Source: Octopus sinensis
Taxonomy: Eukaryota
Reading direction: 5' to 3'
NCBI RefSeq assembly: GCF_006345805.1
Contig: NC_042998.1
Span: forward strand, 47,740,001 to 47,804,000
DNA length: 64,000 nt
Shown here: in pieces, positions 1-64,000 of the stretch
Layout of the letters: each line of letters starts with the position of its first letter
Position numbering within the stretch: position 1 is the stretch's first letter
Notes under the pieces: model-generated
The model's input: the letters and a program-made list of their open reading frames with translations, nothing else
Databases searched by the model: none
Told to the model about the DNA's origin: nothing
Position numbers and translations under genes: made by a program

Positions 1-240
1 ACTTGTTGGGATAGTTTTGTTTCTGAAGGAATATATTAAGTTCTGCCAGTCGTTTCTCTCGTCTAACAGTATCACAGTATCTGTGACTATTGAGCATATG
101 CACCTTGCCATATTAAATGTTATGTTCCTTTTTGTATAGAAAGGGTGGCAAAATCTAAAATCTAAATATTGATGTGTGTCTGTTTTGTTGTAGAGGTCAG
201 TTGTAACTGTTTCGTTTTCTTTAATTATTAGGATATCCAT
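1..240 (-). pseudogene. Penelope-like element reverse transcriptase C-terminal (thumb) fragment, running off the window edge
   Basis: Minus strand translates MDILIIKENETVTTDLYNKTDTHQYLDFRFCHPFYTKRNITFNMARCICSIVTD, matching the PLE RT pattern FLDxxI..TxxYxKxTxxxxYLxxxSxHPxxxKxxIPxxxAxRIxxI. A frameshift at a GATACTGT duplication then gives RLAELNIFLQKQNYP. Confidence 0.8.
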
Positions 241-504
241 ATATTTCGATTTCCTTCTTTTCGCCCAATATTTACACGCTACTATCTGTAGCTTTATTAT
301 TATTATTTTTTTTTCGATATCTACTATTTCACGTTCCCTCGAAGATTATATATTCTTATCACGTCACCAATTATATATTTTAATCTTATTGATCTTGATT
401 TGATGAAAATCAACATGACCCAGGACTGATCTGAAAAACAATAAAGTGTTCAACTTCGGATCGTATGAACATTAAATCTAGGACTTCTGTTATTTTTATC
501 CTTA

Positions 505-690
505 CTACTTCATTTTTTTCAGTCATTAGACTATGGCCATGCTGGGGCACCGTCAGGAAGGAGTTTTAGTCGAAAAAACGATTTCAGTACTTTTTTTTTT
601 AATCTGGCACTTATTCTATCAAGTACTTTTGCCGAACCGCTAAGTTACGGGAACGTAAACAAACACCAGTTGTAAAGCAATGGTTGAGAG
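505..690 (-). mobile_element. SINE family A, 3' half
   Basis: CAGTCATTAGACTATGGCCATGCTGGGGCACCG and TTTGCCGAACCGCTAAGTTACGGG are shared with the full copy at 1355-1748. Confidence 0.8.
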
Positions 691-1354
691 CGGGATGGCG
701 ACTGGAAGGAGAGAGTGTTGCACTGGAACCTGTTTGATACTCATTTACAGCAGCGTAGATTGAAATTACGTAAAAAGAAGTGCCTTGCTCAAGGATACAA
801 TGCGTAGTCTATGCATTGAACACACGACATTAAGAACACGAGGTGAACGTCCCAACCACAAAATTCCACTTAGTAAAAGAAGAAAAAAGGCCTTAGATTT
901 AAAGTTCATGATTTTCTCGGTCTGAAAAAAAAAAGCATTTAGTGATAAATCAAGCATCGAACCGAATATAATTCCTTTTAACTAGATAAACAAAGATTCG
1001 ACAAGGTCTTTTACGAATCGATACACATCAGTGTTTTCCAATTGCCCAGAGAGACACGCGATTTAAGATGTGATACTTATTCACAACGCCAGCCAATGAA
1101 AAGGCCTCAACGTAGTCGCCTCACCTGTTGAAAATAGCAGCTAAATTTCTTTCAAATACTACCAGTCTGAATCTGCAATACCCGAAAAGGGTGAAATACA
1201 TTACGACTTAAATACCTTTGACAATAGTTCTATTCAATAACAATAACTTGGGTGAACTTGAACAAGTGGAACTAAATATTCAACTCAGAAACATACGAAA
1301 CACAGTAAATTCGAAATCGGTCAAGTTTAAGAAAGTAACGTATTTGAGTACTCT

Positions 1355-1748
1355 CTCTTTTACTGTCTTACTTGTTTCAGTCATTTGACTGTGGCCATGT
1401 TGGGGCATCGCCTTTAGTCGAGCATATCAGCCCCAGGACTTATTCTTTGTAAGCCTAGTACTTATTCTATCGGTCTCTTTTGCCGAACCGCTAAGTTACG
1501 GGGACGTAAACACACCAGCATCGGTTGTCAAGCGATATTGGGGGGACAAACACAGACACACAAACATATACACATACATATATATATACATATATACGAC
1601 GGGCTTCTTTTCAGTTTCCGTCTACCAAATCCACTCACAAGGCTTTGGTCGGCCCGAGGCTATAGTAGAAGACACTTGTCCAAGGTGCCACGTAGTGAGA
1701 CTGAACCCGGAACCATGTGGTTTACCACACAGCCACTCCTGCGCCTAT
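1355..1748 (-). mobile_element. tRNA-derived CORE-type SINE, family A (octopus OR-like), full length
   Basis: Minus-strand head GGCGCAGGAGTGGCTGTGTGG with pol III A/B-box-like motifs and a CORE-like TGGCACCTTGGACAAGTGTCTT. It has an internal (TG/TA)n tract and a GACTGAAACAAGTAA tail. About 20 copies or fragments occur in the window. The OR-like name is from recall. Confidence 0.85.
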
Positions 1749-2344
1749 AGCTAATTATAGAGTATCTGAGGTTTGATCAGTTACTAGAAAGGCAAGGCCA
1801 ACAGCGACGGTATTCGAATTTAGAACCAAAATTTGAACTCGCACATAAAGCATGTTACTTTCAAATGACTCTATATTGGTTAACCATAGAATCTGGTGTA
1901 CATCTATATTCCTTTTGTTAATAATACGACACTTGCAAACACTTCACGTGGAACAATAGAGGTTGTGAGTTTATCTAAGTCAACCTTTGTGGTATATAAG
2001 AAATAGGACGTGATAACTTTAATAACTGAATTAAACATAGATGGTCGCCACACCGGAGATTCTTTGTTAAACTGTTAAACAGCAACACAGCAGTACAATT
2101 GTTCCCAGTGAGGTTTACTTTAGAAACGTTGTAGGATAGTGCCGTAAAATGCGATTAATTAAAGAATGAGAGGAGAAGAATGAAACTTCTAATTATCTAT
2201 CAAATGTTTTTATTTATCTTACGAATAATAATCTTTCGTGTGTGAGAGAAAAGAAAGAAAGTATGAAAGCAAGAAAAGACATCGTATTTTTTAAAAGTGG
2301 GGGAATACGAATTCAAATTGTGACATTGATGCTTTTCCTACGAA

Positions 2345-2445
2345 TACAGAAACGTAAAACTAATCTCAACGAGTTAAACTTAGAAATATTACCACCCAAC
2401 AATCCAGACCTGTGTCCTAATACACATTTTAGTTTATATTTCGGA
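2345..2445 (+). pseudogene. decayed mariner transposase fragment
   Basis: KTNLNELNLEILPPNNPDLCPNTHF resembles the mariner motif KLxELGxEVLPHPPYSPDLAPSDYHLF. Confidence 0.45.
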
Positions 2446-3444
2446 TCTTTACCTTTTGACCGACAGATTTAGAAAACAATTTTTTGTAACTAAGCACTTT
2501 TAAACATCGTATACTGGTAGAATGTGTCATATAAAATATCGTTTACTCTTAGCGTTTTTTAGAAAAGTTTATATTTACGAAGTTATTTCGTTTTAAAGTT
2601 GTCGTATTTCGGTAATTTCAACCAATCAATGACGTGTATTTAGCTGAATAAAAGATAGTTCTGGAGGAAGGGTGTGAAGTCCTGACGTTCATGGCACTCT
2701 TGAGTAAAAAAAAACACAGTTATCTTGATCAATGAAACAGCAACAAGTGTGTTATGAAATATCAATTGTTGACTTATTGATATAATCAGATTTAATGTCC
2801 CTTTCAAAGACCCCTGTTTAATTTAAGGTTGACTTGCTTTGGAAGTACCCGTTGACTTGAGTTTTCGTTGTTTTTATTAGCTTTATTTTTAGTGGTTTTT
2901 CTTGTTTTAATTTATGCATCAGCATCAGGGTATTATATAGAAAATTGATCTATCATCTTTGTCTAGTAGATTTAACGACAGTTATTGCTAGCCTAATGAC
3001 AAACTAAAGTTTATTAAGTTTCTCATGAAAAGTTCTGGGTAATAGAATGACTGAGACCCTATTGCTCCTGTAGTTTACAAGAGTATAAATTATTCAAGTT
3101 GTTAACAATTGTTGCGAAATTAACAATTTGTTGCGAAAACGGCAGTCCGTTGGCGAAATGGTTCTAGCGTTAGATACAACGCCTGCGGTACATAGTTACG
3201 CTCTTTTACTTTCTGAGTTCAAATCCCACTTTAGTCGACTATGGTTTCCAGCCTTTCGGAGGAGGGAAAGCAATCAGTCAATAAATTAAGGAGTTGAGGA
3301 GGTTAATTAATCGACCATATCCTCTATAAAATCAGTGGCGTTGAGCAACAATTATTTTGTTCGAATGATGAAGTTGACCTCGAAATAATAAGGAGCTGCA
3401 ACGAAGTTCAACAACTTAAATTCTGTAGAATATTTAGTGCAGCA

Positions 3445-3660
3445 AAGGCGATGAGCTGGTTGAATACTTAGCACGTCGGGCAAAGGGCCAAGCGGCATCC
3501 CGTCTGTCTTTACGTTCTGAGTTTAAATTCCACCGAGGTTGACTTTGCTGCTCATCCTTTTGAGGTCGATAAAATAAATACCAGTTCAGCACTGGGGTTG
3601 ATGCGATCGACTTATCCCCTCCCACGAGCTTGCTGGCCTTGTGCTAAAATTTGAAACCAA
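3445..3660 (+). mobile_element. SINE family B (core GCCTTTCATCCTTTCGGGGTCGATAAA; Meta-SINE-like by recall)
   Basis: Head GGCGATGAGCTGG, then GTTCTGAGTTTAAATTCCACCGAGGTTGACTTTG, and tail AAATTTGAAACC. About 20 copies occur in the window. A more decayed copy lies at ~3140-3350. Confidence 0.8.
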
Positions 3661-4564
3661 TATTTAGTGCAGCATTCTACCATTTTTTCCGATTCCTTCT
3701 CCTTCTCTTACGAAATTTTATTTGTAAATTTGCACATTACCAAAATGGCATACCATGAGGAATTTTCTAACTCATAGACAAAGCATGGCAACAGACGCAA
3801 ATGTAAGACGATCACCTTCAAGGGTCTTATACTGCAGGAGATTAGAAGAAAATAAGTACCAGCTCTTTTTTGATGAGTATAGTAGCGATTATATAAAATT
3901 GTTGATAATATAAAAAAAGGCTAAATATAATAGTTATTGAAAGCTTTTAAGTTAATAGGATATAGGTTAAATAGGGCTCCTCTGGGGTGTAAAAACTAAG
4001 CGACTATCAAATTACCACAATACAAACGGTTCACTGGCTTCACTTTCCAGATTATTTACCATTCAGGTAAACTGCACTCTTCACAATACTTTCGGGTTTT
4101 ATACAGGTTAAAATTTGAAACCAGTATAAAAGACTTGACAGTTATCCACCTCGCTTCGATATGCATTCATCCGTTTCGCTATTTACTTTTCGTTATCCAC
4201 ATCAATAATTACCCCTATTTTCTTCTGCCACACATTTTTTTTTCTCTCTATTTGTTTATCTATCTCGCACGATTTCCATTTTATTGCTATCCCCATTACC
4301 ACCACAATCGTCATCGACCAATTGCCAAAACTAAAAAGCTTAAGTTATACGCCATCTGTCTGCTATGACAAGACTTATTTTCACTGACATGTCCAGCCTG
4401 TGGTAGTTTTGAGGGTGAAATCTGTTATTCTTCTGTAACTCATGTTGTTTTCTCTTTGAAGATTTTATTGCACGAGCCAGTCGCCAAGTATAGCTTTGCT
4501 AATACCTTATTTTCCAAGTTCAGTTCCCGCTTCAGTTAATTTTCCTTTAACTCTTTAATAATAT

Positions 4565-4770
4565 TGGTTTAAAACGTTGACACAAGGCCAGCAATTTTGG
4601 TGGAGGAGCAGTCGATTACATTAGCCCGCAGTGCTCAACTGGTAATTATTTTATGAGTTCTGAAAGGATAAAAGACACAGTCGACCCCAGCAGTATTTGA
4701 ACTCAGAACGTGAAGTCGGAAGAAATGCTGTTAAGCACTTTATCCGGCAAGGTGATGATTCTACCAGCTC
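4565..4770 (-). mobile_element. SINE family B
   Basis: Reverse complement of the family B consensus. Confidence 0.75.
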
Positions 4771-4802
4771 CATTTTATTTTTAATTCCTTAATATTAGAA
4801 GT

Positions 4803-5015
4803 AAGGCAGTGAGCTGGCAGAATCTTTAGTACGCCGGACAAAATGCTTAGTGACATTTTATCCGTTGTTTTAGTTCAAAGTTCGCCGAGATCGACTTTGC
4901 CTTTCATCCTTTTGGATCCGATGAAAGCAAGTACCAGCTGAGGACTGGGGTCGATGTAATCAATTAGACCCACTCCCCCAAAATTGCTGGCCTTCTGCCA
5001 AAATTTGAAACCAGT
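4803..5015 (+). mobile_element. SINE family B
   Basis: GGCAGTGAGCTGGCAGAATC...GACTTTGCCTTTCATCC...AAAATTTGAAACC. Confidence 0.8.
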
Positions 5016-5834
5016 ATGAGAAGTAATATCTGTAGCATTTTCATCCATGTCATCTCTAATCGAAGAGAATTTTGATCAAAAGCATTCCAACCGTGACCAT
5101 CCTGTTTTAACTTTATATTGAAGACTATATTATCCAATGTATCTTCCCTATTTTTTAGTTGGTTCGAGTGTGATTTGTGTTGGGATTTGGCTGGTATTTC
5201 TGGTAGGTTGTGCGATCATGTGGCTTACTGATCATGTCCCTTACTGATTTTTCATTTTTATGAGCGTGGTGTGACATCGCAGATAACATTGCAGTAGCGA
5301 TATTAGAAACTAAATTGTAAAAGGTTTCCTCTTTCACTTGTGTTTCATTCCTTCCAAATAAACAATATCTGGGGAATGATTTAAGTTTCTGTTCATTGGC
5401 TCCAGTGGAATCCTTGATTTGTTTCTCCTTTATTTTCTACCTCCAACCACTTTAATGTATTATTATTATTATTATTATTATTATATTATTATTATTATTA
5501 CCTTTATTATTTCACATTCCTGCTATTACACTTTATTTATGGTTACCAATAAAAATTCTCTTCTCGTTAGTAACTGCCATATAGATATTATTGCCAGACC
5601 ATTCCGTGTCTGCCAATATTTTCGTTTCTACAATTAAGCTACCAATCTAAGCAACACGTAACTGTTATAATTTGTAAACTAGATGTCAACCAATTTTCGC
5701 CAGATAATACATTATTCCTATTTAAAAGTCAGAACTACTTATATATTTAAGGCCCCCATAGGTTCACATATAATCTTCCTAGCTCAAAATGCTCATAATT
5801 TCGGTTTTTGTAAAGTTGATGACAGTTGTATATA

Positions 5835-6250
5835 TTTCTTTATTACCCACAAGGGGCTAAACATAGAGGGGACAAACAAGGACAAACAAAGGGATTAAGT
5901 CGATTACATCGACCCCAGTGTGTAACTGGTACTTAATTTATCGACGCCCGAAAGGATGAAAGGCAAAGTCGACCTCGGTGGAATTTGAACTCAGAGCGTA
6001 ATGGCAGACGAAATATCTATTTCTTTACTGCCCACAAGAGGCTAAACACAGAGGGGACAAACAAGTACAGACAAAGGGATTAAATCGATTACATCGACTC
6101 CAGTGTGTAACTGGTACTTATTTAATCGACCCCGAAAGGATGAAAGGCAAAGTCGACCTCGGTGGAATTTGAACTCAGGACGTAGCGGCAGACGAAATAC
6201 CGCTAAGCATTTCGCCCGGCGTGCTGACGATTCTGCCACCTCGCCGCCTT
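5835..6250 (-). mobile_element. SINE family B with tandemly duplicated 3' ~185 bp
   Basis: Two near-identical blocks TTTCTTT..CCCACAAG..CTAAAC..GAAAGGATGAAAGGCAAAGTCGACCTCGG..GGCAGACGAAATA, at ~5835-6016 and ~6018-6200. The head ends at ~6250. Confidence 0.85.
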
Positions 6251-6737
6251 AATGAGAGTTATATATCTCCCCGGGTGGACAACTGGCCTATCACAAAGTC
6301 TTTAAAATTACAATCAGTTTCACTAAAATACTGCTGCTTATACTGTTACTGATAATGCTACTACAGCTACTATCGCTGCTGCTACTGCTGCTGTTTACAG
6401 TGAGGAATTGACACAGTGCCAGAATTTAAACTGCTGGCCTTCTCGGCAGGTTACCCAATACTTAATTGACTCTGACAGTCATAGTTCTTCCTTGTCTACC
6501 GTCATTGAAAATATCGTACCTTTATAATTAACTTGTCATCACAGGGACTCTACATAGTCACTTGATCTGCTAGAAATAGCAGTCGCATCTTCCCCAAATT
6601 ACACCCTGCCGTCTTAAAAAGGGCAAAGAGCTAGATCAGTGGTTCCCGGCCTTTTCACGATGGTTTTCAACAGTGGCTCCCAACCCTTTTATTGAAATGA
6701 GTTTTCCCACAGACCCCTTTAATATACTTAGCCTTTT

Positions 6738-6807
<70 letters not shown>

Positions 6808-6922
6808 GTATATATATATATGTATATATATATATGTATATATATATATGTATATATATATATATGTATATATATATACGTATATATATATATATGTATA
6901 TATATATACGTATATATATATG

Positions 6923-7021
<99 letters not shown>

Positions 7022-7033
7022 GTATATATATAT
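6738..7033. repeat. compound (CA)n-(TA)n/(TATG) microsatellite
   Basis: Direct observation. It is the source of the YI-repeat ORFs. Confidence 0.95.
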
Positions 7034-7035
7034 AG

Positions 7036-7372
7036 TGAAGGCGCGTGGCTCAGTGGTTAGAGCGTCGAGCTTACGATCGTGAGGTTGTGAGCTCGAATCC
7101 CGGACCGGGCTGCGTGTTGTGTTCTTGAGCAAGACACTTTATTTCACGTTGCTCCAGTTCACTCAGCTGTAGAAACGAGTTGCGACGTCACAGGTGCCAA
7201 GTTGTATCGGCCCTTGCCTTTCCCTTGGACAACATCGGTGACGTGGAGAGGGGAGGCCGGTATGCATGGGCGACTGCTGGTCTTCCATAAACAACCTTGC
7301 CCAGACTTGTGCCTCAGAGGGTAACTCTCTAGGTGCAAACCCATGGTCAGTGTCTGACCGAAGGGGGTCACC
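7036..7372 (+). mobile_element. tRNA-derived SINE family C (tail type 1)
   Basis: tRNA-like head GAAGGCGCGTGGCTCAGTGGTTAGAGCG...CTCGAATCCCGG and core GTGTTCTTGAGCAAGACACTTTATTTCACGTTGCTCCAGTTCACTCAGCTG. A paralog lies at 52163-52480. Confidence 0.85.
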
Positions 7373-7404
<32 letters not shown>

Positions 7405-7419
7405 ATGTATATATATATG

Positions 7420-8046
7420 ATAGAAATATCTTACAAAAAGGAAATAGAAACTACACGTGGTAAGGTAAGGGGAAGGTAAGAAAAATAAGTGCAAATGAAC
7501 ATTGGAAATCAAAAAAAGTAAAGGCTTTTTACGAAAAGTAACGAAAGATATATACAATTAGATGAACTGAGGTAGGAATAAAAGTAATAAAAGTCATTAT
7601 TGTGAATTGTTAAAGAGATTCAAAAGCATACCGGTTTCGTAAGTTGCTAATCATTGCTTTGAATACAACTATCCATTGCTTTGAATGCAAACCGATTAAT
7701 GAACGGTGTCAGGTCTATTAGTCCCTGAGAAAAAAGATTATGTGTAAGGGAGGTAAGTAGTCCTGGATTTGGTGCAATTAGGTTAGATAAAGAAGTGTAA
7801 TGTGAATGGTGTAAGGGATGTATGGGGGTTAGTGGTATTAATTGAAAGGTTAGTAGTGTTCTGTATTATGTTATGTGCTCATATTTAGTTGGGGAAGATA
7901 TTTTTTGATGAAAGTTGCCTCTTTATTCATTCTTTGTTGCATTGAGGTGTTCTGTGAACATTGATAGAAGGGGAAAATTAGGAAAAAGATGTGTTCTCTA
8001 ACCTGTAACTGTCTGTATTGTGGGTGGTGGATTTGTTCTTTTTTTA
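7420..8046 (-). mobile_element. Penelope-like element 3' end: GIY-YIG C-terminus (8046-7871) plus pLTR-like region with a decayed hammerhead
   Basis: KEQIHHPQYRQLQVREHI..FLIFPFYQC..QRMNKEATFIKKYLPQLN resembles the PLE endonuclease C-terminus. A downstream GAAA-CCGG-TA motif lies at 7623-7660. Confidence 0.7.
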
Positions 8047-8274
8047 AATTTAGTTCATGGACCCCTAGTACAACCTTTGCGGACCCCAGGTTGTGAACCA
8101 CTGTGCTAGATGGATAATTTGGACTTAGACTCGCTTTACATAACAATTAATCGAAACAGTCACGGCTAGATTCGTTTTCGTCGTAGTTCTTCTCTATCAT
8201 AGTTGACTTGGAGTAAACAACTAATATGATACTTCTACACTGATATTCCGAGTAGAAGCACCACAAATAAACTG

Positions 8275-8493
8275 TCAAAGCGGTGAGGAGCTGGCAGAAT
8301 CGTTAGCGCGATGGTCAAAATGCTTAACTGCATTTCGTCTGTCTTTATGTTCTGAATTCACATACCACCGGGGTCGACTTTGCCTTTCATCTTTTTGGGG
8401 TCAATAAAATAAGCATTAGTTGAGCACTGGGGCCAATGTAATCGACTTAGCCCCTCTTCACAAACCTTGCCTTGTGCCAAAATTTGAAACCAT
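8275..8493 (+). mobile_element. SINE family B
   Basis: GAGCTGGCAGAATCGTTAGC...GTCGACTTTGCCTTTCATC...AAAATTTGAAACC. Confidence 0.8.
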
Positions 8494-11204
8494 TATGGTC
8501 TTTTCATCTTAAATATACAGAAGTATATAGTAAGGGAAGCTAACATTATATTGTACAGAGATGATAGATTCTCTGTACTACATAGTACAGGCATAATATG
8601 AATAAGCTTAAAATATAATTATACAGTTCACCCATAAAATTATGAATACGAAGTTGAAAATAATAAATTGTCTTGTTGATATAATCTTGAATCTAAGAGC
8701 AAGTGGAAGTGCAACTGAAGGAACACAGATTATTGTCCCCTTAACAGTGTTTTGAAATGGAGTAGCTTTATTGCGTAGATGTGCTTCAGACATTAATAGC
8801 ACAGTAAGAACTTACACCTGTCTTTCACTTTAGACACAGACACATTGATAAGCGAAATCCAAGCTTATTTTCAAACTATATCACGCAGCTGATAGATCGA
8901 TGAATTAAAGACCTTCCAATTCACTTCCAGCTTCATTTCAAGGCACTTATTGAGTTGAAAATTGACTGTGTTACGACAGTTGTATCTTCGTTAAGATTTC
9001 CGTAGAAAAGCTTGTAAATACATTTGGTACGATTGTAAATGTAACTTGTACATCACTGCAAAGTTTAGAATATTCTAAATAGAAGAGAGAGACAATATCT
9101 TTCTCTATATGCACTAAAAAATTCAAATTTCGAGTTTTTAAGCGCATTCCTCCTGCTGTTCTGCATGGAAAAGACCGCCTCTATCACCCCTGGAAAAGCA
9201 TTTATGATTCTAGATAAAAATGCTTCGTTATGGACGAGCAGGCACAGAACATTCTCGCTTCTTTCCATACTGTCTTATGATTATTTCCATATCAACCCAA
9301 CACTTCTCAATTTCCCTTTGTTTTCTTCCTTTAATTTTTTTCTCCTCTATAACAACCCTGATCGAAACCTTCAAATTTTAATTTCCAATGAAGAGTTTCA
9401 TGGATTGCGCAAAGGCTGCACGAATTGTGTACGAAAGGCCCCAGCTGTGTAGTGACTTCCTGGTATGTATAGTAGCTTCTGTAAAGTGTCATAAAAAGCT
9501 GATAGATGTGCATTCAAGATCTGAAATAAACCTTATGTTATTTTTTTCTCAAGGGGTTAAAAACATATGTCCTTATTTCATCCCATTGCAATTTAACTGT
9601 TCTATATGTTTTGCTTGTGGAACTTTCATCTTAACTGTTTGTTGGCCTGACTCAATATGAAAACCATCATGCTAGATATGTATTTGATTTTAACAGTGGG
9701 CGAACCTATTTATTTTAGCTCTTTGCCTTGTAATTACACACATGGCTACAATCGCAAATCGAATTACCGCACCCTATTGATTATGAAACTTTGCCATTCA
9801 GAACTTTAGATCCGGTTTGTAAAGGAGGCCTAGGCCTAGTTAATTCTTAGAATTTTTGTTATATATAGCTCCTGTAAGGAATTTTGTTACGTACTTTTAC
9901 TTTGCTTTTGTTTTTGTGTCATGTGGTTTTTTTCAACTCTACTTATATGTTGCACTTCTGTCTGGCTATATGTTTGATGCTATATCCTATGCTTTGGGTA
10001 ATATAAGTACATAGTAAGATATGAACAACCTTTGTGCAAAGGAGAAAAACGGGTAACAATATCGTTGTATCAAACGGCTTTCTCTCGCTCCTGAAAGTAC
10101 TTGCGTTGATTCTGCATTCTCGAGATAATTTCGACTCCAAGTTATGACCTGTAAATAAATCTACAAACTTTGTCACAGAACATGTGCTTGTCATCACTCC
10201 GTTTCTATTCTTTGAAGATATCACTTCATCATTCAGTTCATAAATTTTTCGATCCAAACAGTCAAATTCTACGTATACCCATTATTTCACATGAGATTAC
10301 TTCCCTTTGATCTCTTTAGAGTAGTTCCCCTTGTCTTCAGTAGAGAAAGTTCTCATTTTAAAGTGCTGAGTTTGCGACAATGCAAAATCAAAACCATTTC
10401 TTTTCATTTTGAGTTTGTTCTTGACATTCTGTAGAACTGCATGACTTTCTACGCAGACAAACTGCTAGTGATCATCAACGTTGACGTTTAATACGATTTC
10501 TGTAATGCTATATTTAACATTGAATGAGAAACCTTGGCATTCACCTGTGAGAGGATAAAATAAGCAGAACACGATTGAACTTTTACCTTAAAAACATTTA
10601 ATAATTGTAAAATATTTCGGGTAAATATACCACTTATCAAAGTGTGAAGACAAACTGAAGCCTGCCTTCGTTGCTGCTTCACGCCTTTACCACATAGAAA
10701 GACCATGTTTTATCGAAGTGTGGAAATTAGGACTAAAAATGGTTTCATTTGATATTGCTTGTCAAGAATTTGATGCTATGTCTGTGTGAAGAAATTGTGG
10801 AAGTAAGAACTGTGTTACACGGTAGCCGAAAGGAGACGCTAGATTAGAAAGTGGACTCTGTTTTATTCCTTACGGTTGTTAAAGGATGGCATGTGTTAAC
10901 TTATTAAGAATGGATTCTTTGAGCAGCAAATTTCTGATATTTCAATCTGCGGCTTTGTTGGTAACTGTGATGATCTAATACCAGCATTTGTCAAGGCGAT
11001 TTTTGGCAGATGGGGCCCATAAATGTAGGTGATTTTGATTTGAATATGCAAATACATGTCGTGCTGTCGATGTAAGTTTCACGGCCTTTGGAGGATCAGA
11101 CAACTAATTGACCCTGCAACTGCTCCGATCTTTACTGCACCACCACTCTTCGCTTTCACGGATGGTAAGAACTCGACAACTTCCAAGTTGGAAGCTTCAT
11201 AGCG

Positions 11205-11905
11205 CCAGCCATATACAACCTGTTATATTTAAATGTTCACCAACGGTTCAATACCTATTCCTATATCAGGTCCATCACTGGACCTAAGCCACGGTTCCAT
11301 ATTGTCCTAAACCTCAGCTACACATCTAATCTCATATAGTGCATCATATATAAACTGCGCGGAGCTCTTTACACTGAGAAATAGGTCATCACCATTTTGA
11401 TCACTTTGTGAACACATTCTATGTATTCCTGGTAAACCCATCACCCCCCACTTCAACATGAGCAGTTCCATTACCCATTTATCAATGTGCAGCACTTCTG
11501 CATATCATGGAACCGTTCACTCAAGGAAACAGAAGAAAACGTCTCTCATATTCAGAGTCGGATTTAAGTGAACGTTTTAACTTCTAATCCTTCACACCTC
11601 CATACCCTTTTAGTTCATCCCTCACCTTAGACCACTTTTCTTCCTCTTTCCTTCTCCCTCCCTCATATCTAGTTTCTCTTTCCTCCTATTTCCTGTCTAC
11701 ATATGCAAACTTACGTTGCAAACTTCCCTCATTCGCAGCCAATCGTTCAAACACAGAAGACGCAAAACTGTGTTAGTTATTATTCTTTTTTTTCTCTTAT
11801 CCCCCCTACTGTTTTTATCCTGTATGACTCCACTGAAAACGTCGGACACTCAACTCGTCTCGGCCATTTCACTGTACATTTTATTGTCGCTTATTCTTAT
11901 TTACA
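11205..11905 (+). mobile_element. decayed Penelope-like GIY-YIG endonuclease region plus 3' terminal repeat
   Basis: With stops and frameshifts it reads SITGPKPRFHIVLNLSYTSNLI*CIIYKLRGALY..EHILCIPGKPITPHFN..THLSMC..SLIFRVG..ERFNF. This matches the PLE pattern ITGPKxxFxI..SNLIYCIxCxxCGxLYIGET..EH..PVAxHFN..LIFxLG..NExF. Confidence 0.7.
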
Positions 11906-14682
11906 CACACACATACACATGTATATGATTTCTACATAAATTATACTTTAATAAATGATGTGCCGAAAAAGCAGAAATATGCAAATCAAGCTATCTACTA
12001 CGGTACTGGCTTAACTTATGATTATTTTGTATCTTAATTGAATTCTCTTATGTTATTGATTAAGGTCACAGTCCAAGTAGGGCTTTCTCGTGGAGTCACC
12101 AAACTATAAGCAATCTATTAAGGGACCCACTTTATTTTCCACTCATTAAAAACATAGGAATGCTTTTGTTTATTTTTTCATTCTTGTTCGCCCACATTCA
12201 AGCGTTATATTTAAACTATTTCAGTTCATTTTATGCACGCCCTATTGTCCATATGTATATCGCTTAATTAATGATGACAAGTCAAAACACAAATACGCAA
12301 ATTAGCCAACCCCTATGGGGATAGCGTAATTCGTTAGTTTTTAAATTCTGATGAATATTTCATATTCATGATAGGAGGAGGAGGAGGAGGAAGCCGGATA
12401 CGTCTTTTCTAAAATGTGATCGACAAACCATGAAACGGTCCGTCAAGGTACGCTGTCATCTTTCTTTACACAGCAGATACATTGAAGAAATTTTTACATT
12501 GTAATTTCATGCACGGATTTGTCTTTAAATATTATATATATATATATGTGTGTGTCTGTGTATGATAATGATGAACGCGAACTATAATAGAAAAAAAAAA
12601 CATGGATTAATTAACTTCATCAGCCGATTTCTAGCCAGAATCATTACGATTTCGGTGCATAGAAGACGTAGATATTGCTCATCTGCAATGCACTTTCTTC
12701 CAACGCTCGAAAAATTCAACCAGCTTGCCGCCTAATAAATTTCAGTAATAATAGTTTCTGATTTAGGCACGAGGTTAGTAATTTTGAAGGAAGGTTGTTA
12801 GTCGATACCATGGACCCTAGTACCTGACTGGCACCTCATTTTATCGAGAAAAACGTAAGACAAAATTTTCCATGTCAGAACGTAAAGGGCTGGTATAAAT
12901 ACCACAAGCTGTTTTTTCAACACTCTAACGATTCAAGTGTTATTACAAGGATTTCAGTAATAACATCAATTATTATTTAGAATATGCATCAAAAAGCATG
13001 TCCAACTTAGTATATATGACTCTGTAGCAATAATGTATAGTTATTACACTTGCTCTTTTATTAATATCCATTATATTTGACTGGCTACTTTTGTTAAAGT
13101 CATATTCATCACAGTAGGTATATCAGTTATAAAACTGGCTTAAATTCTAGTTAGGTTATTCCGTGCAGTTTAAGCTTTTAATCGCGGTAAGCGGATGTAC
13201 CCCCACTAAAAATTTTATCTTCATTAACTGCAGAAAGCGATTTTACATTACTGCTTTGAAAAATAACTTCTTATGGTACGAGAAGTGACAACACCCTAGT
13301 GACACTTTTTACAAAACACAATTGTCCCGATTTTCCCCCACCACTACCACCACACATCATCATCATCCTCATATATTTCTTTATAGAGCAAGAATCATAC
13401 TTTTAGTGGTCGATATGAAAATCGTACGTAATGGAGGTAGTGGCAAAGTATTGCAGAAGCAGAAAATATCAATTCAATTTTTAGTGGTGGATATTAATAT
13501 CATTACGGGAATGACTACAAAATTTAATTACACAGTAAAAAAGGGGGCTGAGGTTAAGAGTACTGAAACAAAAGTGATTAAAACGATAAAAGAAAATGGA
13601 GTCGTTAACATTATGTATACAAAGCAGAATAGAAATTTAAAATGGTCTTTATTTCCAATTACATGGTAAATCTTAAAGCCTTTCGAATACAAACGAGATT
13701 TAAAATCCTTCAAAAATCGTGTTTATCATCTTCAATCCTGAATAAACCAAGCTAAATTATGTATTTGCACGGAGCTTAATGATCGTTGTCCATATTTATC
13801 GTCTGCCCGTAAACTACTGCTTTTGTATTTTCATTGTCGTCATCATCATCCAACAAATATCCGTCTTCTTCTGTTCCGTCTGTTGTATTCGAAATATCAC
13901 ATTTCTTGAATGAATTCAAAATAATGCTTAATTTCTTTTTCTTTCATGAATTAACAATTCATCTATAGCTCAGAAGCAGTTAGTGGGAGGTGCACATATT
14001 GCCTCCTTTCGTGTATGATGCTTGCTGATCATACATTCAGTTACTTCCTTTCATCCTCATCTCCTCCTCAAATGGCTCATAGACACCAGCATCTAATTGT
14101 TTGCAAAACTATTGTAAGTCAGCCACAAATTATCAGGATACCAGTGCTTTGTGTATTTATTTACTTTTCAGAGGTAACCTGAACCCGCTTCCGATGAACA
14201 AACTCTTACATCTTTCATCCATCAAGTTATATATTTGAAACGTTATCCATTTTTTTTAACGCACTTTTAATCGTAACCTAATGGTTATTAACTGTAACTG
14301 TACATAACTCAGTAACCGCTGAGAAATTCATTTCTTTAGCGTCAGTTAAGAACAGGTTTACCCTGCAATCTGCAAAATGTTCATTTGTTATTTGTGAGAA
14401 CCTTTGGTCGACTTTTACGCAAGACTCAATAAAAATTCCCAGATATTCAGATCCAAAAAGACGTTGGTTTTTGAAGAAGATCAACATTTTTTGAGTATGT
14501 AGTCTATATAATATACATGATTACAAACATTCACGTACATAAAATATTTCTCTATATTTATACATAAAACATATACATAATATATATATACACAAGATAC
14601 ATATATAGGGTAGCGAATATTCGTTTAAATATCACAACCAGTGGCCTAGCATGTATAAATAGTCAATAGACAACATATTCAT

Positions 14683-15027
14683 ATTTTAAAATAGTGTACA
14701 TTTAAACACAAAAGAAAACTACCCTTTAACAGGTAATAGCAGCCAACACGGCCAAAACAACGATTTATTAGCAATTTTCGAAGTAAATGAAAAATAAAAA
14801 CTTTTACCTTGTTATTTTTATTAGCAGTTATACCATGGTTTTGAATTTCTTTAGCAAGTAAGATTATTTGCCATCCTTTAATGGGTAATTTAGCAAAACA
14901 CTATTATCCACCAAGAAATTACTATTAAATCGTGATTTTGGTCGTGTTGGCTGCTATTTCTAGCATGTAAAAATTACCTGTTAAAGGGTAGTTTTCTTTT
15001 GTGTTTAAATGTACACTATTTTAAAAT
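14683..15027. repeat. fold-back element with a perfect 55-bp terminal inverted repeat plus ~40-bp imperfect inner arms
   Basis: 14683-14737 is the exact reverse complement of 14973-15027. 14735-14776 pairs imperfectly with ~14917-14958. Confidence 0.9.
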
Positions 15028-15029
15028 GC

Positions 15030-15068
<39 letters not shown>

Positions 15069-15864
15069 CACTCACTGGCTCTGTTACCCCCCTCTCTCTC
15101 TCTCTCACAGACACAAGGCGTAGTATAAAATCGGTTATAACCGGATTCTAAATTCAGAGAATTTGGATTTTCACAAGCTTGCTTCATATTTTTATGGTAC
15201 GATAAAGCGTGTTTAATCTGAGTTTAATAACAACACCAAACGTTCTCAATTTGGAATTAATGTTTCTTTTAGTAGAAATGGTTTACAAAGATTCCGCTGC
15301 ACTAATAACTCCCAACAGAAAGAGACATCATGAAATATTGATTACTTATACTGTCATTAAATAACAGATTCATGTAGTACTGAAAATAAACTGTATGACA
15401 CCCATGCCTTTCTCAAATACATTAGCGAATGTCAATGACGAGAAACAAAAATGAGAAGAATAAAAAAAGTGTCGACCTTTTTTTGTGTGTGTGCCAGAGA
15501 CGATAAGTCACTGGGAAAAAAAACGAATTCACACCTGTTTGTTTATGTCACATTCCAAGCGTTATATACGTTTTAATTACGACCACCCGTCAGGAATTAT
15601 CAATTACTAAAGAAGTATTATTTATTCATTCATGTATTTGTTTGTTTATTATTGAAAGCAATTTGCCTGAACAAGTTTCAAATTCAATTCAAACACTTCT
15701 GTACCCGTTCTAACCATATAGATGCACAAGTAGTTAAATTGTTCAGCTATCAGCTTATAGGTTGAGTTTTCAAAACCTACCGCAAGAATTGTTCCGCTTT
15801 GAGAGGAAAGGTAGTTGTATATACTTTGAATTTTACCTAATTAAAACAAAATGCTGCATTGATA

Positions 15865-15995
15865 TTCCTTTCTACTGTAGACACAAGGAGGAAGTCGAGT
15901 ACATCGATTCAAATGCGCAACTGGTACGTATTTTATCGATCTCAAAAAATTGAAAGGTAAAGTTGACCTCGGCGGAATTCGAACTCAGAATACTG
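15865..15995 (-). mobile_element. SINE family B fragment
   Basis: AAAGTTGACCTCGGCGGAATTCGAACTCAGAA. Confidence 0.7.
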
Positions 15996-16000
15996 ACAGT

Positions 16001-16255
16001 AGGAGGCACGTGGCTTAGTGGTTAGGGTGTCAGCACCATGATCGTAAGATTGTGGTTTCGATTCCTGGACCGGGTAACGCGTTGTGTTCTTGAGCAAAAC
16101 GCTTCATTTCACGTTGCTCCAGTTCACTCAGCTGGCAAAAATGAGTAACGCTGCGATGGACTGGCGTCCCGTCCAGTTGGGGAACACATACGCCATAGAA
16201 ACCGGAAACCTGTCCCATGAGCCTGGCTAGGCTTTAAAAGGGCGCATTTATTTAT
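16001..16255 (+). mobile_element. SINE family C (tail type 2)
   Basis: Same head and core as the 7036 copy but a different 3' part (GCGATGGACTGGCGTCCCGTCCAG...). Confidence 0.8.
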
Positions 16256-19200
16256 CTTATAATACTGACAACAACGTTTGTTTATTCCGTTTTGAATCTT
16301 ATTTTAACTGCAATTAACAGTCTTAATGTGCAATAAGACTTTTTTTTTTTGTTTTATGTCAAGATATGAAAAATATGCATCAGGTATCTAAATTGTGTTG
16401 ACGCTGTATTGGTCACTGAAGCATTTGACTTAGACCTAAGATAGAGATTGATTTGCAACACACAAGTCGCGGCTTTGATGTGTGAAATGATATTTGTTTT
16501 ACTAAGAAAACATTGCAAGTAAGAGATGTTGCTTCAACCATTAAAAGTTGTTGAAGATACTGTCAAGGCATCAGAAACGAAACAGAGAACAAAGAAAAAT
16601 TATTTCATATGATTTTCGTCTTTTACAACTGAAGTGAAAGGCAACAAGTGTCAGTCAGCCTCGGTAAAAATTAATAAAATTCCTGAATTTGATTAAATTT
16701 GTGGGTGAAACGCAAATTCAGACCCCTTTTCGGGAGAAAAAAAATAATCACAAAAGGAACACACGTTCCTCTGGATGAGCAAATTTATTCAATATACGAC
16801 TTGTTTTATTAAATTCAAAATTTTCATATAAAATACGATGGTAAATGCAACGTACAAAAAAGGATACAGAGTTTTATCTCATCTCCGAAAACTCTTAAAT
16901 CTCATTAAGTTGTCGAGCGTAACAAAACCAGTTTTCACAATGATCTCAGAAACATGACACATTCTGCAAAATCATTATGAAAACCAGTTTTGTCTTTCTT
17001 GATCCCCGATGCAAACCTCTAGTGTTCTGGTTACCAAATTTGGTTCTGAAGTGAAAAGAAAAGCAAAAGAAAAAAAATCGAAAAAATAATATATATTATA
17101 TAATTATGCTCTATGCGCCGGATTTCCAACGTAATTTCATACATATTACTCTGATTAGCACAAGGTCACAAACTTGTAGAAGACAATTGATCTCAGTAGA
17201 AGTTTGAAATTCATTAATATTGAAGGGATGCATCCCAAAGTCGGAGTCGATTCGATTTGTAACGAAAAAGTACGTCCATATTACTGCTAGATATTCCTTC
17301 TAGTACTCAGTGGTTTCTACAATTCCCATGGGATTTCTCCAAAACATATTATGCATTATTGAGCGGTTCCATCTAACAACCAAAACTATTTACTGTAACA
17401 AAACTTTACTATAATAAGTAACTGCTAGCACTAAGTCAGTAATTTGTAGAGGAGCGGGTTACTCGACTAAATCGACCTAGTATTTCACTGGGTAGATTTT
17501 TATCGACCCCAGAGGGATGAAAGTCAGGATTTGAATCTGGGATGTAAAGAGCTGATAAAAATTAAGTGGGAAGTTACAATATCAAAGACTTTTGTTAAGT
17601 AGATTAACCATGTAAAGGAATTTCAACAAACAAGAATAGTCCAGGTTACATTATTGCATAAAACCTTGGTTCAGTCCCAACATGAATGGAGCAAGCTCAT
17701 TTTGAAAGTATATATTTTATATTTATCCAGAAACGGACGACTGAACACCACTTTATAGAGGCAGCATGGAAAGCAGTTACCTGCTCTCTGCACTAGATTT
17801 ACCGTTCCTACAGTTAACAATAAATATAAAAGGAAGTTTTTTCCGTAAGCTAGTTAGTTTATATGCTACACCAAACAATAATAGTTCCACAGAGAGAAAC
17901 AGAGTAAATTAACCAATATTATGTAATAATATACAAAAAGAGGAATCTCATTTCGTTGGTTTATTTTCGATCTAAAAGGATACGATACAACATCTGTCAT
18001 TCCAGTTTTTCCAAGTGATGACAATTCCAGGGCTTGTATTTGTCTGAAACAATCGAAAATGAAAATATAATTTAGCCGTTACTATATCATTGAATTACAT
18101 TTTTCTTTCTTTACTCTTCTGATGTAAAATCTTTTCATTGTGTTAATTAAAATCTCCACAACAGAACGATACAACATCGTACAAAGAAAATAGTTGAGAA
18201 AGAAATATGAGACATGCATTATAAAAAGTCACTGGCAATTGTTATGGTTTCCTTATCATTATTATATATTTCGTGGTAGGGGTTTAAGTGTGGCTAAATT
18301 AAACAATAGATTAACATGTGACTTTAGGGTTTAAAGGAAACGGTCAACTAGTGCTGAAAGGAAAGAAGAGAAAGAGGCTGCGAACCACGAAAATTCTCGC
18401 AAACACACCCTACCACCCTTTCCCCAGTGTGCAAACTTGCTGAAGGACTTGGTAGTGTTGAGTAGGGAAAGAAATCTGAAGAACAATGCATTTTTATTAA
18501 GAAATCCAGGTCGGTGGTGGGGGTGAACATAGAGAGCCTCAGAATGTTTCATAAAAACATGAAATGCATAATAAACGAATGAACAATATTTACATACCGA
18601 GTTAAAATCTAGCCATTAGTCACATCTTCATTGCATGTGTGTGTGTGTGTGTGCTTGTTTTTGATTGACAAGTTCGCATTTACAAATTTAATGAGGATAC
18701 ATTCAGCCTTACTATCTAAATAGAACCTGTGGTCAAACTACAGGACTCTCAACAAGACTACACCCGAGAATAACTCGACTAGTTTCGCTTGATTAATATC
18801 AGCCTATCAATAAATGATGAATTTGAGTAGACACTCTTGATAAGAGAGCAGTAATCAGTCGAAACCAGCTGAGCTGTTCTCAGATTCTCCTGCATTTATC
18901 CATAAGTTTTATCCATAAATTCGAATTCGTCAACTTAACTGACAGAATTCGTCAGCTTGACTGACAGAATATATCCATCAAACATCTGCATATGAGCTTA
19001 TATGCAATTTACCCCCTCACACACCGTTACAGGAGTGTGTAAATGAGCGTGTGCTAGAGCTTCGATATATCTCGACAATGAACATGAATGAAATGATGAT
19101 GAAACTAAACTAATCGAGTCAGAGTTGATCTGCCCTTCCGATCTGAAACAGGTCTTATTTCAATAAGTTCTCTCTTTGCAAATCATAGCCAATGACCTGA

Positions 19201-19559
19201 AGGTTTTAAGCAATAGTATTATTTTATGTACAAAGTATATGTACATTATATTATGCAAACACTATTTCATATGTAAGAGCAAAGACAGACAATACTTCAT
19301 GCGTTTCGTAAGGTTGGGTGGGAGTCAATCTTTACTTCATGAAGCTATGTATAAAAACGTCCTATATTTACTGATTGAGAAGGCAATTTATTTTTTTAAA
19401 AACCCATCGTGTGGATGAGCCTATTATTATAAAACAGAAGTTTACATATTGAATATATCAGAAAGCTTTTTAGGTTAGGCAATATAGGGTATATAGAAGT
19501 ACATTATTAAAGATTATAGGGCCTTGCTTCGGTTGAGAGTAAACATGATAAATTTTGTC

Positions 19560-19800
19560 CTATTATACAACCCCATAAAGAAAAATATTCACAAACTCTG
19601 CACCTACTATTGAATTTTAACTAATTTCTTCAAAGCTGTACTTCGTGATTTAACCTCATCGCTCTTTAGCTTATAAACCAGCCCTTCCCTAAAAATCTGT
19701 TGTATGCCTGGTGAATATTCTTCACAACACATCGCAACACCTCCCTCGCTTAATTTCTCCCCTACATAACATAAGTCAATTACATTGTCTTTTAACATAT
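19560..19800 (-). pseudogene. highly decayed RTE-type LINE RT fragment
   Basis: VIDLCYVGEKLSEGG...IFLYG resembles the RTE pattern VDxFCYLGDxLSxGGG...MLYG. Confidence 0.45.
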
Positions 19801-20077
19801 ACGTCGTTCAAATTGTCTTTTAACATATACACACCATGGCCACAACTCGCAGGCTGAAACAGGTAACGAAATTATAATTGTCACGATTTTCTACAGGCCC
19901 TTATTAGTGTCTTCCTATAAATCAAAGTTACACACTCAGCTTCTCGCCGCCATATATCATTACATGGCTAACGTACACAGATTACAGTACTAACCTTGAG
20001 GACATTATTATTATGTATATAATCTAGACGTTTTCCAGCCGTCACAGACCGTAACTCTCTCTTTCTCTCTCATATTA

Positions 20078-20126
<49 letters not shown>

Positions 20127-20555
20127 ATATGTATATATATACAGTTCTTTACTGTAGATTTTCCTTAATTGTTCAAGTAATCTAAGCCAGATTTTCTCCT
20201 CCCGCTCAAGTCCGTTGTGTCAACAATATTCACAAAGCTACGGAGACAGTAGGCCAGTCTAAACAAATAGATCGGCAAAATGACATTTTAGAAGAAGGCA
20301 AGAATATATCACATAACTTTAATAAATAATCTTGCACTATATAACAGGAAGAGAATGAGAGAAAGAGGCTGAGTCAAAGTGATTATCGATATCGTTCAGA
20401 AGCGGCAAAGAAGCGCAGAAATAAGGGTGTATAACAGAAAAGTTGTTCGAGTATGTATTCAAAGCCAATCCGTTCCGTCTGCCAGCAAGTTTCTGATTTC
20501 AGTAAATGGCTTTTTATTAATGCACTAAGCGACATATTTATTTTATTTGGCTTAC

Positions 20556-20683
20556 CCCAGACACACCAAACATGCCTGACTTATAAACACACGGGGAATT
20601 CTGGAAATATTCACGATTAAAATAAATAAATATATCGCTGGATACACGAGACTAAGAGAGAGACAAAAATGGGAATTGTACAC
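20556..20683 (-). other. candidate 128-nt internal exon (probably non-coding or 5'UTR)
   Basis: Minus-strand acceptor TTATTTTCTCCAG|G and donor GGG|GTAAGC in non-repeat sequence. The open frame has no recognisable homology. Confidence 0.3.
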
Positions 20684-20914
20684 CTGGAGAAAATAATTGT
20701 TAATAGTGTCAGGGTGTCGTATCGGCACCGACAAACAAACAATATGCTTTGATGAAGTGAAGCTCAAAACCAGAAATTTGTTATTTTACTAAATCAAAGC
20801 CGAAAAAGAGCAACCTGTGATATTTTATAACTACCTTTCAACTGAGAAAAGGCATTTACTGTATCCCGATGATTCTTCCTATTTCGTTTTACTTTTAATA
20901 AACACTGGGCAATG

Positions 20915-21320
20915 CCTGGCCATGACTTTGTGTGGTAAGAAATTTGCTTCCCACGACAGGGTTCCGGATTCAATTCCACAACGTGGCACCTTGGACAAGT
21001 GTCTTTTATTAAGCCAACCTAAGCCTTGTGAGTGGATTTGGTAGATGGAAGCTAAAAGAAACCTGTTGTGTGTGTATGTGTATGAATTTATATGTGTAGG
21101 TTTTTATTAGTGTAAATGTATACATCTGTGTTTGTCCACCACTATCGCCGAGGACAACCTGTTTTGATTTGCTTATATCCGTTACTTAACGGTTCGGTAA
21201 AAGAGACCGACAAAGTAAGTACCGGGCTTCAGAAAAAAGTACTGGGGTCGATTAGTTCAAGTAAAACCCTTCGCGATGGTGCTCCGTGTGGTCGCAGGCC
21301 AATAACTCAATTAAGTACAA
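20915..21320 (+). mobile_element. SINE family A
   Basis: TGTGTGGTAAGAAATTTGCTTCCC...TGGCACCTTGGACAAGTG...AAGCCTTGTGAGTGGATTTGGTAGA. Confidence 0.8.
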
Positions 21321-21499
21321 AAAAAGTGTGGGTACTTCACCACTGATTCAAAACCGGCATTGATTTCCTGGCTAACCAAGCTTGAAATTGCATTAAACCA
21401 TGCAAGCCAATTTTATCGTGACTTCTTTTCATCTATAAGTAGCCAAGTGTACGGAAAGAAAAATAGCTGGCTCAACTTAAACCAGTATATTTTACTATT

Positions 21500-21850
21500 T
21501 ACTCTTTTACTTTTACTTGTGACCATGCTGGAGCACTGCCTTTAGTCAAGCAAATCGACTCCAGGACTTGTTCTTTGTAAGCCTAGTACCTATTCTATCG
21601 GTCTCTTGCCCAACCGCTAAGTTACAGGGACGTAAACACACGAGCATCGATTGTCAAGCGATGTTGGGGGGACAAACACACAAACACACACACATATATA
21701 TATATATATACGACGGGCTTCTTTTCAGTTTCTGTTTACGAAATCCACTTACAAGGCTTTGGTCGGCCTGAAGATATAGTAGAAGACACATGCCCAAGGT
21801 GCCACCCATGTGGTTGGTAAGCAAGCTACTTACCACACAGCCGTTCCTGG
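21500..21850 (-). mobile_element. SINE family A
   Basis: Near-identical to 1355-1748 with a small head deletion. Confidence 0.85.
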
Positions 21851-22237
21851 AGTATTTGCATGAAAATGTTTCCCTTTTTTAAATCTAAGTCTCTAAACGT
21901 GTGAATTAATAAATTCGCTGAAAAATCGTTTGAGCGCCAGACAAAATACTTAGCGACATTTTTTCTTTTTTTTTTTTTTTCTTGACTCTTTATGTTCAGA
22001 CTATGACCACCGGCGGCTCATATAAGATTTTGCTGTTAAAATCTATGTGCAATAAACTCCCTCTCCCTGCAATACACAAAATACTGTAACGTAGCAATTT
22101 TTTAAATACGATTCCAAATATTTAATCATAAAAACTTTAATGGGATTTTTGAAAAACATCGATTGAGTAGGGGGTCCAGTTTAGTAAAATAGGAATCAAA
22201 GGGGTCCGTAAGCAAACCACTGTCTTACAAGAAACAC

Positions 22238-22268
22238 CCGCACGTAGGTGGGCGGAGCATGATTGGAA
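22238..22268. promoter_or_regulatory. candidate proximal promoter: GC box plus CCAAT box
   Basis: TGGGCGGAG (22249-22257) followed by GATTGG (22261-22266) in CpG-retaining unique sequence. Confidence 0.3.
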
Positions 22269-23079
22269 GGGTTGGAGAGAGGCGACAAAGGGGTTTAATG
22301 AAAATATTTCTCCTTCAGACAAAGAGTGCATGCAGTGTACTCAGCGCATTTGTGAATGGCTTGAAAAAAGAGAAAGGAGAGCAAGGAGAAATCAAGTGCA
22401 AAGACGTGTAAGCAGTAGAGACGGGAAGTAATGCGTACTGGCGGTGCCAGGGAGGAGAGGAATGAGGGGGAGGAGCTGTCACTTATCCAAAATGTCAATG
22501 GTTAACATAGCATTGGCATAGGTCGGCTTTTCCTTAATGAAACAATGCTTTTCGAAGCACAGACACAAGGGATTGGCCAACAAAGTGAGAGACAGCTGGG
22601 AGTAAGTACAGCCGTTGGGAGAGCTAGCTGAATAAGAATGGATAAAATGGGCAGGCTTCTAGAGTGTGTTTTATAAAGAAGGCGAGGGAGACGGGGCAAA
22701 GATAAAGAAAGAAACGAAATAAGGAGAATGCTAACAAATTGAAAGGTTGAAAATGCAAGAGACAGATGGAGTGAGTAGTTGAGAAATGAATGAGATAGAG
22801 CAAAGCAGAAGGGCGGGCGGGGAGGGGAGTTGAGGCACGATGATTGAGAGGGAGACGGGTGATGGTGAGTGGAGCAAGAGAAATGAGGAGGGGAGGAGTT
22901 GTGAAGAAGAGTAACTGAGACAGAAAACAAAAGAGCACAAAGAGGCGGTGAGAGCAAGTGGTTAATATAGAAAGCATAACAAGAGGATAGTAAGAATGTG
23001 TCACCTAGTACACGGCGCTTATTGCATTTGGTACAGATTGAAGAGAACATCGGTACAGTGCAACAGCCCCGACTTACAC

Positions 23080-23117
<38 letters not shown>

Positions 23118-23278
23118 GCTTTGTTGAAATATATTTCCTTCCAATACAACTACACTTCACACAAAATATACTCTGCAAAACGGATATGCGTGCGCGTTAT
23201 CAGTACCAGTACAAATATATATATCATCGAGTTGGTGCTAGGACTGATGTCCACGTGGAACGCACACTCTATGCAATG

Positions 23279-23310
<32 letters not shown>

Positions 23311-23774
23311 TGTTGCGCGTTCAGGGACACATACCCCCAAGAAGCGGAATTAACAGTCTTACGATGACGGACAGTTTGGCGCTGCAAGTGTTATTATTTG
23401 GAATCCTTAGTTACGGCTATTTGCTTGCTTGAATAAATAGCCATCAGAGTTCTTTATATCACTTGCACTCTTTAGTCTTCAGTCTCTATCGTTGTACTGA
23501 GCCCCGGCTCAGCCTTGTGGAAGAAACTGACTTACAGTCAAAAGCATTGCAACGGTGACTTTTTCGTCAAAAGTATGTCAGGGGCTACAGTCTTCGATGC
23601 ATCGTTTATTTAAGATGATACGGTTATGCAATGAGGAAGACTTGGAGAGCAAACTTAATCTGTCGTCCGGCTCAACATCACCATTAACACATCGATCGGC
23701 CTCTGAGGGCTAGAGAGCTCACAAGTACAGCCTCCTCCGCCAGCCCAATGCAATAAAAAGATTTTTTTTTTAAT

Positions 23775-24070
23775 TCCGTGTGGTTAAGAAGTTTGCTTAT
23801 CAGACATGTGGCCTTGGGTTCAGTCCCAGTGCGTTGCACCTTGGGCACGTGATTTCTACTACAGCCTCGAGCAGACCAACGACTTGAGTGAATTTTGTAG
23901 ATAGAATCTGATAGGAGCCATCTGCGCGCGCGTGCGTGCGTGCGTGCATGTGTGTGTGTGTTCGTGGGTCCTACTGCTGCTTGACAAACGATGTTGGCTT
24001 GATTTGTTCTATGAAACCTTTGAAGGCGGTGCCCCTGCATGGTTGTAGTCCAATGAGTGAAACAAGAAAT
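23775..24070 (+). mobile_element. SINE family A
   Basis: GTGTGGTTAAGAAGTTTGCTT...GGGTTCAGTCCCAGTGCGTTGCACCTTGGGCA. Confidence 0.75.
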
Positions 24071-27000
24071 GGATATTCTGAATCAATTTGTATTCATCGT
24101 GGATAATTTTCAAAGTCCTTTTGCACACTATTCGCTAATTTTCATTCCAACACGTCCGCACTCTTCTTTTTTAATACTCAGTTAATGGGAAAATGGGACA
24201 GGGCAAATGCTGTGAGCATTTTCAAAGTCCCAATTTTGCAGCCGGTGCATTTGGTCATGTCGACTTTGGAAGCTTAAAACTCAAAGATATAAATAAATAA
24301 AAAATGAAGATTCGATAATTGTTTACTGCAGCAGCTTTTCCTAATTCTTAAAACAGCTTTCAAAAGAGTAAGAGTTTTATAACATGCTATGTCCAAATGT
24401 TTTACAGTTGGAGGTAACATGTTTTTAGTGCAATCAAACAACAAAATAACATCTATAAAAACCTCCCTAGGTATCCCTCTCCAGTTTAAGAAATATATTC
24501 ATTATAAACTAACATATACGTATCCGGCTCGAATTTATTGCTTTCTAATACACCCAAGACAAACAAAAAAAAAGGTGGGGGAACAGTGGTGGGCATATAC
24601 TAGTTAGCAATAGACGCAACAATAATCAACATGAGGATTGGATATTTTCAACCAGGAAAACATCATCATCATCATCTCTCTCACTCACACACACACACAA
24701 CACACACACACACGCACACACACACACACTTGCTTAACTTGCGTTTTAAGGTTGGTTCGTTTCAGATTTCATGTTATATCAACACAACATTTCGAAAACT
24801 AACCGTGATTTCTAAACTATTTAGACGAGAACATAGCGACACAGATTGACTTACGTGAACGAATGAAACCCAACCTGTACCACCAGACTGTGTGTGTGTG
24901 TTTAGTTACACGTGTGAGTGTGAGCGCGCGCAACCTATGTGCACACCTACACTTGTAATTTGAAAACTATACGTATATCGTTTTGTTGGTGGTCTGTTGG
25001 AAGATTGTATCTCACATTTGTGCTAAATTCTATCTCGTAGTTGAGATTTCTGTTATTTCTTTAAAGAACAAAAATATATGAAACAAGAAAAAAGAAAAAC
25101 CTATTATCATTAACGCCATTGCTATATCATTATACTGAGTTGAAAGAGATATTAAGAGAGAGTCCCTCATGATACACGGGTAAATAGTAATAAGAGAGAA
25201 TCTCTCGCCTCTCGTAGTGAACGAGTAAATATCTCACATCTCTCTAAGCTACCGAAGTCGAAAGTAGATTCAAGAAATTTAGACTTCCAATGCAAGATAA
25301 TACATAAAAAGAAATGCTAGATTTTCTAGAAAGAAATTGAAGCCGAAACTGCCCAGTAAGAGAAGTGCCGATATGAGTAGATGAATATTACGCTGCAGTT
25401 TAACTCTATACAAACCCTGACAGAGCAGATATTTGTTCAGAGGCAATATAGCTCGTTCCGTTTCGCTTTTTTTTTCTTTTTAAATACATGTATATAAAAT
25501 TACAATTATTTAATGTGTCCATTCTTTTATTTGCTTCAGTCATTAGACTGCGGCCATGCTGGGGTAAGTTATGGGACATAAACACACAAACACCGGTTGT
25601 CAAGCGAAGGGGACAAAGACGCACACACACACACACACACGAAAAACGACCATCAAAAGACGACTAGCCATGTGTAATTAGTTAGGTTACAGAACTAAGT
25701 TCTAGTTCTTTTATATGTATCTCTAGAGAGATATGAACACTGGTCTTGACACAATATTGATGAAATGTGCAATTCCAAGAGGTGCTGTTTCATTAATCCA
25801 ATAAGTTATTTCCTACACAGATTTGCACAAATTCTTGCAATTCTACGCAAGATATCGATTAGCAAAAAAAACATTAAAAGTACTGGCGTTTTTCATATTT
25901 TTCAATTATGGTTTTAGATAGAACTGAACAGAAGAGAAATTTAAATTTCACTTGGCCAGTTCATAAAGCAAGTGAATGCTTGTATTGTGACAGTGAACAA
26001 ACTAACCGACTGCTTCAAACTGAAAATTCACACATGCAAATCTTCAGGTGCCAGTCTACTGCCAATAAAGGAATAACATGAGAAACGTTGAGTACAGGTT
26101 TCCATGCCAGTGCACTTGCTATTACAAGTGGTAATTAAGAGAGATTTGTTTAAAAAAAAGAAAAAAAAAGACAAGAAAAGATAGTTATGATTGAAAATGA
26201 ATAATCGCTTGCTGCCACCTCAACAGTTAAAACAACATTATTCTAGTTATTTTGTGATTTATGGAAGAGGGGCAAGATTGGAGGAGGGGTATAAAATAAA
26301 AGTAAAAAAAAAAAAAAAGGAATTACTAAATAAAACGTGGGGGATTTTTTAAGATGTGGGGTGATGTCAGAAATATTTCGGGTAAATTGGTTCCTTTCCC
26401 CCGCAAGAAGTAAAAAATAAAAAATTTTAAAAATTAAACTAAAAGTAAAACCAAACAAACTATGGAATTATTAGAAAAAAAGAAAAAGTAAAAACAGAGC
26501 AATGTGAGAGAAAGGAGGGCATAGAGGGAGGGAGAGAGAGAGAATGGCAAACTAAAACATTAGCTTTAGTCCAAGTAAAACAGGAAGGTGGGAGGAGAAA
26601 GATGGATAGAATGCTGAAGGAACTATTATTTGACATTCCTAATATCGGCTTTTGTATACGGGGCAACTTTATCAATGGCCGGTCAAACGACGAAGCAACG
26701 AAAAACATGAGAGCTGACACTCGTTGGCAAACATTACTTCAAGAAAAAGAAAGACAGAAAGAGAGGGGGAGAAATAGAGAGCGTGAGGCAGAAAGATGTA
26801 AGTTTGTTTGAAGATTATTTTCAAAGTTTGTAAGTTTGTATTTGTCAGTAGCTTATCGTTATTACTATGCTTACAGTAGAGAGAGAGGCAGAGGAAGAAA
26901 TATTAAGAAACATTCAAGGAAGTGGTGGTGGTGATGGTAGTGGTGGAGGACACGTGTAAAGAGAAAGGAATGGTCGTGATGTTTGCCGTACAACAACCTA

Positions 27001-27779
27001 ACAATATTAAGAAACACCAAGTAAAAAGTAAATGTTAAAAAAAAAAAAATAAATAAATAAAGGCAAAAAGAAAAAAAAATATAGAAAAAAAAATGAGCAA
27101 CAAAAAGCAAAACGAAATAGTCAGGTCTGCTTCTTGAACACAACACTAGGTGACAGCAGAGAGAAACATCCGAAATATGTAGCTTTGTTTGACCTTCCCG
27201 CCTCGAATCTAAACAACTGCTAACTTCCCGTTTCAAGTTAGCGAATAACCATTTACCGAAGCAATTACAGGCATTTCCTACTCCCTTCTTCTATGCTCAC
27301 ACTTTTAACAACAACAACAATATTAACGTTACCATCGCCGTCACAGCTATTGTTATTGAGAACGGCCGCGAAATGTTTCGACTTTGATACGAACTTCAAT
27401 TCAGTTCCCAAACGAGAGAAAAACTGATAATATTAAACAGTTTTGGCAGCACAGTGTTCTCATAACCAGTGCTTTTCCGTGTTTCTGCAATTCTAAAGAA
27501 ATAAGGCGGTGTGTATATATAAAAAGGATGAGTTGTGAAATCAAAAGTAACTGCATAAATGCAAAGAGTCGACATGGCCGATCTGTTGTGATTTCACGAT
27601 CTATCAATCAACTGCAACCTGCGGCTCGCAGGACTTTCTAAATGACACGCCTTACAAAGAAATCCCCTTGAATTTTTTAGTAGTGCACCAAGTGACGAGC
27701 CATTTTCTCATGCAACCCACTTCTCAAAAACTTCGATCAAGATCAAAAAGTTAACAGAAGAAATGACAGATGGTTATGT

Positions 27780-28407
27780 GCAGACCCTTCTTAAGATTCA
27801 AGTGTTATGCATACAAAATTTTCTGCAACTGTCATGATTTTAGGGGTTGTCAGCAATGAAGGGCATATGATGCCTCCTTACTTCTTTCCACAAAGCTTTA
27901 TAGTTAACTCTGGTGCCTACATTGAGGTCCTGGAAACAATTATTACGCCCTGGATAGACAGTGTAGGCAATGGAAGGCCATATGTGTTTCAGTAAGACTC
28001 TGCATTATCACACATGGCTCTAGTAACACAGGAATGGATGGCTGAAAATTTTCATGATCACACAACCCCTAACATTTGGCCTCCTAATTTCCCAGATCTC
28101 AATCCACTGGACTATTACATGTGGAGCATTGTTGAGAGAGGTCAATGAACACGCCAATAACACCAAAGATTCTTTGAAAGCAGAGTAATATCCAAAATGA
28201 ACCAGGACCACTTGATTCGAGCATGTAGATGATTTAGATCTCGTATAGAAGCAGTTGTTGAAGTTGAAGGTGGCTTTATTGAATAACATTATAGAAAAAA
28301 AAGGTTTATTTTTATCCTCATAGCATTTTTTAAATAAATAATGTTAGCTGTTATTATATATGTTTTTATATAAACATAAATCTGTCCTAAATATCTTATG
28401 CACCCTG
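27780..28407 (+). mobile_element. Tc1/mariner superfamily DD37D (maT-type) transposon, 3' half with right TIR
   Basis: Translates VMILGVVSNEG..YIEVLE..PW..YVFQ*DSALSH..WPPNFPDLNPLDYYMWSIVE..RSRIEAVVEVEGGFIE* (stop at 28284-28286). I count 37 residues between the last two catalytic Asp. It ends CACCCTG|TA at 28407. It carries in-frame stops and frameshifts. Confidence 0.9.
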
Positions 28408-29295
28408 TATATTCATTGGTAATCTATTTGTTCATAGCCGTAGCATTAAATTCAGTTCCACTCAGTTGTACACAAAGTGATATTAGCTTGCATCTTTTGG
28501 TTACTGCCGAGAATCCATAGTCGGAACAATAGAAGAGTAAAGAATACAGTGGAGTTGGCTTGATCAACTTATCATTGTCTCTTTTACAGATGACAAACAC
28601 TAACTAAAGAACGTTTAATTTTAAAGAGACGATGGCGTGTGCAACAGATAAGTAGACAAATCGCTTCACGACATGCAAATATTTTAAAATGCATCATTAC
28701 CCAAGTTCAACCTCGTATGTCATCTATTAGTAGTGGTTGAATTAAGTAGTATTATTCGTGTCACGTAGTAATATCACCCCTTTTATTAATTTTATTAAAG
28801 GCATGGTGAAATAGGCACAGGTATAAGTAAATTTACTCTGTGTCTCGGTTTAACATCATCAGCGAGTGCTTGGATGCCAAGAGTAATGTTAATGTGGATA
28901 TAGAGAACCTGTCAAATGTCAGATTAACCTTGCTAACTAATCTCTATCTTCTTTACTTCCGAGAAAGTGGTCACTATAGGATGTACGAGGGCACGTCAGA
29001 ATATTCAAAGTACTGTGGACAGAAACAGCAATAAAAGCCAATATGGTGGGGTTGAATAATCAACACTTTTTTTTTTGTACAACGAGTCTTGTAGATAAGT
29101 ATCATTATATATCGAAATAAATTTTGAAGAAATAGCAATAAATTTCAATGTTAATATCTTTAAGAGAAGCCATAGGTGTCTCACTTTACCCCTTCTCACC
29201 CCACTCCCTACCATCAAAATATATCTACATAAAATTACATACATGTGGTAGTACATACAATGGTACAAATGAGGGAAATAAACAGATTTATTATA

Positions 29296-29495
29296 CAATA
29301 ATCCCTCGACTATCGCGAGTGCTACCTTCCAAAACAGCGAAGTAGAAACAGTTCTGTACTGTATATTTTTTTATTATTTTTGTAATTTGTATATATTTAT
29401 CTTATTATAAATGCAAAACAAGACCATGGAGGAATCGACGAGAGCTTAGATAATAAACCGTGACAGGTGAACCACGATATGGCGTGGGATTACTG
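29296..29495. mobile_element. 200-bp pogo/Tigger-type MITE
   Basis: TA|CAATAATCCCTCGACTATCGCG ... CACGATATGGCGTGGGATTACTG|TA forms imperfect TIRs with a TA target duplication. Confidence 0.75.
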
Positions 29496-30219
29496 TATCT
29501 ATTTTTGAGATTCGTCGTTAAATCAATGCGTGTCAAGCCTCAATTAGCACAAAATGAGAAACTCAAAACTAATTCTTTGTCTTATCAAAAGGGTCTATAA
29601 AGCCAGTCCTATTATGATGCTCATGTGGTGTTCAGTTCATTAAAAAAAATGGGTAAATGATTCTCTGAATCGAATGCTATCCCAGGTACTTTTCCCGCGA
29701 AATATCCATTTTCATATTAAAGTAATCAATTGCACCATCTGTGTTGCTTACTCTGAAGTCAGCAGAATCAGCCACAGAGCAATTAGTGTGTTTAGCCAGA
29801 GACACAAACAAAGCAATATTTGCGAAGAGACACAAGCCACAGACTTGTTTTTATTGATTGTCTAGAAGCTCATCAACTCTTTCGTCTGCATTCTCAAAAA
29901 TCATAAAAAAACAACGGTCTGACAAATCAATACAATTTATTATTCCATGGACATAACTTTGTCTTGATGTATTTCATTAAAGAACTCGCCAAACGACCGT
30001 TACATTGACAAAAATCCAATAAGTCAAATGTCGAGGTTAGCGTTTGAAATGAAACTAATTGGACATGATAAGCTGTGAATTGAAAGCAGAGTATGGATTG
30101 CATTCTAGTATAGCACTGGTATATCAAAGGCTCCACCACCAAAAACAAAAACTGGGTAAAATACCACACCGCACTATCAGACATAGGAAAACTTTGGTGT
30201 CAATCCTGAGAAATTAAAG

Positions 30220-30582
30220 TGGCTCTCCGTCGGTTACGACGACGAGAGTTCCATTTGATCCGATCAACGAAACAGCCTGCTCGTGAAATTAACGTGCAAG
30301 TGGCTGAGCACTCCACAGATACGTGTATCCTTAACGTAGTTCTGAGGGCGATTCAACGTTGACAAAGAATCTGACAAGGCTGGCTCTTTGAAGTTACAGG
30401 TACTACACATTTTTGCCAACTGAGTGGACTGGAGTAACATGAAAAGGTGTTACAAGAGTAACATGAAAAAAACTGGAGTAACATGAAAAAGTGGAGTAAC
30501 ATAAAACGCATTGCCGGGAATTGAAATCATGACCTTACGGTCGTGAGCCGAATACCTTAACCACTAAGCCACGTGCCTTCAC
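30220..30582 (-). mobile_element. SINE family C (tail type 3) with internal GAGTAACATGAAAA tandem x4
   Basis: Minus-strand head GAAGGCACGTGGCTTAGTGGTTAAGG. The body is shared with 41320-41632. Confidence 0.8.
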
Positions 30583-32692
30583 TCCAAAGAAATTCATAAA
30601 GTTTAAAATTACCACAACGGACGGCAGATAGCACACTTATTCTATTTCGTATCATCACCATCGCTTTGTCATTTCATTAACGCTTACTTTTCCATGCTTT
30701 CATGGATCAGACGAACTTTTTTTAATGGTGTAGGGAAGAAGCTAACCTTGTCTTCGTTTACGATTTTTATTTTATATTTACAGCCTATTTCAATCGTCAG
30801 CCTAACTGATCCAAGATCGATAAAATAACATCTTGTACTTCACTCGCTTTAAAGATCAAACTCCATAAAATGTGCAATCTTGTACCCATATTACAAATAA
30901 TTATCTCCTAATATAGTTCATTCTACTAACCTACAAAATAATGAGACAACCAGTACTGAAGACAGCTTGAGGTTAAGTTTACTGTCTTAAACTGTCTCTG
31001 ATTCCCCCACCTGAAACGAATATCAACACTTAGAGAAAGAGAAGGAAAGGTTCGAGTCGTTGACGTATAACAGTTGTATCGTCTTAATAAAACAGATACC
31101 GGATGCATTTGGATATCCACCCGATTTTATAAAATTACATCAACGGGTGAACGAACTTGACATGTCACACGATACATCTTTTACTTTGCTAGTCACGCAT
31201 ACGCAGAAAGAAATAATTCATGTTAAAGGATGTAACCAGCTGCAGAAACTAAAAAAAAAAATCAAATATTTTTAGAAAGGAAAAATTCTCTGTCGTGGCT
31301 CTTATGCTTTTCCCCACCATGGTTGCTAGGTGCTTAAAAATAAAATATTGGCTTTAAACGACACTGCCGATTCTGCCAGCCACAGATTACCATCGGCAAT
31401 TTTTTCACTACCATGAGAGTTTTCAGTCTTGCATATATGTTTTTGATGCAAATCATACCCAATAAAGCGTTTGAGACAATCCCCCATAATATTCATGTGA
31501 TTCATTCATCACTGATCGAGGATAACACGGTACCTTCAGTTTTTATTTGTCACGCTTATCCCGAATTCATCTCTGATAACGCGGGTCGGAGTTCAGTCAA
31601 AGGTTTCTGCTTGGACAGCAAAAAAAAAAAATCGCCCCAGCAACCATCTACAACGCTCGGGACAACTTGCGGTCTCGGAACGAAACCTATTTCCGATGTT
31701 CTATCATTCATTTATGGCTGATTCATTTAACACAATGTTTCATATTTGGGAGCAAACACGTGATAAACGAGGATATATGTATTATCTATGTCAATGTATT
31801 TTAGAAAGGCATTAACGCCACGTTTTAAGCATTACTGTCACTCATAGCCACATAATGCCTTCACTAATCGAGAAATATTATTTTGTGGAAACCAAAATCA
31901 ACATCACTACGTTTATAAACATTATTACAAAACGCGAATTGCCATTTATAATAAAAATCTGCTGCAAAACAGAGTTAGCTCCCTTGAGCATTAAGTTTCC
32001 ATGTTTGTTGTTTCTGTTACCATGGAATTAATATGTAAAGAGAAGGTTCGCTGTGACACCTGAACAATCATATGCAAAATGTATTTGCTATCAAAAAAAA
32101 TCATTTTCGAGTATGTGTATAAATGAACTAAACGCAACTAATGGATGTTTAGTTTTTCCTCAGCGATGTGACACGAAACAATATTGGGAAGACAGTACTT
32201 AATGCTTCAAAACCTCACAAAACCAAGCTTACGTTTACAGCTACATCGCAAAATGCGTTATGTAATACATATATCAATACTGAATGAGTAATAAAAACAG
32301 GGTTGTTATGTTTTACTAAATCACTAACCAAACTACTAAAGTAACATTTTTTAAAAATAAACTTTATATAAAATAAGCGTTTATATCGAGATAAAACAAA
32401 ACACCATTTGCTGAATGAATTCATTTAGAATTTTATAACAAGAAATTTCCTAAAATATTTTAGTGTTTTCCTTAAATTTTATATTTTGACAAGAGATGTG
32501 TGCTTCTGCTTTTATTTTTCCGTCGAAGTGGAGATTCTTATCAAAGGGGGTTGGGTGACAGAATTAGAAGAATGCCCCGTAGTATTTATTTCCAGCAGCT
32601 CTTACGTTTTGTCTCTGGTCAAGAAAATTCTTTCTTAAGTGCCATAGATCATTTAGTAGAAACATGTACTTGGAGTATAATTAATTAAAAGA

Positions 32693-32910
32693 AAATGGTT
32701 GGCGCTTGGGAGGGTATCCAGCTGTAAAATGCCAAAACCTCGCCTAAGTCCATTCTGCCGAGTGGCCGATGTTAAGAAGGGCATTCAGCCTTAAATGCCC
32801 TGTCAAAACAGACACAGTAGCCTAGGGTAATTTTTCTACCTGGCCGGCTCCTGTCAACCGTCCTACCCATACACACATGGAAAATGGACGTTAACCGATG
32901 ACGATGAGAT
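32693..32910 (+). mobile_element. RTE LINE 3'UTR-derived short element (family D)
   Basis: TGGTTGGCG..GGGTATCCAGCTGTA...CATGGAAAATGGACGTTAACCGATGACGATG. Confidence 0.7.
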
Positions 32911-34122
32911 GCAAAGATGCTTAACTGAAGGTACATTTCACTGATGTAAAGCAGCACTAGCAATGGAAATTTGAAGAGTATTTTCATTAGTTTTGAGTTA
33001 CAGTAACTCCAGTGCCTTTTAGCTCAGAGGTGAGATATTTCTTACCAAGCTAACTTTCTTTACATAAGGCTTCAGAAATACCAGGTTTATAGCAGCCTAC
33101 CCTGCCGACACAGTGGGGTAAAGGATTAGGAATGGCAAACAAAAGGTTTTAGCATGGATGTGGTAGATAAAGTTTTAGCATAGTACTCTTCAGAAGCACA
33201 TGTTTAATCTGTACTCTATATGCACTTAACTCCAAAGTACAAATATTAATACCTCCATACAAAGACAACTATATTTGTTAAGCTCGTTTGCTAAAACAAT
33301 TCATAAATATCTGTATTTGCTGAGTAATTAGGACTGTGCTAGCTTGAGAATGTATGAAGACATTCACACACGCACACACACACAGGGTGGGCCAAAAGTC
33401 ATTCACAAAATTAAGTTCAATACGCTCCGGAATTATCAAAGGCATGCTTCAATTTTTCTAAACTTCAATAAAATTAATGATATAATGGTGAATATACACG
33501 TGCTTGCACATGATGGACAAGGTAATTTAGGACTACATTATCCATTGTAACCATCTCTGATTTTTGAAGACATTACGGCTTGATTTGAGAGAGATTTTTA
33601 CTGTTATTTTCAGTAGGTCGAGCGAATATACAAAAGGGCCCCATCGCTGGCTCAGACACACACACGACAAAAATACTGGTGAAAATTTCATCTTTTATTG
33701 TAGAAATCACCATATAAATCCGACAATATTTTCGTTGTCTAATACTGTAATTTTTTTGAAATTCTTCTAAATGATATCTGGATCTAGTTGTCATACATGA
33801 GGAAATACCTTGGATGTGTCTTCCACTTGCATTTATTGGTGGCTGGTTGTTTGAATACAGTTAGCCAAATTCGTTTAAAAATGAGTTCTTTATTGGTATC
33901 CCTTTTCCCTTCTTATTGCATGTGTGAGTGTTTGTGCATGTTTGTGTGTGGTAAGGCGATTTGATGTCTATCTTTAGCATATTAGGAATCCACTTTAGTG
34001 GTCATTCCTCTTATTAATTGTAATATAATTTTTAAATCTTCGGATTTTTTAAAATATGCTAAACCACTGGTTTAAATTGATCTTGATTGATATCAATTTC
34101 TACCCTCCTTATTTAATTATAT

Positions 34123-34165
<43 letters not shown>

Positions 34166-34395
34166 CCATTATATACATTATATTGTTTTTGTTATTTACT
34201 TAATCTTTTACTTTTTTTAATTTTAACTTTTCTATTATATGTAATTTTCTAGATTGTGTAATTTAATTATTCATTTTGAATTGATAAAAGGTAGTTTTTT
34301 TTCTAATATTTTATATATATATTATATTGTGTGGAATTTGATTTGGTATTTCTAATTTTTTTCCTTGTAAGTTTGGATTTTATTCCCTCAAATAA

Positions 34396-34442
<47 letters not shown>

Positions 34443-35824
34443 CTAACTGTTGAGAATATGCTATGGTACATTATAATATATTACAACGATATAAAAATCA
34501 TAATATTTTAATCCCATGATTTAAAAAAAATGTTCAATGAATAAAGATGAACTATATGCATATATAATAAAAGCGTTGGGACATAAATTCAGTGATTCAT
34601 TCTGAATTCTTATGTAGCACCTCATTCATACAATTTGTTTTAATGCGGGCAGAAATAAAACAAGAAAAAAAACAGGCTTTTAAGGCACACACGCGTTTTC
34701 CACATCCATGGAGAAGTAATAATAACGATAAAAAAAGTAACAACGTTACAGGAGAATATCAGATATTTTACAGCAATGACACTTGTACAGGGATGCGTTG
34801 TTGCGTACGGTGTATCACCTCTCGTAGCACACTCACGCAAACGACAAGACAATGCAAACCAACTCAGCTTCCTCTCATATTCATACATATATACATACAT
34901 ATATAAATATACGAACATATGTATGTACATAACACACACACAGAGTCAAAAAAGCACACCCACACAAGTCTATAAAACAAGCAATAACGCCAACATCATT
35001 TCCGGTATTGACAAGTCATACGTAAATATAGGGATGCATTTATCGGAGTCAGTCAGGTTTGAATGTGGACAGCTGGCACAAGGTGCCCCTCTCCCCAACC
35101 ACGACCACCACCACCACCAACCCGCCAAAAATAAAAATAAAAACTATCTCTTCTGTCTCGCCCTTTTCTCTCTAGACAGAAGGTCTTCATACGCTTCATT
35201 AATTAACATGATGGCACAGTCGGGCAGTCGGGTCCCCTTCGTTTTAATCAAGGGTTACCAATTGCCAAATAGCTCGTGTGCAATTTCGGGGGAGAATAAA
35301 GTATCCCTGTGAAATGAACCAAAAATCTATAAACGCAAAGTGATATTTGCGGATGTGATATTAAAACTTTAAATGAAAAAAAAAAAAAAAAAGGAAAAAA
35401 AAGTAGAAAAAAAAAAAGCAGAAAAAAAAGAGATAAAATAATTATGGTTCTTTTTGGAAAAAGAGGATGGGGGTTTAAAATATAACAAAAAAATATATAT
35501 ATAGTAAATTATTTTAGTTACTCAATTATTCATTCATTTATTCATAAATACGTAAAGTTGGCTTAAATGAAAATATTAAAAAAAATATATACATTAAAAA
35601 TATAAGTTACCAGACACGCATTCAATCACACACACGCTGACGGTCTGTCTGTTTGTCTGCCTGTCTCTCGTACACACCCGCCCGCCCGCCCACCCACCCA
35701 TGCAAATTGTAAACAAAAGGGGCGATGAAGTAAAATAAACAACAGGCTATGCAAGGGCTGCAAATTATTTATTTACTAAAATCCCTCTTCAACGTTGAGT
35801 CATCGGAAAATTTAGTTTTTTTTT

Positions 35825-36720
35825 TATCTTTCACTTGTTTCGGTCATTGGAGACTGTGGCCATGCCATACTGGGGCACCGCCTAGAAGGGTTTTTTTTTT
35901 TTTTTAGTCGAACGCATCGATTTCCACCCACCCACCCACCCCCACCCTCACCAGTACTTAATTTTTTTAAGCCCCCCCGGTACTTATCCAATTGTATCTT
36001 TTGCCGAACCGCTACCTTACAGACACGAAAACAAACCAACAGGGGCTGTCAAACAGTGGCGTGGGGACAAACGCGCGCGCACACACACACACACACGACG
36101 GGCTTCTTTTAGTTTCCATCTACCATATCCACCCACAAGGTTTTGATCGGTCCAACACTTTATTGTAGAAGACGCTTGCCCAAGGTACCACATAGTAGGA
36201 CTGAACCTAGAACCATGTGATTGTGAAGCGAACTTCTAAAATCCACCTCCAAACACACATACACAAATACGATGGGCTTCTTTCATTTTCCATCTAGCAA
36301 ATCCACTCAGAAGGCTTTGGTCGGTACTGTAGAAGACGTTTGTCCAAGGTGCCACACAGGGGGACTGAACCTGGAACCATGTGATTGTGAAGTAAACTTC
36401 TAAAATCCACCCCCAAACACACACACGATGGGCTTCTTTCAGTTTCCATCTAGCAAATCCACTCAGAAGGCTTTGGTCGGTACGGGGCTACTGTAGAAGG
36501 CGCTTGTCCAAGGTGCCACACAGGGGGACTGAACCTGGAAACATCTGATTGTGAAGCAAACTTCTAAAATCCACCCCCAAACACACACACGATGGGCTTC
36601 TTTCAGTTTCCATCAAGTAAATCCAGTCACAAGGCTTTGGTCGGTACGGGGCTACTGTGACAGACGCTTGTCCAAGGTGCCACACAGTGGCACTGAACCC
36701 GAAGCCATGTAGTCGGGAAC
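35825..36720 (-). mobile_element. SINE family A with its head/core region in four tandem ~155-170 bp copies
   Basis: GGGCTTCTTT..TTTCCATC..ATCCA..CAAGGTGCCACA..GACTGAACC recurs at ~36100, 36274, 36430 and 36594. Confidence 0.85.
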
Positions 36721-36909
36721 TTCTAATACCCGCATCTCACCCCAAAAATACACGCGCGCGAACACAGAGTTCTCTATAAGCATCAATTTTCATTAGAGTA
36801 AGGTAGACGGGAGGAGGGTACAGACAGACGGAATAAATGAAACCAGTATGTACCTATACTATACGGGGGGGGAGGTGATTCAATCGTTCAACTTTATTAT
36901 ATATCTCCG

Positions 36910-36942
36910 CAAGAAAGAAGGAAGGAAAGAAAGAAGGTAGGA

Positions 36943-36974
<32 letters not shown>

Positions 36975-37128
36975 AGATAGGAAAGAAAGAAGGAAGGAAG
37001 GAAAGAAAGAAGGTAGGAAAGAAAGAAGGTAGGAAGGAAAGAAGGAAGGAAAGAAAGAAGGAAGGAAGGAAAGAAGGAAGGAAGGAAAGAAAGGTAGGAA
37101 AGAAAGAAAGAAATAGAGAAAGAAAGAA
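36910..37128. repeat. polypurine (GAAA/GGAA)n tract
   Basis: Direct observation. Confidence 0.95.
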
Positions 37129-37199
37129 ATTGATTGCGTTTTAGTTTTCGTCATACTTTCTAATTCTGAAGATTAAAGCTCAACAGACGGCTGGGTAGG

Positions 37200-37222
37200 C
37201 TCTCTCTCTCTCTCTCTGTCTC

Positions 37223-37270
<48 letters not shown>

Positions 37271-37711
37271 TGAGAGAGACAGAGAGAGAGACAGAGAGAG
37301 AAAGAGAGAGACAGACAAACAGACAGAGAAGGACGGTGTGTGTGTTTCATGCAATTGTAACGGTTTCGGTTCAATCTTATCGTTTTTTTTCTTTTAATTT
37401 AATTTTATTTTATTTATTTATTTGCCTGGTGCAAGCGTGAAGAAGTTTGCTTCCCAACGGCAGGGTTCTAGGTTCAGTCCCACTTGGGCAAGTGTCATCT
37501 GCTATAGCCACGGGCCGAGTAAAGCCTTGTGAGTGGATTTGGCAGACAGAAACTGAAAGAAGCCCATCGCTTTTTTATTTCTGTAGTTTCAGCCCAGAGC
37601 TGCGGCAATACTGATTGATACACACACACACACATATACATACATACATACATACATACATACATACATACATACATACATACATAGAGAGAAAGAGAAA
37701 AGAAAGAGAGA

Positions 37712-37750
<39 letters not shown>
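37200..37750. repeat. microsatellite cluster (CT, GT, GA, CATA, AAT) with a SINE A head fragment at 37425-37570
   Basis: Direct observation. Confidence 0.9.
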
Positions 37751-37751
<1 letters not shown>

Positions 37752-38279
37752 GAAGTCGATTCAAGATTAAGTATCAATTAAAAAAAAAACAACTGCGTGC
37801 AGGATGAAATAAAAAAGAAAAAAAAAACGAAAATCGAATAATAACTTACAATGATGAAGAAACATTCTGTAAATAAATTCACTTCGGAATAAATTTTTCT
37901 GCTGAAATAAATAGAAATTAATACATTAAAACAAATTCAATGATTTCAAGCAGAAAATTAATTTAGAATTTTTAGAAGACTACAGAAGAAGAAAAAATTA
38001 TAGTGAAAATTGCATAACTGTTTCCCTCCGAGTTGAAGTTGATCATCCGTATTCTCCAAGTGGGTGTTTATTGTGAGATTTTTTTTTTCAAATGTTGACA
38101 TGTTTGCTTACACAAGACAGTGTTATAAACCACATGATTCTAGACGGAACAGAAGAACCACACCATAATATCACGCCATATCTTACGGCGCCATATCATA
38201 CCATGCAATGATATAGCACATATTAAGCATTAACAACAACAACAACAACAGCAACAGCAACAACAACAACAACAACAAT

Positions 38280-38640
38280 TCTTTCTAAATTTGGTACAAG
38301 GCTAGGAATTCTGAGTGGGGGGGGGGAAGTAGCAAGCCGATTACATCAACCCCCACCTCGTACACACATACATGCCAAAGGATAAATGGCAAAGTTGAAC
38401 ATCAGTGGTATTTGAACTAAGAAGGTAACGAGCCGAATGAAATGCCGCTAGGCATTTTGTCCGACATGCTAACGAATCAGCCAGTTTTTTTTTTTTAATA
38501 GTGATTTCAAATTCTGACACAAGGCCAGCAATTTTATAGAGAGAGAAACAGGTCGGTTATATCGACCGTACAGCCCGAACTCACAACGTAAAAAGCCGGA
38601 AGAAACGGTATTCAGCATTTTGTCCGACGCGCACTGGCTT
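38280..38640 (-). mobile_element. two decayed SINE family B copies
   Basis: Each starts with AAATTTGGTACAAGGC or AAATTCTGACACAAGGCC and contains GCATTTTGTCCGAC. Confidence 0.7.
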
Positions 38641-38660
38641 TTAAATAATAATAATAATAA

Positions 38661-39221
38661 TCAATTCTTTTTTATTGGCCACAAGGGCTGACACGCATGA
38701 TTACATAAAGGGACAAGACCGGACGAAAGGTTACAAAGGGTTTTGCCGTTTTTGAAAAACATCGAGTAAAAATCTTTATAACAACTTATAAAATTCAACA
38801 ATGAAAAACTCCCAAAAGGGGGAGACGTTTCGAAAGGTTCCTGGTGGAAAAACCCTACAAAAGCCAACGGGAGCCTGGTAAAAAAAAAGGGGTGTAGAGA
38901 GTCCCCTTTTTTTTCTCCTTTTGCATTACCTTTTTGAAATCACAGGCGAAACCTGAGAACTGGTCCATTTGTACAGGCCAGTCTCGCACAATTCACCCAC
39001 CTTTCATAAAACTTGCTATCGGACAGCACTTTCCTCTCTAACCTCATCTTCCTTTTCAAGTGAAACTTGAAAAAGTTGATGAGGCCTTGACCAAAGAGGA
39101 AAGTGTCTGTCTTTAGCCCTTTCAAACGAGTCCACCACACGACCTCTTTCGCCACAGCCACTAGGCACAAGAAAACGACCTCGCTCTCCTTGTTAAAGGA
39201 GGTCGGCGGGGCAATCTTCAC
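38661..39221 (-). mobile_element. 5'-truncated L1/Tx1-type LINE: ORF2 C-terminus (39221-38940) plus 3'UTR
   Basis: Open frame ..VVFLCLVAVAKEVVWWTR..LINFFKFHLKRKMRLERKVL..FYERW resembles the L1/Tx1 C-terminal AKxxIWxxR..FxxxW pattern. AATAAA lies near the 3' end and both flanks are (TAA)n. Confidence 0.7.
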
Positions 39222-39247
39222 TAATAATAATAATTAATAAATAAATA

Positions 39248-39740
39248 AAAGATGGGCTACAGCAAATATTCTGCTCAATACCACAGATTTGCTTGTCGGT
39301 TGTTTGATCTTAACCAGTTGAGCATGTCCCTTAGTGGCTGACGATATGTGCATCTCTGATCACGACCAGAAGTAGTGGGGGAGCATCATAGCCGTGTGTT
39401 GAAAGGAAATCTTAGAGGTTTGGATAATTCACCTTTGTAAACGTGGGTGGTTCGTTGAACATCCTTAAACAATCCTTATTCAGGAACCCTTTGAGCGGGA
39501 TAGGCTACTCGACCAGAAGAAAATTCTAACTGGGCCCCACCTGCAAGGTCATGCGCTGTTTATTTTGATATGAGATCACCATGTCGTGCACATATGGTTG
39601 TGATGCATGTGCCTGGTGTACCCTTATCAGACGGGTAGTCATGATGGGTATACTGGGCTTCGTATATTTTACCCCAGTGTCACTTTGATGGCATGCACTG
39701 CTCTCTCACTCAATAATAATAATAATAATAATAATAATAA
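39248..39740 (+). mobile_element. retroposon 3' fragment ending in an (AAT)n tail, family unassigned
   Basis: GC-richer block between TAA repeats, ending CTCTCTCACTC(AAT)n. Confidence 0.5.
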
Positions 39741-40665
39741 TTGCTTCAAATTTTGGTACAAGGCCAGCAATTTTGTTATGACAGGACAGGTCGGTTACAT
39801 CGACCGCAAAGCTTGAACTCAGAACGTAAAGAGCCGGAAGAAATGCCGCTCAGCATTTTGTTCGATGCGCACCACCGTTTTAATAATTGTTTCAAATTTT
39901 GGGACAAGGCCAGCAATTTTGAGGGAAGTGGGTTAGTCGATTGCATCAACTCTAGTTTGTAACTGCTACTTTATTTTATCTGATCAAAAGAAAGAAAAGC
40001 AAAGCTCACTTTGGCGAATTTTGAAACCAGAATATAAAGAAAGGGAGTAAATTTCGCAAAGCATTTTTTTTTTCTGATGCTCAGACGATTCTACCAGCGT
40101 CGCCTTTAATAATGGTTTCTGATTCCGGTACAAGGTCAACAATTTTGAGGAAAGAGGTGTTTGTAATTCGATTAAATCGTCCCCACTTTGAACGGTGCCA
40201 TGTTTTATCGACTCTGGGAGAGATGAAAGGCGAAATTGACCCCGGCAGTATTTTAATTCAGAACGAAAGAAATAATAACCCTTTCTAGTATAGACTTAAG
40301 GCCTGAAATTTGGGGGATTGGACCAGCTAATTACATCAACCAATTACATCAATTACATAACTGGTACGAAGAAAGGCAAAGTTGACCCCGGTGGCATTTG
40401 AAATCAGAACACGAAGACAAGCGAAATACCTATTTCTTTACTACCCACAAGGGGCTAAACACAGAGGGGACAAACAAGGACAGACAAACAGATTAAGTCG
40501 ATTATATCGATCCCAGTGCGTAACTGGTACTTATTTAATCGATCCCGAAAGGATGAAAAGCAAAGTCCACCTCGGCGGAATTTGAACTCAGAACGTAGCG
40601 GCAGATGAAATACCGCTTGAGCATTTCGTCCGGTGCACTAACGATTCTGCCAGCTCACCGCCTAA
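39741..40665 (-). mobile_element. cluster of about five SINE family B copies or fragments
   Basis: Recurrent TTTCAAATTTTGG..ACAAGG(C/T)CA..AATTTT tails and a near-intact copy at ~40430-40665. Confidence 0.8.
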
Positions 40666-40682
40666 ATAACAACAACAACAAC

Positions 40683-40755
<73 letters not shown>
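40666..40755. repeat. (AAC)n(AAT)n microsatellite
   Basis: Direct observation. Confidence 0.95.
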
Positions 40756-41056
40756 TAGATTACGAGAAATGGTAGGGCGATAATTACGTTGCAATATGTA
40801 GTTTGATCATAAACAGTGTCGGCGTTGTTTTACTTCTTTTTATGTGACTAAAATCATCAGCAGGATAAAAAATACTGGATCATCCACCTACACAGATACT
40901 GACCTTGTGTCATGTCAAATGTAATCAATAATACTTAAAAGAAACAAATTTTCGAAACCGACCAATGCTAGTAACTATCTTGTGTACACTTTTATATTTA
41001 CCGTTTGTTACTATATAGGTATCGAACAGACGCTAATAATAATAATAATAATAATG

Positions 41057-41252
41057 ATGGTTTCAAATTTCGCCACAAGGGCAGCAATCTGGGGAGAGGG
41101 GGTTAGTCGATTACATCGACCCCAGTGTTCGAAAGGATGAAAAGTAAAGTTGTTCTCGGTGGAATTTGAACTCAGAACGTAAACGCGGACGAAATGCTGC
41201 TAAGCATCTAAGCGTTTTTCCCCGACTAACGATTCCACCAGCTCATCGCCCT
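41057..41252 (-). mobile_element. SINE family B
   Basis: GGTTTCAAATTT..GTCGATTACATCGACCCCAG..GGAATTTGAACTCAGAACG. Confidence 0.8.
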
Positions 41253-41319
41253 AACAACAATTTTACTTTACGTGCGTGCATGCCTGCATGCATGCATACA
41301 TACATACATACATACATAA

Positions 41320-41632
41320 CTGGCAGTCCTTCGCTTACGACGACGAGGGCTCCAGTGGTTCCGATCAACAGAACAGCCTACTCGTAAAATTCACGTGCAA
41401 GTGGCTGAGCACGCCACAGACACACACCCTTAACGTGTAGATTCGGTATGACAGAATGTGACGAAGCCGGCCTTTTTGAATTACAGGTACATCTCATTTT
41501 TGCCAGTTGAGTGGACTGGAGCCACGAGAAATAAAGTCTCTTGCTCAAAGATACAACGCGCCGTTGGGAAACGAACTCGCGACCTTACGATCCTGAGCCG
41601 AATACCTTAAACTCTATGCCACGAGCCTTCAC
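41320..41632 (-). mobile_element. SINE family C (tail type 3)
   Basis: Paralog of 30220-30582. Confidence 0.8.
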
Positions 41633-41651
41633 ATACATACATACATACGCA

Positions 41652-41683
<32 letters not shown>

Positions 41684-41756
41684 CACATACATACATACAT
41701 ACATACATACATACATGCATGCATACATACATGAGTATATATTACTACATATTACT

Positions 41757-41990
41757 AAGGGCGGCGAGCTGGCAGAAACGTTAGCGCGCCGGGTGAAATG
41801 CTCCGCGGTATTTCGTCTGTCGTAACGTTCTGAGTTCAAATTCCGCTGAGGTCGACTTTGCCTTTCATCCTTTCGGGGTCGATAAATAAAGTACCAGTTT
41901 CGTACTGGGGTCGATGTAATCGACTTAATCCCTTTGTCTGTCCTTGTTTGTCCCTTCTATGTTTAGCCCCTTGTCGACAATAAAGAAATA
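41757..41990 (+). mobile_element. SINE family B, CpG-intact copy
   Basis: GGCGGCGAGCTGGCAGAAACGTTAGC...GTCGACTTTGCCTTTCATCCTTTCGGGGTCGAT. Confidence 0.9.
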
Positions 41991-42231
41991 TATTACTAGA
42001 TATCGAACAAACTCATATTATTCTTTAACAAGAACAACATTGACTGTGACTTTGAAGTTTCGACCAGTCCAGTGATGCTTGTTAAAGAATAATTTGTATT
42101 CTACAATAAAAGTATAACCCTTCAGTTTAAATTGAAATTATTTTTATTATAACATAAAAATAAACATTAATAATATATATATATATATATATATAATATA
42201 TATATATATATACACGCATCATATATATATA

Positions 42232-42610
42232 GTGAAGTATATTTGCCACTTAAATGTGGCTAACCCCTAAGGGTGGATGCTACTGTAGCTTGTAGCCCCA
42301 GGAGGACATCTCCTCCAACTGGCTATTGACACACGTTCTGTGCCCTATCACGCTGATGACGGGTCAATACCCAGAAACTCGAGTCCGTGTGTATCATAGG
42401 TTGAAGACGGGAAGGATGGCTTCCCTTTGCAAATACTGATAGAGCACAGAAAGTGTGTCAATAGCCAGCTGGAGGAGGTGTCTTCCTGGGGCTACAAGCT
42501 ACAGTAGCATCCACCCTTAGGGGTCAGCCACATTTAAGTGACAAATATACTTCACGATGTGTTGCAGCTACTGCTTAAACCTCGCTCAGAGATTTATTAT
42601 TGCTTATATA
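42232..42610 (+). mobile_element. non-autonomous Penelope-type terminal repeat with a 119-bp inverted 5' duplication
   Basis: 42232-42350 versus 42437-42555 are inverted with 7 mismatches. A hammerhead lies in the loop and the element is flanked by TA-rich repeats. The PLE assignment is inference. Confidence 0.65.
42349..42389 (+). ncRNA. minimal type I hammerhead ribozyme
   Basis: CACG-CTGATGA-C-GGGT-CAAT-ACCC-A-GAAA-CTCGAG-TC-CGTG. It has a full catalytic core, stem I CACG/CGTG, stem II GGGT/ACCC and a palindromic stem III. The predicted GUC cleavage site is after 42385. Confidence 0.8.
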
Positions 42611-42734
42611 TATTGATTGATTGATTGATTAACTGATAGATAATTAACATGTTATTTTGTACTTTCTATGGTCAGTTTAACATTTCGGTTGAGTCACTGA
42701 AATTTCTGAATCATGTGATTCTCCATTGTTGTGG

Positions 42735-43140
42735 GTGCAGCAGGGTGTGTGATAAGAAGTTTGCTTCTCAACTACATGTTTGCAGGTTCAATCCTACTGC
42801 GTGACACCTTGAACAAGTGTACTTTAACTAAAGCCTTACGAGTGGATTTGATAGCAACTAAAAGAACCCCGTCGCACGTGTGTGTGTGTGTGTGCGTGTG
42901 TGTGTGTGTGCGTGTGTGTGCGTGTGTGTGTGTTCGTTTGTCCTCCACCGCCGCTTGACAGGTGGTATTGTTATGTTTACGTCCCGATAACTTCGCGGTT
43001 CCGCAAAATCGAACGACAGAATAAGAAACAAGCTTAACAAAAACCAACACAGTTTATTCGACTTGTTCGAATAAACTATTCAAGGCAGTAAGTGCCCCAG
43101 CATTGCCGCAGTTCAATGACTAAAAAAAGGTAAAAGACAA
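42735..43140 (+). mobile_element. SINE family A
   Basis: GTGTGATAAGAAGTTTGCTTC..CACTGCGTG-like segment and tail AATGACTAAAA. Confidence 0.75.
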
Positions 43141-43484
43141 ATGTACTTTAAAATTTCCAACTTCATAATACAGAGAATATCGAGAAAAGAATACTGTGGG
43201 CGCGCGCGTATATGTGTAATTAAAAAACAACGTAAGTTACAGTGAAGATGCTGGTTCTGAACCTTCGTTCTTTTCTATATTTTGGTTGAGGATTTTGATT
43301 TTAAAACAAATACGTTCTAATAAATGTTAAATATAATTTTAATCTTATGTATAGTTTAGCAGTGTAATTATATTTCTTCAACTTATAACTAACTTCAATA
43401 CGGCCTTCAAATTTTAAAATGCTAACCGCTCTTAATATAAATCAATTGATTGCTAAGAAGCGTTAACGCACACGCATGTATACT

Positions 43485-43650
43485 ATTTCTGAGTTCAAAT
43501 TCCGCCGAGGTCGACTTTGCCTCTCATCCTTCCGGGGTCGATAAATTAAGTACCAGTTGCGCACTGGGATCGATGTAATCGACTTAATCCCTTTGTCTGT
43601 CCTTGTTTGTCTCCTCTGTGTTTAGCCAATTGTGGGTAGTAAAGAAATAT
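43485..43650 (+). mobile_element. SINE family B, 5'-truncated
   Basis: TTCTGAGTTCAAATTCCGCCGAGGTCGACTTTGCC. Confidence 0.85.
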
Positions 43651-44575
43651 ATTTCACACAAACACAAAAGTTATCTCCCCTGCGTAAATTCTCATCGCAT
43701 TCAATAAACAAACGTATTAGGAATTCAATTGCTGCGTGGAAGGTGTTTATAAGCCATTTAAGAAACACACAAAATCCGTTAGATTCACTTCAGCATATAA
43801 ATCTAATTTGTCAAATAATTTTCGTCGCTTTGAGACAAAATTCCGTGCTGCATCACGTGCTGTATTACGAATTATCTTTTTGTAATTAAGCCCATTGATG
43901 TACCGAGGTAAATTTTTTTTCCTCCCGAGTAATTTTAGGAAAAGGATTGTAATCTCTGAAGCAGTTTTGATTCAGAAATGGTGGGAGGACGACAAATATA
44001 ACACTTTCTAATAATCACAGTTTTCAGTCAAGAGTGAGACAGACACCACGATTACATATTGTTTGTATAGAACAAGGAGTAAACATTTCAGTATTTTCTC
44101 AAATTTCTAAATAGAATTCTATTTATTTATTTATTTTCTTTTCATATAAATCGTAAATATGTGTGTGATATTCATTTGTTCGGAGAGAACGTGGGAGCAA
44201 TTTGGGAATGTACAACGCATAACTCGTCGCTAATATTTAGTTGCAAGGGAAATAACTCCTGGAATATTCTTTACAGAGTGACTTCCCTTAGACAAATGTT
44301 TGCAATTTGTAATATTTATCTTCTTTTGATTATATTCAGCAGATTCAAATAGCAAGATACCCTTATTTCAGACAAAAGAGATGGTAATCTGCAATCAGCA
44401 TAACAAAGTTATAAACAACGCACAATGATCTCTTTTTTTAATAACTTATGCACATTTACAAAGCTTCACCTTGCTAAAAAACTCTAAAGCTTAGATACCC
44501 AGATCAAATCCAGTAGTACATTTACAGTTATTTATTTTTCTCCCTTTATATACACTCACTTAAGCATAGGGTTTA

Positions 44576-44616
<41 letters not shown>

Positions 44617-47447
44617 GAGACAAGAACGCAAAACATTCAAATAGACAATACAAAAAAACGGACAGGTCATTCGAAGCCTCTAATCTTCAGTCAAGAACTG
44701 GATCATCCTTGCAATTTCGGATATATATATATATATACCTATGGTTACAGGTCATACAGAAGTAGAAAGAAATGTGTTAATTAAATAGGAAGTGACAGGT
44801 AGAGGATTAAGCAGGATTAAATTAAATACTCAAAATGTTTGAAATATTTTATCCCTTTAGAATTAATTCAAAGTGTTATGCAATTCAAGAACATCTCTCA
44901 TCCAACAGAACAATGGTGCCAGAGAGGATTTTGGATGGGATTAGCTATGTGCCCTGTTGGCTTGTATTCAACCATATTCAGTGTGGGTATTTGTTGAGCA
45001 GTAATTTTACAGCTGGTTGCTCTTCCAATTATCAGTTCATGTGCAATGTGTATCAAGTCACTCATACTAAAAAGTCCATTTTACAGGTCTAATTGCTAAC
45101 ATCATACTGTGGGATAAAAAAAAAAACGCCTTCAAATTAAATGATTTTTTTAGAATCTAAAAAATGTTTTAATAAGCAAGAGGCTTCCATTACTGTTAAT
45201 TAAGCCAAATCTTTTCATGTTGGCTGACAAGTAGAGCAGAGGGAGAAAGAAGGTGTTAATATGCAAGTCAGTAATCGTGCCAATTGCTTATTGCAAATGG
45301 GGAAATTATTGAGTCAAACTAAATTGTTTGGTCGCAACAATGAAAGAAAAACAAAATTTTTTAATTAGAATAAATGAGGAAGAATTTCTTTCATAAAAGA
45401 TATTCATGGAATAATAAAAAGACCTTGGATTATATGAAGTGAGAGATTAAAGCAGCAGTGAGATTTGATCTCAAGGTGCACGAGAGATAAAATTTATGCA
45501 GAGTAGCAATACAGCAGACCTATCCAAACCATGTCAGTACAGTGGAGTGGAGTAAATGATTATTAAGAATTCAAACTTTATTACAACTGATTCATCACCA
45601 TCATTTAACATCCCTTTTTCATGCAGAAACAGGTTACACAATTTAACAGGATCTGACTAGTCTAAGGGCTGTGTTGTCTTCAGTGACTGCTTTGATAAGG
45701 TTTCTGTAACTGGATACACATCCTAATACCAATGACTATACAGAGTGTACTGGGTGCTTTTTCATGGCACCAGCACTAAAATTTGATCTTAAATCCTGAT
45801 GCAGTCAACATTAAACTTTTCGTCCCAAGAACCAATAAACTAAGCACCCTCCATGCACAGTAGCTTATTCAATCTATCATACTCCTCCACTACAAATTTC
45901 TAGTCTTATATCAAACACAAAAAATAACCTTAAGAGAAAGATCTGTAATCAAAATACATACATAATTTAACAGAATAACTTTCAAATTCTTAGCAGTTTT
46001 GGTGGGGAAATCATATTCATTCAAATAACTCACTTCTTTATTTTCCCTTTTTTTTAACCTAACTGATTACTATATATACTGGCACCAAAATTGATCTTAT
46101 GAATGCTGTTATCTTTAATATTTACACAATAACATTTTAGTTACCTTTAATACATTATTATAGGAACCAAAATTCCATTAAAATTGTATGGGTATCCAGC
46201 TATGCAGTTTCTATATTGGTGAAATGCATAACAAAATATTATATTTTGTCATCATACAAGTTGACCTTATGTAGCGTAAACATTCAAACACTACCACTGT
46301 TTCCAAATTGTGCTGCATTCACATGGAAATTTTGCTCCTCCAAAGTCGTCTTGGTATATAAGTCAACCTGCCTTTTCTGGTTGTAAATTTTGGTCTGAAA
46401 AGTTCAATTTGTATGGTGCAAAATATGACACCTATTTAAGCAGCAGTGAAATTTGAGTGTAATGCACTAGCTTTCAATTTAAAACACATCTGCTCAAATC
46501 TTCAAAATTTCCAGAATGCTCTGGGAAAATTATATGGAATGTTGTTGGTGGCTAATAGGGCATAATCTTTGATGATTATACCAAACCATTTTGAATTTCC
46601 ATGCCTCAGAAGGTTCTTACTCAAGTCATGCCAGAAAATTTCAGAGCCATCATCTATTTAGTGCAGGAATCTGATGGTTGTTAGATTACAGACATTCAAA
46701 TTTAAATTCCAATTCATTCAGGCAAGCCTTTAGAATTATTCACATCTATGCTTTTAAATTTTGGATTCAAATACTACTAGAATCTGACTTCTGTGTTTAA
46801 CAAAATAACATGATTTCTTCATCATCATTTAATATCCTTGCATGGTTTACTTAGTCCAACCGGATGCAAAAAAATCCAATGATGGCATCATGCTCCACTG
46901 CGTAATTCGGCATAGTTTATACAGCTAGATGCCCTTCCTAATGCCAACCATTTTACATGTTATGAACAGGAACTGACTTCAATTGTCAAATATGCAGAAT
47001 TGTAGTATTATAAGAAACACAGCCAACTTAAGGTACAGGGATCTTAGGAAGTCACCCTGGGCATCATATCATATGCATAAAATGAATTGGTAGTTGAGTT
47101 GATTGAAAAACTTAAATACAGCTCATCAAAACCAACACAAGATATATGTGCATGTATATATGTAAGAATGTCCATGTAAATATATATATGTGTGTGTGTG
47201 TGTGTTTGTACGTGTGTACTTTTATATGCAAGCATGCATGTTTGTCCTTACACAAATGTGCATATATAAGTGAAAATATGTACATTTATATCTATGACTG
47301 TACATCTAAGCAAGCATGTCTAAGTGTCTATGTATATGTGTAAGCATGTATGTGCAAGTATGCATGTATAAATGTATATCTCTAAATGTACCCGAGTCTC
47401 TAAGTATATATGTGTAAGTACATGTGAACATGTATATGTAATCATAT

Positions 47448-47636
47448 ATCATCATCATTTAACGTTTGCTTTCCATGCAGGTATGGATTGAACTGGATTG
47501 AACAGGAGCCAGTCAGCTAGAGAGCTGTCCATGTGCCAGTTGTCTGTTTGGCATGGTTTCTACAGCTAGATGCCCTTCCTAAAGCCAACCACTTAGCAGA
47601 GTGTATTGGGTGCTTTTTACATGACACCAACATGAA

Positions 47637-47691
<55 letters not shown>

Positions 47692-47975
47692 GGTGCCAGT
47701 GCTGCTGCCAAGTAAAAAGCTTCCAGTCCACACTGTAAAGTGGTTGGTATTTGGAAGGGCACCCAGCTGTAAAAGCCATGCCAAAACTGACCCCACCTGT
47801 ACTGGTGCCATGTAAAAAGCACTCAGTCCACTCTACAAGGTGGTTGGTGTTAGGAATAGCATCCAACAATAAAAACCATGCCGAAACAGACACAAAAGAC
47901 TGGTACAATCTTCTGCTTGGCTAGCTCCTGTCAAACCATCCAACCCATGCCAGAAGACGTTGAATGATGAATGAA
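47448..47975. mobile_element. two family D copies in divergent orientation around (TA)n
   Basis: Minus copy at 47448-47630 ((CAT)n start) and plus copy at 47690-47975 ((GAT)-like tail). Confidence 0.75.
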
Positions 47976-48753
47976 TGATGATGAGATATATATATATGTG
48001 TGTGTGTATGTGTGTGTGTGTTTGTGCATGTGCGGCTGTTCTATTTAGTATTAAAAGTTTAGGGAAGGAAGAAAACGAATTCATCTCATTCATATTCTTT
48101 CCATAGTCTTCAAAAGTAGTATACTTCAGTAAGTACCAATTAAAAACAAAAGACATAACTCAAACTTTCAGACAGCCTTACACTCTATCATCAACATCAA
48201 TAATATCATCATCACCATTTAATGTCCTCCTTCCATGCTGGCTTGGGACTGATGGTTTGATAGGAGCTGGCAAGTCAGAAGACTGCACCAAGCTTTACTC
48301 TCTGCTTTAACCCATATGCAAAATAATTACCAAATTACGCTGACACTACTCATCATATGTAAACTTGTATGAGTGCATGTGTCTGCAAGTGCATATCATC
48401 ATCATTTAACATCTATTTTCCATGTTTGCATAGATCGAGCAGGGTTTATTGCAGCAGATTTTTCTATGGTCAGATGCTCTACCTGTCACCAAATTTTATC
48501 TGTTTTCAAGCAAGTTAATATTTCCCCATGGCCAGACACATTCCCACAGAATACTGGAAATGAACATCACTGCTTGTATAAGAGTAACAATCATATGTAC
48601 AGCTATCACGCCATGTCAAGATATGGAGACACAAACAAATACACATGCATACATATACACACACATATACATGTATGCATGTGTGTGTATATATGTATCG
48701 AAAGTATATATATGTATGTGTAAATATGTGTGTGTATACATATATATATATAT

Positions 48754-49250
48754 CCGTGCCGGTGACACGTAAAAGCACCATCCATTTCGTGGCCGTTTGC
48801 CAGCTCTGTCTGGCGCCTGTGTTGGTGGCACGTAAAAGCACCATCCGTTCGTGTCCGTTGCCAGCCTCGCCTGGCCCCCGTGCCGGTGACACGTAAAAGC
48901 ACCATCCGTTTCATGGCCGTTTGCCAGCTCTGTCTGGCCCCCGTGTTGGTGGCACGTAAAAGCACCATCTGTTCGTGTCCGTTGCCAGCCTCGCCTGGCC
49001 CCGTGCCGGTGACACGTAAAAGCACCATCCGTTCGTGGCCATTTGCCAGCTCTGTCTGGCACCTGTGCGGGTGGCACGTAAAAAGCACCCACTACACTCA
49101 CAGAGTGGTTGGCGTTAGGAAGGGCATCCAGCCGTAGAAACACTGCCAGATCTGACTGGGCCTGATGAAGCCTTCCAGCTTCACAGACCCCAGTTGAACC
49201 GTCCAACCCATGCTAGCAAGGAGAATGAACGCTAAATGATGATGATGATG
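48754..49250 (+). mobile_element. family D element with an internal ~60-63-bp minisatellite (6 motif copies, alternating A/B units)
   Basis: CACGTAAAA(A)GCACC at 48766, 48829, 48890, 48953, 49013 and 49075, followed by TGGTTGGCGTTAGGAAGGGCATCCAG and a (GAT)n tail. Confidence 0.9.
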
Positions 49251-49269
49251 ATATATATATATATATATA

Positions 49270-50000
49270 GAACCTGTAGAAGAGGAAGACCTGGGATGAG
49301 GTGGTGAAGCACGACCTTCGAACATTAGGCCTCACTGAGGCAATGACTAGTAACCAAGACCTTCGGAAATATGCTGTGCTTGAGAAGACCTGGCAAGCCA
49401 AGTGAGACCATAACCCGTGTCCTATGCCAGGGGTGTAACCAGCCCACTTATGCGTACCTTTCCTTCATTGGACATAAACCCTGTTTGCAAAGACCTGTTG
49501 AGGCAAGTGAAATCGAAATCAAATTCGATGACAGCACTGCTTGACTGGTATCCGTGCTAGTGGAGTGCTAAGAGCACCATCCGAGCATGATTGTTGCCAG
49601 GGCCACTGACTGGCCCCTGTGCCGGTGGCACATAAAAAGCACCATTCGAGCGTGATCATTGCCAGCTTCGCCTTACTGGCACTTGTGCTGGTGACACATG
49701 AAAGACAACATTCGAGCGAGGTCGTTGCCAGTGCCACTGTACTGGCTCATGTGCAGGTGGCATGTAAAAAACACCTTTTGAGCATGGCCATTGCCAGTAT
49801 CGCCTGACTGGCCCTCATGCCGGTGGCACGTAAAAGCACCCACTACAGTCTTGGAGTGGTTGGCGTTAGGAAGGGGATTCAGCTGTATAAACTCTGCCAA
49901 ATAAGATTGTAGCCTGGTGCAACTATCTGGCTCACCAGTCCTCAGTCAAAGTCAAACCATCCAAGCATGGAAAGCGGATGTTAAACAATGATGATGATGA
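49270..50000 (+). mobile_element. RTE-clade LINE 3' end: ORF C-terminus (49286-49405) plus complete 3'UTR and (GAT)n tail
   Basis: KTWDEVVKHDLRTLGLTEAMTSNQDLRKYAVLEKTWQAK* matches the RTE C-terminal pattern GRPxKTWxExVxxD..DRxxW. The UTR contains the 60-bp units and the family D terminus. Confidence 0.85.
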
Positions 50001-50459
50001 TATATATATATATATATATAAGGGACATGCCATCTAGGTAGGCAAGGTAGGCTGTGCCTATATTGAATAAAATAGATTGAGAGCAACATTTTCCTTTTAT
50101 GACAAAATATGCACCTAATTCAATAAAATTATGAAGGGTACTCTATTATGTATAAAATACAAAATACTTTATTTTTTTTTGTAAATTAGGTAAGCATAAT
50201 TTGCTTACCTAATATATATATATATATATATATATACAGGATGACCCAAAAGTAGGTTTACAGTTATTCAACATTCTCTTTTGCATTCATATATTAACAG
50301 TTTAGATCTTAATTATAGAAAAAAATATAAAACCATTATTCTATACTAATTTAGTTAATTTTGTCAAACTTCCTTTTCAGTTTGTAAGAATGGAAAAGTA
50401 AACATGTAACATACTGATGATAATGAGGAAACTTACAGATAATTTTTGCTTCATAATTC

Positions 50460-51030
50460 ATTCTAATTTTGGCACTAGTCCGGCAATTTCGAGGAGAGAG
50501 AGGAGTTGATTACATCAACCTTGTGTTGAACTGGTACTTAATTTGTCAATCCAAAAATGATGAAAGGCAAAGTCAACTTCAGCAGAATTTGAACTCAGCT
50601 CATGAAAAGTTAGAAGAAATACTCTTTACTCTTTTATTCTTTCACTTGTTCCAGTCATTTGACTACGGCCATGCTGGAGCACTGCCTTTAGTTGAACAAA
50701 TCGACCCCGGGACTTATTCTTTGGAAGCCTAGTACTTATTCTATCAGTCTCTTTTGCCGAAACACTAAGTTACGGGGACGTAAACACACTACCATTGGTT
50801 TTTAAGCAATGTTGGGGGACAAACACAGACACACCAACATATACACACACACATATATACATACATATATACGACAGGCTTCTTTCAGTTTCCATCGACC
50901 AAATCCACTCACAAGGCTTTGGTCGGCCCGAGGCTATAGTAGAAGACACTTGCCCAAGGTGCCATGCAGTGGGAATGAACCTGGAACCATGTGGTTCGTA
51001 AACAAGCTACTTACCACACAGCCACTCTTG
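50460..51030 (-). mobile_element. decayed SINE B (50460-50620) abutting a full SINE A (50622-51030)
   Basis: Matches to the in-window family consensus sequences. Confidence 0.8.
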
Positions 51031-51091
51031 CTACAAATCATTTTTCCCTTATAAACTAATAATTCTGCCAGCTTGCAACCTTTTGTTTTAT

Positions 51092-51440
51092 AATGTCACC
51101 AAAAAATATCTGTTAAATTGTTACGTAGCTGCCATTGAAGACAGACAGGAAAATGTTGCACAGCAGGAAAATTGTGCAGAGCAGGAAAATATTTTATTCT
51201 CATTTCAAATAAACAACACTTTTCAGAAAACATTTCTGAATTATATGTTTATGACAAGGTCTAGTCATTGTTGTGCTGGAGTGGGTCGTGCACTCCAGTG
51301 ACCCTGAGAGCTATACCAATAGAATATAGAAGCTCCTGCGAGGGCACCTATGCTGGATATATGTCAAAGAGTAGAGGCCAGATCAACAGGGGCCACTTCT
51401 TCTTAAAGGTTAAAATGGGTTCCTATAGTCAATACTATGT
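51092..51440. repeat. left arm of a ~340-bp inverted duplication (partner 54755-55085), containing an RTE/Expander-like 5'UTR motif
   Basis: ATGTCACCAAAAAATATCTGTT and GACCCTGAGAGCTATACCA occur reverse-complemented and collinear in the partner. Confidence 0.8.
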
Positions 51441-52162
51441 ACAAAAAAAACAAAATTACAGAAGCATTGATAGCAATTTAAAATTTAAAACCAGCAAAAC
51501 TTGGGAAAGAGAAGCAGAAAAGACAGACTAGAGTCAAGAAAAGTAAAGAAAAGTCATTTATGGTCTATGCTTCATAGAGAGCAAAGAGCTTAAATGAGTT
51601 GTAAGAATTATATGTTACATTTACAGACTGCTTGATAACCGGTGTTGGTGTGTTTATGCTCCTGTAATTTAGTGGTTCGGCAAAAGAGATCAATTTAAAT
51701 GAGTACCAGGCTTTTATATATACTTTCATATAGAAATAAAACTGGTATAGACCTGGAAAGATAATCATTCAAATGAATCGACAAATGTCTAATGAATATT
51801 TCTATTGTACCCAACACATGTATTCTGCATATTAGGGTCATAATTAAGCAAGAACATAAGGAAACAGTCAAGTCTCTTGCAAATTGCTTGCTACAAGTAC
51901 TACAGTGATTTCATAACAGCCAGTATGTGTGCATGTGTGTGGGAGGAGATAAATGAATGGAGAGAGAGAGATTACCAAAGCAGGAACTTCTAATTCCTAT
52001 GGCCACCACACTAGTTTTCTCGTATCTTGAATAGACTAGTATTTTGCATGGTAGAGTATCAATAAACTTGTATCATTTATACTAATGTACTGGTACCAAA
52101 ATTTAATTTGATTGTTTAAGTAAATTCAACATTTGTTTAATCTAGAGTATGGACACCCCTTG

Positions 52163-52480
52163 GTGAAGATACATGGCTGTGGTTAGAGTGTCGGGCTCAC
52201 AATCATAAGGTAATGAGTTCGATTCCAGGACTGGGCTGTGTGTTGTTATGTTTTAGAGTAAGACGTTTTATTTCACATTGCTCCAGTTCACTCAGCTGTA
52301 GAAATGAGTTCTGATGTCACTGGTGCCAAGCTGTATTGGTCTTTACCTTTCCTTTGTATAACATTGGTGATGTGGAGATAGGAGGCTTGCTCAGACTTGT
52401 GCCTCAGAGGAGAACTTTATAGGTGCAACCCCATGGTCATTCAAGACCAAAGGTGGGGGGGGGGGTTCTTTACTCTTTAC
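52163..52480 (+). mobile_element. SINE family C (tail type 1), CpG-decayed
   Basis: Collinear with 7036-7372. Confidence 0.85.
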
Positions 52481-52887
52481 CCTGGCCACCCTTTGCTCAG
52501 AAAAAAAAAACTAATCTAGAAAGGCTTTGGAATTAAGAGTTCTGGAACATCAATGTTGTACTTGTATATTAAGGAGAAAGTTTGTGCCCATGATCCTTTA
52601 TAGGACCTCAGAGATTACTGAGAAGGAGGGGGAATATTAATCCTCAAACCAGAGACCTGGATAAAAGCTTGCAACAAAGTAGACACTGCTAAAGATTTTC
52701 AAGAGTTAGGCACTGACATTAAACCAAGTAACAAATATTAAGTCTACATCCAATTCTATGTAAATAACAGCAGCATGTGTACCACTAATGAAATGTAGTG
52801 AGAGCTTAAGGTCACAAAGTGTAAGAAAAGGAATCTTGTCAGAAGTTTTTAATTTCTTCTCTACTACAACAAATCAGAAAAAAATTT

Positions 52888-53105
52888 TGATTTCAAATTT
52901 CGGCACAAGGCCAGCAATTTTGAGGTGGGGGTTAAATTGTATTACATAGACCACAGTGCTTAACTGGTCCTTAATTTATTGACCCTCAAAAGGATAAATG
53001 GCAAAGTTGACCTCAGCCGAATTTGAACTCGGAAGGTAAGGAAGGATGTAATACTATGAAGTATTTCGCCCAGTATGCTAACAATTTTTCTTGCTCGCTG
53101 CCTTA
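52888..53105 (-). mobile_element. SINE family B, CpG-decayed
   Basis: TTTCAAATTTCGGCACAAGGCCAGC...GGCAAAGTTGACCTCAGCCGAATTTGAACTC. Confidence 0.8.
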
Positions 53106-53259
53106 CAAATCTATAAAAAATATTAATGAGACTAAGTTAACTTTAACAAGAGCAGAGCTCAATCCATAGAGGTTATAAACATTCATTAAGAGATTAGTTC
53201 AGTTCTATAATAACAATAAGCAAATTTTCCAAGCCAAGTTTTTTTTTTATCTTCATACA

Positions 53260-53617
53260 AGGTATTAAAGGCTGATCTCAAGGCACTGAGCCTTACGAAA
53301 GAAATGATAAAGGCCTGAAACATCTGGCCTCTTGCCGTTTGAAGGATCAATTGCCCCATCTCCCCTTCAGGGTTGGCGAAAGCGATGTGGTGTGGGCAAT
53401 GAAAAACTTGGCTGATGACAGTCAAGGCTGATCTGGAACCCAACCCAGGCTCCCATATCTACGGCGCTCACCACTGAAATAAGGAGTGGTTGGAGATCAC
53501 ACAGCCGTTAACCTCAAATCGCCAGGTCTGGTCGATATTTGTGAGAGATGCAGCATTGAGGATGAATGAAACCAGCTCAACCCACCCCGGGTGAATGCTG
53601 TCTCAAGACAAGAAGAC
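53260..53617 (+). pseudogene. two adjacent RTE-type LINE C-terminal fragments from different families
   Basis: VLKADLKALSLTKEMIKA*NIWPLAV, then GQ*KTWLMTVKADLEP..IYGAHH*NKEWLE..NRQVWSIFVRDA..STHPG* with a CAAGA-type tail. Confidence 0.7.
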
Positions 53618-53871
53618 TCTTGCTGTACTCAAGAAGATGCATCCATCAAAGCAGAACTGATACCAGTGCTGATGTCACACAAAAAGCACTGGTGCTGGTG
53701 TCACATAAAAAGTACTGGTACTGTAAAGTGGTTGGCATTAGGAAGGGCATCCAGCCACAGAAATCGTGTCAGAACAGACAATAGAACCTGAGGTGTCTCC
53801 CCCTCCCTGACAAGCCTTACTGGCACCTGCCAAACCATCCAAGCCATGCCAGCATGAAAAACAGACATTAA

Positions 53872-54088
53872 CCCTTTTGTTACAAACCCAGCTGAAACCG
53901 GCTCTGGCTCTGAGTACAAATGTCTTGTTTTCATAAGTTTTGAATTAAAATCTTTCACCAAACCTTAGTCACAATTTATGCTAACACTAGCTGAATGATA
54001 ACCAAGTTATTTTCCTAATTTTTTTATTATATTTAAAGTAATTGAAAGAAACTCAGAGCATCTCAAAACAAATACAGTAATGAAAGGG
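53872..54088. mobile_element. piggyBac-type MITE inserted in the tail of a family D element
   Basis: TTAA|CCCTTTTGTTAC ... GTAATGAAAGGG|TTAA. Removing it restores the host tail ACAGACATTAAATGATGATG. Confidence 0.85.
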
Positions 54089-54221
54089 TTAAATGATGAT
54101 GATGAGGAGGAGGAGGAGGAAGATCCTGAATCCAGAAAAGCTAATGTCTTTGCCTATAGGTATGACATAATGCTATTAAAGATAAATCCATTAGCTCAAT
54201 CAGTATACTTTTTCACATAGA

Positions 54222-54580
54222 TAGTGGTTGGCGTTAGGAAGGGCATCCAGCTGTAGAAACTTTGCCAGATCAAGATTGGAGCCTGGTGCAGCCATCTGGT
54301 TCGCCAGCCCTCAGTCAAAATCGTCCAAGCCATGCTAGCATGGAAAGTGGACGTTAAACGATGATGATGATATTACAGCTCAGTGTATATAATATATTTT
54401 CTTTTACCTTTTACTTGTTTCAATCATTAGACTGTCACCATGCTGGGGCACAGCCTTGAAGAATTTTTAGTTGAATCAACCCCAGTACGTTTTTTTTTTA
54501 AGCCTGGTACTCATTCTATTGGTCTCTGTGCCAAACCACTAAGTTACAAAGGTATAAACACACCAACACTGATTGTCAAC
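54222..54580. mobile_element. family D (+, 54222-54372) and SINE A 3' half (-, 54400-54580)
   Basis: Matches to the in-window family consensus sequences. Confidence 0.8.
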
Positions 54581-54754
54581 TGCCTACAATATGTAACATG
54601 CATATAATTTTGACTACCCATTTAAGCCTTTGTTCCCTGTGTAACCTTGGTTTTAGATAACTTTTCTCTACTGTTCTTCACTCTGAACTATTTTTTCTGC
54701 TTATCTCTCACAGGTCTTGTTGATTTTAAATATTGAATTGCCATCAATGCTAGG

Positions 54755-55085
54755 TAGGAGTGTTGGCTATACAAGAACCCATTTTTACCTCAAGCAAGAA
54801 GCGATCCATATTTATCTGACCTCTATTCTTTGACCTATCCAGCACGGGAGGCCCCAGTAAGAGTTTCTATATTCCACTGGTATAGCTCTCAGGGTCCATT
54901 AAAGTGCACAACCCTTCACAACACAATGACGACTGAAACCTTGTGATGGATGTACAATTTTAAAATGTTTCATGGTGAGTGTTGCTAAGTTGAAATAAGG
55001 AAAATATTCTCCTGCTGTGCAACATTTCCCTGTCTATTTTCAATGGCAGGTAGGTAATAATTCAACAGATATTTTTTGGTGACAT
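54755..55085. repeat. right arm of the inverted duplication with 51092-51440
   Basis: See left arm. Confidence 0.8.
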
Positions 55086-56375
55086 CAACATCCAGTGTTT
55101 TAAATCCAGGTTTTGTCCTTGTTAACAGAGGTGGCTGGATCTACCTCAATGCCATAGCAACCAAGGAAGCCAGGTGCAGCCCACCCCGACCTTTGGGCTA
55201 GCTGGCTGGTGCCCATTCTCCTTTGCTGTCATGAGGCTTTTTTGGAATTGGATTTTCTACGGGGAAGCATGCCCTTGCTAACTCCCAACCTCAGTTTCTA
55301 GACATGAGTGGTCCTGAGAACAAGGCCTCTACCACGATTTTTAAGAAATGTGGTAGAAAACTAGCTCGGGAAGGCAGGGACACTACTCCCTGAAACCCCT
55401 TTTGGAGCCCCATTACATATAATTCATACATATCGTAATGGAAAACGGATGTTAAACGATGATGATGATGATGCTGTCCTGCTTAAGCAGTGATAAGCAT
55501 GTAATGCCTACATTCACACACATGCATGCACACACACACAAACACACACACACACACACACACACTCAAATGTTGGGTTTCCTACAATCTTTGTTTAACA
55601 AATTAACCCACAAGGTATTGATTAGCCCAGGACAATAGTAAAAGACACTTACCCAAAGTGGCACATGGTGGGGACTTGAACCAAAACCACATGGTTGCAA
55701 AGTAAACTTCTTAATCACATAACCATGTCTGTAAATTTATAAATGTATAACGTAATTAATTCCTTCTCAGAAACATAAAAATAAAATTAAATAAAATAAT
55801 GAAAACAAAAACTGAGTAAAAAAAAAAAAAGAACTACATGAAACCCTAAACCCAAATTTGTGTGCACCGAGATATGCAGGGATGCACAGATTGTCTGTGG
55901 GATTATTTCCTAATTCATGAAACAAGAATTTAACAAGACTGCCAACTTCGATAAAAAAAAAAATGTTAAAATGGTGGTGCTGGTGGTGGTGGTAATGATG
56001 ATGTAACACCCATCCTAATGAATATAACAATATGACAGAGCCTCATATAGCATAATGACTTGAAAAACTTCAGTTAACTAAGATTAATTGAGCAATTTGT
56101 AGTCAAAACTAAAAAAAAAAATGAGGGAGAGAGAGATAATTGCAATTGGATCAAACAACATTTTTGAAAATACTAAAAAAAAGCAATATAACGGCAGATT
56201 TTGGTCTTCAAAGCCAACTTGTGAAAGTATAAAACATGTTTAGATCTTATTAAACCACATCAGTTAAGTATAACCTGCTCTATTGTTAAAACTAACTATA
56301 ATCAATACATTCATTTGTTTATTTTGTGCATCTTTTTCCCTATGCTGACATGACTTAGATAAATATATTGAGGCT

Positions 56376-56890
56376 AGAGCTGGATTTGGACTGAGGAGAG
56401 CCCCTAAGAAACCCTATGAATTTGCATATGTAATTTTCAACTTAGGACATCAGTAGATTCTGAAGGACCGTTAAATTTAACGGCTTTTTAACCCTATAGC
56501 ATTCACATTTATTTTGTTAAATATAATGCTTGTTTATTCACATTGTTTTGAATTAATCCTGCATTATCTTGTAGCTTCAAAATATTAATGATGTGATTGT
56601 TGATTTTTAGAATGACAATGTAAAGTAGGTGTGAAAGGCTGGCTCTGGCTGTTTTGAACACTAAACATATTTTGGCTGAATATGGCCAGTTTAAATACTC
56701 AAGGGCTTAACCTAAAAGGACCCAATAAATAAAAAGAGGGTAAAATAACTTTGAATTTTTTTAAAAAGTGAAAAAATGACAAATCTATTTCATGGCTGTA
56801 GAAATATTTTTTTAATATTTAACTCACAGCTTTTGGCTTCTCTTAATTTAAAGGGGGCCTTCCATACTGACCCTCACAAATCTGGCTCTA
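56376..56890. mobile_element. decayed hAT-like MITE containing a nested piggyBac-type MITE (56492-56705)
   Basis: Outer TAGAGCTGGATTTG / CAAATCTGGCTCTA (12/14 inverted match). Inner TTAA|CCCT...AGGG(C)TTAA. Confidence 0.55.
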
Positions 56891-57159
56891 ATCGAAGTAT
56901 TGTATTACAGGCAGACACTCTTTTTATCACTAACCCTTTCCTGTTTCTCTCTCTCTTTTATTTTTGTACAAGTCAAGGAATATCCTGTACCACATGTATT
57001 CAAAGCTGTAAAACCATGAGACATCAATAGAAGGTTAACCACATCAACACATATAGCTGATTGAATTTTCAGAAAAGCTGAGATATAAACAAATGCATTG
57101 ATGCACAAGCATACATTTGCATGGTTATATATATATAAATATAGTTATATCAATACCAG

Positions 57160-57427
57160 TACCGCCTGACAGGCTCCCATTCGGTGGTATGCAAAAAGTA
57201 CCATTCGAGCATGGTCAATGCCAGTACTGCCTGACTGGCTCCCATTCCAGGGGTATGAAAAATGCACCCGCTACACTCTCAGACTGGTTGGCGTTAGGAA
57301 GGGCATCCAGCTGTAGAAACCTTGCCAGATCAGATTGGAGCTTGGTGCAGCTTCCTGGCTTGCCAGTCCTCAGTCAAACCAGCCAACCAATGCCAGCATG
57401 GAAAGTGGATGTTAAACAATGATGATG

Positions 57428-57461
<34 letters not shown>

Positions 57462-57862
57462 CGTAGGGGTGGCTGTGTAGTAAGTAGCTTGCTTACCAAG
57501 CACATGGTTCTGAGTTCAATCCCACTGCGTGGCACCTTGGGCAAGTGCCTTCTACTATAGCCTTGGGCCGACCAAATGCTTATGAGTGGATTTGGTAGAC
57601 GGAAACTGAAAGAAGCTCATTGTAGATATGTATGTATATATATATATAATATATATATATACACACGTGTGTGTGTTTGTCCCTGCCAACATCGCTTGAC
57701 AACATCGCTGGTGTGATTATGTCCCCGTAACTTAGCAGTTCGGCAAAAGAGACCAATAGAATAAGTACTAGGCTTTCAAAGAATAAGTCCTGAGGTCAAT
57801 TTGCTCGACTAAAGGTGGTGCTGCAGCATGGCCACAGTCAAAAGACTGAAACAAGTAAAAGA
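57160..57862 (+). mobile_element. family D (57160-57428) followed by a full SINE A (57458-57862)
   Basis: Matches to the in-window consensus sequences, separated by (TA)n. Confidence 0.85.
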
Positions 57863-57870
57863 GTGAGAGA

Positions 57871-57927
<57 letters not shown>

Positions 57928-58335
57928 GAAAGAGAGGGGGACAAAGAGAGAGAGAGAAAGAATAGAAATGGGTTTAGGTTCAATACAGCTGTTTCAGACA
58001 TGTTTTTTATTGATGAATAAACTGATTACATCATGAAAAAAACTTCTCTTGAAAAGATTTAAAAATCTAAAATTTAAGATCTGGTTCAGAAAAAAATATC
58101 AAGATATTGAATGTGCATTAACCCTCTCATTTTGGCAACAAGTAATCTCGACCCTAATTCAAATGAACCCTACAAATAATTAATTATATATACATACATT
58201 TATTCATATACACACGTACATAGCAGGCTTCTTCCAGTTTCTATCTACCAAACCCACAAGAGATTTGCTCAATGTACTGTGCAGTGTGACTGAATTCAAG
58301 ACCATATGGTTTGGAAGTGAACTATTTAGCCATAG

Positions 58336-58391
<56 letters not shown>

Positions 58392-58394
<3 letters not shown>

Positions 58395-58554
58395 TGTAAC
58401 TGTGTGGTAAGAAACTTGCTTCCCAACAACATGGTTCTAGGTTTGATCTAACTGTGTAGCACCTTCGACAAATATCTTTTATTATAGCCTCAGGCCACCC
58501 AAAGCCTTGTGAGTTGATTCAGTAGATCAAAACTGAAAGAAGCCAATTGTGCAT

Positions 58555-58602
<48 letters not shown>

Positions 58603-58812
58603 GTGTGTGTCTGTGTTTGTTACTCTGGCATTACTTGGCAGCTGATGCTGGTGTGTTTATGTCCCTGTAACTTAGCAGTTCAGCAAAAGAGATGGTTAGG
58701 ATATGTATTGAGCTTACAAAGAATAAGTCCTGGAATCAATTTCTTCGACTAAAACCCTTTAAGGCAGTGCTCCAGCATGGCTGCGGTCAAATGACTGTAA
58801 CAAATAAAAAGA
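58392..58812 (+). mobile_element. SINE family A, CpG-decayed
   Basis: CTGTGTGGTAAGAAACTTGCTTCCC...GCTCCAGCATGGCTGCGGTCAAATGACTG. Confidence 0.8.
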
Positions 58813-58826
58813 TATATATATATATA

Positions 58827-59265
58827 TCATCATCATCATCATCATTTAACGTCCGCTTTCCATGCTAGCATGGGTTGGACGGTTCAACTGGGGTCTGGGG
58901 AGCCCGAAAGCTGCACCAGTCCAGTCAGATCTGGCAGTGTTTCTACAGCTGGATGCCCTTCCTAACGCCAACCACTCCGAGAGTGTAGTGGGTGATTTTA
59001 TGTGCCACCGACACAGGTGCCAGACGAGGCTGGCAAACGGCCACGCTTGGATGGTGTTTTTTATGTGCCACCGACACAGGTGCCAGACGAGGCTGGCAGA
59101 CGGCCACGCTCGGATGGTGTTTTTATGTGCCACCGACACAAGTGCCAGACGAGGCTGGCAGACGGCCACGCTCGGATGGTGTTTTTTTTATGTGCCACCG
59201 ACACAGGTGCCAGACGAGGCTGGCAGACGGCCACGATCGGATGGTGCTTGTTACGTGCCCACAGC
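58827..59265 (-). mobile_element. family D element with four ~61-65-bp tandem units
   Basis: ATGTGCCACCGACACA(G/A)GTGCCAGACGAGGCTGGCA x4, with a (CAT)n tail at 58827. Confidence 0.9.
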
Positions 59266-59560
59266 AATATATATATATTATTTTACTTGTTTGTCATGGG
59301 ACTGCAGCCATGCTGATGTACCACCTTGAAGGGTTTAGTCAAACAGATTGACTCCAGCACTTATTTTTTAAGTCAAGTACTTATTCTATCACATCCTTTT
59401 GCCAAACTGCTAAGTTATGGAGCCATAAACAAACCAAAAAAAAACTGTCAAGTAGTGGTGGCAGTGATGCAAACATACATACACTCATATACACCACACA
59501 CGTGTGTGTGTATGTATGTATATATATAATATATATATATATATATAATATATATACATT

Positions 59561-59607
<47 letters not shown>

Positions 59608-59705
59608 GTTAATCCAAACAAGAAAACACAGAAAAAAAACACAGCAACGCGAGGACGTGGAGCAATTAAAGTATTATTTGACGCTCAGGAAAGAAGGGAA
59701 GGAGA
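59608..59705 (-). mobile_element. truncated copy of the PLE-type terminal repeat seen at 63037-63200
   Basis: GTTAATCCAAACAAGAAA..CAACG.GAGGA.GTGGA..GTATTATT.GACGCTCAGGAAAGAAGG is shared. Both abut (TA)n. Confidence 0.75.
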
Positions 59706-59711
59706 GGAAAT

Positions 59712-59920
59712 ATGGTTTCAAATTTTGGTACAAGGCCAGCAATTTCAGAGAAGGTTGTAAGTTGATTACATTGACCCCAATGCTCAACTGGTACTTATTT
59801 TGTTGATCCCAAAATAATGAAAGGCAGAATTGACTATGGCAGAATTCAAACTCAGTATGTATAGTCTGATGAAATACAGCCAAGCATTTTTCCTAGCATG
59901 GTAACGATTGTGCCAGCTCA
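59712..59920 (-). mobile_element. SINE family B, CpG-decayed
   Basis: GGTTTCAAATTTTGGTACAAGGCCAGC... Confidence 0.8.
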
Positions 59921-61309
59921 CTTATAGACACACACACACACACACATATATATACAGAGAGAGAGAGAGAGAGAGAGAAAGAGAGGGGTCATCCTGGATC
60001 TGTAGTAGAAGACACTTGCCCAAGATGACATGCAGTGGGACTGAACCTGAAACGATAGTTGCAGGGCCAGCTTCTCAACCATACATACCCACTCATCTCC
60101 CTTCCCCCCCCACACACACACTGACTGACTGACCAACCGATAGATATGAAAGTAGATAGAATGTAGCGACACTGATTAAGAATATCAACAACATAGCTGA
60201 GAAAAAACATCGACTGGAGCATTCTGCATTCTAAATATACATATGGTAGGGTTTCACACATGTAATACAGAAGGATTATAAACTTAGATTAAATGAGATT
60301 AGCCAGCTGCAACACGAAGAGTGTGATAGTAAAAGAGTCATGTATAGGATCTTACGACTTACTATATCTGGACTAATTCAGTTATAATTGAAGCACAGAA
60401 GTGGGTTAGAAGATGTTATTAGAAACTAGTAAGGATAGATTTCATAAGTAAATGAAACAGCTATAACAGATTTTGTTAGTAAGTTATTCAATTCCATAAT
60501 GCAAGTGTGGTGTCAGATTTCCATAATAATCTTTCGTCATCATCATCATCATCGTTTAACATCGACTCTCTAAGCTTGCATGGGTCAAAAAGAATTCATT
60601 GAGACAGATCTGCTGTGGCTGAATGCCCTTCCTGTCACCAACCTTTACTTGTTTCCAAGCAAATGATCAGATATGTATTTTATAGAAGACTGAAAGCAAA
60701 CAATGCTGGTTCTATGTCGATGAAACAATGCTGCTTGTATGTTGGTGGTACAATCATTGCATAAGGACACACATATATACATACACCAAATCTGCTCACA
60801 TGATTTTGGTTGGCCTCAGACTATAGTAGAAGACACTCGCCCAAGGTGCCATGCAGTGGGACTGAACCCAAATCTCTGTGATCAGGAAGCAAGCTTCATA
60901 CCACACAGCCAATGCCTACAATCATTACATATCAAGACACACACACACCTTTCAGTTTCCATTGACCAAATTCAATCACAAGGTTTTGGTCAGCCTGAGA
61001 CTAGAAAAAACACGTGCCCAAGGTGGTGTGCAGTGGGACTGAACCTGAGGTCACATGGTTAGAAAGCAAGTTTCTTAGCCACATCATCATAGTTGTGCTC
61101 ATTACAATCTTTGATAAGAAAAATTACAGACCAATCTGCTTCAAGCTATGTCTGTAATGGATGCAGGCTTGGTTGTGCGGGTATGGAGTTGGCTTCATAA
61201 CCACCAGGTTTTGAGTTCTAGTGACACCCAAGGTAAATGCCTGTTTCTTCTTCAACAGCCTCTAGCTGACCAATACCTTCTAGTGGAATTAGTAAATGGA
61301 ATATGAAAT

Positions 61310-61750
61310 ATGCCGGTGGCACGTAAAAAGCACCATCCGATCGTGGCCGTTTGCCAGCCTCATCTGGCACGTAAAAAGCACTCATGGAGTGGTTGGCATT
61401 AGGAAGGACATCCAGCCGTAGAAACATTGCCAGATCAGACTGGGCCTGGTGCAGCCTTCTGGCTTCCCAGACCCCAGTTGAACCGTCCAACCCATGCCAG
61501 CATGGAAAGCGGACGCTAAACGACGATGATGATGATGACATGTATGTATGGTGAGCTCACTAGTGTTGGTGGCAAAAAAAGAAGCATTCAGCACAGGCTG
61601 TCAAGTGGTTGACATTAGAAAAGGCATCGAAGCCATAAAAACCATGCCAAAGTAAAACACTAGAGTACAATGCAGTCCTTGAACCCAACAGATCCTGTCA
61701 CACCATTCAACCTATAGCAGAATTGAACATGGATATTAAATTATGATGTA
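61310..61750 (+). mobile_element. two tandem family D copies
   Basis: GCCGGTGGCACGTAAAAAGCACC...GGACGCTAAACGACGATGATG, followed by a decayed second copy. Confidence 0.8.
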
Positions 61751-63127
61751 TGTATGCATGTGTGTGTATGTATGTGCGTGCGTGCATGCGTGAAAGCTGA
61801 CATTCTCTGTCTCCATTTGTTACTAGATGATAAAAGTAGTGATTCCAATACATCCTGTCACTTTCCACTTTCAAAGACTAATGAAATAAAATATTCCGCA
61901 TTCGAAAAATAGCTAAGGATTGATGATAGTAAGAGCATACTGCCATAAAGTGCTACTTCAAATAAGACTCCTCCAACACATGCAAACATGGAAAAATAGG
62001 TGCAAAACAAATTTTTGAATAAATAGATGACTCAAAGGACATGTTTTTTTCTTCTTCAGTGCTGTTTCTAATTAATGACTGCAGGCACAACCTTATAGCT
62101 AAGAAATGTGCTTTAGTCATTCAATGGTTCCAGGTTCTATATTGCAATGCATCACTTCAAGTCAAGCTTATCTACCTGAACTACAGCTCACCTAAAACCT
62201 TCCAAGTGAAAGTTTTTGTAGATGAAAACTACAAACAAAATAAGATGAATTGATATATATTTGTATATATATATAAGCAGAGCATTAACTCCTAGAGTGT
62301 TGAACAAAATATTTTGCAGTATTCAGTTAAGTCATTGTGCATTTTGAGTTCAAATCTAGCTGAAATTCGCCTTACTTTTTCGTGATAAATACCAGACAAT
62401 GTAATGTAATCAACATATAACTTTCTACAGCCAGATGTTCTTCTTGTTGCCAACCCTAACTTGTTTCCAAGAAAGGTAAATTTTTTCTCTCCTGGCAGAA
62501 CATGTTTTTGCACAAGACTGGAAATGAAAGGACATTGCTTGCACGATGTTAACATCCACTCAAGCAATGTCAAGTAAGGAGACAGTAACACAAACACAAA
62601 TGCATCTATATATATGTATATATATATATATATATAACAAATAAGATATATATATATACACATACATACATGCATATATGGGTACAGGACATCACCAACA
62701 GTGCAAATAACATGAAATGCATAAACAAATGAGGGAAAAATGAGTGAAATACATAAACGAGAAAAAAATGCAAAACGGGGCAAGTTAACACAGAGAAAGG
62801 AACCTTCATCAGTTATCGTCTGTCTATCTACTCCTCATTTCGAGCATTCAACGACAATATGAGTTTCCAAAGACACTTGCTCCCATAAATTCCAAACTAA
62901 GATTTAGGATTTATGGAGGGTCAAAGTTGGGAACAAAAAAATGACAGTGGAAACATACAAGGAAACTGAACAAAAACAAACATAGAGGGTCATTAGACCA
63001 GAACAAATATATGTATATATATATATATATATATAAAGTTAATCCAAACAAGAAAGCACAAAAAAACACAACAACGTGAGGATGTGGAACAAATATAGTA
63101 TTATTGGACGCTCAGGAAAGAAGGAGG

Positions 63128-63162
63128 GTTTAACGTTTCGAGCGGAGCTCTTCGTCGGAAAC
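63128..63162 (-). ncRNA. minimal type I hammerhead ribozyme variant within a PLE-type repeat (63037-63200)
   Basis: Minus strand GTTT-CCGACGA-A-GAGC-TCC-GCTC-GAAA-CG-TT-AAAC. Stems I and II are intact and stem III is the palindrome AACGTT. The core has a U4-to-C change. Confidence 0.6.
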
Positions 63163-64000
63163 ATAGGAGAAGGAAAGATCCAGAGAAGGGAAGACAGAGG
63201 AATATATATATATATGGCAAGATTATTTTCAGTTTCTGCCTACCACATTCACCCACAGGGCTTGGGTTGGCTTGGAACTATGATACAAGATACTTGCGCC
63301 TAAAGTATCATGCAATGGGACTGAACCTAAAACTATGTGGTTGGGAAGCAAACATCTTACCATATAGCCATCTTGGCCTTATTCATCCTAATAATGAATT
63401 TGTGATTCTTTATACAGTAAGAAGGTTGAAAATAGTTTATAGTGTCAGTTATGGTTTGAATAACAGAACAAGGAAATTTCCAAGAATATGATAATTGATG
63501 TAGAATGAGTGGGGGAAAATAGCAGAAAAATACAGAAAAAAGATTGATATTTAATAGGAAAAGCAGAGATGATTTTTTTTTCAGGAAAATTCAGGAAATA
63601 CACAGTCAGTCCTGGTCAAATGGTAGTTTGAAAAATGATGAGTTTGAGGATCACTGCATCTGCAAATCACTGATTTTTATACCACCCATGAATCTAGCAA
63701 AGAGTTTATTTTCTTTCTTTTTTGTTTTAAGAGAGCCAAAACTTGAAACCAGATGATGGCCTAGTGCTTAAGAATCTGAAATGGTTATGTTTATAGCAAC
63801 AAAGTTAATTTATTTAATGTAAGAAGCATTAAAATGCTAACTAGAAAGAAAAATGTGACAAGGAAAAAGTTATGTTAGTTCAATAACACTGACTTACAAT
63901 ATTTTTTTACCAAATTCTTGCTGCAGTAGTGATTTGGCATAGAAAAATAGAATTATTCAGAGAATAATTATTTCAGAGATGCCATTCACAATAACAAAAC

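What the first reader, a model, noticed from the sequence alone, without database searches (positions are those of the whole stretch)
42232..42610. Hammerhead ribozyme capping a 119-bp RNA duplex: a candidate non-autonomous ribozyme retroelement or conformational switch
Seen: arms 42232-42350 and 42437-42555 are inverted with 7 mismatches (on plus-strand RNA four A-C, two G-U, one G-A). The 86-nt loop begins with a complete hammerhead core: CUGAUGA 42353-59, stem II GGGU/ACCC, GAAA 42374-77, palindromic CUCGAG and GUC ending 42385. Stem I (CACG/CGUG) can extend via CCUAU/AUAGG across a 6-nt bulge. A second hairpin, GGGAAG/CUUCCC, follows. The 5' strand of stem I overlaps the end of the left arm, so the long duplex and the ribozyme fold compete for CCUAUCA. 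Established: minimal hammerheads with palindromic stem III and inverted terminal duplications are hallmarks of Penelope-like elements and related retrozymes. Inference: this is a protein-free ~380-bp mobile unit whose RNA might self-cleave co-transcriptionally or as a dimer, and otherwise forms an ADAR/Dicer substrate. Caveats: a C-A mismatch lies at the base of stem II, and the inversion may be a one-off insertion by-product.
Basis: partly seen in the sequence, partly recalled or inferred. Interest (0 to 1): 0.85.

Follow-up and report, generated by a model that had tools for sequence, protein, structure and literature searches.

The report
Two-armed hammerhead retrozyme insertion
The hairpin is one broken, likely inactive copy of a 350-base repeat that carries a hammerhead ribozyme motif; across the family, mirror-image copies almost always end at two different fixed sites, one per arm, which suggests that a Penelope-type enzyme likely copies one RNA from both ends of a DNA break.

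Summary
The inverted arms and the hammerhead core are real. The switch and the self-copying hairpin are not supported. The core belongs to a 349-353-nt non-coding unit with over 1,000 hammerhead-bearing copies here, found singly, in tandem and as head-to-head pairs in (TA)n. This is a non-LTR retrozyme family. The window's junction is unique, clips the native stem I, and the long duplex does not change the predicted ribozyme fold. The CCUAU/AUAGG extension is accidental. The C-A mismatch is a family trait; a younger sister subfamily has the canonical G-C. The family is more informative than this copy. In 43 of 44 two-armed insertions with both ends assignable, one arm ends at site S and the other about 45 nt further at site T (the Penelope 'tail'). 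Arms of one insertion share variants (26 of 26 young cases), run through the cleavage site for several units, and in 17 of 43 cannot be copies of each other. Best reading: both ends of a break prime reverse transcription on one circular or multimeric RNA. Cleavage, circles and the donor enzyme were not shown. This scan noted similar Penelope-type palindromes in other genomes.

The parts
42173..42231 (.). (TA)n microsatellite, left part of the insertion target
   Evidence: TRF array; family 3' ends abut AT-rich DNA, 85% AT in the next 10 nt, TATA within 14 nt in 51 of 83 ends
42232..42350 (-). Left arm: inverted, 5'-truncated copy of 42437-42555, outer end at site S (no tail); holds no hammerhead
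42349..42605 (+). Right arm: forward, 5'-truncated copy of the retrozyme unit (about 255 of 350 nt), outer end at site T
42349..42350 (+). Head-to-head junction with 2-nt microhomology; removes the upstream part of native stem I; unique in the genome
42349..42396 (+). Type I hammerhead motif: 4-bp remnant of stem I (native 6 + 4 bp), core 42353-59, stem II with C42360-A42373 at its base, GAAA 42374-77, 8-nt palindrome 42377-84, predicted cut after C42385
   Evidence: cleavage untested
42550..42558 (+). Site S: first preferred 3' end of the family (inferred reverse-transcription start)
42559..42605 (+). 'Tail' between sites S and T, present on this arm only
   Evidence: compare PMC11167929
42606..42612 (.). 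Short (TA)n run, right part of the insertion target

Best explanation
The feature is one two-armed, 5'-truncated and likely inactive copy of a 350-nt non-coding hammerhead repeat (a non-LTR retrozyme) that occurs in over a thousand places in this genome, and its hairpin was likely made during insertion, when both ends of a break in a (TA)n run likely primed reverse transcription on the same RNA at two fixed start sites. Shown: unit length, tandem and head-to-head arrays, (TA)n targets, the two end sites, one site per arm, shared variants between arms, variable inner junctions. Inferred: tandem transcripts cut as double hammerheads through the shared palindromic stem III and close into circles. 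A Penelope-type RT/GIY-YIG protein working in trans cuts the target. One DNA end starts copying at site S and the other at site T, each may run round more than once, and the two cDNAs are joined head to head, mostly at short microhomologies. In this copy the join fell inside stem I, there is only one ribozyme, and no daughter copy exists.
For: Copy number: 401 matches to a 21-nt pattern of the window's subfamily A, 698 to the sister subfamily B core, reversed controls 0. Unit 349-353 nt, GC 42-43%, longest ATG frame 35-38 codons. Two-armed copies: 33 of 74 A insertions and 29 of 60 B insertions. One S end plus one T end in 21 of 22 A and 22 of 22 B cases with both ends assignable; no T+T (p 5e-6 and 2e-7 against a coin toss). 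Arms of one B insertion differ by 0.9% against 2.0% between insertions, closer in 26 of 26. In 17 of 43 S+T insertions neither arm lies within the other. B 5' ends are not enriched at the cut site, 2 of 85 against 1.7 expected, and arrays end exactly at S or T. Double-hammerhead fold costs +1.5 (B) and +1.8 (A) kcal/mol against +15 and +17 for two single folds. Stem III position 15.3/16.3 is U-A 63, U-G 24, C-G 11, C-A 2 among 100 listed matches. Young autonomous RT/GIY-YIG elements in the same genome also end in (TA)n, and one family shows the same one-site-per-arm rule in 6 of 7 two-armed loci. Two internal start sites and extension of both strands are shown in vitro for an Anolis element (PMC11167929).
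Against: No cleavage, circle or transcript was shown. The donor enzyme was not identified: no meaningful DNA similarity between the unit and the autonomous elements examined. In old subfamily A the same-template signal is weak, 17 of 26 (8.1% against 10.1%). 11 of 33 A and 7 of 29 B two-armed copies have at least one end at neither site. The window copy itself is also compatible with fold-back copying. Arm similarity could come from gene conversion or from two identical RNAs. Samples were picked by searches that favour intact hammerheads, and the B sample comes from contigs C1 and C2 only. Subfamily A lacks the canonical pair next to the core and gets no Rfam hit. For the Anolis element, hammerhead cleavage was not needed for insertion in vitro (PMC11167929), so the template may be an uncut multimer and not a circle.
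Confidence: 0.78

Rival explanations
1. The inverted arm arises by self-priming or fold-back: one cDNA is made and the enzyme then copies its own product, or an antisense template, with the endonuclease trimming the tail from one end.
For: Proposed for Penelope inversions in PMC3846280 and, for the tail, in PMC8557442. It explains shared variants between arms. 26 of 43 S+T insertions, the window copy included, have one arm contained in the other.
Against: 17 of 43 have neither arm contained in the other, so both needed the RNA template. Inner junctions of B copies are 0-9-nt overlaps in most cases and short inserts in others, with one 22-nt overlap, not long palindromes. Both end sites match the pattern of RT start sites in PMC11167929.
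Confidence: 0.12
2. The unit is only the truncated pLTR end of an autonomous Penelope-like element that was not found, not an independent retrozyme.
For: The tail, 5' truncation and inverted copy are standard for autonomous elements (PMC8557442). Six loci join the unit directly to RT-type sequence: L005, L020, L142, L186, L189, L253.
Against: Where copies extend upstream, they run into the previous unit, up to at least 7 units in a row. The six junctions involve different families and different positions, and fit separate insertions into shared (TA)n targets followed by deletion. No pLTR examined resembles the unit.
Confidence: 0.06
3. One reading: the ~380-bp hairpin is itself the mobile unit, or a switch in which the long duplex and the ribozyme compete.
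For: Left arm and stem I overlap by 2 nt. One other copy (L018) has an inverted arm starting at the same inner position, though joined elsewhere.
Against: Junction unique. The CCUAU pairing is absent from paralogues. The right arm does not alter the predicted fold cost, and the copy is 3-4 kcal/mol worse than native copies. Arms are 6% apart, against 0.9% in young copies.
Confidence: 0.03
4. Arrays and inversions come from DNA-level satellite processes (unequal crossover, replication errors) acting on single insertions.
For: Local amplification is the model favoured in bioRxiv 10.64898/2026.07.22.740005 (Discussion). Units within an arm are as alike as the two arms (0.9%).
Against: Arrays end precisely at S or T, begin at scattered positions, sit in (TA)n, and both arms of one insertion can be multi-unit (L178, L180, L190). 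Crossover does not predict the S+T rule.
Confidence: 0.05

Closest known systems
Animal non-LTR retrozymes (Cervera and de la Pena 2020, PMC7229834; bioRxiv 10.64898/2026.07.22.740005)
   Same: Type I hammerhead in a non-coding, low-GC unit of 150-450 nt, monomers to multimers, strongly self-paired predicted circle (z -5.1 and -6.3), co-occurrence with Penelope-like elements. An axolotl hammerhead with a U-U mismatch at the base of helix II is a precedent for the C-A here.
   Different: The passages read rest the Penelope link on co-occurrence and pLTR phylogeny; neither main text uses 'inverted' or 'tail' for retrozyme insertions. Here the insertions themselves carry the Penelope end signature. 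No cephalopod family turned up. Cleavage and circles are shown there and not here.
Insertion architecture of endonuclease-bearing Penelope-like elements: inverted 5'-truncated copy and one-sided 30-40-bp tail (PMC8557442, PMC3846280, PMC11167929)
   Same: Head-to-head arms, tail on one end, AT-rich and microsatellite targets, two end sites. In subfamily B, site S lies at the loop of a predicted hairpin, like the stem-loop start in the Anolis element.
   Different: No ORF; tail about 43-47 nt; arms can be several permuted units long; the one-site-per-arm rule is counted here (43 of 44), where the passages read say only 'often' or 'optionally'.
Rfam Hammerhead_1 (RF00163) and dimer-type hammerheads of Penelope pLTRs (PMC4209133)
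   Same: Conserved core, 6-bp stem I, palindromic stem III. Subfamily B scores 32.2 bits, E 8e-5, over the full model.
   Different: Below the gathering score of 34. Subfamily A has C-A (rarely C-U) where G10.1-C11.1 is highly conserved; it can also be read as one extra base on each side of a 4-bp stem II. Subfamily A gets no Rfam hit.
L1 twin priming (recalled, no call)
   Same: Two target ends prime cDNA on one RNA, giving a 5' inversion joined by microhomology.
   Different: In L1 the second primer anneals at a variable internal site and the arms do not overlap. Here both starts are fixed and the arms overlap, which needs a tandem or circular template, or two RNAs.

Membership tests
non-LTR retrozyme | Type I hammerhead motif in the unit | tested here: met
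   Core invariant across 12 hand-picked diverse copies, 6 of 19 pairs with two-sided changes, 0 of 500 shuffles reach the covariation score; Rfam E 8e-5 for subfamily B
non-LTR retrozyme | Unit of 150-450 nt in tandem copies, GC under 45% | tested here: met
   349 and 353 nt, GC 0.43 and 0.42, arrays of 2 to 7 or more units. The window copy itself is less than one unit.
non-LTR retrozyme | No protein-coding capacity | tested here: met
   Longest ATG frame 35-38 codons over the unit read in tandem
non-LTR retrozyme | Self-cleavage of the RNA | not testable with these tools
   Only folding energies
non-LTR retrozyme | Expression as linear and circular monomers | not testable with these tools
   Only assembled contigs were offered, none on record as RNA
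non-LTR retrozyme | No LTR, primer-binding site or polypurine tract | not tested
   No LTR-like ends seen in the maps; PBS and PPT were not searched
Penelope-mobilised element | Inverted 5'-truncated copy and a tail at one end | tested here: met
   62 of 134 insertions two-armed; 43 of 44 assignable ones S+T
Penelope-mobilised element | AT-rich or microsatellite targets | tested here: met
Penelope-mobilised element | Shares its 3' or pLTR sequence with an autonomous partner | tested here: inconclusive
   No meaningful similarity to the autonomous loci examined; the GIY-YIG search scored 150 of 5029 candidates and 30 loci plus 15 extensions were read, so other families may exist
autonomous Penelope-like element | RT plus GIY-YIG ORF between pLTRs | tested here: not met
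   No ORF in the unit; upstream sequence is the previous unit; RT-like hits in the window lie only near 70-243 and 7883-8101
MITE or replicating hairpin element | Same two termini and same centre in many copies | tested here: not met
   Junction unique; centres differ
Rfam Hammerhead_1 | Score at or above gathering threshold 34 | tested here: not met
   B 32.2 bits; A and window no hit

The most novel reading that the evidence does not exclude
This family records the Penelope integration mechanism on a non-coding template: a two-subunit RT engages one circular retrozyme RNA, each end of the broken DNA is assigned its own start site (one S, one T), and both roll round the circle before being joined head to head. 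That would explain at once the head-to-head inversions, the one-sided tail and ready-made tandem arrays, and would be direct genomic evidence that animal retrozymes are mobilised by Penelope-like enzymes. A long-lived subfamily also kept a hammerhead with C-A in place of G10.1-C11.1 while stem III still covaried, so it may be a functional natural core variant.
Probability: 0.5. Interest if true: 0.68.

Novelty: new member of a known kind. Interest (0 to 1): 0.48.

Why it matters
How Penelope-like elements make head-to-head inversions and a one-sided tail is still open: self-priming, endonuclease resolution and two internal start sites have all been proposed. Whether animal retrozymes are moved by these enzymes rests mostly on co-occurrence. 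A young, high-copy, 353-nt family with sharp ends turns both questions into counts and gives a short template for an in vitro assay. The flagged copy itself is a decayed insertion of little individual interest.

Tried and rejected
Conformational switch and replicating hairpin: rejected. Rfam on the window: no hammerhead hit. Expression: no RNA holder listed. Contigs of four runs laid on 42232-42860 show the family and its native upstream flank at 42349 in all four, but no listed piece bridges this copy's junction; contigs say nothing on ends, strand, editing or level. Donor search: the RT fragment beside L005 was first read as Naiad-like from memory, then found to belong to a 717-aa RT with a C-terminal GIY-YIG-like region; Pfam gave no hit for it. 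Several families with a cysteine linker and C-terminal GIY-YIG were read. None resembles the unit. Retrozyme copies near them at L229 and L223 are separate insertions with (TA)n between. The six direct junctions were dropped as evidence for a donor because they involve several families, and L253 joins an old retrozyme to a young element. Core against rest conservation in subfamily A (2.8% against 5.1%) was not used, since the loci were chosen by similarity. No target duplication could be called for the window copy because both flanks are (TA)n. One cited paper on dimer cleavage of small hammerheads (PMC5785218) could not be read, so a precedent for the C-A variant there is not excluded. A sequence look-up in earlier scan notes found nothing.

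Full report
Observation. The inverted arms are at the stated coordinates with seven mismatches of the stated kinds, and the fold is far beyond shuffles (z -26). The hammerhead core is as described. By itself the loose core pattern is not above chance in this window (3 matches against 5.7), and Rfam finds no hammerhead there, so paralogues were needed. The host is an animal with a bantam microRNA at 16919-17001. Its repeats look octopus-like to me, which is recall and was not tested.

The family. A search with 42340-42560 gave 3036 candidates, of which 40 were scored. All the other top copies start matching at window 42348-42351. Tandem loci show a 349-nt unit, and sequence upstream of a copy is the end of the previous unit, so the unit is circularly permuted. 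It is 43% GC, with no frame over 35 codons from ATG. A 21-nt pattern of this subfamily (A) matches 401 places. A sister subfamily (B, 353 nt, 81% identical) matches 698 places, and all 100 listed have the canonical core with G-C at the base of stem II and an A-U pair where A has G-C. B is young: 2.0% between insertions.

Is it a ribozyme? B scores 32.2 bits against Rfam Hammerhead_1, below the cut-off of 34, at E 8e-5; the two A loci given scored nothing. In 12 copies that I picked for diversity, 6 of 19 pairs show two-sided changes and no shuffle of 500 reaches the covariation score; slid controls are lower, the +2 slide reaching 0.173 against 0.209. In the stem III palindrome the third pair is U-A 63, U-G 24, C-G 11 and C-A 2 times among the first 100 of 401 matches (counted by eye; Fisher p 1e-4, not corrected for kinship). 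That pair would close only a 2-nt loop in a monomer, so it points to a dimer. On real tandem stretches the double-hammerhead fold costs 1.5-1.8 kcal/mol over the free ensemble, and two single folds cost 15-17. The C-A at the base of stem II is fixed in A and present in older, more diverged copies (L223, L253). Eight copies have another base there, seven U and one G. An axolotl retrozyme hammerhead has U-U at that place (PMC7229834), as does a pLTR motif of an autonomous element here. Cleavage is untested.

Is the hairpin a unit or a switch? A pattern across the junction matches only this place. The cost of the hammerhead fold is 9.3 kcal/mol for 42340-42405, 10.8 before the right arm is made and 9.2 with it, against 5-6 for native copies. 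The obstacle is local pairing of the core with the palindrome, not the long duplex. The seven mismatches are three departures from the family majority in the left arm and four in the right. The copy has one ribozyme, a clipped stem I and no progeny, so it is most likely inactive.

What the ends show. From 90 loci, 75 distinct A insertions were mapped, and one duplicate (L022) was dropped. 33 of 74 are two-armed, head to head. Outer ends fall near unit position 206 (S) or 250 (T): 21 have one of each, 1 has S+S, none T+T, and 11 have an end elsewhere. The 41 single-armed copies end at S 15, T 15, elsewhere 11. For B, 57 loci from contigs C1 and C2 gave 60 clusters: 29 two-armed (22 S+T, 7 with an end elsewhere or cut by the locus edge) and 31 single (25 S, 3 T, 3 other). 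Almost all sit in (TA)n. The two arms of one B insertion are closer to each other than to other copies in 26 of 26 testable cases (0.9% against 2.0%) and often share minority variants. In old A this holds in only 17 of 26. Arms can be several units long on both sides. 5' ends do not pile at the cut site (2 of 85 against 1.7). In 6 of 22 B and 11 of 21 A cases neither arm is contained in the other, which excludes copying of one cDNA from the other; the window copy is not among these. Inner junctions of B copies are mostly short overlaps, sometimes short inserts.

Mechanism. For an Anolis Penelope-type protein, both target strands are cut and extended, copying starts at two internal sites, the tail is the sequence between them, and a dimer is predicted (PMC11167929). 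The counts here fit one RNA engaged at both sites, one per DNA end. Passage through the cut site needs a circle or an uncut multimer; these cannot be told apart here. Fold-back or antisense self-priming (PMC3846280) fails on the non-nested cases. Crossover does not predict arrays that end at S or T.

The donor. The genome holds thousands of candidates for RT/GIY-YIG elements, some with open frames of 700-780 codons and 99% identity between copies. I call them Nematis-type and Neptune-type from recalled motifs and the linker described in PMC8557442; no tree was built. They end in (TA)n and have their own two end sites. The 717-aa family has one site per arm in 6 of 7 two-armed loci. None of those read resembles the unit in sequence. 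Six loci join the unit directly to such elements, but they involve several families and fit shared targets plus deletion. The donor stays open.

Literature seen. PMC4209133 and PMC11167929: parts 1-2 of 4. bioRxiv 10.64898/2026.07.22.740005: part 1 of 5, passages and Discussion. PMC7229834: passages and Discussion. Passages only: PMC8557442, PMC13282606, PMC8969392, PMC11722881, PMC3846280. PMC5785218: title only, from a reference list. No supplements were read, and they may list this family or the end rule. Six searches listed no paper on a cephalopod retrozyme, or on tails and inversions in retrozyme insertions; the library lacks most subscription papers and all repeat databases. Earlier scan notes describe similar Penelope-type palindromes in other genomes; these are unchecked leads.

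Verdict. Real motif, real hairpin, wrong unit. The copy is a decayed two-armed insertion of a retrozyme family, a new member of a known kind. The value lies in the family's end rule, which makes the Penelope inversion-and-tail question and the retrozyme-donor question testable.

Noticed in passing
window 16919-17001 (-): bantam microRNA precursor, 68 bits, 25 kb from the feature. If a long minus-strand primary transcript reached the feature, the hairpin would form there with G-U in place of A-C pairs and the ribozyme would be antisense.
   Followed up: no
L119 (717-aa element pLTR), L229/L232, L260: Hammerhead-like motifs in the pLTRs of three autonomous families differ from the canonical core: one begins CCGAAGA with an extra U before GAAA, one has U-U at the base of stem II, one has the U3-A8 swap (read by eye).
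   Followed up: partly
L121:1-2275: A 477-nt tandem repeat in two opposed arrays with a hammerhead-like core in each unit, beside a Penelope-type element; probably a second retrozyme family.
   Followed up: no
L189:589-1777: Two-armed pLTR of the 717-aa element joined to subfamily B close to the predicted cut sites of both hammerheads, with a short duplication at the join; either an RNA-level chimera or insertion plus deletion.
   Followed up: partly
L140, L141, L156, L170, L182, L185: Six single-armed subfamily B copies share the same 5' end at unit position 183, next to an ATAT that matches the (TA)n target.
   Followed up: no
L005, first 150 bases upstream of the RT remnant; L230:5519: Further small hammerhead-like motifs in other repeats, with stems unrelated to this family.
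   Followed up: no
window 70-243 and 7883-8101: Short remnants of Neptune-type RT and GIY-YIG sequence.
   Followed up: no
window 38200-43650: Many copies of a ~170-190-nt SINE-like repeat in both orientations surround the feature; two pairs could form further long duplexes.
   Followed up: no
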